DNA of 40,209 nt from a virus. The position numbers were made by a program, and so were the translations under genes. Positions 1-40,209 of the stretch are shown here, piece by piece (positions within the stretch are counted from its first letter, which is position 1; each line of letters opens with the position of its first letter). The notes beneath the pieces were generated by a model, which was not told the origin of the DNA, searched no databases, and saw nothing but the letters and a program-made list of their open reading frames with translations. The DNA is taken from IMG/VR virus record IMGVR_UViG_3300020410_000413; one strand, written 5' to 3'.

Positions 1-866
1 TTACGCATTTCTTTTTCTCTTGTTTCTTCAAGATAAGGAATACGAGCTGCCCATGCACTATCATTTGCAAGTTTATTATCACAAAGATAAAAAGGTATTC
101 CCTGATATTCTCCTAATAATTTTGACTTAAATCCTGTACAATCAATATATAAATCTGCCTGTAGTGCATTAACACCATCCATGATGATATAACTAATGGT
201 TTGATCATTAGGTCTTTCATACATTGTCTGGTATCCAGTTATCTCTCCCTTAATATGTTGAACACCATTAGGAATACAAATATGATCTCTAAGATAGATA
301 CCAAACTTTGTTGCATCTAAATGATATGCAGTATGTCTTCTAAAATCAAAATCTCTAGTTACACCATCACGATTTCTAGTTTGTTTATTCTCATTGCATA
401 AAAAAGTATTAGCACAATAAAATTCTGCAAACGATTCTGGGGGAAATTCTTCTGGATAATGTGATGCTAGGTGACCCCATGTGTTAAGTCCTGCGTTAGC
501 AAAAGTAAAATCATAATTTGAATAAAATGGATATTGAAATACCTCTTCCTTTCCTTCTCTAAAGTTAGTAAATTGTATGCCATTTTTATATGTTGCATCA
601 CAATGAGGCATCCAATCTTCATCCTCTAATTCTAACAGTTCTAAGTACTGATTGAAATGTCCTAAAGTTGATTCACCCACACCAATAGTTTTAATATCTG
701 GTGATTCAACTAAAGCAATCTCTAAATGAGGGCATAACTTTGATAATGCTGCTGCTGTCATCCATCCTGATGACCCACCACCAACAATAACTACACTTTC
801 AATCTTACCTTTGTAAGGATCGAAGTTTTCAAATTCTATAACGTGGTCTGGTTCAGTTACTTTCAT
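1..866 (-). CDS. prnA: Flavin-dependent (tryptophan) halogenase family protein, 3' end outside window; not in the ORF track
   Basis: Manual translation from ATG at 866: MKVTEPDHVIEFENFDPYKGKIESVVIVGGGSSGWMTAAAL...TIGVGESTLG...CDATYKNGIQF...AYHLDATKF...ADLYIDCTGFKS. It has the GxGxxG FAD motif and the catalytic-Lys motif, and the frame is open to the window edge. Confidence 0.9.
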   Translation of the reverse strand, partial: MKVTEPDHVIEFENFDPYKGKIESVVIVGGGSSGWMTAAALSKLCPHLEIALVESPDIKTIGVGESTLGHFNQYLELLELEDEDWMPHCDATYKNGIQFTNFREGKEEVFQYPFYSNYDFTFANAGLNTWGHLASHYPEEFPPESFAEFYCANTFLCNENKQTRNRDGVTRDFDFRRHTAYHLDATKFGIYLRDHICIPNGVQHIKGEITGYQTMYERPNDQTISYIIMDGVNALQADLYIDCTGFKSKLLGEYQGIPFYLCDNKLANDSAWAARIPYLEETREKEMR

Positions 867-2271
867 AATAATCTACTGCAAAGGGAAAAGATTCTTGTAA
901 TTCATCAAAATGGCTCCAGTTGGCAACAGAGAAATATCCCTGTTCATTAAATTTACCATCCTTCTTTAATAATTCTAGCATAACTTTATCAAAAGGATGA
1001 TAGTTATGCCCTGCACAAATAAAAGCACCTCCATATAAGTTGCCCATTGTCCAGTTTTCTACAGGAAGTTTGGTGTATGGTATTGATTCATGTTCTTGAG
1101 TAAGATATTTCCAGTATGGTGTATCTTCTCTTGTAGAAAGATGATAATGTAACGCTACAAAATCTTTAAAACCAATAAAACTTTCTCTAACATATGTATT
1201 AAAGAAATTGATGTCTGCTTTTCTAATTACTGGTAGGGTTAGCACCTTAGATGCTTCAATTAACCAGTTATGTACACTCAATAAACTATTACTCTCTAAT
1301 GGTTCAATAAATCCACCACTTAATCCTATTGATAATACTTTGCCTCTCCAAGGTTTATCTGATAGTCCAGTTCTAAATTTAATTAATCTGTAATCTGATA
1401 GAGTTTCTTTTGGATAACCTAAATGTTTTTTAAATTCTTCTAGTGCATCTTCATCACTCACAAATTTAGATGAGAAATTATATCCTGTTCCAATACGACT
1501 TCTTAATGGAACATTCCATACCCATCCGTTGTCCATACCAGTGCAATTAGTATAAACTCTTTGTTGTTCACATTTATTTGTATAAGGTAGTCTTACTGTC
1601 CATGCTCTATCGTTAGGTAATTCTTTATCAAACTTATCCCAGTTCTCATAGTCATACGCATCTGATAATAAACTCTTAAATCCTGTACAATCTACAAACA
1701 AATCATAATCTTCATTGAGAATACTTTTATCTACATGTTTAATGATATGATTAACTTTTCTACACCTATTAATTCTCAACCAATTAGCAAACTTTGCTGC
1801 GTCTATATGAAATCCTCTATGTATTCTATGATTATAGAAATCAATATCCTGTTGAATAATTCTATTCTCTACAATAGATTTATAGTGAGGGCAATAGAAC
1901 TTTGCAAATGTATCTACAGGACAATCTGTTAATGTTTTATGTATGAACCAATTAGATATATCTAATGATGGAGTTTCTATTATGTTTATAAAAGGAAAGT
2001 GAAATGCTCCCTCTGTTGCAGAAAAATTTTCAAACCTGACACTATACTTGTAAGTAGCATCACATTCTCTCATCCAATCTTCATCATCTATTTCAAGTAT
2101 TCTCAACCACTCTGAAATATATTGAGTAGTAGACTCACCTACACCTATAGTAGGAACGTTAGGTGATTCTATTAATGTTATTTCTTTATCAGGATTTAGA
2201 TGCGAAAAGGTGGCTGCAGTCATCCAACCTGCGGTGCCACCTCCTACGATGCAAATTTTATTAACCTTCAT
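853..2271 (-). CDS. prnA: Flavin-dependent (tryptophan) halogenase family protein
   Basis: Motifs IVGGGTAGW, IGVGEST, CDATYK, DCTGF, GWVWNVP (WxWxIP-like) and FIEPLES. Confidence 0.92.
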   Translation of the reverse strand: MKVNKICIVGGGTAGWMTAATFSHLNPDKEITLIESPNVPTIGVGESTTQYISEWLRILEIDDEDWMRECDATYKYSVRFENFSATEGAFHFPFINIIETPSLDISNWFIHKTLTDCPVDTFAKFYCPHYKSIVENRIIQQDIDFYNHRIHRGFHIDAAKFANWLRINRCRKVNHIIKHVDKSILNEDYDLFVDCTGFKSLLSDAYDYENWDKFDKELPNDRAWTVRLPYTNKCEQQRVYTNCTGMDNGWVWNVPLRSRIGTGYNFSSKFVSDEDALEEFKKHLGYPKETLSDYRLIKFRTGLSDKPWRGKVLSIGLSGGFIEPLESNSLLSVHNWLIEASKVLTLPVIRKADINFFNTYVRESFIGFKDFVALHYHLSTREDTPYWKYLTQEHESIPYTKLPVENWTMGNLYGGAFICAGHNYHPFDKVMLELLKKDGKFNEQGYFSVANWSHFDELQESFPFAVDYYESN

Positions 2272-2292
2272 AATATAACTTTACTAGTATAT

Positions 2293-2321
2293 ATTATACA
2301 CTATGCATTTGGATCTGTCCA
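2293..2321 (-). promoter_or_regulatory. sigma70-type promoter upstream of the halogenase pair
   Basis: Minus strand reads TGGACA-17 nt-TATAAT, ending about 20 nt before the ATG at 2271. Confidence 0.65.
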
Positions 2322-2801
2322 CCCTTCATATCTCTTCCATGCAGGTAACTCTGCATAAGACATTTTAGGGAACTTGTCTGCACCTGGTTCTTCTGTTTCC
2401 GAATAAGATTTTAATTCTGTTGGTGTTGCTGGTACTGATTTAGCAACTGGTTTAACATAAGTGGATTTGATATTCTTAATATGCTGATACCACTCTGCAT
2501 CACTTGCATCTAAACTTTTACCTGCTGCAATGTCTCGATAGAGCATGTCTAATTGTTCGCCCACCTCTCCATACGCAACCTGCCTTGCCATACCTGGATC
2601 AGTATAACTTCCACTTCTCTCAATCCATATCATTTTACCTTGGGCAGGTGACCACTCTAGAGTCCAATCTAGAGTTATGTTATCGTTATCTACATCAACC
2701 CAGACAAACTTAGCATCTGGACCATTGTAAATTTCAAACTCTTGACCAGGATCAACAATCTGCATTGCTCTTCCTTCAATAGATACTAAAACTTTTTTCA
2801 T
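2301..2801 (-). CDS. Tail-fibre-associated protein (putative assembly chaperone)
   Basis: Contains RQVAYGEVGEQLDMLYRD, resembling the RxxaYxxxxeQLDml motif of small proteins next to phage fibres; lies directly downstream of two fibre-like genes. Confidence 0.5.
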   Translation of the reverse strand: MKKVLVSIEGRAMQIVDPGQEFEIYNGPDAKFVWVDVDNDNITLDWTLEWSPAQGKMIWIERSGSYTDPGMARQVAYGEVGEQLDMLYRDIAAGKSLDASDAEWYQHIKNIKSTYVKPVAKSVPATPTELKSYSETEEPGADKFPKMSYAELPAWKRYEGWTDPNA

Positions 2802-2827
2802 TTGTCTGAATAATACCTCGTTGTTAT

Positions 2828-3661
2828 TTATAAGTAATGAGTTACAACAACTAAGCCAGGTCTTCCATTAGAACCCCTATGACCGTTGAAGTATCCACCA
2901 TTTCCACCCGAACCTGGTGGTGAATGACTTTGATGGTTATGACTGAAGTTTCCTCCTTGAGGGTGACCACCTGCTACACAAGCACCCCAGAATCCTCTTC
3001 CAGAGTTAGCATTTGATGATCCACCATCATGATGTTGGTCTCCACCACCACCATAGATATTCAGATTACCCCCCGATCCAATGCCTCCAAGACCACCATT
3101 GTGTTGGTGATTTCTGTTGGCACCATAACCACCAGAAGCTGAGAGATAACTTCCGAACGAACTGGATCCCCCATTTCCAGCACCTCCTCGATAATATGTT
3201 CCACCTGCTTCTCCTGATACGCTTACTGATACTGTTGACACACCTTCTACATTAATAATTTCTTCGGAGTACCCACCTGCTCCTCCACCTTCACCGTGAC
3301 CACCGCCACCTCCTCCACCTCCAATAACTTGGACGTGAGCATAACGAACTCCTGATGGACGTGACCATGTGCCACCTGATGTGAACACACTCATACTGGT
3401 TAAGTTACCTTGAGGTCCTAAGAATGTTTCCCAATAAGGAGAACTTCCATTAGATTTTAAAACCTTACCTGCATTACCAGACTGTGACGGTAGGAATCTT
3501 GCTGTTTGATTACCAGTAACACTACCATCTATTTGTAAAGTACTGACAGTTAATTTCCTGTCACCACCATCATTTCTAGTAATAGTCCATTGAGAACCAC
3601 TTCTAGTTAGACCACAGTTTCCTGAGACATCATATATGTTTAGTACTTTTAAACTACTCAT
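2828..3661 (-). CDS. Glycine-rich tail fibre/adhesin-like protein (paralogue A)
   Basis: Has the fibre motif LPSQSGNAGKVLKSNG..PYW, then FTSGGTW...VQVIGGGGGGG...GGGAGGY and a Gly-rich C-domain ending GRPGLVVV. Confidence 0.7.
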   Translation of the reverse strand: MSSLKVLNIYDVSGNCGLTRSGSQWTITRNDGGDRKLTVSTLQIDGSVTGNQTARFLPSQSGNAGKVLKSNGSSPYWETFLGPQGNLTSMSVFTSGGTWSRPSGVRYAHVQVIGGGGGGGGHGEGGGAGGYSEEIINVEGVSTVSVSVSGEAGGTYYRGGAGNGGSSSFGSYLSASGGYGANRNHQHNGGLGGIGSGGNLNIYGGGGDQHHDGGSSNANSGRGFWGACVAGGHPQGGNFSHNHQSHSPPGSGGNGGYFNGHRGSNGRPGLVVVTHYL

Positions 3662-4465
3662 TTATTTAAAGTGTGTAATAACGATCATGCCAGGTCTACC
3701 ATTAGACCCTCTGTGTGAGTTAAAGTAACCACCACTACCACCTGAGCCAGGTGCTGAGTGTGACTGGTGATTATGACTGAAGTTTCCACCTTGAGGATGT
3801 CCACCTGCTACAGCACCACCCCAGAATCCTCCACCACCAACTGATGAACGACCATGATGAGAGTCTCCTCCACCACCATAGATATTTAAGTTTCCTCCAG
3901 AACCTACTCCTCCTAAACCACCGCAATGTTGGTGATTTCTATTAGCACCATATCCACCTGATGCTGATAGGTAAGAACCGAATGAAGATGAACCTCCATT
4001 ACCTGCTCCACCTCTATAATATGTTCCGTTTGATTCTCCTGATACTGTGCAATATACTGAACTTATACTTTCTACGTTAATAACTTCCTCTGAATATCCA
4101 CCTGCTCCTCCACCTTCTCCATGTCCACCACCAGCTCCACCGCCACCGATAACTTGAACTTTAATATACTTAACATCCGCAGGTCTATTCCATGTACCTG
4201 ATGATGTAAATACACTCATACTTGAGATATTATCTGCAGATGGTGGGTTATCCCAATAAGGACTTGTCCCATTGGTATATAACATCTTACCACTTTGACC
4301 TGAGTGTGAGGGCAAAATACTATTTGTTGATCCTGTGATAGAACCATCAATCTGTAGGGTTCCTGGTATCACCAATGTATTATTGGTCTGCACTGTAGTG
4401 GCTGACAGAACGAAACCAGTATTCCCTGTCAAATCTTTAATAGCAGCAACTCGTAGTGTACTCAT
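3662..4465 (-). CDS. Glycine-rich tail fibre/adhesin-like protein (paralogue B)
   Basis: Same architecture as 2828..3661, with long identical stretches such as SFGSYLSASGGYGANRNHQH and GGHPQGGNFSHNHQSH. Confidence 0.7.
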   Translation of the reverse strand: MSTLRVAAIKDLTGNTGFVLSATTVQTNNTLVIPGTLQIDGSITGSTNSILPSHSGQSGKMLYTNGTSPYWDNPPSADNISSMSVFTSSGTWNRPADVKYIKVQVIGGGGAGGGHGEGGGAGGYSEEVINVESISSVYCTVSGESNGTYYRGGAGNGGSSSFGSYLSASGGYGANRNHQHCGGLGGVGSGGNLNIYGGGGDSHHGRSSVGGGGFWGGAVAGGHPQGGNFSHNHQSHSAPGSGGSGGYFNSHRGSNGRPGMIVITHFK

Positions 4466-4489
4466 TTTCTATCCGATTTATAAAACTAT

Positions 4490-4924
4490 TTAGGTGTAAG
4501 GATCAGAACCTATCATATATAGGGTAGCCCCAGAACCAATGGTTAGGGTATAACCATTACCCACTGTGACATCACCTGCCATATAACCAATCTTAAATTC
4601 ATTACCTATCGTAGGATCAAGATCTAAATTCTCTTCAATCGTATCATTATTACATCTGATCTGTCCTTTATCACCTACAACAGCACCACCCGCACCAACT
4701 TCGATCCATCCTGCATTTCCAGATCCATCGTCATTTGCATATACTTCTGCACTATCAGCAGTAGTATTAAAACGCATAGTTCCGATAGAGACACCTGACG
4801 GTCTCTGTGCTTCAGTTCCAGTTGGTAAACGAAATACACTATTAGTATTCAGAAAACTAAGAGTAGTAATAACTGCCTCTGTAGTATCTGCTATTTGGTT
4901 TCCGCTAATCCGTGTGATTGCCAT
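4490..4924 (-). CDS. Virion structural protein
   Basis: Carries the LPTGTEAQRP...GTMRFNT fibre-associated motif; late promoter motif upstream. Confidence 0.55.
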   Translation of the reverse strand: MAITRISGNQIADTTEAVITTLSFLNTNSVFRLPTGTEAQRPSGVSIGTMRFNTTADSAEVYANDDGSGNAGWIEVGAGGAVVGDKGQIRCNNDTIEENLDLDPTIGNEFKIGYMAGDVTVGNGYTLTIGSGATLYMIGSDPYT

Positions 4925-4946
4925 AGGTTACAACTCCAACCCCTGT

Positions 4947-4954
4947 TATTTATT
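4947..4954 (-). promoter_or_regulatory. T4-type late promoter
   Basis: AATAAATA (NATAAATA) about 20 nt upstream of the ATG at 4924. Confidence 0.55.
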
Positions 4955-7900
4955 TAGATAGGTAATTCAACAATATGAACTGTATCAGTCGCTAAAGGTG
5001 CATCCCCTGATCCAAATACAACGTTAGCACCATTACTATCAACTGTATAATTAGTGCCACCAATTTGTGCTACACCATTTAAGTATACAAGTACTGAGCT
5101 AGCACTGTGCTGAATAGGACCATTAGGACCTGGTGTGTAAACTGTCAGTGCGAATGTTAATGTAACACCATCACCAGTATATGTTCTGGTAATATACTTA
5201 TCAGAACCAACACCACCGTTACCAGTAACAACTAAGTCACCATCAATTAATATATTACCAAGTGCTTTGACTCTATAGTATTGGTTAGGTGCAGTTCCTA
5301 AACCAAGAACAGTGTTACCACTATATTCCTCTATATTAATATCTTTTGTATTTGTAAGACCAAACTCTTTCCATCCTTGATTAAAGTAGATCCAACCAAG
5401 TGATTTACCAGGATTCCAGTTGATATTATAAACTAAGTCACCATCTGCAGGTGTATTATAGTTTGTAATAGCAGATAAATCAGGTGCATTTCCTGCTTGA
5501 TTTTCTGGTGCAAGTAGTGTCTGTTTAATAACAGTACCATCTTGGTTATAGTATGATAGTTTTCTTGATGAAATATTATCCTGTGATGTTACTTGTTTCT
5601 GGAAGGTAACAGGACCTGCAAAGATAGATTCTAACTGGTTTGATGCACCACCAATAACTGTTAGTTTATCAGTTAACACCAATTCAGAGAACGTTTCAAT
5701 AGTTGTGTTCTCTTCACCAATAACGTTTAACTGTGCAATATCTTCATTAGTTATCTGACCTGTAACTGGGTTGATAACTTGGTTACCGATGAATAGGTCA
5801 CCGTTGGAGTTAAGACCAGAGTAGAAACTGACTCCTCCTTCTTCCTTAATTGACTGTGAGAATCTAACTTGGTTCTGTGTAAGAGTCTCGACCTGTGTCT
5901 GAGGGAATGCTGTGGAGTAGTTACCTGGACCGAAACCGAGGTATTCAAACGTATGGTTACCTGATCTAAGGATTGAGTGTCGTCTAAACTCAACGTTGAT
6001 TGGTGCGACTGTTCCATCATTATTCTCCCTTATATTAATCTTTCGAGTTTCTTCATCACCTGCACGTGCAGTTAACTCAATATTAGATAGTCTCTTGTTA
6101 ACTGAGTCATAGTTAGGTGTAGTACCTGGTTGTGTCCAACCTGTATCTGTAAGTAAGAACTCTGTGCATTCTTTAGTAATAGATCTTTGAGGATCCATAT
6201 TTGGTGGAGTTGCTCCATCTGTAGCATTAACTAATCCAATAGTAACGTTATCAGCAATGGATACAGCAGCATCTGGGTCTGCAAGTGGATTATCTCTGTC
6301 AAATGTAGGATAAACTTCATTAACGTTTTGAGAGAAGAATCTATCATTAAAGTTAGATGTACTTGGTGCGATAGATGCACACAAGAGAGTCAGATAATAG
6401 ATACCATCTGCAACACCTCTTTCAAATTCTTGAATAACATTAATATCATAAAGATAGAAACATTTGTCTAACTTATATGATGTTGTGTCACTATTCAATG
6501 GTTGCATAACATAACCAGAGATAGGGTCTCTAGGTAATGGATTAGTCTTATCCTTATCAATTACATATCTTACACGATATGTTCTGTCAGCAAGGTTTCT
6601 TGGATCAGGGATCCTCTTTAAGAATGTAGTTGGTGTAAAGTTAACAGTATTATAGATCGTGTTAACTGATAATGTAGTGTAAATGGTATTATTTACTGAG
6701 TTAACAGATAGATACCAACCACCTGGTTGACCTGCTACACCATTAATAGTATATAAGTTTGCATCATACTGGATCGGTGATCCAGCTTCTCCTGCTGATA
6801 CACCAGAAACATTAGGTCCATAAGGTGATATAGATGCATAATGAACACTTGCTTCTGTTGCTCCTGATGCTACAAGTAAACAGTTAATTTTATCTGCTAC
6901 TGCTGTATTACCAGTTCCATCTTGTCTAGCACCGATTGTATATCCTTGAACTCTTGTTGTTGGTGGTGATTGTTCAACAGTATAACCATACAAGTATAGT
7001 CTAGTACCTGGCGTTCCACCTTGTCCTGCTAGTGAAGAGTTAATTGCTTTTGTTCTTGGAATATCAATGTTAACCCAGTTAACTGATGTCTCTTCTCCAA
7101 ATATAACGTTTTGGTTTGCTAAGTCTGCTGTATTGACAGTATCAAGTGTGATAACTCTAGTATTAGTATTAACAGCACCAACTAATGCACCTTCTCCAAT
7201 TCCCGTTCCAGAAACGAGCATACCCTCAATAATACCATTAACACTACCATCATTAGCTAGTGTAATAGTATTAGAACCATTACTACCAGTTGCAGTTGTA
7301 GAAATAACATTCAGTGCTTTAGGTGGTATAACATGTGTTAATGCACCTGACTTATCTTTAGAGAATGATTTCTTCTTAAATCCTGCTGCTCTTAATGCTG
7401 TATTACCAAAGTTACTGTTACTGTTAGTAATTGACATGTCAGCACCACGCTCACATGTAAAGTGTGCAAAGTATCCCACAGCGAACACAGAAACCGCCTG
7501 TATAAATGCGTCATCTGATGCAACAATATGTCTATGTCCCCATCCTTTTCTGTACTCAGCATATCCATCTAAGTGTGCACCATCACCTGCTGTTGCTACA
7601 TCATAATTACCAGTCGAACTATTATATCTTACAAATGCTCTATCGTCTTTTTGTAGTGACAGTCCAGTAAACTGTGCCACAACCATTGATTTGAAACCAG
7701 TTGCTTTAGCACCGTTTGCATGCATACCGTTCATACCCCACACTGATCTTAGTGATAGGTTAAATGCGTATGGAGATGCAGAGTCAACTGTATCAATCTC
7801 AGTCTTAACTCCAATGTTTGTACCTACTGCGTTACCAGTTGGTTCACTTGACATCTGATACGTAAATACGTTTCCAGATGCAGATGTAACAGTAAATGAT

Positions 7901-8931
7901 CCATTATATAAACTTGCGTCAACTTCTGACTGAGGACCTGTTGAACCAGTTACACCACTAACGTTAATGTTTACACCAACAGAGAATCCGTGATTTCTTG
8001 GGTTATCAAACTCGTCAACAGTAACAGCAGTTGCAGTGTTACCATTTCTTGTAATCTGTAATACCCTATATTCATCAGAAATAGGACCAACGATTCTGTT
8101 TTCCTCAACTCTTGCCTGTATTTGGTCTGCACTTGGGTCACCTGATGTATCGGGAATTGTTGCGAATGCTTTTGATACTTTTTGATAGTATATGTCTAAG
8201 TCTGTTCTTTCTAAGATGTTAGGAACAGCTGAATAGTCAGCATTAGGAACAGTTCCATTAGATATAAGACTTGATAAAGTATTAAGACCATCAGCAAACT
8301 CAAAACATGTAAGTCTGTGATGTGAAAACTTAGGTGCTAGTGTTTCAGTGGAATCAGGTTTGAAGTATACACCCTCTTCAGCACCGTCGAAGAAAGAGAA
8401 TTGCCAGAAATAAGTACCACCAGTAACTTTGAAGATTGCAGTTCTTGGGGGGATTTGATCTTCGGTGTTAATACCTTTTGCAGCGTAGATAGTAGGGTAT
8501 GGAACATATTTTGGAATAATTTTTGTACGACGAAGGTCAGTTCCAACAACAGAACAACCTCTGGGAACTATAATACCACCTTCAGTGGAATTAAATTTAT
8601 AAAGAACGTTATTAGGTGAAGTTAAATCTAGGTTTGAGTTCTCATCAATAGGTGCAACGTTAGTATATAATACTTCGCCTGGTCTATTATCAATCACATA
8701 CTCAGCAGGATATAGCATGATACTAAAAGCATCAAACTCGTCATTACTAAGACCAACTCTATATGAAAATCTTGCTACCTCTAAAAATGCCCTTTGTAGT
8801 GATTTGAAAGGACGCAACGCTGAATTACCCCTATTATCAATAGCATCAGATGCGTCAAAATCGTCAGGGTTTACGTAGATTATACGTCCAGTTCTGGACG
8901 TAATAATATTCTTTAATCTCGTTAGGGACAT
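4954..8931 (-). CDS. Large virion structural protein (conserved in cyanomyoviruses)
   Basis: 1325 aa. N-terminus IIYVNPDDFDASDAIDNRGNSALRPFKSLQRA is typical of cyanomyovirus structural proteins. Beta-rich, with a C-terminal YTGDG..TFAL...VYLNGVAQ domain. Confidence 0.7.
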   Translation of the reverse strand: MSLTRLKNIITSRTGRIIYVNPDDFDASDAIDNRGNSALRPFKSLQRAFLEVARFSYRVGLSNDEFDAFSIMLYPAEYVIDNRPGEVLYTNVAPIDENSNLDLTSPNNVLYKFNSTEGGIIVPRGCSVVGTDLRRTKIIPKYVPYPTIYAAKGINTEDQIPPRTAIFKVTGGTYFWQFSFFDGAEEGVYFKPDSTETLAPKFSHHRLTCFEFADGLNTLSSLISNGTVPNADYSAVPNILERTDLDIYYQKVSKAFATIPDTSGDPSADQIQARVEENRIVGPISDEYRVLQITRNGNTATAVTVDEFDNPRNHGFSVGVNINVSGVTGSTGPQSEVDASLYNGSFTVTSASGNVFTYQMSSEPTGNAVGTNIGVKTEIDTVDSASPYAFNLSLRSVWGMNGMHANGAKATGFKSMVVAQFTGLSLQKDDRAFVRYNSSTGNYDVATAGDGAHLDGYAEYRKGWGHRHIVASDDAFIQAVSVFAVGYFAHFTCERGADMSITNSNSNFGNTALRAAGFKKKSFSKDKSGALTHVIPPKALNVISTTATGSNGSNTITLANDGSVNGIIEGMLVSGTGIGEGALVGAVNTNTRVITLDTVNTADLANQNVIFGEETSVNWVNIDIPRTKAINSSLAGQGGTPGTRLYLYGYTVEQSPPTTRVQGYTIGARQDGTGNTAVADKINCLLVASGATEASVHYASISPYGPNVSGVSAGEAGSPIQYDANLYTINGVAGQPGGWYLSVNSVNNTIYTTLSVNTIYNTVNFTPTTFLKRIPDPRNLADRTYRVRYVIDKDKTNPLPRDPISGYVMQPLNSDTTSYKLDKCFYLYDINVIQEFERGVADGIYYLTLLCASIAPSTSNFNDRFFSQNVNEVYPTFDRDNPLADPDAAVSIADNVTIGLVNATDGATPPNMDPQRSITKECTEFLLTDTGWTQPGTTPNYDSVNKRLSNIELTARAGDEETRKINIRENNDGTVAPINVEFRRHSILRSGNHTFEYLGFGPGNYSTAFPQTQVETLTQNQVRFSQSIKEEGGVSFYSGLNSNGDLFIGNQVINPVTGQITNEDIAQLNVIGEENTTIETFSELVLTDKLTVIGGASNQLESIFAGPVTFQKQVTSQDNISSRKLSYYNQDGTVIKQTLLAPENQAGNAPDLSAITNYNTPADGDLVYNINWNPGKSLGWIYFNQGWKEFGLTNTKDINIEEYSGNTVLGLGTAPNQYYRVKALGNILIDGDLVVTGNGGVGSDKYITRTYTGDGVTLTFALTVYTPGPNGPIQHSASSVLVYLNGVAQIGGTNYTVDSNGANVVFGSGDAPLATDTVHIVELPI

Positions 8932-8951
8932 TTAACTATTCGCCTTTTAGT

Positions 8952-8959
8952 TATTTATT
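8952..8959 (-). promoter_or_regulatory. T4-type late promoter
   Basis: AATAAATA 20 nt upstream of the ATG at 8931. Confidence 0.55.
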
Positions 8960-10457
8960 ATGGTGCACCGCCACCGCCACCTTCAGAGTCAGCAGTGTAA
9001 GTTTGAGTTGGGAAACTGGTTGTTGAATCCTCGAATCCTATCAAATTAAATACATTATTAGCAGTCACTGATTTAACAACAACTGTCTCACCAGGTCCTA
9101 TGACTAATGAAGTGATCCTATCTACTTCATTATTACCATTAGTAGTACCTTGAGTAATATAATGTGATGCTTCAACTGCATTTGATGCAACATCAATAGA
9201 GTTGACACTCATGATTGAACGAGCACCACCTGCAAGAGCTGGTACATCATAGAATGTATCAGAAGTTGTAATATCAGGTGATCCTACACCTTTTATAAAC
9301 TTAAGAACTGATCCAGTGTAATCACGAACATAACCATAAGCACCAGGTGTTGTGCCAGCTATAGTATAAGTAGATCCACCAACAGTGAATGTATCAGTAG
9401 CTGTCCATGTTCCATGAACATCATATGCCCAAAAACCGTTATAGGTAAAGTTTGTGCTAGTCTGTAAAACTCTGTCTGAACCACCATAGTTGGAGTTAGA
9501 TGCAGTTCCTGTGCCACCATCATAATAATAGTATGCTGCAGTTGCGTTTGAGTTGGCAGAAAAATCATATTGAACATATCCATTAGCACCATCACCTGCA
9601 CTACCACTAGTAGTTTTACCAGTGGTATATTCAGTTCCATCATCTATGTTTCCTGCAGTTCCATCAGGTCCCCATTCTCCGTTTGCCTCAACTGATAATT
9701 TAAAATCTCTACCACTCATAGTAGTGTCACCAACATCAAATCTATAAGTTCTATCAGTAAATACCTCTATTGCTTCATTGACATACATCTTATAAATTCC
9801 ACCTGCAGTTGTAGTAGAAAATACAAATTCATTATTAGCAGTTCCTACACCACCAGTTGAGACTGTACCTGCACCGTTAGTTCCTACTGATACTGAATCA
9901 CCGTCTGCAAATTCAGTTCCTGTTCCATTTATAGTTGATGGACCTATTTGAAGAATCATCAAGTTGTTTCCAACATCATCAAATACGTCATAAACAGTAG
10001 CAGTTGTAGCATTAGGTGCTGTTCCTTTAGTAATAGTATCACCAACAGCAAATCCACCTGCTGTAGATTCAAGTGTTACCTGTCTAATTGAAAATACCTT
10101 TACAAATATTGTAGTTAAGGAAGGAACTAGATATGATTCAAACTTTAAATGCTTTTCTTTATCTGCTGAAATAAACTGAGTCCCTGCTGCAATATTAGCA
10201 GTTACCGATAATGGTGATGCTACGTTTAAATCGACTTGATAATGAGTGAGTATGTCACCTTTATGTAACTTATATGTCGATGCATCTAAAGTTACTTTTT
10301 GACAATAGTCTTTAATGGCAACATCATATGCTGAACCAGTACCATCATTTGCTATTGTTAATTGAGTGCTTGCAGAACTGTCAACAGGACCTTCATAAAG
10401 AATTGTATCCGTGTTAGCTGTCGGTTTAAGTTGTGCAAGTAGTCCTTGAGTTGCCAT
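8958..10457 (-). CDS. Virion structural protein
   Basis: Thr/Gly/Asn-rich beta protein with a YRFDVGDTTMSG..FKLS module, in a late structural operon. Confidence 0.6.
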   Translation of the reverse strand: MATQGLLAQLKPTANTDTILYEGPVDSSASTQLTIANDGTGSAYDVAIKDYCQKVTLDASTYKLHKGDILTHYQVDLNVASPLSVTANIAAGTQFISADKEKHLKFESYLVPSLTTIFVKVFSIRQVTLESTAGGFAVGDTITKGTAPNATTATVYDVFDDVGNNLMILQIGPSTINGTGTEFADGDSVSVGTNGAGTVSTGGVGTANNEFVFSTTTAGGIYKMYVNEAIEVFTDRTYRFDVGDTTMSGRDFKLSVEANGEWGPDGTAGNIDDGTEYTTGKTTSGSAGDGANGYVQYDFSANSNATAAYYYYDGGTGTASNSNYGGSDRVLQTSTNFTYNGFWAYDVHGTWTATDTFTVGGSTYTIAGTTPGAYGYVRDYTGSVLKFIKGVGSPDITTSDTFYDVPALAGGARSIMSVNSIDVASNAVEASHYITQGTTNGNNEVDRITSLVIGPGETVVVKSVTANNVFNLIGFEDSTTSFPTQTYTADSEGGGGGAP

Positions 10458-10463
10458 TGTTAA

Positions 10464-11795
10464 TTAGAATCCTGCGTAGAAGTATTGTTGTAATCTTGTT
10501 CGACCAGTTAAATGTGATGCTGCTAAACCTGCACCAAATGCAACGTCGTCTAAGGTAACGTTCTCAGTTGAAAGAAGTGTAGCATCAGCATCAGGGAATT
10601 TAATTGTTCTTGCAGCAGTGATGTTATCAGTTCTGAAAGTAACAGTTCCTGTAGCGGTTGCTTCGTCTTTTAAGACTGGACGATAATAGGTCTTATTTTG
10701 TATGACCTGTGTAGCAAATTCAGTAACAATAGTACTGAATAATGGGTTACCCGCACCAGTATTTAGTAGTGATGTAGATGGGAACTTCATCTGAGCATTA
10801 GTCAGAGTGTTTAAGTTATCAAGAAAGAATGTAACCCTTCTAGTATTATCAGTTGAATCTGCAATAATTATATCTTCATGAATCTTGTTCTTAAGAGTCT
10901 GAGATGCTTCAGTTCCAACTAATTCTAAACTTTGGTCTGGTAGTGTAATTGTCCTATCTGCTGTTAACGCACCTGCGTTAAACTGAGCTGTTGATGCACT
11001 AGTCTCAGCTGAGTTTGAGATTTTAGGACTTACTAGTGTTTTTGACAGAATAATTTGTTCTGTCTTTGTGTCTAATAGTGTAGATGATGTAGCAGTAGGT
11101 TCTGCGGTAGTTGTTACAGATCCTGCATCTGGTAGAAAATAAGATCTACGAGTTCCTGATGTAGTCGGCCAGTTAATCTGGAATATTGCTTCCTCTGCAC
11201 CATCAATGATAACAAAGTTATCTTCATCAATAAGAAGAGTTTTGTTAGTCAGTGTTTGTGTAGTGTCTGCACCTACAAGAGTAGTTCCATTACCTGCTGT
11301 TATCTCTGGTAATGTCATAATTCTAGTATTACTACCAGTTCCTACATTACCTGCTTCAAATCTAATTTTGGGACCTTGAGCATCTTCTAACAAAAACTGT
11401 TCATCAGACATCAAAAACTGACCCGTTACTTTTACAGATCCCGTTCCTTTCGGTGCGAAAACTATATCAGTATTGTTTGCAGTATCATCAATAGCAGTAA
11501 CATATAATGATGTACTACTATTACCGTTATCAAGACGTGTCATATACAAACCACCATCACCAAAGGCAATACCTATTTGGTTATATGCTGATTGATATAG
11601 TCCACTATCTCTGTCTAAGTCAAAAGCTAGACCAGGTGCATCTTTGCTACCTTGTGCTAGACCTCTGAATAATTGATTAACTTTTGCTTTTCTATTAGGA
11701 ATCAACGGATCAGAAACAACAATAGGAAGAATTGCTTCTCCAGATATATTGCTATCTGAAATCGTTTCCAACTGAGAAATCTTCTTGGTTCCCAC
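10464..11795 (-). CDS. Virion structural protein with internal repeats
   Basis: N-terminal KKISQL motif typical of phage fibre/structural proteins; repeated RTxTLPD...QTLxNK units; TATAAATA upstream. Confidence 0.6.
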   Translation of the reverse strand: MGTKKISQLETISDSNISGEAILPIVVSDPLIPNRKAKVNQLFRGLAQGSKDAPGLAFDLDRDSGLYQSAYNQIGIAFGDGGLYMTRLDNGNSSTSLYVTAIDDTANNTDIVFAPKGTGSVKVTGQFLMSDEQFLLEDAQGPKIRFEAGNVGTGSNTRIMTLPEITAGNGTTLVGADTTQTLTNKTLLIDEDNFVIIDGAEEAIFQINWPTTSGTRRSYFLPDAGSVTTTAEPTATSSTLLDTKTEQIILSKTLVSPKISNSAETSASTAQFNAGALTADRTITLPDQSLELVGTEASQTLKNKIHEDIIIADSTDNTRRVTFFLDNLNTLTNAQMKFPSTSLLNTGAGNPLFSTIVTEFATQVIQNKTYYRPVLKDEATATGTVTFRTDNITAARTIKFPDADATLLSTENVTLDDVAFGAGLAASHLTGRTRLQQYFYAGF

Positions 11796-11821
11796 GAATA
11801 ATTACACTATTGGCTACGGTT

Positions 11822-12478
11822 TTATTTATAAGGGGTACGATCCCTTTCTTTGTTAACTATACTAAACATTTCACCTAACTGATTGTTAGGGTGATATATG
11901 TGTTCAATATACTCTTTAGATATGTGATTTAACGTTATATTAAACGCTAAACTATACCTATTACTGGTAGAAGGACACTCTGGATCTACCCAATGTTCTA
12001 TCCAACTAGGAAAATATACTAAAAGTCCTTTTTTAGGTGATATTTTTATCCTTCCAGAATTATATAAAGTTGCGTGTTCATGATATTGATATGGAACTGC
12101 ATATTCCATCACATTTGTAATTGGATTTTTTAATACTAAGTCTGGTGACTCTTCATCTGCCTCTGGATAAAATACAGCACTAATCCAATGTGTGCCATGA
12201 AGATGAGGTTTTAAAGGTTCAGAAGCATTATTTCTGTTTGCCCAACATGTAGTAACTCTTGGTCTTGACTCCAATCCTAAACCATATATCTTCATAAACT
12301 CAGGAATAGAGTTATGAACTTCATCTATAACATCATGTATAGCAGGTTCATTTAAGTTAAGTGGTAAACCTGGTTCTACAGTCTTGATATACTCTACAAT
12401 TTTATCACAATCAACATCTAATATATCAGACGCAATAAAATTAGAGAACAAAGGTTCTATAAAGAATTTTTCAGTCAT
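11822..12478 (-). CDS. Putative 2OG-Fe(II) oxygenase (TIGR02466-like)
   Basis: Motifs PHLH..WISAVFY, GLLVYFPSWIEHWV and RYSLAFN. Confidence 0.8.
   Translation of the reverse strand: MTEKFFIEPLFSNFIASDILDVDCDKIVEYIKTVEPGLPLNLNEPAIHDVIDEVHNSIPEFMKIYGLGLESRPRVTTCWANRNNASEPLKPHLHGTHWISAVFYPEADEESPDLVLKNPITNVMEYAVPYQYHEHATLYNSGRIKISPKKGLLVYFPSWIEHWVDPECPSTSNRYSLAFNITLNHISKEYIEHIYHPNNQLGEMFSIVNKERDRTPYK
11823..11830 (-). promoter_or_regulatory. T4-type late promoter (perfect consensus)
   Basis: TATAAATA about 28 nt upstream of the start at 11795. Confidence 0.7.
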
Positions 12479-12951
12479 GAGTACTTGATAGCAATAGTAA
12501 AGCGATGTTTATCTCTAAATGTAGTTGCTCTATGAAGTAAATCAGCATCAAATCCAAGCATTCTATTAGGTTTAGGAAGAATACCCTTAATTTCACCATC
12601 AATAAGAAACTGTGTTTCTCCTAAATCGTTTTCATTCCACTCTAAGTTAGGATAATATAAAAATGTATATCCAGTTTGACCATCTGAGTGCCAAAATGGT
12701 TGCTCATTAGGTGCAAACAAATTAATATACATCCTATAAGGTAAATCGCAAATATTAAATTCTCTTTCTATAGACTCTTCAAATAAATCATATGGACTTT
12801 TATGTCCGTTAGGTAGAATATCCGAAACCATACCTACTGGTGGTAAACCATATGCATCACATTCACCATAACGATAACTTGCTCTCAAGCAAAAGTTATA
12901 CAATCGTTGATGTACACTCTCTTCAAAAAAATCATCAATAACATCAATCAT
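12475..12951 (-). CDS. 2OG-Fe(II) oxygenase (prolyl-hydroxylase-like)
   Basis: HxD motif (WHSDG), GETQF, PKPNRMLGFDADLLHRA and RFTIA. Confidence 0.8.
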   Translation of the reverse strand: MIDVIDDFFEESVHQRLYNFCLRASYRYGECDAYGLPPVGMVSDILPNGHKSPYDLFEESIEREFNICDLPYRMYINLFAPNEQPFWHSDGQTGYTFLYYPNLEWNENDLGETQFLIDGEIKGILPKPNRMLGFDADLLHRATTFRDKHRFTIAIKYS

Positions 12952-13166
12952 TGTTGTTCTAGAACCATACTCTTACGAAATTCTTCAACAACTGATAGAA
13001 CCTCTGGGTCTACTGGAGGACCTGATTGTTTTACAGGAGAAAGAATTGCTACAGAACCATCTTTCCGTTTGATCTTCCAAACAGTTCTATTCCTCTCACA
13101 CATTGTTAAAAGGAAGGGTAGTTGGTCTACCGCTTCCTCTTCAGTTATTTCTTGAAAGTCAGTCAT
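12948..13166 (-). CDS. Small protein resembling the Phd/YefM antitoxin N-terminal domain
   Basis: EITEEEAVDQLPFLLTMCERNRTVWKIKRKDGSVAILSPV follows the Phd/YefM pattern; coupled to neighbours by overlapping start/stop codons. Confidence 0.5.
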   Translation of the reverse strand: MTDFQEITEEEAVDQLPFLLTMCERNRTVWKIKRKDGSVAILSPVKQSGPPVDPEVLSVVEEFRKSMVLEQQ

Positions 13167-13363
13167 TAGAAAACAGTCAACATTTCTTTATCAAGTGATT
13201 CAATCATCGCAGTTGTAGTGTCTGCGAAACCTTCGGCACCTTCGGCATCGAATTTCCAAGTAACTGTGTCCTCATAACCATCTTCAGAAATGATCTTGAT
13301 TTGTCTCTTTGCAATGTTTACGAAAACATGTGCTAGATAAATTTCGTTGAGATCTTCAAACAT
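13166..13363 (-). CDS. Small acidic hypothetical protein (early)
   Basis: 65-aa ORF with an AAAGGAG SD, first gene after a sigma70 promoter. Confidence 0.6.
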   Translation of the reverse strand: MFEDLNEIYLAHVFVNIAKRQIKIISEDGYEDTVTWKFDAEGAEGFADTTTAMIESLDKEMLTVF

Positions 13364-13384
13364 TGTTACTCCTTTGATATATCT

Positions 13385-13414
13385 ATACTAGCACAAGAAC
13401 TACTCTAGGGTCAA
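13385..13414 (-). promoter_or_regulatory. sigma70-type early promoter overlapping the gp5 3' end
   Basis: TTGACC-18 nt-TAGTAT with an extended -10 TG; ACTGTCACA lies 6 nt upstream of the -35. Confidence 0.6.
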
Positions 13415-15745
13415 GTTGCCTGTGACAGTATTTTGATTGGTTGAGTTTGGCGTAACGATGCTGAATCTACCGTTGGTAATGGTATTGTTATACAAGCTAG
13501 CGGTAGAAGAAAGGTTCACTTTCCAGTTTTCTAGTACTACTGGGTTGATTATGGTCTCATATCCACCATTGATAACTGTCCTAATACCTGTGACTTTTTT
13601 AGGTGTCTCGCTTTGTTCTATATTGATTAACTGAAGTATATGAGGTGTCACCATTTCTATAGAGTTTTCTGCTGACATGGTAATCTCCATACCACTCATA
13701 GTCTGCTGATAAGAAGAGTTCTCAAATATACTACCAGTAATCTTAGTAGACATTGATCCTAACTTACATTCTGTCCCTTGTAGTTCAAATTTAGATCCTA
13801 CAACATTCATATCAACGTCAGATCCAAATCTAAGAGCATGTTTATGTGTTCCTCCCTCTGCACCTAAGTAAAATCCTCCTCCTACTTCAATATGACAATT
13901 ACCAGTTATTTTTAGTAGATAATCACCTTCAATATTACGAACATAATCTTTATTTACGATTTTACAGTCATCACCATGAACTTCTTGAGTTAGTACTCCT
14001 GCATATGATATATGATCTGCCACTAAAGAACCAGTATCACCTTCTTGATTAGTGGATTCATTAACATATTCAGAGACTTTTGCCTCTATAACTTCATCTG
14101 ATAGAGATTCATAATCAACTGCCTTTCTTAATTCATCTCTTATTTTCTTTTCATAAAGATGAGCATTATTAAAGGTTATAGAAGTATGAGTTGTGCCATT
14201 TGCTTTCTTGCTAATGTCCGCTTTACGACCTGGCGTTCCTAGATGCAAATCATAACCACCACTGATGTGACTTTTAGCAGATGTCATGTTTGGATCAGCT
14301 TCCTTAAACATAGATCCAAATAAGTCATCTCCTCTTATTGTATTGATACTATCTAAGTCTTTTCCTGTTAAACGAGTGCAACCAAATAGAGGGAACCAAC
14401 CAATTAGGTCTTTTCCACTAGCAACTCTATTACAATCACTAGAACGGAACTTTAGTAAGATTTTCATTAAACCAGTTAGGTTTGTACTAGTTTGACTGAA
14501 TAAATCTGATCTTAACTCAAATATACCACTTCCTTTCTCCCACTCAGTTATAATATTGTATCCATTAGTAGTTTTTACCTTATCTTTTACAGTAGTTACT
14601 ACATCACTCAAATTTTTAACAATTTTAGTAGATTCGTCAACTATACTCTTAATAACAGCGTCAACTGTATGTTTTACTAACTCTTCTTTTGTCTGCATGT
14701 TACCTAAACATACAGAAATGTAATTTGTAACTACATCTAATGGTTCTTTCTTGTAAGTGTCAATATTAGCGTCTATTAGACATAATGACTTTAATATAGT
14801 CTCTGCTGCTTCGTGTATTGAGTTATATGATGCAAATGGTATTCCAGTAGCATCTGACTGTAACGCTTCTACCTGCAAACTAGTTGCTAACGTAGATGTT
14901 GCTTGTCTCATAGCAGAAATGACTTGAGAGTATATAACTGTCAAGAAATTATCTATTTTTACTGTTAAATCTTCTGTTTTTACATATTTACCGACAACTA
15001 TGTCCAAATACTTGCCATCTGTGATTTTTACCAAACTAGAGGTAGTATGTGCTAAATCCTCTACTAGATAAGACATTTTATACTCTAAACTCTTCCAAGC
15101 ACCTCCTACACCGTTAGCAGTAGGAAATGGCATTGTAGGGTCTAATGGTTTTATTGGATTATATGAACTACCGTGAATATCAATACCTATGTTTTTTGGT
15201 GATCCATCACCACCTGATTCTGTAGTAGTTTGACCAGGATATGCAACACTATTATGTGTACTCTGTCTTAATGGTTGTATTGGTTTATTAGTGTTTTTCT
15301 CTGCAGGATGAACAGCAGATGAATTAGGTGCTGTTCCAAACTCAGGAATTTGGTCTGTAAAGGCAAGTGACTGTGTTTTACGTGTATCTTCAGATTTCTT
15401 GACTCTCATAACACCAATAACTATTGGCATTTGAGCAGTTTCACCATCCATAAAGAAACCCATGACAATAGCACCAGTTTGCAACTGTCCTGTAGATTCC
15501 CCTTGTCCATCATTACCTGCCTGAGAGGTATGTTGTAATACCGTTGCCCAAGGTAAAGCACTAGTTGGAAGGTCTGCAATGGTTGCTCCTTGTAGATTGG
15601 TGTAATAACCAAGAACACGAACTTTTACACGACCCAATTCCATCGGATCTTCGTTATCCTCAACTTCACCAACCCACCAAAAGAAACCGTCCTTTCCGAC
15701 AAACCCTGATGTATTCTCGTTCTGTATACCGTCAACTAGCTTCAT
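13400..15745 (-). CDS. gp5: Baseplate hub/central spike protein gp5 (OB-fold N-terminus, no lysozyme domain seen)
   Basis: GFVGKDGFFWWVGEVEDNEDPMELGRVKVRVLGYY...LPWA...GAIVMGFFMDGETAQMP is the gp5 OB-fold; the C-terminal half has beta-helix-like repeats (EVHGDDCKIVNKDY..NIEGDY.LKITGN). Confidence 0.9.
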   Translation of the reverse strand: MKLVDGIQNENTSGFVGKDGFFWWVGEVEDNEDPMELGRVKVRVLGYYTNLQGATIADLPTSALPWATVLQHTSQAGNDGQGESTGQLQTGAIVMGFFMDGETAQMPIVIGVMRVKKSEDTRKTQSLAFTDQIPEFGTAPNSSAVHPAEKNTNKPIQPLRQSTHNSVAYPGQTTTESGGDGSPKNIGIDIHGSSYNPIKPLDPTMPFPTANGVGGAWKSLEYKMSYLVEDLAHTTSSLVKITDGKYLDIVVGKYVKTEDLTVKIDNFLTVIYSQVISAMRQATSTLATSLQVEALQSDATGIPFASYNSIHEAAETILKSLCLIDANIDTYKKEPLDVVTNYISVCLGNMQTKEELVKHTVDAVIKSIVDESTKIVKNLSDVVTTVKDKVKTTNGYNIITEWEKGSGIFELRSDLFSQTSTNLTGLMKILLKFRSSDCNRVASGKDLIGWFPLFGCTRLTGKDLDSINTIRGDDLFGSMFKEADPNMTSAKSHISGGYDLHLGTPGRKADISKKANGTTHTSITFNNAHLYEKKIRDELRKAVDYESLSDEVIEAKVSEYVNESTNQEGDTGSLVADHISYAGVLTQEVHGDDCKIVNKDYVRNIEGDYLLKITGNCHIEVGGGFYLGAEGGTHKHALRFGSDVDMNVVGSKFELQGTECKLGSMSTKITGSIFENSSYQQTMSGMEITMSAENSIEMVTPHILQLINIEQSETPKKVTGIRTVINGGYETIINPVVLENWKVNLSSTASLYNNTITNGRFSIVTPNSTNQNTVTGNLTLE

Positions 15746-15764
15746 TTTTAAGCAGTTTTTTAGT

Positions 15765-15772
15765 TATTTATT
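15765..15772 (-). promoter_or_regulatory. T4-type late promoter
   Basis: AATAAATA 20 nt upstream of the gp5 ATG. Confidence 0.55.
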
Positions 15773-16061
15773 CCTGTAACGCTCCTCCCTTCCTCCAAGG
15801 TTTAGTCTGATACATCACATCAGACTTTACCACCAATTCTGTATAATACTCCATTTTATCAGGATGTACAGATGCGGGGTTTTCGCTAATTGCTTGTTTT
15901 AGGGCAACCATCTCAATCCACTCTTCATCGGATAATTCCGAATTAGCCACAGTCTGATTCTGATAAGAATAGGTTTTTTCGATAATGATTCTTTTAGCTT
16001 CAGACATGTGATCGGAGTAAAACTTTAAGGGTTGCTCATGCATTCCTGTGTCTCCACTCAT
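15768..16061 (-). CDS. Hypothetical cyanophage protein
   Basis: 97-aa ORF on the coding strand; the start could be a later Met. Confidence 0.55.
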   Translation of the reverse strand: MSGDTGMHEQPLKFYSDHMSEAKRIIIEKTYSYQNQTVANSELSDEEWIEMVALKQAISENPASVHPDKMEYYTELVVKSDVMYQTKPWRKGGALQE

Positions 16062-16147
16062 GTCATTAATTTGATTTACTCTTCTATTTTATCTTGAAAT
16101 ACACACAAACGCGAGTGTCTTAAGGTTTTCTTCAGTTTTTTGTAATA

Positions 16148-16190
16148 TAAAAAACCTTACACGCGAAAAAATGTGGCGAATTTTTTTTCG
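16148..16190. repeat. Intergenic 43-bp element, copy 1
   Basis: TAAAAAACCTTACACGCGAAAAAATGTGGCGAATTTTTTTTCG; 40/43 identical to 29033..29075, same orientation. Confidence 0.9.
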
Positions 16191-16215
16191 ACTTATATGG
16201 GAATCAAAGGTCGAA

Positions 16216-16662
16216 TTATATACGGACGAACTTATACATTTCTTCGCTACCCCATACCATCTTGCCCTGTTGATTCAATCCCTTGTCTCTTGACAATAAC
16301 TTTTCTCCGTAGAGATATATTTCTGACACAACCCTGTACCCCTTCTCTCCTCGACATTTATCGCTGTCTAATTTTCCACTCCAATGTTCAGATTCAAATC
16401 TAAAATGCATATCACATTCCTCATGTCGAGAACCATCTAGTCTATAGTTCTGCATGATGACATAATTATCTGATACTATTTCTATCTTGTGTTTCTTATT
16501 ACGATATGGTTTGTGAGGACCATCTACTCTGTAAAAATTCAAAGAGGTATACCAATCTCCTTCCTTTGCCCAGATCACCTCTGTCTGGGCAACTTTATGG
16601 GGATTAGATTGTGCTTGTGACCTGTTAGTCCAATGTCCTAACAGATATTCATCAAAAATCAT
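16216..16662 (-). CDS. cpeT: Phycobiliprotein lyase, CpcT/CpeT (T-type) family
   Basis: LLGHWTNRSQAQSNP, HKPYR, CDMHF and WG...Y.F motifs of phage CpeT-like lyases. Confidence 0.85.
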   Translation of the reverse strand: MIFDEYLLGHWTNRSQAQSNPHKVAQTEVIWAKEGDWYTSLNFYRVDGPHKPYRNKKHKIEIVSDNYVIMQNYRLDGSRHEECDMHFRFESEHWSGKLDSDKCRGEKGYRVVSEIYLYGEKLLSRDKGLNQQGKMVWGSEEMYKFVRI

Positions 16663-16676
16663 TACAAACTAAAGAA

Positions 16677-16982
16677 CTAGTCGTCGTAAACACGACACTC
16701 AAATGCGTCTGGATGATTGTCACAGTAAATTTCTAGATGCTTGTCTTCATGTCTAGTGTGCCAATCATTGATCCTTCCTTCATTAGGATCTATCACATCA
16801 TCTTTATGATAGTTTGCATAGTCTGCATGAACTTCTTCGAGTTCAGACTTCGTATACTCTAACATACCATGATTAATATGCTCCTTACCATCTTTAGGAT
16901 CAAGGTAGACTTCATGGTCAAGGTCGTGAGTTCTTTTCGCTTGAGGATTTTCTCCGATACCTTTAAATTCGGTTTCAATCAT
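16677..16982 (-). CDS. CP12 C-terminal-domain protein with a His/acidic N-terminus
   Basis: Ends LEIYCDNHPDAFECRVYDD (CP12 C-x8-C plus acidic tip); no N-terminal Cys pair and no AWDxVEEL. Confidence 0.75.
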   Translation of the reverse strand: MIETEFKGIGENPQAKRTHDLDHEVYLDPKDGKEHINHGMLEYTKSELEEVHADYANYHKDDVIDPNEGRINDWHTRHEDKHLEIYCDNHPDAFECRVYDD

Positions 16983-17005
16983 AGCTAACTCCGTTACTAT
17001 ACTAT

Positions 17006-17013
17006 TATTTATC
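17006..17013 (-). promoter_or_regulatory. T4-type late promoter
   Basis: GATAAATA about 24 nt upstream of the ATG at 16982. Confidence 0.5.
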
Positions 17014-18382
17014 TTAACACAGAGTCCTTAAGTAAGTCTAGTTCGGTGTAGAGAACTGTACCTGTTGTGTTATGAGTCACTGACGATATCAAATATCTAC
17101 CACTATATTTCCTGTCTAATGGTGTTTGTCTACCAGATTTAAAGTTAGCAGGTATGATGACATCTATTCCACCACCTGCATACAAGTCTAGGTTGCCTGG
17201 TATTGTAATCTTTAACTGTATATTTTTTAATGACTCCAGTCTCATGAACTGATATGCCTGTAAGTCTATCAACTCTTGATAGTTTGCTTGAGGATTGTTT
17301 ATAAACTTAGGATCAAATGTTTGATTTGGTAAAAATGAATACCTAATTCTTCTCGGTTTCGACACCATCTTATGCACTGATGGATCTAGTTGAGTCAATG
17401 GGTTTACAGTTTTCTTACCATCTAAGTGTGACATCTTATCCCATGTCTCATCTAATTCATAGTGAGGATCATCTGTAGTCAACTCTGTACTAGAACCCAT
17501 CTTAGATGACCCTAGAGTTACAGGATCAAATCCAACTGAGAAACCAGAGAAACTACCATCCCTCATCAGTTCTAAGAGATGCTTCTCTCTTGGGAATGTA
17601 ATACCAGAGATAGTAAAGGCATCAGCACCAGTGTTATCAACTTTCTTAGGACTGTAGTGATACTTGTAGCATCTTGGTTTACCTGTAATTTTATTAGTCT
17701 GCTTATCAAATGTCTGATCATTAATATCATCAATCAAACCATCAACGGATCTAAAATGATAACCTAAAGCATTCTCATAGAATAAGAATCCATTTTGTAA
17801 TACTCCACCCTTTCTAGACTTTCGTACACTCCTCTGTGCCAACCAATAGATTGTATCCATAGGTCTCCAGTTAGGTGCAGTAAACTTTTGATTATTAATA
17901 GTATCCTCAGTAAATACCTTCTTTGAAGTGTTGAGATATCTTCTTTCCTTTAATAGTTTCTCTACTATAGAACTTGCTTCTGGATTTTGGAATATTACTT
18001 CTGATTGACCAAAGACACTAACAGACTCGTTAGTTATAAACTCTGTAGAACATGCCTCCACTAGGAATGCATCATTAGAATTGTTAGTCCTAGAACGTGA
18101 GTGAACACAGTATATTCTAAAGTTATATGTCCTGTCAACAATAGAGGATGTGATTTGTAGTTTCAATTCCTCATGTCCTGTCATCATGTTGATGATACCT
18201 GCAGCATCCTCAAAAACAAACTGTGCTTCTATAGTAGACCTATCAATTCTCTCACGAATTTCAAATCCTCTACAGAAATTGTACAAGTTAAAAGCACCCT
18301 CTGTATTTGATAGACGTTCTCCATCTCTATACAGACTTAAACGATATTCAATTTCTCCTACATTACTTCTACTAATTGGCAT
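17009..18382 (-). CDS. Baseplate hub protein (gp27/GpD-like)
   Basis: FLFYENALGYHFRS, ITIPGNLDLYAG..IDVIIP and KYSGRYLISSVTH match hub-protein patterns; lies directly after the tape-measure-like genes. Confidence 0.6.
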   Translation of the reverse strand: MPISRSNVGEIEYRLSLYRDGERLSNTEGAFNLYNFCRGFEIRERIDRSTIEAQFVFEDAAGIINMMTGHEELKLQITSSIVDRTYNFRIYCVHSRSRTNNSNDAFLVEACSTEFITNESVSVFGQSEVIFQNPEASSIVEKLLKERRYLNTSKKVFTEDTINNQKFTAPNWRPMDTIYWLAQRSVRKSRKGGVLQNGFLFYENALGYHFRSVDGLIDDINDQTFDKQTNKITGKPRCYKYHYSPKKVDNTGADAFTISGITFPREKHLLELMRDGSFSGFSVGFDPVTLGSSKMGSSTELTTDDPHYELDETWDKMSHLDGKKTVNPLTQLDPSVHKMVSKPRRIRYSFLPNQTFDPKFINNPQANYQELIDLQAYQFMRLESLKNIQLKITIPGNLDLYAGGGIDVIIPANFKSGRQTPLDRKYSGRYLISSVTHNTTGTVLYTELDLLKDSVLR

Positions 18383-18384
18383 GA

Positions 18385-21300
18385 TTAGGCAAACTTAGCG
18401 ACACTGAAATTACTTTGTAAGTTGGCAGCATTTAATGATGCCTTGGCACCCATTAGACCTCGCATTCCTCCACCACCTGACTTCAACCTTTCAACTGCGG
18501 ATGCTGCAGCTGCAACGTTTGCTCTTACTGATGCGTTATGTGCTTCAACAGCAGCCATAGTTTCAGCAACAAGTCTCCTTGTTCTCTCTGTGATCTGCTC
18601 TCTTGCATATGATCTATCACTATATACCTTCTTAAGAGCATACGCTTCTTGTCTTTCTTGAGATTGATTATTACCCTGTTTCTGTTGTCCACCAGAGGGT
18701 GTGCCTAATATACTACCTGATGATGCATTACCTGATGATGCACCAGTCTGACCACCACCATAGTTAGTGCTAGATTGGAAAGCACTACCTCTTTTATTCT
18801 TTTGATATGCTTTAGTAGAAGTTTCTTTTGTGCTAGGGAACATTGGGTTCTCCCCATTTGCTACACCTAAATCAGTGTTCTTCATGTAATCATTGAAGAA
18901 CTTATTACCCTCAGTACTAAAGACAGTCTCTCCAAATTTTATTTGTGATGAGTCGTCACCCTTATTGTATATTCCAGTGTTCTTAAACGTTGTAGAGTTC
19001 AACAGTGCCATTGTTTGAGGCTCAGAGTATCCTTCTCCTCCTAACATAGAGGTCATCCAGTTAGTATCACTTGCTTTAAAGATCGCTGCTGATGCTTTAT
19101 TAGATAGAGAAGGTGATAGTTGAGCGTCTGGATTGAATGAACCTTGAATCTTACTAAGGATATCACCCATAGTTTGTGCACCACCGAAGTTAGCACCTGC
19201 TCCTTGATCAATTACACCTGCCTGATTCATTATGGATCTAGCCATAATTGCCATCTGTTTTGGATCACCACCAGATGACTGAGCTATGACAGTCTTCATT
19301 TGCTCTAGGTCACTTCCACTCATACCAATGTTGCCTGACCCTGCAACCTGATTGTCACCGAAACCAAACTGGATCTTATTTCTTACACCATGAGAACCTG
19401 GTGCCTTCTTATCACGACCAAAGATCCATTTACCCCACTTGTTACCAATGATAGAAGTTAATTTTAATCCTCTTCTATTACCGTACGCTTGATCAGCAAC
19501 CATCTGTAACTTAGATGTCTTATCACCTTTACCGTGCCAACTGACATCAAATGCTAGGTTCTTAGAATATAAACCACCTCTACCTCTTCTTTGTTTACCA
19601 GATGGATCGTATCCTGATCTATTAGGAGGTCCTTTTCTCCATCTATTATTCTTAAAGTTTTTATGATTATAAACTGTGTATCCTTGGTTCAAGAATCCAC
19701 GACCTGCCTCTACTACTGCCTGTTGTCCACCACCTACAAGTTTTTGATCTACACCTTGACCACCAGCTCCTCCTCCACCTACAGATGCACCGAGAACATT
19801 ACCTAATGCTTGGTTCATTCCTCCACCATCTGAACCCATCATGGTTCCCATGATATTACCAAGAGGACCACCCATATTGTTTGCCATCTTGCCAAGGAAA
19901 TCTCTACCAAGATGTCCAAGTCTTTGACCGAAGGTCATTCCCTCAGTGCCTGGTCCGAACATTGTCATGCCAAGACCACCGAGAGTACTCATCCAGTTAG
20001 CTGCTTTGCTACCTGGTTTCATGAACTGACTTGCTATATTAATACCACCTTTGAGGATGTCTCCAAAGGTTGCCTTGCCACCTTCACCACTACCTCCACC
20101 ACCAAAGACAGTCTGTAATGTACCTGCAATATTACCTGCTTTACCACCAAATACATTACCTATTACGTTTGTAAGGAGTGGGGACTTTAAGACAGATCCC
20201 ATTGTTGCACGACCATTCTTGTAGTCTATGCCCATTGATGCTCCCTTTAGCATCGCACCATAGGATGATCCGTTTGCTACAGGTCCTATGCCACTAGTCC
20301 CTCCAAGACTAGTGTTCTTAAACATATTACCGATACCAGATTTGATACCGCTAAACATCTTACCTAAGAAGAATTGTTTGTCACTAAGTCGTGGCATGTC
20401 AAACCCAAGCTGCTTTGCTTGGATTAAGTTTGCTTCAGTAAGACCAGGTAATTGTCGTGTAGCAAAGTTATTAAATGGTATAACAAAACTCTCACCAGTA
20501 TTTTTCTTCGCTACATACTCAGTTCCATGACCGATAAACTCAGGACTACCACCACCAGGACTTGTAGACACAGGATAACCTGAGTCAGGACCAGAGATCC
20601 AACCACCAGTAGCAAAACCAGGTAATACTTTTTTTAATGGTGCCTGACGGTAACCACCTGTTGACATCTCTTCATCAGCTTCATCATCAGCACCCATCTG
20701 TTTGATCTTATTAGCACCCCAAAGAGTTGTGCCAACTGCAATGGTTGCACCTAATGCTTTACCTTTCCAACCACCAGGAAATCTTCCTCTTGTTTTTAAT
20801 CCTTTAGAAAATCTAGTTAATGATCTATAGAATGTTGTTAGTACAAACCTAACATCTTTAATCAACTTAACAGGATTAGTTAACCATCTTATTCCTACAA
20901 AGATAGCACCTAAGTTTACAAATGACCTAGCAAATCCAGTTAGTCGTTCCCACCATGTAGCATCATCCCGTAAGAGATCATACAACCCGTCAACTATTCC
21001 TCCGATCCGTTTCTGTATAAAATTACTGATCCATTTAAACGCTTTGTAAATTGCTTCAATAGCATTGACTATCTTTTGTTGGTTCCTTTTATCCGACAAC
21101 CATTCTAACGCAGGTTTTATTATTGCTAGTTTAATAAACCCACTAAGAATTTGTAGTAAACCTTTTAAGAAATTAGGTGCGTTCCTACCTACAAACTCAT
21201 TAACAAATGATACGAACTTAGGTTTCTCTATCTTAGTATACTTGGGATCAAATGTATCTCTTAGTCTTTTCTTTTCGTCTTCTAATCTTTTTAGTTCTAT

Positions 21301-21486
21301 CTTTTTTATATCAGCAACAACACCACCAATAGAATTAATACATGCTCCAAGATTATTATATGCTTCAATGCTCTTCATCTGATAAGATGCTGATGCTTTA
21401 TCGGCAGCACCAGCCGCAGCACCCTTCGCAATATTTGGAGAGATTAACTTATAAACATTTATTTTGGTATCTTTAGATATCGCCAT
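18385..21486 (-). CDS. Tape-measure-like / hub protein with degenerate muralytic domains
   Basis: 1033 aa: helical N-terminus, hydrophobic segments, FATGGWISGPDSGY...HGTEYV motif, Gly/Met-rich middle, and SleB-like and M15-like segments near the C-terminus. Confidence 0.6.
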   Translation of the reverse strand: MAISKDTKINVYKLISPNIAKGAAAGAADKASASYQMKSIEAYNNLGACINSIGGVVADIKKIELKRLEDEKKRLRDTFDPKYTKIEKPKFVSFVNEFVGRNAPNFLKGLLQILSGFIKLAIIKPALEWLSDKRNQQKIVNAIEAIYKAFKWISNFIQKRIGGIVDGLYDLLRDDATWWERLTGFARSFVNLGAIFVGIRWLTNPVKLIKDVRFVLTTFYRSLTRFSKGLKTRGRFPGGWKGKALGATIAVGTTLWGANKIKQMGADDEADEEMSTGGYRQAPLKKVLPGFATGGWISGPDSGYPVSTSPGGGSPEFIGHGTEYVAKKNTGESFVIPFNNFATRQLPGLTEANLIQAKQLGFDMPRLSDKQFFLGKMFSGIKSGIGNMFKNTSLGGTSGIGPVANGSSYGAMLKGASMGIDYKNGRATMGSVLKSPLLTNVIGNVFGGKAGNIAGTLQTVFGGGGSGEGGKATFGDILKGGINIASQFMKPGSKAANWMSTLGGLGMTMFGPGTEGMTFGQRLGHLGRDFLGKMANNMGGPLGNIMGTMMGSDGGGMNQALGNVLGASVGGGGAGGQGVDQKLVGGGQQAVVEAGRGFLNQGYTVYNHKNFKNNRWRKGPPNRSGYDPSGKQRRGRGGLYSKNLAFDVSWHGKGDKTSKLQMVADQAYGNRRGLKLTSIIGNKWGKWIFGRDKKAPGSHGVRNKIQFGFGDNQVAGSGNIGMSGSDLEQMKTVIAQSSGGDPKQMAIMARSIMNQAGVIDQGAGANFGGAQTMGDILSKIQGSFNPDAQLSPSLSNKASAAIFKASDTNWMTSMLGGEGYSEPQTMALLNSTTFKNTGIYNKGDDSSQIKFGETVFSTEGNKFFNDYMKNTDLGVANGENPMFPSTKETSTKAYQKNKRGSAFQSSTNYGGGQTGASSGNASSGSILGTPSGGQQKQGNNQSQERQEAYALKKVYSDRSYAREQITERTRRLVAETMAAVEAHNASVRANVAAAASAVERLKSGGGGMRGLMGAKASLNAANLQSNFSVAKFA

Positions 21487-21491
21487 ATGTA

Positions 21492-21499
21492 TATTTATT
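21492..21499 (-). promoter_or_regulatory. T4-type late promoter
   Basis: AATAAATA immediately upstream of the ATG at 21486. Confidence 0.55.
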
Positions 21500-24400
21500 A
21501 TGCTTGAGCAGGTTGTGGCATTGGAACAGGTACCATCCTAGGTATAGGAACAGGTGTTTGAATCTCTACCAACTTCTCTAGTAACATAGGAACTGGTATG
21601 AACTCAAGTGATGACTGCATAGCATACTCTCTTGACATACCACCTTTCTTATTACTCATAGACTTTGCAGTTTGTGACATGATACCAAGCACCTCTGGTT
21701 TGACACCTAATTCAGCTGCCATATTTCTTAGACCGTTAACGAGTCCACCAGGACCACCTGCTCCCATCATACCTGTGATAGTTCTAAACAGTCCACCAAA
21801 TCCCATACTGTCTGCAATGTTACCTATCAATCCCATTGGTGAGAAACCATGAGGACCAAAGGAATCTAAACCAAATAACTGAGACAAACCTGGTACGTTA
21901 GCAACACCAGGTATCATACCAATCAGTCCACCTACGGCTGGGAACTTTTTCATGAACCCACCGAACTTATTAAGCATTCCTGATACACCTTCTGGTAGTA
22001 TTGATCCAAGACCGCCCATCAGTCCACCTAATGCTCCACCAATACCTCCCTGCATAAACCCACCTAATGCTTTACCAAATGGATTATTAGACATGAAGTT
22101 ACCAAACTTATCTGCAACACCACCAAAAGTACCAGGGAACATACCACCTAGAGCACCGATACCACCAGTAATTGCACCAAATATATCACCAGATGCAGCA
22201 GCACCTATAGCACGAACAGCACCTATAAATGGTGCAGCAGGAGGAAATACTATTGGAACAATAGTTCCTAAAATACTACCGATAGGTGAACTAACTACAC
22301 TTTTTACAACGTTAGTAACACCTTTAACTACACCACTAATTGCTTTAGTAACACCTCTGAATATCCTACCAAAGAAGAACTGCTTGGTGTTTAGTCGAGG
22401 TAACCTTCTTAATAATTTACCACCAGTTTCAAAACCAAATGGATTCCACCAAGCCTTTTTCTTCTTTGCTGTATCTGTCTTCTTAGATCCAATACCAAAG
22501 GCACCCTCTGGCATTGTGTCTCCATATCTTTCGTTGTCTGACTCTACACCTTTATATTCTTCCTCAGGTACAAAAGGTTTTGTCTTATAGGAAGATCCAA
22601 AATCTATACCCTCTAATGGGTTATGTTTCTTACCATGCTTTCTTTCATATGGACTTACATATTCTTTCTTCTTTTCTTTAGGAGTGATACTAAATGATCC
22701 TTCTGGGAATGTATCACCATACCTTTCGTTGTCTGTTTCTACACCTTTGTATTCACTTTGCGGAACAAAAGGAGTAAATTTATAGTCAAGGAAAGGATTT
22801 ATATTTTTCTTTTGTATTGCATTGACCTGTCCAATAGGAGTTGTTACACCATCCTTTTTATAACCAATTATTCTACCGCGTCTATTCTTTATAGGAACTC
22901 CTCTACTATCACCCTCAGCTTCCGAACCAGTAGTTTCTCCTGATGTACCAGCAAGATTACCTTCACCATCAGTGCCATCACCTGCGACACCATCCATTTT
23001 CTTACCAGTTTCAACCTTACCTGTTCCTGTATCTCCTGCTTCTGGGAAGAATGATTTGTGTAGTAATGGGAATGTGTTACCAGTAAGGTTTGCCATCCAG
23101 AAGACGTTGGGTATTTCTTTACCCATCATCATGCCAAACGGACCAAGCATAGCCTTCATGGCTACCTTAGCACCTGCCCAGATCTTATTTCTAAATGGTG
23201 TTAACTTAGGGATCCATTTAGGAGGATCTTTAGGGAAGTCTGGTATCTTAAACTTAGGAATACCTTTATAGAATCTTGTCCATCCACTCTTTATCCAACT
23301 CAACATCTTAGTGAACTGTCTGAACAGACCCATCATGTCATCTTTTAACTTCTGACCTGCTGCCTTCCAGCCACCACCTTTGAATCCAATGTATAATAAC
23401 TCACCAACATATTCACCACCCATCATACCTATGAGTGATCCTATACCTGGTACTGGTATGAATGTACCTAATGCTCCACCGACAGCTGAACCCAGTGTTT
23501 TAAATATTACTTTGTCCCAAGGATCACCATTTAGTATAGAAAATACGGCTGTTAAAAGTGAACCAAAGATAGGTATTCTACCAAAGGTATTTTTAAATGC
23601 ATTACTAAGAAGTTTTACATTATTTTTTCCAAGAAACTTTAAAGCACCACGACCAAACCCTCTGTTCAATCCTTTGCTTAAGATTTTACCTTTAGGTGCA
23701 GTGGTAGGTGAGAGACCTGATGTCTTAGGTGGCGGCTTAAATGCAGATGGATTTTTATTTGCTAATCTTTGTACTCTTTTAAGTGCTTGCTCTCTACTTA
23801 ATCCGTTCTTAAGTGCGTCACGATATACTTTCTCACCATTCTTACCAAACTTTTTAAAGATAGGATTGTTACCTGTCTTTACTTTCTTACTAAAATCCTT
23901 GACTCTACTGTTGACTCTACTATTACTATTAGATGTGTTCTTATTGTTAGTACGAGATTGTCTGTTTGGATTATAAAAATCCAGATTCAACATGCGAAGG
24001 ATAGAATCCATCAATCCAAATGGATTTAACAACGCTTGTAGTCCTACTATCCCTAGTAGTAATGTTCCTAAACCTTTTAACCTACCCCAAAAACTATTGT
24101 TACCATCAACTAATGCAGAGAATCCATCTAGTATTTTGGTTACACTACCCTTTGCAAATCCATATAACTTCTTGACTACAAAACTTAATTTCTTTAAGAA
24201 GACTGCTATCTTTTTTATCTCTCCTGCATCTGACATCCATGTTAGGAGACCTTTTATAGCAAGTAGATTTACAAGACCTGCAACAAATTGCATTGCAGAT
24301 AGTAATAGTCCCTGTACACCACCAAAGAGTGCCTTACCAAAACTTACAAGAGCACTCTCCTTTGGTTTCTTTATCTGTGATTTCTTTATCTTACCAATAC

Positions 24401-24683
24401 CTTTCCCCTTTAAGGCATTCTGTCTTTCAAACTCGTCTTCATTTCTTTGATCCCTTTCACGTTGTAATCTACGACGCTCAGTTACCTCCCTCATCTTATC
24501 AACTTTGATAGATGCAAGAGATATCTCATGAAGATCTTTTACTACAACACCAATACTATTGACAGTCTTCCCAAGACGATTGACCGCTAAAAGATTAGTC
24601 CTAGGACCGTTAGAAGCAAGAGTCTTCTTACCACTTCCGCTAGGATTAACTAATTTGTAAGGGTCTATTTTTGGGTTAGCCAC
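21498..24683 (-). CDS. Tape-measure-like / hub protein (paralogue of 18385..21486)
   Basis: 1061 aa, GTG start. N-terminus is similar to its neighbour (KIDPYKLVNP vs KINVYKLISP; NRLGKTVNSIG vs NNLGACINSIG), with long Gly-rich amphipathic tracts. Confidence 0.6.
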   Translation of the reverse strand: MANPKIDPYKLVNPSGSGKKTLASNGPRTNLLAVNRLGKTVNSIGVVVKDLHEISLASIKVDKMREVTERRRLQRERDQRNEDEFERQNALKGKGIGKIKKSQIKKPKESALVSFGKALFGGVQGLLLSAMQFVAGLVNLLAIKGLLTWMSDAGEIKKIAVFLKKLSFVVKKLYGFAKGSVTKILDGFSALVDGNNSFWGRLKGLGTLLLGIVGLQALLNPFGLMDSILRMLNLDFYNPNRQSRTNNKNTSNSNSRVNSRVKDFSKKVKTGNNPIFKKFGKNGEKVYRDALKNGLSREQALKRVQRLANKNPSAFKPPPKTSGLSPTTAPKGKILSKGLNRGFGRGALKFLGKNNVKLLSNAFKNTFGRIPIFGSLLTAVFSILNGDPWDKVIFKTLGSAVGGALGTFIPVPGIGSLIGMMGGEYVGELLYIGFKGGGWKAAGQKLKDDMMGLFRQFTKMLSWIKSGWTRFYKGIPKFKIPDFPKDPPKWIPKLTPFRNKIWAGAKVAMKAMLGPFGMMMGKEIPNVFWMANLTGNTFPLLHKSFFPEAGDTGTGKVETGKKMDGVAGDGTDGEGNLAGTSGETTGSEAEGDSRGVPIKNRRGRIIGYKKDGVTTPIGQVNAIQKKNINPFLDYKFTPFVPQSEYKGVETDNERYGDTFPEGSFSITPKEKKKEYVSPYERKHGKKHNPLEGIDFGSSYKTKPFVPEEEYKGVESDNERYGDTMPEGAFGIGSKKTDTAKKKKAWWNPFGFETGGKLLRRLPRLNTKQFFFGRIFRGVTKAISGVVKGVTNVVKSVVSSPIGSILGTIVPIVFPPAAPFIGAVRAIGAAASGDIFGAITGGIGALGGMFPGTFGGVADKFGNFMSNNPFGKALGGFMQGGIGGALGGLMGGLGSILPEGVSGMLNKFGGFMKKFPAVGGLIGMIPGVANVPGLSQLFGLDSFGPHGFSPMGLIGNIADSMGFGGLFRTITGMMGAGGPGGLVNGLRNMAAELGVKPEVLGIMSQTAKSMSNKKGGMSREYAMQSSLEFIPVPMLLEKLVEIQTPVPIPRMVPVPMPQPAQA

Positions 24684-24879
24684 TTGCTTGTTGAGCTGCT
24701 TGTTGATCCTTCATTCGTTTCTCTTCTTCTCTTAAGAAGTCGATTAACATTGTGACATAGATTTCCTTCTCCCAAGGCATAAGGTTTTCAATGTGTTCTA
24801 TATGCCATTTGTGATGATGTATTAATGCAAAGTTAGTATCATAATACTGTCTCAGTGTATTATGGAGAAGGGCTATCCG
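24676..24879 (-). CDS. gp51: gp51-like (baseplate hub assembly) reading frame lacking its own start codon; not in the ORF track
   Basis: The -1 frame relative to gp26 reads RIALLHNTLRQYYDTNFALIHHHKWHIEHIENLMPWEKEIYVTMLIDFLREEEKRMKDQQAAQQASG*. YYxTNFAL..HHKW...IENLMPWE..IY is the short cyanophage gp51-type motif. The first ATG (24780) falls after half of that motif. Confidence 0.8.
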   Translation of the reverse strand, partial: RIALLHNTLRQYYDTNFALIHHHKWHIEHIENLMPWEKEIYVTMLIDFLREEEKRMKDQQAAQQASG

Positions 24880-25583
24880 AAAAAAGATGCTAGACCTTCT
24901 AGTGTAACGTCGCTCACTACTTTAGTGTTTGGGTTAGTAACCTTAAGTGTGTGAGTTAACTTAGGCATTGTCTCAAAGAATTGTTGAACATCTTTAAACT
25001 GAGCTGAACTCATTGAGTCTAAAAATTCTAACACTTCTTTATGAGGCATGTTCTTACAGTCATGTACTTCTTCTGGTGTAGTGACACTCTTCACACAACT
25101 TGCTGCCATCTCAAAGATTTGATCTACATCTTGTCCGTCATTAACGAAGTTTGCTTTAACAAATGTATCAAGACTTGGGTAGTCCATAGTAATTAAGATC
25201 TCATCTGATATCTTAATCTCTCTGCTATGACCTTTAGTCTTCTTAACTTTGATAGAATCAAGAGGGATCTTAACTTCTACCTGTGTTTCATTATCATCAG
25301 GGCAGGTCACACCTACATCTACACTCTCACCAACAGACTTGGTTCTGATCTGTAAGAATACAAATTCAATATCAAATGTTGGTAGTGCTTCTACGTCTTT
25401 AATATCAGTGCAAGCTGCAATGATATCTTTGATAGCATTCACAATACTATCTTGGTTGCCAGTTTCAGTAGCAATTAATAGAACTTTCTCTTCCTTGACA
25501 AGGAATGGTCTATAGTTTACAACTCTACCGTCAGACGGTAGTTTCATTTTAAATTTTGGGGTTACTAAGGTCGGTAATGCCAT
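24873..25583 (-). CDS. gp26: Baseplate hub assembly protein gp26
   Basis: MALPTLVTPKF...YRPFLVKEEKVLL...FDIEFVFLQIRTKSVGE...CPDD...LEGLASFFG. Confidence 0.88.
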   Translation of the reverse strand: MALPTLVTPKFKMKLPSDGRVVNYRPFLVKEEKVLLIATETGNQDSIVNAIKDIIAACTDIKDVEALPTFDIEFVFLQIRTKSVGESVDVGVTCPDDNETQVEVKIPLDSIKVKKTKGHSREIKISDEILITMDYPSLDTFVKANFVNDGQDVDQIFEMAASCVKSVTTPEEVHDCKNMPHKEVLEFLDSMSSAQFKDVQQFFETMPKLTHTLKVTNPNTKVVSDVTLEGLASFFG

Positions 25584-25605
25584 AATAATTTCAATTCAGT
25601 ACAAT

Positions 25606-25612
25606 TATTTAG
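25606..25612 (-). promoter_or_regulatory. Late-promoter variant
   Basis: CTAAATA about 22 nt upstream of the gp26 ATG. Confidence 0.45.
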
Positions 25613-25619
25613 GGAGGTT

Positions 25620-26537
25620 CTAGAAGTTATATGTGATCCACTTAGATCTATCCTTTACTGTTCTAACAGATGCCTTTCTAGGATCGTGTTGATGATCACC
25701 AGGAATATGTGCTTCATGAGTTCCCCAGTCGGTATACGATGGAACATAGTATCTATATCGTTCAAAATAAAATCCTACAGTCAGTGTATTAACTCTTGAC
25801 TCCATGTTATTCAACTGAGTTGAACCTAGATTAAATGGGAACACCTGTCTCAGTTCCCACATAGCAACGATACGATTTCGTTGTGGCATTCCAAGCCATC
25901 CCTGTCCAGTTCCACATTTCTTTACGTATGATGCCCACCTATCTTTATCAAAAATACTAAGTATATTTCCTCCTCCTCTCTCCCATTTGAATATCCTTAC
26001 TACAGGTGCACAATAATTATCATAGAAATCTACATATTGATCTGCATCATTCCTTGTGAATGCCATCCATCTTTCAAAAAGTGTTCTTGTCTTATGGTTA
26101 GCTGGAACCTTGAATGTCATACTTACTTGACTGAAGTTAGTACCAGTAATATATCTGTGCGGTGAACCCATTGTAACTAATTGTCCAGTCGCCATCTGTT
26201 TACTAGGTAAACTTACGCTATCACAATAGTAATCTAATAAGAATGCCTCATCATTATTACTTAAAGACCAACCTGGTTGACTACCAAACATGGAGGGTGT
26301 AAGAAAATGCACCGAGTACATGTTAGTGTAACTAGGATTGTTCTGTAGTTTTCTAGAGAACGCAAGGAACTCTTGGAAAGAACTATCTCTAGCATCTTGT
26401 TGATTAGGAACTGATCCTCCAAACAAATTATACTTAGAGTTAAATGCTGCAGCATAATCTTGTAGTGTCTGATCAAATGCAGGACCTATTGAGTTGAATA
26501 AGTTTGATGTAACGGATGATATTAATGATCCTAACAT
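25620..26537 (-). CDS. Tail-tube-like baseplate protein (gp19/gp54 family)
   Basis: YYCDSVSLPSK, MTF....KTRTLFERWM and WELRQVFP.NLG..QL.....LTVGFYFERY are tube-fold motifs. Confidence 0.7.
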   Translation of the reverse strand: MLGSLISSVTSNLFNSIGPAFDQTLQDYAAAFNSKYNLFGGSVPNQQDARDSSFQEFLAFSRKLQNNPSYTNMYSVHFLTPSMFGSQPGWSLSNNDEAFLLDYYCDSVSLPSKQMATGQLVTMGSPHRYITGTNFSQVSMTFKVPANHKTRTLFERWMAFTRNDADQYVDFYDNYCAPVVRIFKWERGGGNILSIFDKDRWASYVKKCGTGQGWLGMPQRNRIVAMWELRQVFPFNLGSTQLNNMESRVNTLTVGFYFERYRYYVPSYTDWGTHEAHIPGDHQHDPRKASVRTVKDRSKWITYNF

Positions 26538-26956
26538 TATACTTTAAGCTCCTTTTCTGTGATTAACATGAACTCCCATCCACGATCTTTACAATATTCT
26601 TTAGCTGCTTCCCACTTTGCTTGATTAATAGCATAGGTAACAACCTCTGTGATATATGCTTTAGTTTGTCTCTTTTGTTTCTTAGGTTGTTTAGTCTGTC
26701 TTAGAGGTTTAACCTCAACCATATACTTCTTGCGTCCTATTTTTACATAGAAATCAGGAAAGTATCTGTGCCGACGACCATCAGCAGGAGAGATGTATGG
26801 AATAACTATCTCTTCACTACCCCATTCAGTAACAGAAGATGACCTATCACACCAAACCATGAACTTATACTCCCACGAAGACCTATAAATAATGTTATGA
26901 TAATCACCTTTGTACTTTCGTGGAAAGGTAGGACGGTATTTTCCTTGATACCTCAT
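26537..26956 (-). CDS. gp4: Head completion protein gp4 (TnsA-like nuclease fold)
   Basis: MRYQGKY.P..P.KYKGD...IIYRSSWE.KFM.WCD...WGSEEI.IPY.SP.D...HRYFPDF...EVKP. The likely start is the ATG at 26956 rather than 26974. Confidence 0.9.
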   Translation of the reverse strand: MRYQGKYRPTFPRKYKGDYHNIIYRSSWEYKFMVWCDRSSSVTEWGSEEIVIPYISPADGRRHRYFPDFYVKIGRKKYMVEVKPLRQTKQPKKQKRQTKAYITEVVTYAINQAKWEAAKEYCKDRGWEFMLITEKELKV

Positions 26957-26985
26957 AAATAATACATGTATCAAAGACTATTTAG
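26954..26985. promoter_or_regulatory. Overlapping face-to-face late promoters for gp48 (+) and gp4 (-)
   Basis: CATAAATA at 26954-26961 on the + strand and CTAAATA at 26979-26985 on the - strand. Confidence 0.5.
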
Positions 26986-26993
26986 GTAGAAAG

Positions 26994-28049
26994 TTGGCTG
27001 TTTACAGATATCCATATAGATTACCCGCTACAAGATCACAATCTGGTGGTAAGGCAGCTGATATGCCTACAGATGCTACTGATTATTTGATGATAAGACG
27101 TGAGAGATATAAGTACGATGACCAATCAGTCCCTGCTTTCTATGACAGGCGTACACCAGGTAATCAACAAACTATAATTGCACACCCTGACAGGTGTTAC
27201 ATTGCTATACCTCCACAAATTACTACACAATATGCACCTGCATATAGGAGAGCAGACGTTGGTGTGTCTGGTGTTGCAGCAATGGGACTACTAGGTGATG
27301 GTAAAGACTTTACTGCAATGGCAGGAACATTACAAGACGCTGCAGCTGCTGCACTACCTGAGTTCTCTACTGGTGCTATCCTTTCTATGATCAATGGATT
27401 CAACCAGTTCATAGGTTTACAAGGTCAGTTAGATATTAATACTATACAATCACTACAGAGTGGTAAGATATTCAACCCATATAGTGAACAGATATTCCAA
27501 GGTATGAGTTTTAGAACTCATAACTTTGCTTTTAAATTCTTAGCACGAAATGCTAGAGAGTCACAAGAAATTAAAAGTATCATAGATTATATTAAGATAG
27601 GTTCTGTCCCTAAGATAGCAGCAGGTGATTACAATAAGAAATTTATCAACAAGAACAAAAAGTTCTCAGCGTATGGTAAGGATAAAGAAAGAGATAAAAT
27701 GACCTTCGATCAGGACTGGTTTAAAACAGATGCTTTCAGTGGTGATTCTGGATACGCATATCAAAATAGATTCTTCGAGGTTCCAGATAGATATCAGTTA
27801 AGGTTTGTTCGTTTCGGAACTAACGTTAGTGATCTTGGTAAACTTGAACCTTCACAACGAAGAGATCTAATGTTTAAAATTTATCCTTCTGTTTGTACAG
27901 GTATCAATGTAAACTATACACCAGACAATCAATACGTAGCACTTAAAAATCCAACAGAAGAAACTACTGATGTCCCTGCGATAGTTATGACTATAACATT
28001 CACAGAGACTAGGTTACTCACACAGCAAGACGTTGCAGCAGGTTACTAA
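26994..28049 (+). CDS. gp48: Baseplate tail-tube cap gp48
   Basis: IFNPYSEQIFQGMSFRTHNFAFKF.ARN..ES..I..II and PSVCTGINVNYTPD...MTITFTET; TTG start. Confidence 0.85.
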   Translation: MAVYRYPYRLPATRSQSGGKAADMPTDATDYLMIRRERYKYDDQSVPAFYDRRTPGNQQTIIAHPDRCYIAIPPQITTQYAPAYRRADVGVSGVAAMGLLGDGKDFTAMAGTLQDAAAAALPEFSTGAILSMINGFNQFIGLQGQLDINTIQSLQSGKIFNPYSEQIFQGMSFRTHNFAFKFLARNARESQEIKSIIDYIKIGSVPKIAAGDYNKKFINKNKKFSAYGKDKERDKMTFDQDWFKTDAFSGDSGYAYQNRFFEVPDRYQLRFVRFGTNVSDLGKLEPSQRRDLMFKIYPSVCTGINVNYTPDNQYVALKNPTEETTDVPAIVMTITFTETRLLTQQDVAAGY

Positions 28050-29035
28050 TGGCATTCTTTTCTTATCTCCCAAATGTATATGTAGGTGAAGGCATCAAAG
28101 ATGATGAGGACTTCAAGTATCGCCTTGTCAAAAATATATTCCGAAGAGCAAAGACTAGAGCAGACTTAGATCAGTATGTAACTTTACTCGAAGCATATGA
28201 GGTAGGAGAAGATGAGTCTCCTGCTAATGTAGCACTAGCATTTTTTAATGATCCATTCTTAGACTGGATGATCTTAATGGTTAATAATATTACTGATGTA
28301 TATGAACAGTGGCCAAAGAACATCAATGATCTACAAGAATATACAAGAAGAAAGTATAATAATCCAGATGCTATACATCATTACGAGACAGTCAGAGCAG
28401 AATTTAATGGAGAGACATTCTTAGAGCAAGGTATACAAGTTAATGACACATGGAGAACTGTATTACCAGACGGTACTACACTAGGAGAAACTCAATCAAT
28501 CTATCCAGTGACAAACTATGAGTATGAAGACTATCTAAATGAACAGAAACGTATCATAAAATTACCTACACCACCTGTAATAGAACTAATACTAGCAGAG
28601 TTTGAAGATGTAATTGCTTATGAACCTCACTCAGAACTAGATCAGAAAGGTAATAAGAAGAGTTCATTAAATATGTCATCTCGTTTCCTTAATACTGCAG
28701 GTATTTCTGCTGCTAGTAAGTCTAGAGATGAGGGTATAGGTTATGTTACATCATATGATAACGGACCTGGTAGTGCCACAGTCCAGGTAGGAGCCGCACA
28801 GACTACAACAGAAACTACTGCTCCAGTAACATCAGTAACACCAGACGCTGGTACAAGTAATACTACAGTAGCAGGAACCGCTACTGCTGCAGAGTCATCA
28901 ACAACTTCAACTACAACTTCTTCTAGTTCAACTTCTAGTTCTTCTAGTTCAAGTAGTTCTAGTTCAAGTAGTAGCAGTAGTAGTTCTGGATCCTCATCTT
29001 CTGGATCATCAGGAGGATACGGAGGAGGATACTAA
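28049..29035 (+). CDS. gp53: Baseplate wedge protein gp53 with a Ser/Thr-rich tail
   Basis: FFSYLPNV...KNIFRR...E.P..VA..F...FLDWMILMVNNI.D.YEQWP...IHHYET; low-complexity C-terminus. Confidence 0.85.
   Translation: MAFFSYLPNVYVGEGIKDDEDFKYRLVKNIFRRAKTRADLDQYVTLLEAYEVGEDESPANVALAFFNDPFLDWMILMVNNITDVYEQWPKNINDLQEYTRRKYNNPDAIHHYETVRAEFNGETFLEQGIQVNDTWRTVLPDGTTLGETQSIYPVTNYEYEDYLNEQKRIIKLPTPPVIELILAEFEDVIAYEPHSELDQKGNKKSSLNMSSRFLNTAGISAASKSRDEGIGYVTSYDNGPGSATVQVGAAQTTTETTAPVTSVTPDAGTSNTTVAGTATAAESSTTSTTTSSSSTSSSSSSSSSSSSSSSSSSGSSSSGSSGGYGGGY
28900..29032 (+). repeat. Low-complexity poly-Ser coding tract
   Basis: Repeated TCTAGTTC/AGT units encode a long Ser run followed by GGYGGGY. Confidence 0.85.
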
Positions 29036-29075
29036 AAAACCCTACACGCGAAAAATTCTGGCGAATTTTTTTTCG
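29033..29075. repeat. Intergenic 43-bp element, copy 2
   Basis: TAAAAAACCCTACACGCGAAAAATTCTGGCGAATTTTTTTTCG; begins at the gp53 stop codon, between convergent genes. Confidence 0.9.
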
Positions 29076-29105
29076 GGTATAGGGGAATTAAAAGATGGAT
29101 TTCAT

Positions 29106-29405
29106 TTAGTCACGTTGTCTCCAGTCATCTGATCTGTCATTCTTAAACCAGTCTGCTATATCATCTGCACCATTAAAACCTTTCTTATGCTTTTTTGGAT
29201 CTGAATCTCCGATGTCTAAAAATTTAAGACAAGATCCATCTTCATCTGTTGATAATCTTCTTGCTTGACTCAGCATACCTCTTGCTGATGTATTTACTTT
29301 CGCTAATTTCTGTGCCCATATCATATCTTCTATACTTACTTCGGTTCCTGATGCAATGTCTTTGCAAATGCCTTCCAAACGAAGACGATATTGGGTAGAT
29401 AACAT
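29106..29405 (-). CDS. Conserved hypothetical cyanophage protein
   Basis: 99-aa ORF, MLSTQYRLRLEGIC...W..KLAK.NTSAR.ML..AR. Confidence 0.65.
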   Translation of the reverse strand: MLSTQYRLRLEGICKDIASGTEVSIEDMIWAQKLAKVNTSARGMLSQARRLSTDEDGSCLKFLDIGDSDPKKHKKGFNGADDIADWFKNDRSDDWRQRD

Positions 29406-29436
29406 AAACTAATACATGTGATTAATATAATTTATA

Positions 29437-29724
29437 CTACCTTCCATCCCAGATCATATCAGGCATTGCAGACTGTCCTGGTTTCACGAAAAAGATTAAG
29501 ATAAAATAAGCACCGAACCATATTAGATTGAAAGTCCATGCTTGTCTGTAAAGATATTTCCTTACACGCATTGCAATATCAACCTTAGAAACTGCTACAG
29601 GATCGTATGCATTTCCTACTTGTCTTAATATCTGTTCAATAATCACAGCAATAATTGTACCTATCACTAGAGGATAGAATGCAAAGTTTGCAAATGACAT
29701 TACATAGATTAGTAAATTAATCAT
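29437..29724 (-). CDS. Small membrane protein
   Basis: Two hydrophobic segments; overlaps the upstream ORF by 8 nt. Confidence 0.6.
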   Translation of the reverse strand: MINLLIYVMSFANFAFYPLVIGTIIAVIIEQILRQVGNAYDPVAVSKVDIAMRVRKYLYRQAWTFNLIWFGAYFILIFFVKPGQSAMPDMIWDGR

Positions 29725-29953
29725 CGTGATCGTCCCAAGGGTCTGCTAGTCCTTTGTTACCAAAGAACCCTTTGTATATACCAAACGCTGCTAACAGTAT
29801 AGTAATAACTGCTATTGAAATCCCGAATGTCATATTGGGATCAGCATTATAGTGTGGAATAATTGCGTTACATTTAGTCCAAGTACCTGGTAGTGTATAA
29901 ACAGGAGGACAAGAGAGTAACAAGTCTCTGATAGCTAACATTTCTGTTCCCAT
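29717..29953 (-). CDS. psbN: PsbN-like photosystem biogenesis protein with an N-terminal extension
   Basis: A single TM helix followed by GIYKGFFGNKGLADPWDDHDD, matching the PsbN C-terminus (G.Y..FG....L.DP(F/W).(D/E)H(E/D)D). Confidence 0.75.
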   Translation of the reverse strand: MGTEMLAIRDLLLSCPPVYTLPGTWTKCNAIIPHYNADPNMTFGISIAVITILLAAFGIYKGFFGNKGLADPWDDHDD

Positions 29954-30303
29954 TATCTTAGTGGTGTTAAACGTGCGGGTATGTCACCGTCGTCATCATC
30001 ATCTTCATCTTCTAACTCAGCGATTCTATTTTCTAACGCTTTGTTTAGCATCCGATCTTCTAACGCACGGTCTGGTGTAAATTGTAGGTCAACTGTTCCC
30101 TCTGCGTCAACCTCTGGTTTGAATTTCACAACAAGTAATTCATCACCAGTCTTTACTTCAGTCATCTCTGGGTGTCTTCTCTTTACTTCAACAGGATTGT
30201 TTAACATAGCATTAATGCTAGTCAAATTTCTATACATCAAGTTCAATGCCATGATGAACAAGACTGCTATTGATAATAAAAATAAGATGGGAACAAGTGC
30301 CAT
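29953..30303 (-). CDS. DUF2973-like membrane protein
   Basis: N-terminal TM helix, then RHPEM...ELLVVKF and an acidic tail. Confidence 0.6.
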   Translation of the reverse strand: MALVPILFLLSIAVLFIMALNLMYRNLTSINAMLNNPVEVKRRHPEMTEVKTGDELLVVKFKPEVDAEGTVDLQFTPDRALEDRMLNKALENRIAELEDEDDDDDGDIPARLTPLR

Positions 30304-30377
30304 TAGTGATGCGGATTATAGTAATTTAACATTAACAATAAGATCATAATGATAACAAGTATTGCAAGGATAGTCAT
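30303..30377 (-). CDS. 24-aa membrane peptide; not in the ORF track
   Basis: MTILAILVIIMILLLMLNYYNPHH*; fills the gap and is TAATG-coupled to the next gene. Confidence 0.6.
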   Translation of the reverse strand: MTILAILVIIMILLLMLNYYNPHH

Positions 30378-30389
30378 AACAAATTGTAA

Positions 30390-30935
30390 TTATTTAACTC
30401 TAAAGACCACAGTATATCTATATCCATACTCTTGAGTTGGAGCATGTCCTCTGTGCTTTAGGTGGGATGGGAATACTATTACTCTACCAGGTTTATACTG
30501 ATAGATTCTAGTACCCTCTGCAAATGGATCTTGGATTTCAAATTCTCCACCCCAATCTTGTTTCCAAGTAGGGTTTAACATAACCATAATAGTTTTTTGA
30601 TCAGAGTCTCCATCAGTATGGAAAGTCCCTTCACAAAATTGATGCTGACAATTAAGAGAAATGTAGTCTAGATAATATTCTTTCTTCGTTCTTGATTGAA
30701 TTGCTTCAAACATGTCGAAGAAGTCTTGAGCATAAGGACTCAAGACTGTAGTTCTATTCAAGTTTTCTCTTTGAAATATTTGACTTCCAAATAACCTATG
30801 GGTTGATGTATCACCGTAAGGAAAACCCTCTCGATTTGCAGTGTTACCTGCGGTCAGAGGGATTTTGTTAGTCACAATGGGAAAGAAATTATGTAAATAT
30901 CTTTCATCAAAGAGATCATCAATAACGTCAATCAT
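30390..30935 (-). CDS. 2OG-Fe(II) oxygenase
   Basis: Motifs FHTDG, W..DWGGEF, PGRVIVFPSHLKHRG and RYTVVF. Confidence 0.82.
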   Translation of the reverse strand: MIDVIDDLFDERYLHNFFPIVTNKIPLTAGNTANREGFPYGDTSTHRLFGSQIFQRENLNRTTVLSPYAQDFFDMFEAIQSRTKKEYYLDYISLNCQHQFCEGTFHTDGDSDQKTIMVMLNPTWKQDWGGEFEIQDPFAEGTRIYQYKPGRVIVFPSHLKHRGHAPTQEYGYRYTVVFRVK

Positions 30936-31288
30936 CTGTTGAATAATGTTTTAACTGGAACTTCTAGTTTATCAAGGAGATCTCTTTCAACCTCATTAAT
31001 AACCTTATCCAAGATGTCGATATCAATCTCCATGAATGGAGGAATGATACCTAATAATCTTAGCAAACCATCTACGAATAGTGCGAGTGCTGTAAACCCT
31101 AGAATCATAGAGATAATTGTAGCATCTCTGTTATGCTTACGCATAGATTCTTCGTCAATTCTTTGTGCTTCAGCAACAGCATCTGCTACTGCTTTCTGTA
31201 CAAGTTTGTCTACTTCTTTCTTAGTATAGAATGAACCAAACGCAGGTATATCTATTCTACCTACGTCTGAGAAAGGGAAGCGTGACAT
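30932..31288 (-). CDS. Hypothetical membrane protein
   Basis: One hydrophobic segment; a GGAGG SD favours the start at 31288 (MSRFPF). Confidence 0.6.
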   Translation of the reverse strand: MSRFPFSDVGRIDIPAFGSFYTKKEVDKLVQKAVADAVAEAQRIDEESMRKHNRDATIISMILGFTALALFVDGLLRLLGIIPPFMEIDIDILDKVINEVERDLLDKLEVPVKTLFNR

Positions 31289-31289
31289 A

Positions 31290-31691
31290 TTAGCCTCCGT
31301 CAAGAGAGCATCCTATCACACTACCACCAATGATACCTGCAGGGATTGCCCACCACCTGCCTTTACCTTGTGATCCATAACCTGCAAGTCCACCACCTAA
31401 GAGTGCACCGATTGCTGCTCCATCTGAACAGTCATTCTCATCTACCTCATTGTATACTGTAACGTGTCTACGATACACAGGTGCGTTTGCTACAGGGTTC
31501 TCCTGACATGGAACTTCTACTGTCTCGTTCCATGATTTAACGAAACCAGGACTGTCGATAGTACCTGGTACATATTCTTCTCTGTATTCTGTTTTAAAAC
31601 AAGTTCTTGATGTCGAGTATCCTGCTTGATAATCATCTGCAAGGACAGCAAGTGGGTTAAGTAGTAAAACAGCAGCGAGTGCAAGTTTCAT
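31290..31691 (-). CDS. Secreted glycine-zipper 2TM protein
   Basis: Signal peptide MKLALAAVLLLNPLAVLA, then GAAIGALLGGGLAG...AIPAGIIGGSVIG; AAGGAG SD. Confidence 0.65.
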   Translation of the reverse strand: MKLALAAVLLLNPLAVLADDYQAGYSTSRTCFKTEYREEYVPGTIDSPGFVKSWNETVEVPCQENPVANAPVYRRHVTVYNEVDENDCSDGAAIGALLGGGLAGYGSQGKGRWWAIPAGIIGGSVIGCSLDGG

Positions 31692-31714
31692 TAGTCTCCT
31701 TTAAGTATGTCTTT

Positions 31715-31742
31715 ATTATAGCAGAAAGGGGAGTGATGTAAA
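31715..31742 (-). promoter_or_regulatory. sigma70-type promoter overlapping the gp32 terminator
   Basis: TTTACA-16 nt-TATAAT, with ACTGGCACA 7 nt upstream of the -35. Confidence 0.5.
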
Positions 31743-31750
31743 CTCCCCTT
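31726..31750 (-). terminator. Rho-independent terminator after gp32
   Basis: 9-bp stem AAGGGGAGT/ACTCCCCTT with a 7-nt loop. Confidence 0.7.
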
Positions 31751-31764
31751 GTGCCAGTTTATAA

Positions 31765-32685
31765 TTAGTCCTCTTCCGCTAAGGATTGAAAGTAGGATAA
31801 CGTATCTGTTTCTTCAGCAGCAGGTGCAGCGACTGCACTCTTCTGTCTGAACTCAGTTACTTCAGCACCCCAATCTCTTGGTGTACCTCTACCTTCTGTC
31901 TCGTCCTCAAGAGACTCATCAAGCGAAGGTGCGACCCTTGCCTGTGACTTAAGGACTAGATCTAAACGTGCTTTAAGTGCATCGTATGACTTAAAGTTTT
32001 TAGAATCTTCAAACTCAGCAAGAGAGTAACCTTTCTTCCAGATTTCTTCTAGTTGCTCATCATCAAATCCACCTAGCGTTGCAGGTGCAGCGAACTCTGA
32101 CTTGTCATAGTTCCAATAACCATCTACCTTTCTGATCTTAAGTTTAAAGTCAGCACCCTTCCAGAAATTGAATGGGTCGATAGGTGTTTCATCTGCAAAT
32201 GCAGGTTGCATTGCTTCGACTAATTTATCAAAGATCTTCTTACCATACTTATATAAGAAAACCTTTCCTTCGTTCTCTGGGTGTGCAGGGTCTGACACAA
32301 CATAGATGTTAGAGTAGTAAGAGAGTTTTCTCTTCTGTGCTCTAGCGATTGCTTTGTCTGACTCTTTTCCACTGTTCCAGAGTTCACGATTAAGTTCTCC
32401 AACAGGATCATCTTTACCGAGAGTAGTTAAACTGTTCTCGATATACCATTGACCTTGAGGTCCCTTAAACGCATGACTCCATATCTTTGCCCAAGGCATG
32501 TCCTCTCCATCGGGAGCAGGAAGGAATCTTATGACTGCGAAACCATTACCAGACTTATCTAGTTCGGGTTTCCATAGTCTCTCATCCGCACCTGTTTGTG
32601 TAGGTTGGTTGAGTTTTTCTATCTCTTGTGTTAGTCTCGCAAGTGAATTGCCAGAACTAGCCTTCTTTAAAGAAGCAAAAGACAT
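31765..32685 (-). CDS. gp32: Single-stranded DNA-binding protein gp32
   Basis: DERLWKPELDKSGNGFAVIRFLP, WYIENSLTTLG..DPV, RKLSYYSNI, DFKLKI and an acidic C-terminus. Confidence 0.97.
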   Translation of the reverse strand: MSFASLKKASSGNSLARLTQEIEKLNQPTQTGADERLWKPELDKSGNGFAVIRFLPAPDGEDMPWAKIWSHAFKGPQGQWYIENSLTTLGKDDPVGELNRELWNSGKESDKAIARAQKRKLSYYSNIYVVSDPAHPENEGKVFLYKYGKKIFDKLVEAMQPAFADETPIDPFNFWKGADFKLKIRKVDGYWNYDKSEFAAPATLGGFDDEQLEEIWKKGYSLAEFEDSKNFKSYDALKARLDLVLKSQARVAPSLDESLEDETEGRGTPRDWGAEVTEFRQKSAVAAPAAEETDTLSYFQSLAEED

Positions 32686-32726
32686 AATCGTATTCTCCGT
32701 ATTGAATGTATTGATACTACTGTATG

Positions 32727-32755
32727 ATCGTAGCGTACTATTTAGGGCTTGTCAA
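32727..32755 (-). promoter_or_regulatory. Dual early/late promoter for gp32
   Basis: TTGACA-17 nt-TACGAT with CTAAATA inside the spacer. Confidence 0.65.
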
Positions 32756-33077
32756 GTTCTTTTTCTTTAGCATCTGCTAACGTCTTGACCATGTTGTCCA
32801 TGCAATCTGCTAGATCTTTAAATCCAAATGCTTCACACATTGCATTGACTCTAGTCTTCATGTCTGCTGCCTCATTATCTGTCTGTGCAGACAAACATAA
32901 CCTAGTATAAAATAATTTTTGTTTTTCTATCAGATCTTCACAGTCTTCTATATGTTCTATCTTTTCTGACTTAGACATCAGTCCTAGTCTACCTGTATGG
33001 ATAGCAACCTCTTGATATGTGTTAAAGATGTCCTGTAATTGTTGTTGTACCTGATCTGATTTAAAAAACTGACTCAT
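32742..33077 (-). CDS. DUF1825-like protein
   Basis: FF.SD.VQ..L..I...YQ...K.EHI...LIEKQKLFY.RL.LS pattern; found next to gp32 in cyanomyoviruses. Confidence 0.6.
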   Translation of the reverse strand: MSQFFKSDQVQQQLQDIFNTYQEVAIHTGRLGLMSKSEKIEHIEDCEDLIEKQKLFYTRLCLSAQTDNEAADMKTRVNAMCEAFGFKDLADCMDNMVKTLADAKEKELDKP

Positions 33078-33325
33078 AAAGGTAACACTCCTTTGCTAGT
33101 TGGTTTCATATAATTTAAACGTTGTGCTTCATGCTTCAAACGTTCTTTAAGAGGTTTGGATAATAGTTTTGGAACAGTTTCTAGTTCGATTTCTTTCTCT
33201 TGACAATAGGCAACTACTGCTTCGATGTATGTGATCAAACCATTACTATTCTTTACTAGTCTCTCAATCTCTTGAGAGAACTTAACAGGGGTTAGAAAGG
33301 TATCCTCTAATGCTTCTTTAGGCAT
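33074..33325 (-). CDS. gp33: Late transcription coactivator gp33
   Basis: FLTPVKFSQEIE.LV...ITYIEAVV.YC....IE.E.V.KL.SKPLKE.LK.EA..LNY. The true start is ATG 33325; the longer ORF-track start lies inside the exonuclease gene. Confidence 0.85.
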   Translation of the reverse strand: MPKEALEDTFLTPVKFSQEIERLVKNSNGLITYIEAVVAYCQEKEIELETVPKLLSKPLKERLKHEAQRLNYMKPTSKGVLPL

Positions 33326-34001
33326 TGGTTTTTCCCCTAACAAAGTCCTCAATGTATGATTTGAGTAGTTGTAAATAGTCATCAAGATTGTACTTCTGAA
33401 ATACTTGAGTAGATCCTTCTTCTGTTGCGATGAGTGTGACAATTTTCTTTACCTCAATACCTGCACGTTCTAAGAACATCGCTGCGTATGCAGTCTCTTG
33501 AACAAAGTAATGTTCAATATGATCTTCTTGTTTTGATTTAGTTGAAGTCTTAAAATCTATCACTGCTAACTCACCGTCGAACTCAGCGATACAATCGACA
33601 CGACCTGCGAGTCCAAGATAATGACTGTAAAGGAAGGTTTCTAAACAATGTATGTTGTCGATTCGATTGAGTTCTGATTTAGCGGACTGAAACATTCTAA
33701 CAGATAATGGATTATTTTCCAAGTATTTGTCAAGATTTAATTCACCATTGATATAATCTTCGGTGATGCTATGGAACGCAGTCCCTCGTTGAGTAGTCCT
33801 TGCAGTGATTCGATTCGCCTCGTCTTCACCTATTCTATTTCTCCACTCTTTAAAAAATTGAGCGTTCTTATACGACGTGATTGAGGTTACACTTGGATAA
33901 TATTTATCAGCATCAGGAATTTTATAAAACCTAACACCATCTTTGTTAACAGGATCGCAGTCCTGTAAGTCAAGGGGTACATCAACGAAATTAAAATTCA
34001 T
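33318..34001 (-). CDS. PD-(D/E)XK exonuclease (Cas4-like / exonuclease A-type)
   Basis: Motifs YPSVTSI, RGTAFH, AGRVDC, VIDFKTS and YFVQ..AYA. Confidence 0.85.
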   Translation of the reverse strand: MNFNFVDVPLDLQDCDPVNKDGVRFYKIPDADKYYPSVTSITSYKNAQFFKEWRNRIGEDEANRITARTTQRGTAFHSITEDYINGELNLDKYLENNPLSVRMFQSAKSELNRIDNIHCLETFLYSHYLGLAGRVDCIAEFDGELAVIDFKTSTKSKQEDHIEHYFVQETAYAAMFLERAGIEVKKIVTLIATEEGSTQVFQKYNLDDYLQLLKSYIEDFVRGKTNA

Positions 34002-34766
34002 TTAAAATCCTAAATTATATTTTGCTATTAGATAAGATCTAACTAATCCAGAGCGAACAATGTCATCTATACCAAACTCAACACAGGTAAAGTCTTTGTC
34101 CATTGCCTGTAAGATTTTAATAAAGTCTGAGATGCCAGAGGTTTCTCTCTCTCGTGTGAGATCAGTTTGTGCAACGTCACCGCAGAACATAATCTTAGAG
34201 TCCTCACCTATACGAGTGATCATAGAGTCAAGTTCATGGAAGTTTAAGTTACTGAACTCGTCTACTATTACGATAGTATTATCAAGAGTAACACCTCTGA
34301 TAAAACTTGTAGACCAGAAATCTATAGTGTCCTGTGCCCTAAGATTATCGTAGAGCATTTCAAATGAATTGTCATCAGGCATACTAAACATATACCTTAC
34401 CATATTTTTGTATGGTATTTGATAGAGATAGGATTTATCCTCATGGTCACCAGGTAGGAAACCAATTTCTCTAGTAGGAACCAATGATCTTACGATTACT
34501 ATTTTATCATAGGGTGAGGTGTCGTCAAGGACTTCCTGCAAGGCAAGATATAATGTAATAAAAGTCTTACCAGTTCCTGCAGCCCCATGCAGTAAGATAT
34601 TCTTTCCCTCACTGTAAGACTTGAACACAGCTTTCTGATTATCTGTCAGAGGTTTGATGTCTGACATATAAGTTTTGTCTATAGGTTTCTTGCGTTTCAT
34701 TTGTTTCGCAGTCATTCCATTAGGAAAAGTCTTAGGTGCGTTAGTTCCTTTTCTTGCTTTAGGCAT
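34002..34766 (-). CDS. phoH: PhoH-family ATPase
   Basis: LHGAAGTGKT Walker A, RS.V...IGFLPG, RGVTL, IVDE and DIVRSGLV. Confidence 0.95.
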   Translation of the reverse strand: MPKARKGTNAPKTFPNGMTAKQMKRKKPIDKTYMSDIKPLTDNQKAVFKSYSEGKNILLHGAAGTGKTFITLYLALQEVLDDTSPYDKIVIVRSLVPTREIGFLPGDHEDKSYLYQIPYKNMVRYMFSMPDDNSFEMLYDNLRAQDTIDFWSTSFIRGVTLDNTIVIVDEFSNLNFHELDSMITRIGEDSKIMFCGDVAQTDLTRERETSGISDFIKILQAMDKDFTCVEFGIDDIVRSGLVRSYLIAKYNLGF

Positions 34767-34996
34767 TAGGTATAACGAGATAGATTTGCTAGGGGATGTG
34801 CTGATTGTACTTTAGACATGACTTCTTTGAATCCGTCACTCATTTTAGGAGTACCATACATTTCTGATGCACAACCCGCATTCCAATCCTTATCCCAGTC
34901 TGGATTGTCCTTTCGCCATTGTTCATAATTTGCGATAGTCAAGTTGAGTTCTTTCTTTTCACCTGTTTTATTATTTATTACAGGGTAGATGGGCAT
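34766..34996 (-). CDS. Conserved small protein (FmdB-like N-terminus, Cys-free)
   Basis: MPIYPVINNKTGEKKE...YEQWRKDNPDW...GF.EV.SKV; precedes phoH. Confidence 0.6.
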   Translation of the reverse strand: MPIYPVINNKTGEKKELNLTIANYEQWRKDNPDWDKDWNAGCASEMYGTPKMSDGFKEVMSKVQSAHPLANLSRYT

Positions 34997-35683
34997 TTAT
35001 TTACCTCCGATAAGGACTTTGAATAGTCCTTTGATTGATGTGAGTAAAGGATAAGGATCGTTGATCCCTATCTCATCAAACAAATACATATTTAATCTAA
35101 AAGCATAATTTGCTTCTGATATTATAGCATTCTTTTCTGATTCTGTGAACCCCATTCCATCTAAACGGAAACGATATATTGTTTTCCATTCCTTTGCATC
35201 ATCTATTGAAGGGAAGTCATAGAAGTCTAATCCTTTTCCTACAGGTGGGTTCAATGCTTTCTTTGCAATATTCTTTAGTATCTGTCCACCAGATAGGTCT
35301 CCAATGTACCTAGTATAATGATGTGCTACTAGTAGATAAGGATCTTGTTCAGCAATCTCTTTAATTCTATAGGTGTATGTGTTACATGCTTCAGTCATAT
35401 AGATTTCATCCTTCCAATAAGGACCATAATAATATTCTAAATCTTTTTCTAAAGATGCTACACGTTCTAACTCTGGATAGTATACTTGTTTAACTCTCTC
35501 ATCATTAGATCCTCTGATAGCAGTCTCCATTGTGCTATACACATAGTAAAACTGAGCAAGTAAGTTACGATACTCTTCTGGATTCAATACACCACGAAGA
35601 AAAGCACCAACAAACTTAGTGTTCTCTGCTGCTGAGTGTGACTTCTTAGTGCCTTCTTTTAATTCTTTTGAAAATTTTACCAC
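34997..35683 (-). CDS. ho1: Heme oxygenase (ferredoxin-dependent)
   Basis: LKEGTKKSHSAAE (proximal His) and AHHYTRYIGDLSGGQIL signature; GTG start. Confidence 0.93.
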   Translation of the reverse strand: MVKFSKELKEGTKKSHSAAENTKFVGAFLRGVLNPEEYRNLLAQFYYVYSTMETAIRGSNDERVKQVYYPELERVASLEKDLEYYYGPYWKDEIYMTEACNTYTYRIKEIAEQDPYLLVAHHYTRYIGDLSGGQILKNIAKKALNPPVGKGLDFYDFPSIDDAKEWKTIYRFRLDGMGFTESEKNAIISEANYAFRLNMYLFDEIGINDPYPLLTSIKGLFKVLIGGK

Positions 35684-36309
35684 TCCATTGCCTCCGAGAT
35701 AATAGGATATTGTTCGACAAAAATTTTCTTACATTCTTCTGCTATTTCCATGTGTTCTTTCTGAGTACCATGTCCTGTTCTTAGTTCTATGTAGTGCATC
35801 CAAGAACGGATAGTTCCTGTCATGTAGATACGAGTAGGAACTGCCATAGGTAGTATCATTCTTGCACATTCTTTAGCGATACCATCTTCAAGCATTTGTT
35901 TATATACATTCATTGTCTCCGCAAAATTATGTTGCATCCAGATCTCATACTTCTGTCTTAGATGAGGATCAAGATCATCAATAGACTTCTGACGATTAGT
36001 TACGTCTTGTCTTCTTAAGTCTGGTAAAGGAATAGTATCACCAAGTAAGCTACTATCAGCATACCGTTGACTAAACTCTTGGAAAGTAAACGACCTATGT
36101 CTCAGTATCTGTGCAGCAATAGCACGAGTTGTCTCTATCTCTAGAGTCATGTGTGCTTGCTCAAAGATTGACCAATGCTGATGCTTGATACAATACTTTA
36201 ATAGTCCTGATACTTTAGGGTTGTCTTGATTGTTAGGGTTAGATACTCTAGCAATGTATCCAATTTGTTGTTCTGCGTCTGGTGTATTACTGATGATACT
36301 TACTTTCAT
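35677..36309 (-). CDS. thyX: FAD-dependent thymidylate synthase
   Basis: RHRSFTFQEFSQRY, HWSIFE and ECARMILP; likely start MKVSII at 36309. Confidence 0.96.
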   Translation of the reverse strand: MKVSIISNTPDAEQQIGYIARVSNPNNQDNPKVSGLLKYCIKHQHWSIFEQAHMTLEIETTRAIAAQILRHRSFTFQEFSQRYADSSLLGDTIPLPDLRRQDVTNRQKSIDDLDPHLRQKYEIWMQHNFAETMNVYKQMLEDGIAKECARMILPMAVPTRIYMTGTIRSWMHYIELRTGHGTQKEHMEIAEECKKIFVEQYPIISEAMEW

Positions 36310-36526
36310 TTCTGTCAAATAAAATTCTAGAGATTACATAGAGTGCTAATGAACTAAGGTATCCTAAAGGAGGTAGTCCAAAGAGACCAGGTATTACCCA
36401 GTTCCAACACTGCCATAGGATAAGAGGTTTAAGAAAGAAGTTAGCAATACTACCTACCGCTTCATAACTTTCTCTTTTTTCTTTTTCTTCCTTAGTTTCT
36501 TGCTTGGGATTAAAGTACACTGTCAT
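36287..36526 (-). CDS. Small membrane protein
   Basis: Hydrophobic C-half (LILWQCWNWVIPGLFGLPPLGYL). Confidence 0.6.
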   Translation of the reverse strand: MTVYFNPKQETKEEKEKRESYEAVGSIANFFLKPLILWQCWNWVIPGLFGLPPLGYLSSLALYVISRILFDRNESKYHQ

Positions 36527-36801
36527 TGTCTACCTCTCCCTTTCTTAGATTTCTTTGCTTGGTCTGCAGGGTTCTTCCAAAGGTTAGGTGCGACTCTACC
36601 TTCTGCCTGTTTGAATGTCACAAAGTCTTTCTTGAATGCATCATAGTAATGATCAAACAAATCTACTGCCTTTGAAGACATAGCAATATCATAATGAGAC
36701 TCACCGTCTTTCTTATACTCTACTAAGTATGCAGTATAAGGAAGGGTGGTATCGTTTGCATCTTCCACCTTGCAATCTTTTTTAAGAACAGTGATACTCA
36801 T
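36523..36801 (-). CDS. Conserved hypothetical protein
   Basis: 92 aa; LPYTAYLVEY...YDI....VDLFDHYYD...Q..G...P.LW, basic tail. Confidence 0.6.
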   Translation of the reverse strand: MSITVLKKDCKVEDANDTTLPYTAYLVEYKKDGESHYDIAMSSKAVDLFDHYYDAFKKDFVTFKQAEGRVAPNLWKNPADQAKKSKKGRGRQ

Positions 36802-37265
36802 GAACGATTACCCCAGATAATTTGTGGAAATGCTTCTTGGATTACTGCCTTAGTGATACGCTTATACTTTGATGTAAGCTTACCATCTTTTACAAGACAG
36901 ATTAATTCTGCCTCCTGTGCAGACAACCCTTCTATGAGTTGTATGAACATTTGTTCTCTCTTTGTTCTCTTAAGAGAATCTTGTCCACCTTTTACAAATC
37001 TAAAGAGACCTCTGTACTCTTGTTCTAAACGAGTATGATCTGTCCCTGCAGGTGCATCGTTAGGTGTGTAAGGAACTTCGCCTTCGGGAATCATGGAGAT
37101 TACACTCTCATCAAAGTTCCAGATTAAAACTTGACGTAAAGCATTAGAGTTATGTTCTCTAAGTAGTTTTACTTTTTCTGCTTTAGTCTTTGCATTAGAG
37201 ACCTTACGTAAGACCTCAGTAATTAGTAATCTAGGATTACTATTTTCAAGTTGTTGTGTTGCCAT
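36798..37265 (-). CDS. Conserved T4-like phage protein (DUF6433-like)
   Basis: LLITEVLRKVSNAKTKAEK...IWNFD...PEGEVPY...KREQMFIQLIEGL...EAEL. Confidence 0.6.
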   Translation of the reverse strand: MATQQLENSNPRLLITEVLRKVSNAKTKAEKVKLLREHNSNALRQVLIWNFDESVISMIPEGEVPYTPNDAPAGTDHTRLEQEYRGLFRFVKGGQDSLKRTKREQMFIQLIEGLSAQEAELICLVKDGKLTSKYKRITKAVIQEAFPQIIWGNRS

Positions 37266-37271
37266 AATTAG

Positions 37272-37505
37272 TTAATCATCATCGTCATCAGACTCGTAAT
37301 CTGCCCACGGATTTTCTCTGCGAACATACATTAGGTCATCATGTAACATGTCACCGTTTTCATCAAACATCTCAGGATGTGTGACTGATTTAGAATAGGC
37401 AGCGTTCTCGATGTAATCTTCAACGTAACCTTTTGCTAACCACGAAACGGTTATACCAAGAATAAAAGCACCAATAACGGTTAATACTACAAGTGCAATT
37501 TCCAT
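37272..37505 (-). CDS. DUF2973-like membrane protein
   Basis: TM helix, THPEMFDENG motif and acidic tail; AAGGAG SD. Confidence 0.6.
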   Translation of the reverse strand: MEIALVVLTVIGAFILGITVSWLAKGYVEDYIENAAYSKSVTHPEMFDENGDMLHDDLMYVRRENPWADYESDDDDD

Positions 37506-37525
37506 AGGACTCTCCTTAGTTATTC

Positions 37526-38218
37526 TTATTTAGTATCGTAAAAGAAGGTCAATGTTAACCTTGAGTCTTCAAAGTCAGTCCCAAAATAACATCCTGCTCT
37601 ATGAGGTGTTCTACCTTCATATGCTATCAGACGATTATAATAATTGTGAATGACATGAACTGTCTCAAAGTTAGTACGGTTATACTCTTCCTTGATAGTA
37701 TTAAATGCTGTGATAACTTCCTCATCATGTGAAGAACAAGCATCAGCATAAGGTTTACCCATCTTAGATTCGTGTAATCTTTTACCGATGTAAGTTCCAG
37801 ACTCATCTGGAATAGGATTTTTATCATTCAGATATATCATTCCAGATAACTGGAACGTATCATTATGATATAACCCTTCACCATGAATACCTGGTGTCAG
37901 ATGATACCAAGCTTCAAATTGATTGATCTCTAGTAATAACCCTAACTCCAACTCAGTTTTAATCTTTAGTTGTAAGACAGGATCTACTTTAGATCTGATA
38001 CCAGGATACCTAGGGTTAGAATCATTGATAGGATTATCATGCTCTTTCTTTAGAGTTGATAGTGCTAACGATCTAACATGGTATGCATTTTCAAAGAACA
38101 TATCTTGGAACCGATAGTTTCTATCAGGTTCACCACTAGTACCCATAGTTGTATGTTGATTACCACCCCTGCCCATCATGGCAAGGTCGGCAACAGTCTT
38201 AGGAATACCTTGATTCAT
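37526..38218 (-). CDS. 2OG-Fe(II) oxygenase-like protein (DUF6445-like)
   Basis: Motifs YHND, SGMIYLN, ESGT, YNRLIAY....PHRA and RLTLTFF. Confidence 0.72.
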   Translation of the reverse strand: MNQGIPKTVADLAMMGRGGNQHTTMGTSGEPDRNYRFQDMFFENAYHVRSLALSTLKKEHDNPINDSNPRYPGIRSKVDPVLQLKIKTELELGLLLEINQFEAWYHLTPGIHGEGLYHNDTFQLSGMIYLNDKNPIPDESGTYIGKRLHESKMGKPYADACSSHDEEVITAFNTIKEEYNRTNFETVHVIHNYYNRLIAYEGRTPHRAGCYFGTDFEDSRLTLTFFYDTK

Positions 38219-38537
38219 ATGCCTTTGTATCGTTTAGAATACGAAATAGATAGTTTCTTATCTTCTCCGCTTTCTTTGTTCCTAGATGACCGTATGCTTC
38301 GGTGCATTGTTTATCACCATCCACTAGGTATGCATCTAGATCAGAAACCATTAAGGCAACTCCCTTGAGAGTAGTAGAGTTTTTAAATCTCTGTATGAAC
38401 TCAGGACTTGCTTTAATTTGTCTCAAATAATTATAACACTTAAATGGAAATTTGTCACGCTCGAAAGCTTGATCAATGGCGTACTCAATTAGTTCGCATA
38501 GTTCCTCATAGTGTGAGGGTAGAAATGGTTTTGCCAT
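38199..38537 (-). CDS. Conserved hypothetical protein
   Basis: 112 aa; EYAIDQAF...YNYL...L..Y..G.KQ..EAYGHLG..KA.KIRNYL. Confidence 0.6.
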   Translation of the reverse strand: MAKPFLPSHYEELCELIEYAIDQAFERDKFPFKCYNYLRQIKASPEFIQRFKNSTTLKGVALMVSDLDAYLVDGDKQCTEAYGHLGTKKAEKIRNYLFRILNDTKAYESRYS

Positions 38538-38543
38538 TTGTAA

Positions 38544-38780
38544 TCAAATAATATTATTCTCTCTCAGGTATTTAACAGTGTCAATACAACCACCTAATTT
38601 ATCTGCATTTAGTAATACTTGTGGGAATGTAGCACCATCTCCAAACTCATCATAGAATGCTCTTCTACTGAAGTGGTGATCTAAAATATATTCCCTGTAT
38701 GAAATAGACTTTCCTTTGAATACTTCTTTAATTTTATCACAATAGGGACAACCTTCTTTGCTATAGACTGCAAAGTTCAT
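38544..38780 (-). CDS. nrdC: Glutaredoxin
   Basis: YSKEGCPYC, TFPQV and LGGC.D motifs; an AGGAG SD precedes ATG 38780. Confidence 0.92.
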   Translation of the reverse strand: MNFAVYSKEGCPYCDKIKEVFKGKSISYREYILDHHFSRRAFYDEFGDGATFPQVLLNADKLGGCIDTVKYLRENNII

Positions 38781-38847
38781 GCCTGATCTCCTATCGTTAA
38801 CTTCTACACCAATTAATGTGTCGTTTAATGCCATGTGAATTGAAATG

Positions 38848-38871
38848 AAAAAGGGTGGAACTTGTCCACCC
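38848..38871 (-). terminator. Rho-independent terminator
   Basis: Stem GGGTGGA/TCCACCC with a 5-nt loop, followed by a T-tract on the minus strand. Confidence 0.75.
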
Positions 38872-38897
38872 AGTTATTTAGAAATTTAACCTTCGCT

Positions 38898-39257
38898 TTA
38901 GAAAGTAAATTTAACACCTGCTTTAGCAGACCAGTCAATGTCATCTTCTGCAGTTACACCAGAGATTTCTCCGTAGAACTTATCATAAGATCCACCAAGG
39001 TATCCGATTAACTCAACGTCACCGAACTCGTCAGTTGACTCTGTGTGAGTTACTGTAGGACCACCAGATACGTACCAACCGATACCACCAGGTGTTTCTC
39101 CCTCGTAACCAACTACTGCTTCTAATCCACCAGATGTATATGATCCGTCTGGATATGAACCTGTTGCTTCTAAGTTAACATATGGACCAGCAAAAGCTGC
39201 ACCAGATACTAGAAGAGGAGTTGCTGCTACTGCAGCTATTGTTGATTTAAAATTCAT
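38898..39257 (-). CDS. Small secreted outer-membrane beta-strand protein
   Basis: Signal peptide MNFKSTIAAVAATPLLVSGAAFA, alternating amphipathic strands and a C-terminal KAGVKFTF (terminal-Phe beta-signal). Confidence 0.75.
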   Translation of the reverse strand: MNFKSTIAAVAATPLLVSGAAFAGPYVNLEATGSYPDGSYTSGGLEAVVGYEGETPGGIGWYVSGGPTVTHTESTDEFGDVELIGYLGGSYDKFYGEISGVTAEDDIDWSAKAGVKFTF

Positions 39258-39270
39258 TTGTTTTTTAGAT

Positions 39271-39362
39271 GTCTCGCAGAAAAAAATCCTGCGGATGTTA
39301 GACCACCCCGACATGGGGGTCTTTGCATTACGCAGGGTTACGATCTTTCGAGTCCTTCGTTA
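39271..39362 (-). ncRNA. Candidate structured 5' leader (cis-regulatory RNA)
   Basis: A GAAA-capped hairpin, a long stem CCUGCG/CGCAGG enclosing GACC/GGUC and CCC/GGG, and a competing CUGCG arm; lies between a perfect promoter and the ATG. Confidence 0.6.
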
Positions 39363-39373
39363 TGTTGGTATTT

Positions 39374-39402
39374 ATTATATCACAAGTCGTTTTTGGTGTC
39401 AA
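39374..39402 (-). promoter_or_regulatory. Perfect sigma70 promoter with an overlapping late motif
   Basis: TTGACA-17 nt-TATAAT, with AATAAATA overlapping the -10. Confidence 0.85.
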
Positions 39403-39538
39403 CTGTGACAGTTTCTTGACTGGCACACTTGGATGCCTTTTTAATTAGTTTAGCGTACAACACATCAGACTGTGAATAAAGATGTGGATTATTCTTCGCT
39501 AGTTTTATTAATTTTTTTGCTGTTTTTCTGTCGCTCAT
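39380..39538 (-). CDS. 52-aa basic protein; not in the ORF track
   Basis: MSDRKTAKKLIKLAKNNPHLYSQSDVLYAKLIKKASKCASQETVTVDTKNDL*; overlaps the upstream ORF by 50 nt. Confidence 0.6.
   Translation of the reverse strand: MSDRKTAKKLIKLAKNNPHLYSQSDVLYAKLIKKASKCASQETVTVDTKNDL
39404..39427. promoter_or_regulatory. Dyad operator-like site
   Basis: TGTGACAGT-N6-ACTGGCACA (8/9 inverted repeat), 1 nt upstream of the -35. Confidence 0.55.
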
Positions 39539-39719
39539 TTCGTATTGTTAGTATTTGTTTTCCAATATCAATTCTACTCTCTCTGTATTCGTCTGAATTA
39601 AAATCTATGTCTATGACATCCATTGGGTCAACAATGGAATCAAACTCTAAATCTTTATTGCCAACGATCTTTTTTAATTGAGGAGTTAATTGATCGCTTG
39701 GGATCTTTGGTAGTTCCAT
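39489..39719 (-). CDS. Hypothetical cyanophage protein (late)
   Basis: 76 aa, immediately after TATAAATA. Confidence 0.65.
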   Translation of the reverse strand: MELPKIPSDQLTPQLKKIVGNKDLEFDSIVDPMDVIDIDFNSDEYRESRIDIGKQILTIRNERQKNSKKINKTSEE

Positions 39720-39722
39720 AGT

Positions 39723-39730
39723 TATTTATA
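39723..39730 (-). promoter_or_regulatory. T4-type late promoter (perfect consensus)
   Basis: TATAAATA 3 nt before the ATG at 39719. Confidence 0.7.
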
Positions 39731-39732
39731 CC

Positions 39733-39758
39733 TAAAAGAAAGGCACCCGAAGGTGCCT
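39733..39758 (-). terminator. psbA terminator
   Basis: AGGCACC-UUCG-GGUGCCU (cUUCGg tetraloop) followed by a U-rich tract. Confidence 0.85.
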
Positions 39759-39804
39759 GTAGTTCCGATTGTAGAGATTCCACGAAAGGTCTCAATCGTA
39801 TTTA

Positions 39805-40209
39805 TTAACCTATTGATGGAGCAGTTAGAGCAACTGTTGTTGACTCTGCACTTGCTAGATCAAGTGGGAAGTTGTGTGCATTTCTTTCATGCATTACTTC
39901 CATACCTAGGTTTGCTCTGTTAAGAACATCTCCCCATGTTGGGATGATTTTTCCGTTAACATCTACAACTGATTGGTTGAAGTTAAATCCGTTAAGGTTG
40001 AATGCCATTGTACAGATACCCATAGAGGTTAACCATACACATACAACAGGGAATACTGCTAGGAAGAAGTGAAGACTTCTTGAGTTGTTGAAAGAAGCAT
40101 ACTGGAAGATAAGACGACCAAAGTAACCGTGTGCTGCTACTATGTTGTATGTTTCTTCTTCTTGTCCGAACTTATAGCCGTAGTTTTGACTCTCTGTTTC
40201 TGTAGTTTC
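39805..40209 (-). CDS. psbA: Photosystem II D1 protein, 3' part (5' end outside window)
   Basis: [51 protein letters not shown]...[17 protein letters not shown] followed by the C-terminal extension. Confidence 0.99.

Follow-up and report, generated by a model that had tools for sequence, protein, structure and literature searches.

Does translation of gp26 in a T4-like cyanophage end at its own stop codon, or do some ribosomes continue in the -1 frame to produce a longer protein that includes what is usually listed as gp51? The question is raised by a window of 40,209 nt (the whole stretch of DNA that was analysed; IMG/VR record IMGVR_UViG_3300020410_000413), in which the relevant module is described on the minus strand (Table 1). 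The 3' end of gp26 reads GCA TCT TTT TTC GGA TAG. The open stretch of the -1 frame runs from 24921 to a TAA at 24678-24676 and has 81 codons, 67 of them after the two Phe codons; the predicted length of a fusion is 235 + 67 = 302 aa. The gp26 end, heptamer, -1 frame, Shine-Dalgarno (SD)-like element, hairpin and GTG overlap given in a first-pass annotation of this DNA all match the minus-strand sequence. We consider it highly probable that a -1 slip at T_TTT_TTC yields the short gp26 as well as a long form of the tail assembly chaperone (TAC-NC), in which gp26 is fused to a gp51-type domain.

Table 1 Features of the gp26 module in the window
Feature	Position	Strand	Remarks
gp26, short chaperone form (TAC-N), 236 aa, 0 frame	24873..25583	-	Matches PF12322 and phrog_150
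Slippery heptamer T_TTT_TTC, proposed shift site	24879..24885	-	One codon ahead of TAG
0-frame TAG stop of gp26	24873..24875	-	One codon past heptamer
-1 continuation FFRIALLHNTLRQYYDTNFAL..., predicted gp51-type C-domain of TAC-NC	24676..24885	-	69 codons including two Phe, then TAA
Nearest -1-frame stop upstream	24922..24924	-	Closes -1 frame 5' of shift site
Tail-tube-fold gene, 305 aa, directly upstream of gp26	25620..26537	-	phrog_45 'tail tube', E 1e-47
Gly-rich protein, 1061 aa, putative tape measure	21498..24683	-	Position and length
SD-like GAAGGT	24894..24899	-	8 nt 5' of heptamer
AU-rich 8-bp hairpin	24840..24864	-	14 nt 3' of heptamer

Conservation of the junction and the nature of the proposed slip

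An alignment of gp26 3' ends, which the first-pass annotation had proposed as a check, shows that both the heptamer and the -1 frame are conserved. The comparison set consisted of 27 non-redundant cyanomyovirus junctions that are mutually less than 93% identical. TTTTTTC and the TAG are invariant in all 27, with gp26 identity as low as 55%, and also in 12 of 12 named cyanophages, where identity drops to 39%. Each of the three synonymous sites within the heptamer carries 2.0 bits in the 27 junctions, as compared to a mean of 0.79 at upstream third positions, and the codon 5' of the heptamer is AGT, TCT or GCT, which means that it is always NNT despite the changing amino acid. The heptamer together with the -1 C-domain also occurs in Pseudomonas phage Milchi, Stenotrophomonas phage Yut2, Aeromonas phage 65.2 and Vibrio phage ValKK3. 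With Pseudomonas phage pf16, which has a T7 run at this place, shift site and -1 frame are kept in five T4-like phages other than cyanophages. A -1-frame stop is located immediately 5' of TTT TTT in L048, L065, L066, L074, Aeromonas phage 65.2 and MC09, and no -1-frame stop was found 3' of the heptamer in the lineages compared.

The first-pass annotation further pointed to the hairpin and the SD-like element near the heptamer, which are at most candidate stimulators of the shift. Both are present in the window, but the hairpin is not conserved and the SD-like element is inseparable from the coding of Glu-Gly. The hairpin, formed by pairing of CATAATAC (24864-24857) with GTATTATG (24847-24840), has an energy of -6.9 kcal/mol (z = -0.5 in comparison with shuffled sequences). 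Outside the window's own clade and L083, only four to seven of the eight pairs can form, and RNAalifold detected no consensus structure in four windows around the site. As judged from these comparisons, the hairpin is probably clade-specific and incidental. The sequence GAAGGT encodes the conserved Glu-Gly of an LEGL motif; use of the GAG codon in 15 of the 27 junctions, against a background of 30%, is a weak hint at most, and the spacing of the element differs in relatives that are not cyanophages. Given the lack of a detectable conserved RNA structure and the overlap of the SD-like element with a coding constraint, the efficiency of the shift could be very low.

The same 302-aa fusion would be obtained by transcriptional slippage, if the host RNA polymerase occasionally adds an extra U on the T6 run, so that part of the mRNAs carry U7. 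Ribosomal and RNA polymerase slippage are indistinguishable from sequence alone, and a transcriptional event would agree with the homopolymeric nature of the signal, with the longer run of pf16 and with the lack of a detectable conserved stimulator that acts on ribosomes. Nevertheless, we regard it as unlikely. Six T residues are few for slippage by bacterial RNA polymerase, for which the documented runs are of about nine or more, and in the 27 + 12 cyanophage junctions the run is never longer, even though TTT TTT would encode Phe-Phe just as well. The X_XXY_YYZ phase of the run is constant too, yet this is forced by Phe-Phe coding and does not discriminate between the two types of slippage.

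Selection in the -1 frame and the start of gp51

In the 27 junctions, conservation of codon positions moves from the 0 frame to the -1 frame at the heptamer. In the stretch between the TAG and the conserved YY block of the gp51-type domain, conservation affects positions 1 and 2 of the -1-frame codons and leaves position 3 free. The residues F1, F2, R3, L6, H8 and L11 (FFR..L.H..L) are invariant and are encoded 5' of every candidate start codon. The Arg codon of this motif (CGN) even precedes the 0-frame stop, with G, A or E as the overlapping 0-frame residue. This extension of -1-frame selection to the 5' side of the gp26 stop counts against an independent start of gp51.

In GenBank, gp51 is nevertheless treated as a stand-alone small protein, which would require initiation at an internal ATG, at a CTG or ATA codon, or termination-reinitiation past the gp26 TAG. 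All 17 GenBank/RefSeq records of cyanophages and T4-like phages that were examined list a 'gp51 / baseplate hub assembly catalyst' of 31 to 61 aa, called from five differing start positions, or leave the gene out, and none has an annotated fusion or joined CDS of about 300 aa. An ATG is indeed present seven codons ahead of the YY block in P-SSM3, P-TIM68 and S-SRM01, and a TAATG overlap occurs in the Vibrio phages ValKK3 and K475; a separate small product is possible in such clades. As a general explanation of gp51, however, an independent start is highly improbable. No start codon is conserved among the compared junctions, and in the whole open -1 frame of the window no ATG, GTG or TTG occurs ahead of the ATG at 24780-24778, which lies beyond the invariant YYxTNFAL..HHHKW block. 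The invariant residues 5' of all candidate starts also argue against it, as does T4 gp51, which has the corresponding domain fused in frame (see below). A conserved start before the YY block combined with the lack of a conserved slippery site is not the pattern that the homologues show. The variable starts and the invariant residues that precede them support the earlier suggestion that stand-alone gp51 annotations are truncated; in annotation, a joined CDS of about 300 aa would take the place of the small gp51.

A reading in which the T run is a chance feature of the gene end, and the ORF behind it a decaying or non-functional remnant, has virtually no probability: TTTTTTC by itself is not rare in the AT-rich window (9 copies observed, 11.6 +/- 3.3 expected), but its position and conservation exceed chance, and such a reading is effectively refuted by the comparative data, which show an invariant site and protein-level purifying selection in the -1 frame over cyanophage genera as well as other T4-like lineages.

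Relation to T4 gp26 and gp51 and to tail assembly chaperones

The gp26 protein matches Pfam family PF12322 (T4_baseplate) with residues 9-235 (E 5.7e-73; 245.6 bits, cut-off 24.5) and phrog_150 (E 3e-80). The -1 ORF matches positions 55-120 of phrog_634 (E 2e-30) and also the C-terminal extension of phrog_150 (positions 231-276). Every phage record matched has one copy each of gp26 and the C-domain. In the window, the PF12322 part and the phrog_634 C-domain are present and adjacent; their joining in one polypeptide is predicted.

A similar combination is found in T4 gp51, which consists of a PF12322 part (residues 1-201) and a C-terminal tail that matches phrog_634, and which spans positions 13-280 of phrog_150. 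It is a collinear homologue of the predicted fusion, read in frame through the equivalent junction, and shares with it the junction motif GL..FF. Family PF12322 is common to gp26 of the window, T4 gp26 and T4 gp51, the T4 proteins having 208 and 249 aa as compared to 236 and 302 aa for the short and predicted long forms of the window. Homology between the C-domain and T4 gp51 is based on the PHROG profile matches; direct comparisons are weak or null: BLASTP of T4 gp51 against the -1 ORF gave no match (E 7), and hhalign of the C-domain with T4 gp51 gave a weak match (E 0.054) over the expected residues 208-244. The genetic organization is different. T4 gene 26 encodes Phe-Phe as TTC TTT, without a slippery run, whereas the window has TTT TTC, and the long form of T4 is a separate, divergently transcribed paralogue instead of an overlapping -1 ORF attached to a single gene. 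Furthermore, in the window the putative tape measure gene follows the pair directly, but T4 has genes 27 and 28 between 51 and 29. In T4 itself, gp26 and gp51 function in assembly of the baseplate hub. Thus, fusion of gp26 to gp51 by a -1 shift, as put forward in the first-pass annotation, is supported by the invariant heptamer, by selection in the -1 frame, by the absence of a conserved start among the junctions and by the collinearity with T4 gp51.

The idea as such is not new. PMC10885494 and PMC12846349 attribute a chaperone frameshift in gp26/gp51 of T4-like phages to Vladimirov, Gautam and Davidson (Virology 2022; PMID 34826709, doi 10.1016/j.virol.2021.11.003), with poly-T -1 signals and with gp26 and gp51 as the short and the long form, respectively. 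T4 has long been cited as the sole lineage of long-tailed phages that lacks a chaperone frameshift of the G/GT type (PMC5009743). A literature search for gp26/gp51 or 'baseplate hub assembly catalyst' in combination with frameshift yielded nothing relevant, and no experimental confirmation of the gp26/gp51 shift was found in the searchable literature. The sequence comparisons show that the majority of T4-like lineages carry the frameshift arrangement, the marine cyanomyoviruses with their great abundance among them, and that the two-gene layout of T4 is the exception.

The AlphaFold2 (AF2) model of gp26 has a pLDDT of 84, and that of the C-domain, which is helical, a pLDDT of 83. In a wide search, residues 1-87 of the gp26 model matched the HK97 TAC 2OB9 (Z 7.4, rmsd 3.7, 83 residues aligned) and the TACs 3FGX (Z 7.1) and 3KLU (Z 7.0), which ranked first to third among 48,161 chains; Z values below 8 are middling in absolute terms, and the weight of the result comes from the gap to the next match (Z 4.7) and from the fact that all three top matches are TACs. 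Foldseek, run with the gp26 model on the PDB, gave no match at E <= 0.001. The modelling supports a TAC fold for the N-terminal domain of gp26, of the spiral-forming type of HK97 gp13 and YqbN.

A -1 frameshift is conserved in tail assembly chaperone genes, the best-known case being lambda gpG/gpGT (Levin et al. 1993; Xu et al. 2004; reviewed in PMC5009743). The gene order in the window, with a tube gene, a chaperone gene, a -1 ORF and a long gene for a Gly-rich protein, is the V-G-T-H layout of lambda. The 305-aa tube-fold gene is the positional equivalent of a tail tube initiator of the T4 gp54 type, and a gene at this position is called 'baseplate tail tube initiator' in Aeromonas phage 65.2 and 'tail tube' in ValKK3, Milchi, S-CREM1 and S-SRM01. 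In lambda as well as in the window, the short form terminates near the slip site and the -1 ORF lacks a start of its own. The predicted fold of gp26 is shared with HK97 gp13, a gpG-type chaperone. Sequence similarity between lambda gpG/gpGT and the pair in the window is not detectable, however, the heptamers differ (G_GGA_AAG in lambda), and gp26 is larger, with about 150 residues past the TAC fold. The earlier proposal that gp26 and gp51 form the tail-assembly-chaperone pair, placed ahead of the tape measure gene, is supported by the gene order and the TAC fold.

Two other systems resemble the site itself. According to the account in PMC5009743, the -1 site G_GUU_UUC of T7 gene 10A/10B involves slippage of tRNA-Phe from UUC to UUU on bacterial ribosomes (Condron et al. 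1991), which is the A-site event proposed for the window. T7 gene 10 is a capsid gene with another P-site codon, and requires a distant 3' element, whereas no stimulator was identified in the window. In Vandenendeviridae and Andersonviridae, TAC-N genes have a conserved GTTTTT -1 site (Pseudomonas phage Adele; PMC12846349). As in the window, the TAC-N gene has a poly-T shift site near its 3' end, and a downstream 'hypothetical' ORF was reread as the C-domain of a TAC-NC by the same comparative argument as used here; the phage and protein families are others, and the T run is shorter.

With a ribosomal shift, the majority of ribosomes would read TTT TTC GGA and terminate at the TAG, which would give the 236-aa gp26. 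A minority would slip back by one base, with re-pairing of the tRNA-Phe molecules in the P- and A-sites (UUU UUC to UUU UUU), and would go on with CGG AUA GCC for 67 more codons to complete the 302-aa TAC-NC. By analogy to lambda gpG/gpGT, the common N-terminal part would form a coat on the tape measure protein, whose gene is directly downstream, and the rare C-domain could connect the complex of chaperone and tape measure to a hub or tube component. The ribosomal nature of the shift, its efficiency and all binding partners are what we infer. A complex prediction with the tube-fold protein and the C-domain gave no verdict (score 0.00) and has no bearing on whether the two bind.

The putative tape measure gene and its possible coupling to the shift

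The position and length of the 1061-aa protein, together with its Gly-rich composition, suggest that it is the tape measure protein. Its positional equivalent in ValKK3 matches phrog_58 ('tape measure') with E 1.6e-6, and a BLASTP comparison of T4 gp29 with the 1061-aa protein revealed no similarity. In the records examined, the tape-measure-like neighbour gene is frequently labelled 'endolysin'.

The GTG start of this gene (24683-24681) shares 8 nt with the stop end of the -1 ORF, an overlap of the same size as in lambda. An overlap of the tape measure start with the -1 ORF stop is present in 54 of 62 distinct junctions. The start is usually a weak GTG, about 190 nt beyond the gp26 stop. Translation of the tape measure gene might be gated by the frameshift and depend largely on shifted ribosomes, which we consider rather doubtful. 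If true, the gating would tie the amount of tape measure protein to that of the long chaperone form. Since lambda T/H has the same 8-nt overlap, such gating could be general to modules of the G/GT type.

Conservation of the gp26 junction

The 3' end of gp26, the short chaperone form, was proposed in the first-pass annotation as a site of -1 frameshifting, and the observation on which this was based is confirmed: the gp26 end, the heptamer and the open -1 frame all lie where they had been placed (see table), and that frame holds no ATG, GTG or TTG until an ATG at 24780 in the window, which is past the most conserved block. The positions given for the GAAGGT element, for the 8-bp hairpin and for the 8-nt stretch shared with the GTG start of the 1061-aa gene are likewise correct. 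The predicted fusion of gp26 and the -1 ORF has 302 aa.

Features around the gp26 junction in the window
Feature	Coordinates	Strand	Remarks
Tail-tube-fold gene	25620-26537	minus	phrog_45; upstream of gp26
gp26	24873-25583	minus	236 aa; 3' end GCA TCT TTT TTC GGA TAG
SD-like GAAGGT	24894-24899	minus	5' of the heptamer
Heptamer T_TTT_TTC	24885-24879	minus	one codon 5' of the gp26 TAG
-1 ORF	open from 24921 to TAA at 24678-24676	minus	reads ...SIFFRIALLHNTLRQYYDTNFALIHHHKWHIEHIENLMPWEKEIY...
GTG start of the 1061-aa gene, overlapping the -1 ORF stop	24676-24683	minus	8-nt overlap (GTGGCTAA)
Gly-rich 1061-aa protein	21498-24683	minus	phrog_790 'endolysin', end-to-end match

By itself, the heptamer does not occur beyond chance, with nine copies in the window against 11.6 expected, and the weight of the sequence-based case lies in comparative evidence rather than in the heptamer alone. 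The comparison covered 80 IMG/VR loci encoding gp26 relatives and 17 GenBank loci. Alignment of the gp26 3' ends, the check that had been suggested, revealed that both the heptamer and the -1 frame are kept across the cyanomyovirus junctions: every one of these reads NNT TTT TTC, followed by at most one G-initial codon and then TAG. The IMG/VR loci have their YY motif exactly 29 nt past the TAG, in the -1 frame. In a non-redundant set of 27 junction sequences, with all pairwise identities below 93%, each of the three synonymous sites within the heptamer carries 2.0 bits, as compared to a mean of 0.79 for upstream third positions. The codon 5' of the T run is AGT, TCT or GCT, so that its final T is constant while the amino acid changes, and Phe-Phe is spelled TTT TTC without exception, though TTT makes up 69% of local Phe codons. 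The block from TAG to YY has the periodicity of the -1 frame, with positions 1 and 2 near 2 bits and position 3 near 0.1-0.5 bits, and the -1 peptide never varies at residues F1, F2, R3, L6, H8 and L11. In six loci (L048, L065 and L066, L074, Aeromonas phage 65.2 and cyanophage MC09) a -1-frame stop directly abuts the 5' side of TTT TTT, which leaves the heptamer as the sole entry point to the frame.

Mechanism of the proposed shift

These data make it very probable that the fusion of gp26 to the gp51-type domain is made through the heptamer, and the shift itself is probably ribosomal. We favour -1 ribosomal frameshifting in which tandem tRNA-Phe slippage would lead from UUU UUC to UUU UUU; T7 gene 10, with G_GUU_UUC, is an established case of the A-site event, UUC to UUU, on bacterial ribosomes (PMC5009743). 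RNA polymerase may instead slip on the T6 run, from which the identical protein would result. Reinitiation after the gp26 stop is ruled out, since the -1-frame Arg codon CGN, which straddles the last 0-frame sense codon, is conserved while the residue of that codon varies (G/A/E), and selection on the -1 frame thus already starts 5' of the TAG.

The hairpin and the SD-like element, although present, are not supported as stimulators of ribosomal frameshifting, the role they had been given. At -6.9 kcal/mol and z = -0.5 the hairpin is weak; it is 14 nt away from the heptamer and is not conserved among the compared junctions, and the SD-like GAR GGN also encodes the conserved Glu-Gly of a LEGL motif. 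The Glu codon of this motif is GAG in 15 of the 27 junctions, against 30% local GAG, which in related junctions is no independent evidence. Where GAG is used, GAGGG lies 8 nt ahead of the heptamer; the mild excess of this codon weakly hints that an SD-like stimulator is selected for. The stop codon close by may also contribute to the shift.

A start that overlaps the -1 ORF stop by 1-11 nt, mostly by 8 nt and mostly GTG, occurs in 54 of 62 distinct junctions from loci L001-L101. The recurrence of this overlap, and the same 8-nt overlap between T and H of lambda, suggest that translation of the putative tape measure protein could be coupled to shifted ribosomes, which is the least conventional reading of the junction and not a likely one.

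Probable chaperone identity and the T4 arrangement

The gp26 protein matches PF12322 (T4_baseplate; E 5.7e-73) and phrog_150. The -1 ORF matches no Pfam family and is recognized by phrog_634, a 121-position profile named 'baseplate hub assembly catalyst' (E 2e-30, over positions 55-120), as well as by positions 231-276 of phrog_150, the 282-position gp26 profile, which implies that the C-domain is in frame in some gp26 family members. Both gp26 and the C-domain are single-copy in every record matched. A Foldseek search of the PDB with an AF2 model of gp26 (pLDDT 84) found nothing at E <= 0.001. When VIA-align compared this model exhaustively with 48,161 chains, the top match was the HK97 tail assembly chaperone (TAC) 2OB9 (Z 7.4, 83 residues aligned), followed by 3FGX (Z 7.1) and 3KLU/YqbN (Z 7.0), with the next match at 4.7; these three are the solved TAC-family proteins named in PMC9603447.

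The order of tube-fold gene, gp26, -1 ORF and long Gly-rich gene matches V-G-T-H of lambda, and the tube-fold gene occupies the site annotated as gp54-type tail tube initiator in Aeromonas phage 65.2. The 1061-aa protein is called an endolysin by PHROG-based annotation, a label that its homologues also carry in RefSeq cyanophage records. At E <= 0.1 Pfam gives it no enzyme domain, and it shows no similarity to T4 gp29; its position after the chaperone pair makes it more likely a tape measure protein than an endolysin.

T4 genes 26 and 51 lie next to each other in divergent orientation, and their products are paralogues (BLASTP E 2e-6). T4 gp51 (249 aa) consists of PF12322 over residues 1-201 and then a C-tail; it covers phrog_150 positions 13-280, and its residues 147-246 match phrog_634. 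Its sequence is continuous in frame across the equivalent of the cyanophage shift junction (...SFFRIALLHNTLRQYYDTNFAL...LMPWE in the cyanophage). T4 gp26 (L084, the T4 locus, 3803-3850, minus strand) ends in ...GLKEFFELL, in which the GL..FF motif is kept but Phe-Phe is encoded by TTC TTT, without a slippery run. With the long form separately encoded, the T4 lineage has thus lost the run and retained the residues, as a recoding signal predicts. Together with the conserved junctions and the TAC fold, T4 gp51 supports the core proposal that gp26 and the gp51 domain are a TAC pair joined by a -1 fusion.

Distribution, annotation and earlier work

The signal is kept in all 12 named cyanophages (Syn33, ACG-2014g, S-CAM8, WH25-B, P-SSM3, S-RSM4, P-TIM68, S-CREM1, S-SRM01, S-CAM1, MC09 and S-RIM4), with gp26 identities to the window from 70% down to 39%. 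Pseudomonas phage Milchi, Stenotrophomonas phage Yut2 and Aeromonas phage 65.2 also have T_TTT_TTC, and their -1 frame encodes the C-domain; Pseudomonas phage pf16 has a T7 run. In Vibrio phage ValKK3 (L091), T_TTT_TTC is accompanied by an ATG overlapping the stop (TAATG). An ATG also overlaps the stop in Vibrio phage K475 (L088; CTT TTT GCG TAA TG), and Escherichia phage Cba120 (L089; GAG ATT TTC ATT TAA) lacks a canonical heptamer, its C-domain being encoded by a -1 ORF that is not annotated. Coupling or a different shift site may be in use in the lineages of K475, ValKK3 and Cba120.

The gp51 domain has no conserved start. Among the GenBank loci compared (L001-L003, L092-L098, L100-L101), cyanophage gp51 is annotated inconsistently, with ATG or TTG starts at five different positions (31-61 aa), and the gene is uncalled in S-CAM8 and S-CAM1. 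None of the GenBank records examined contains a joined coding sequence.

A 2016 recoding review described G-T frameshifting as conserved in long-tailed phages 'except T4' (PMC5009743). The TAC genes of T4-like phages were identified by Vladimirov, Gautam and Davidson (Virology 2022, 566:9-15), a study cited in the PRFect paper (PMC10885494) for some T4-like phages having a short gene and a separate longer fusion gene, not frameshifting, and in the phage Adele paper (PMC12846349) for poly-T -1 signals in T4-like TAC-N genes. To judge from these two citations, the central inference of the first-pass annotation was already published in outline.

Of the genome records available for comparison, the nearest one, G001, has 60% of sampled words in common with the window. 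The gp26 proteins encoded by three metagenomic viral contigs from IMG/VR (L004-L006) are 100% identical to that of the window; among cultured phages, Prochlorococcus phage P-SSM3 has the closest gp26 (70%).
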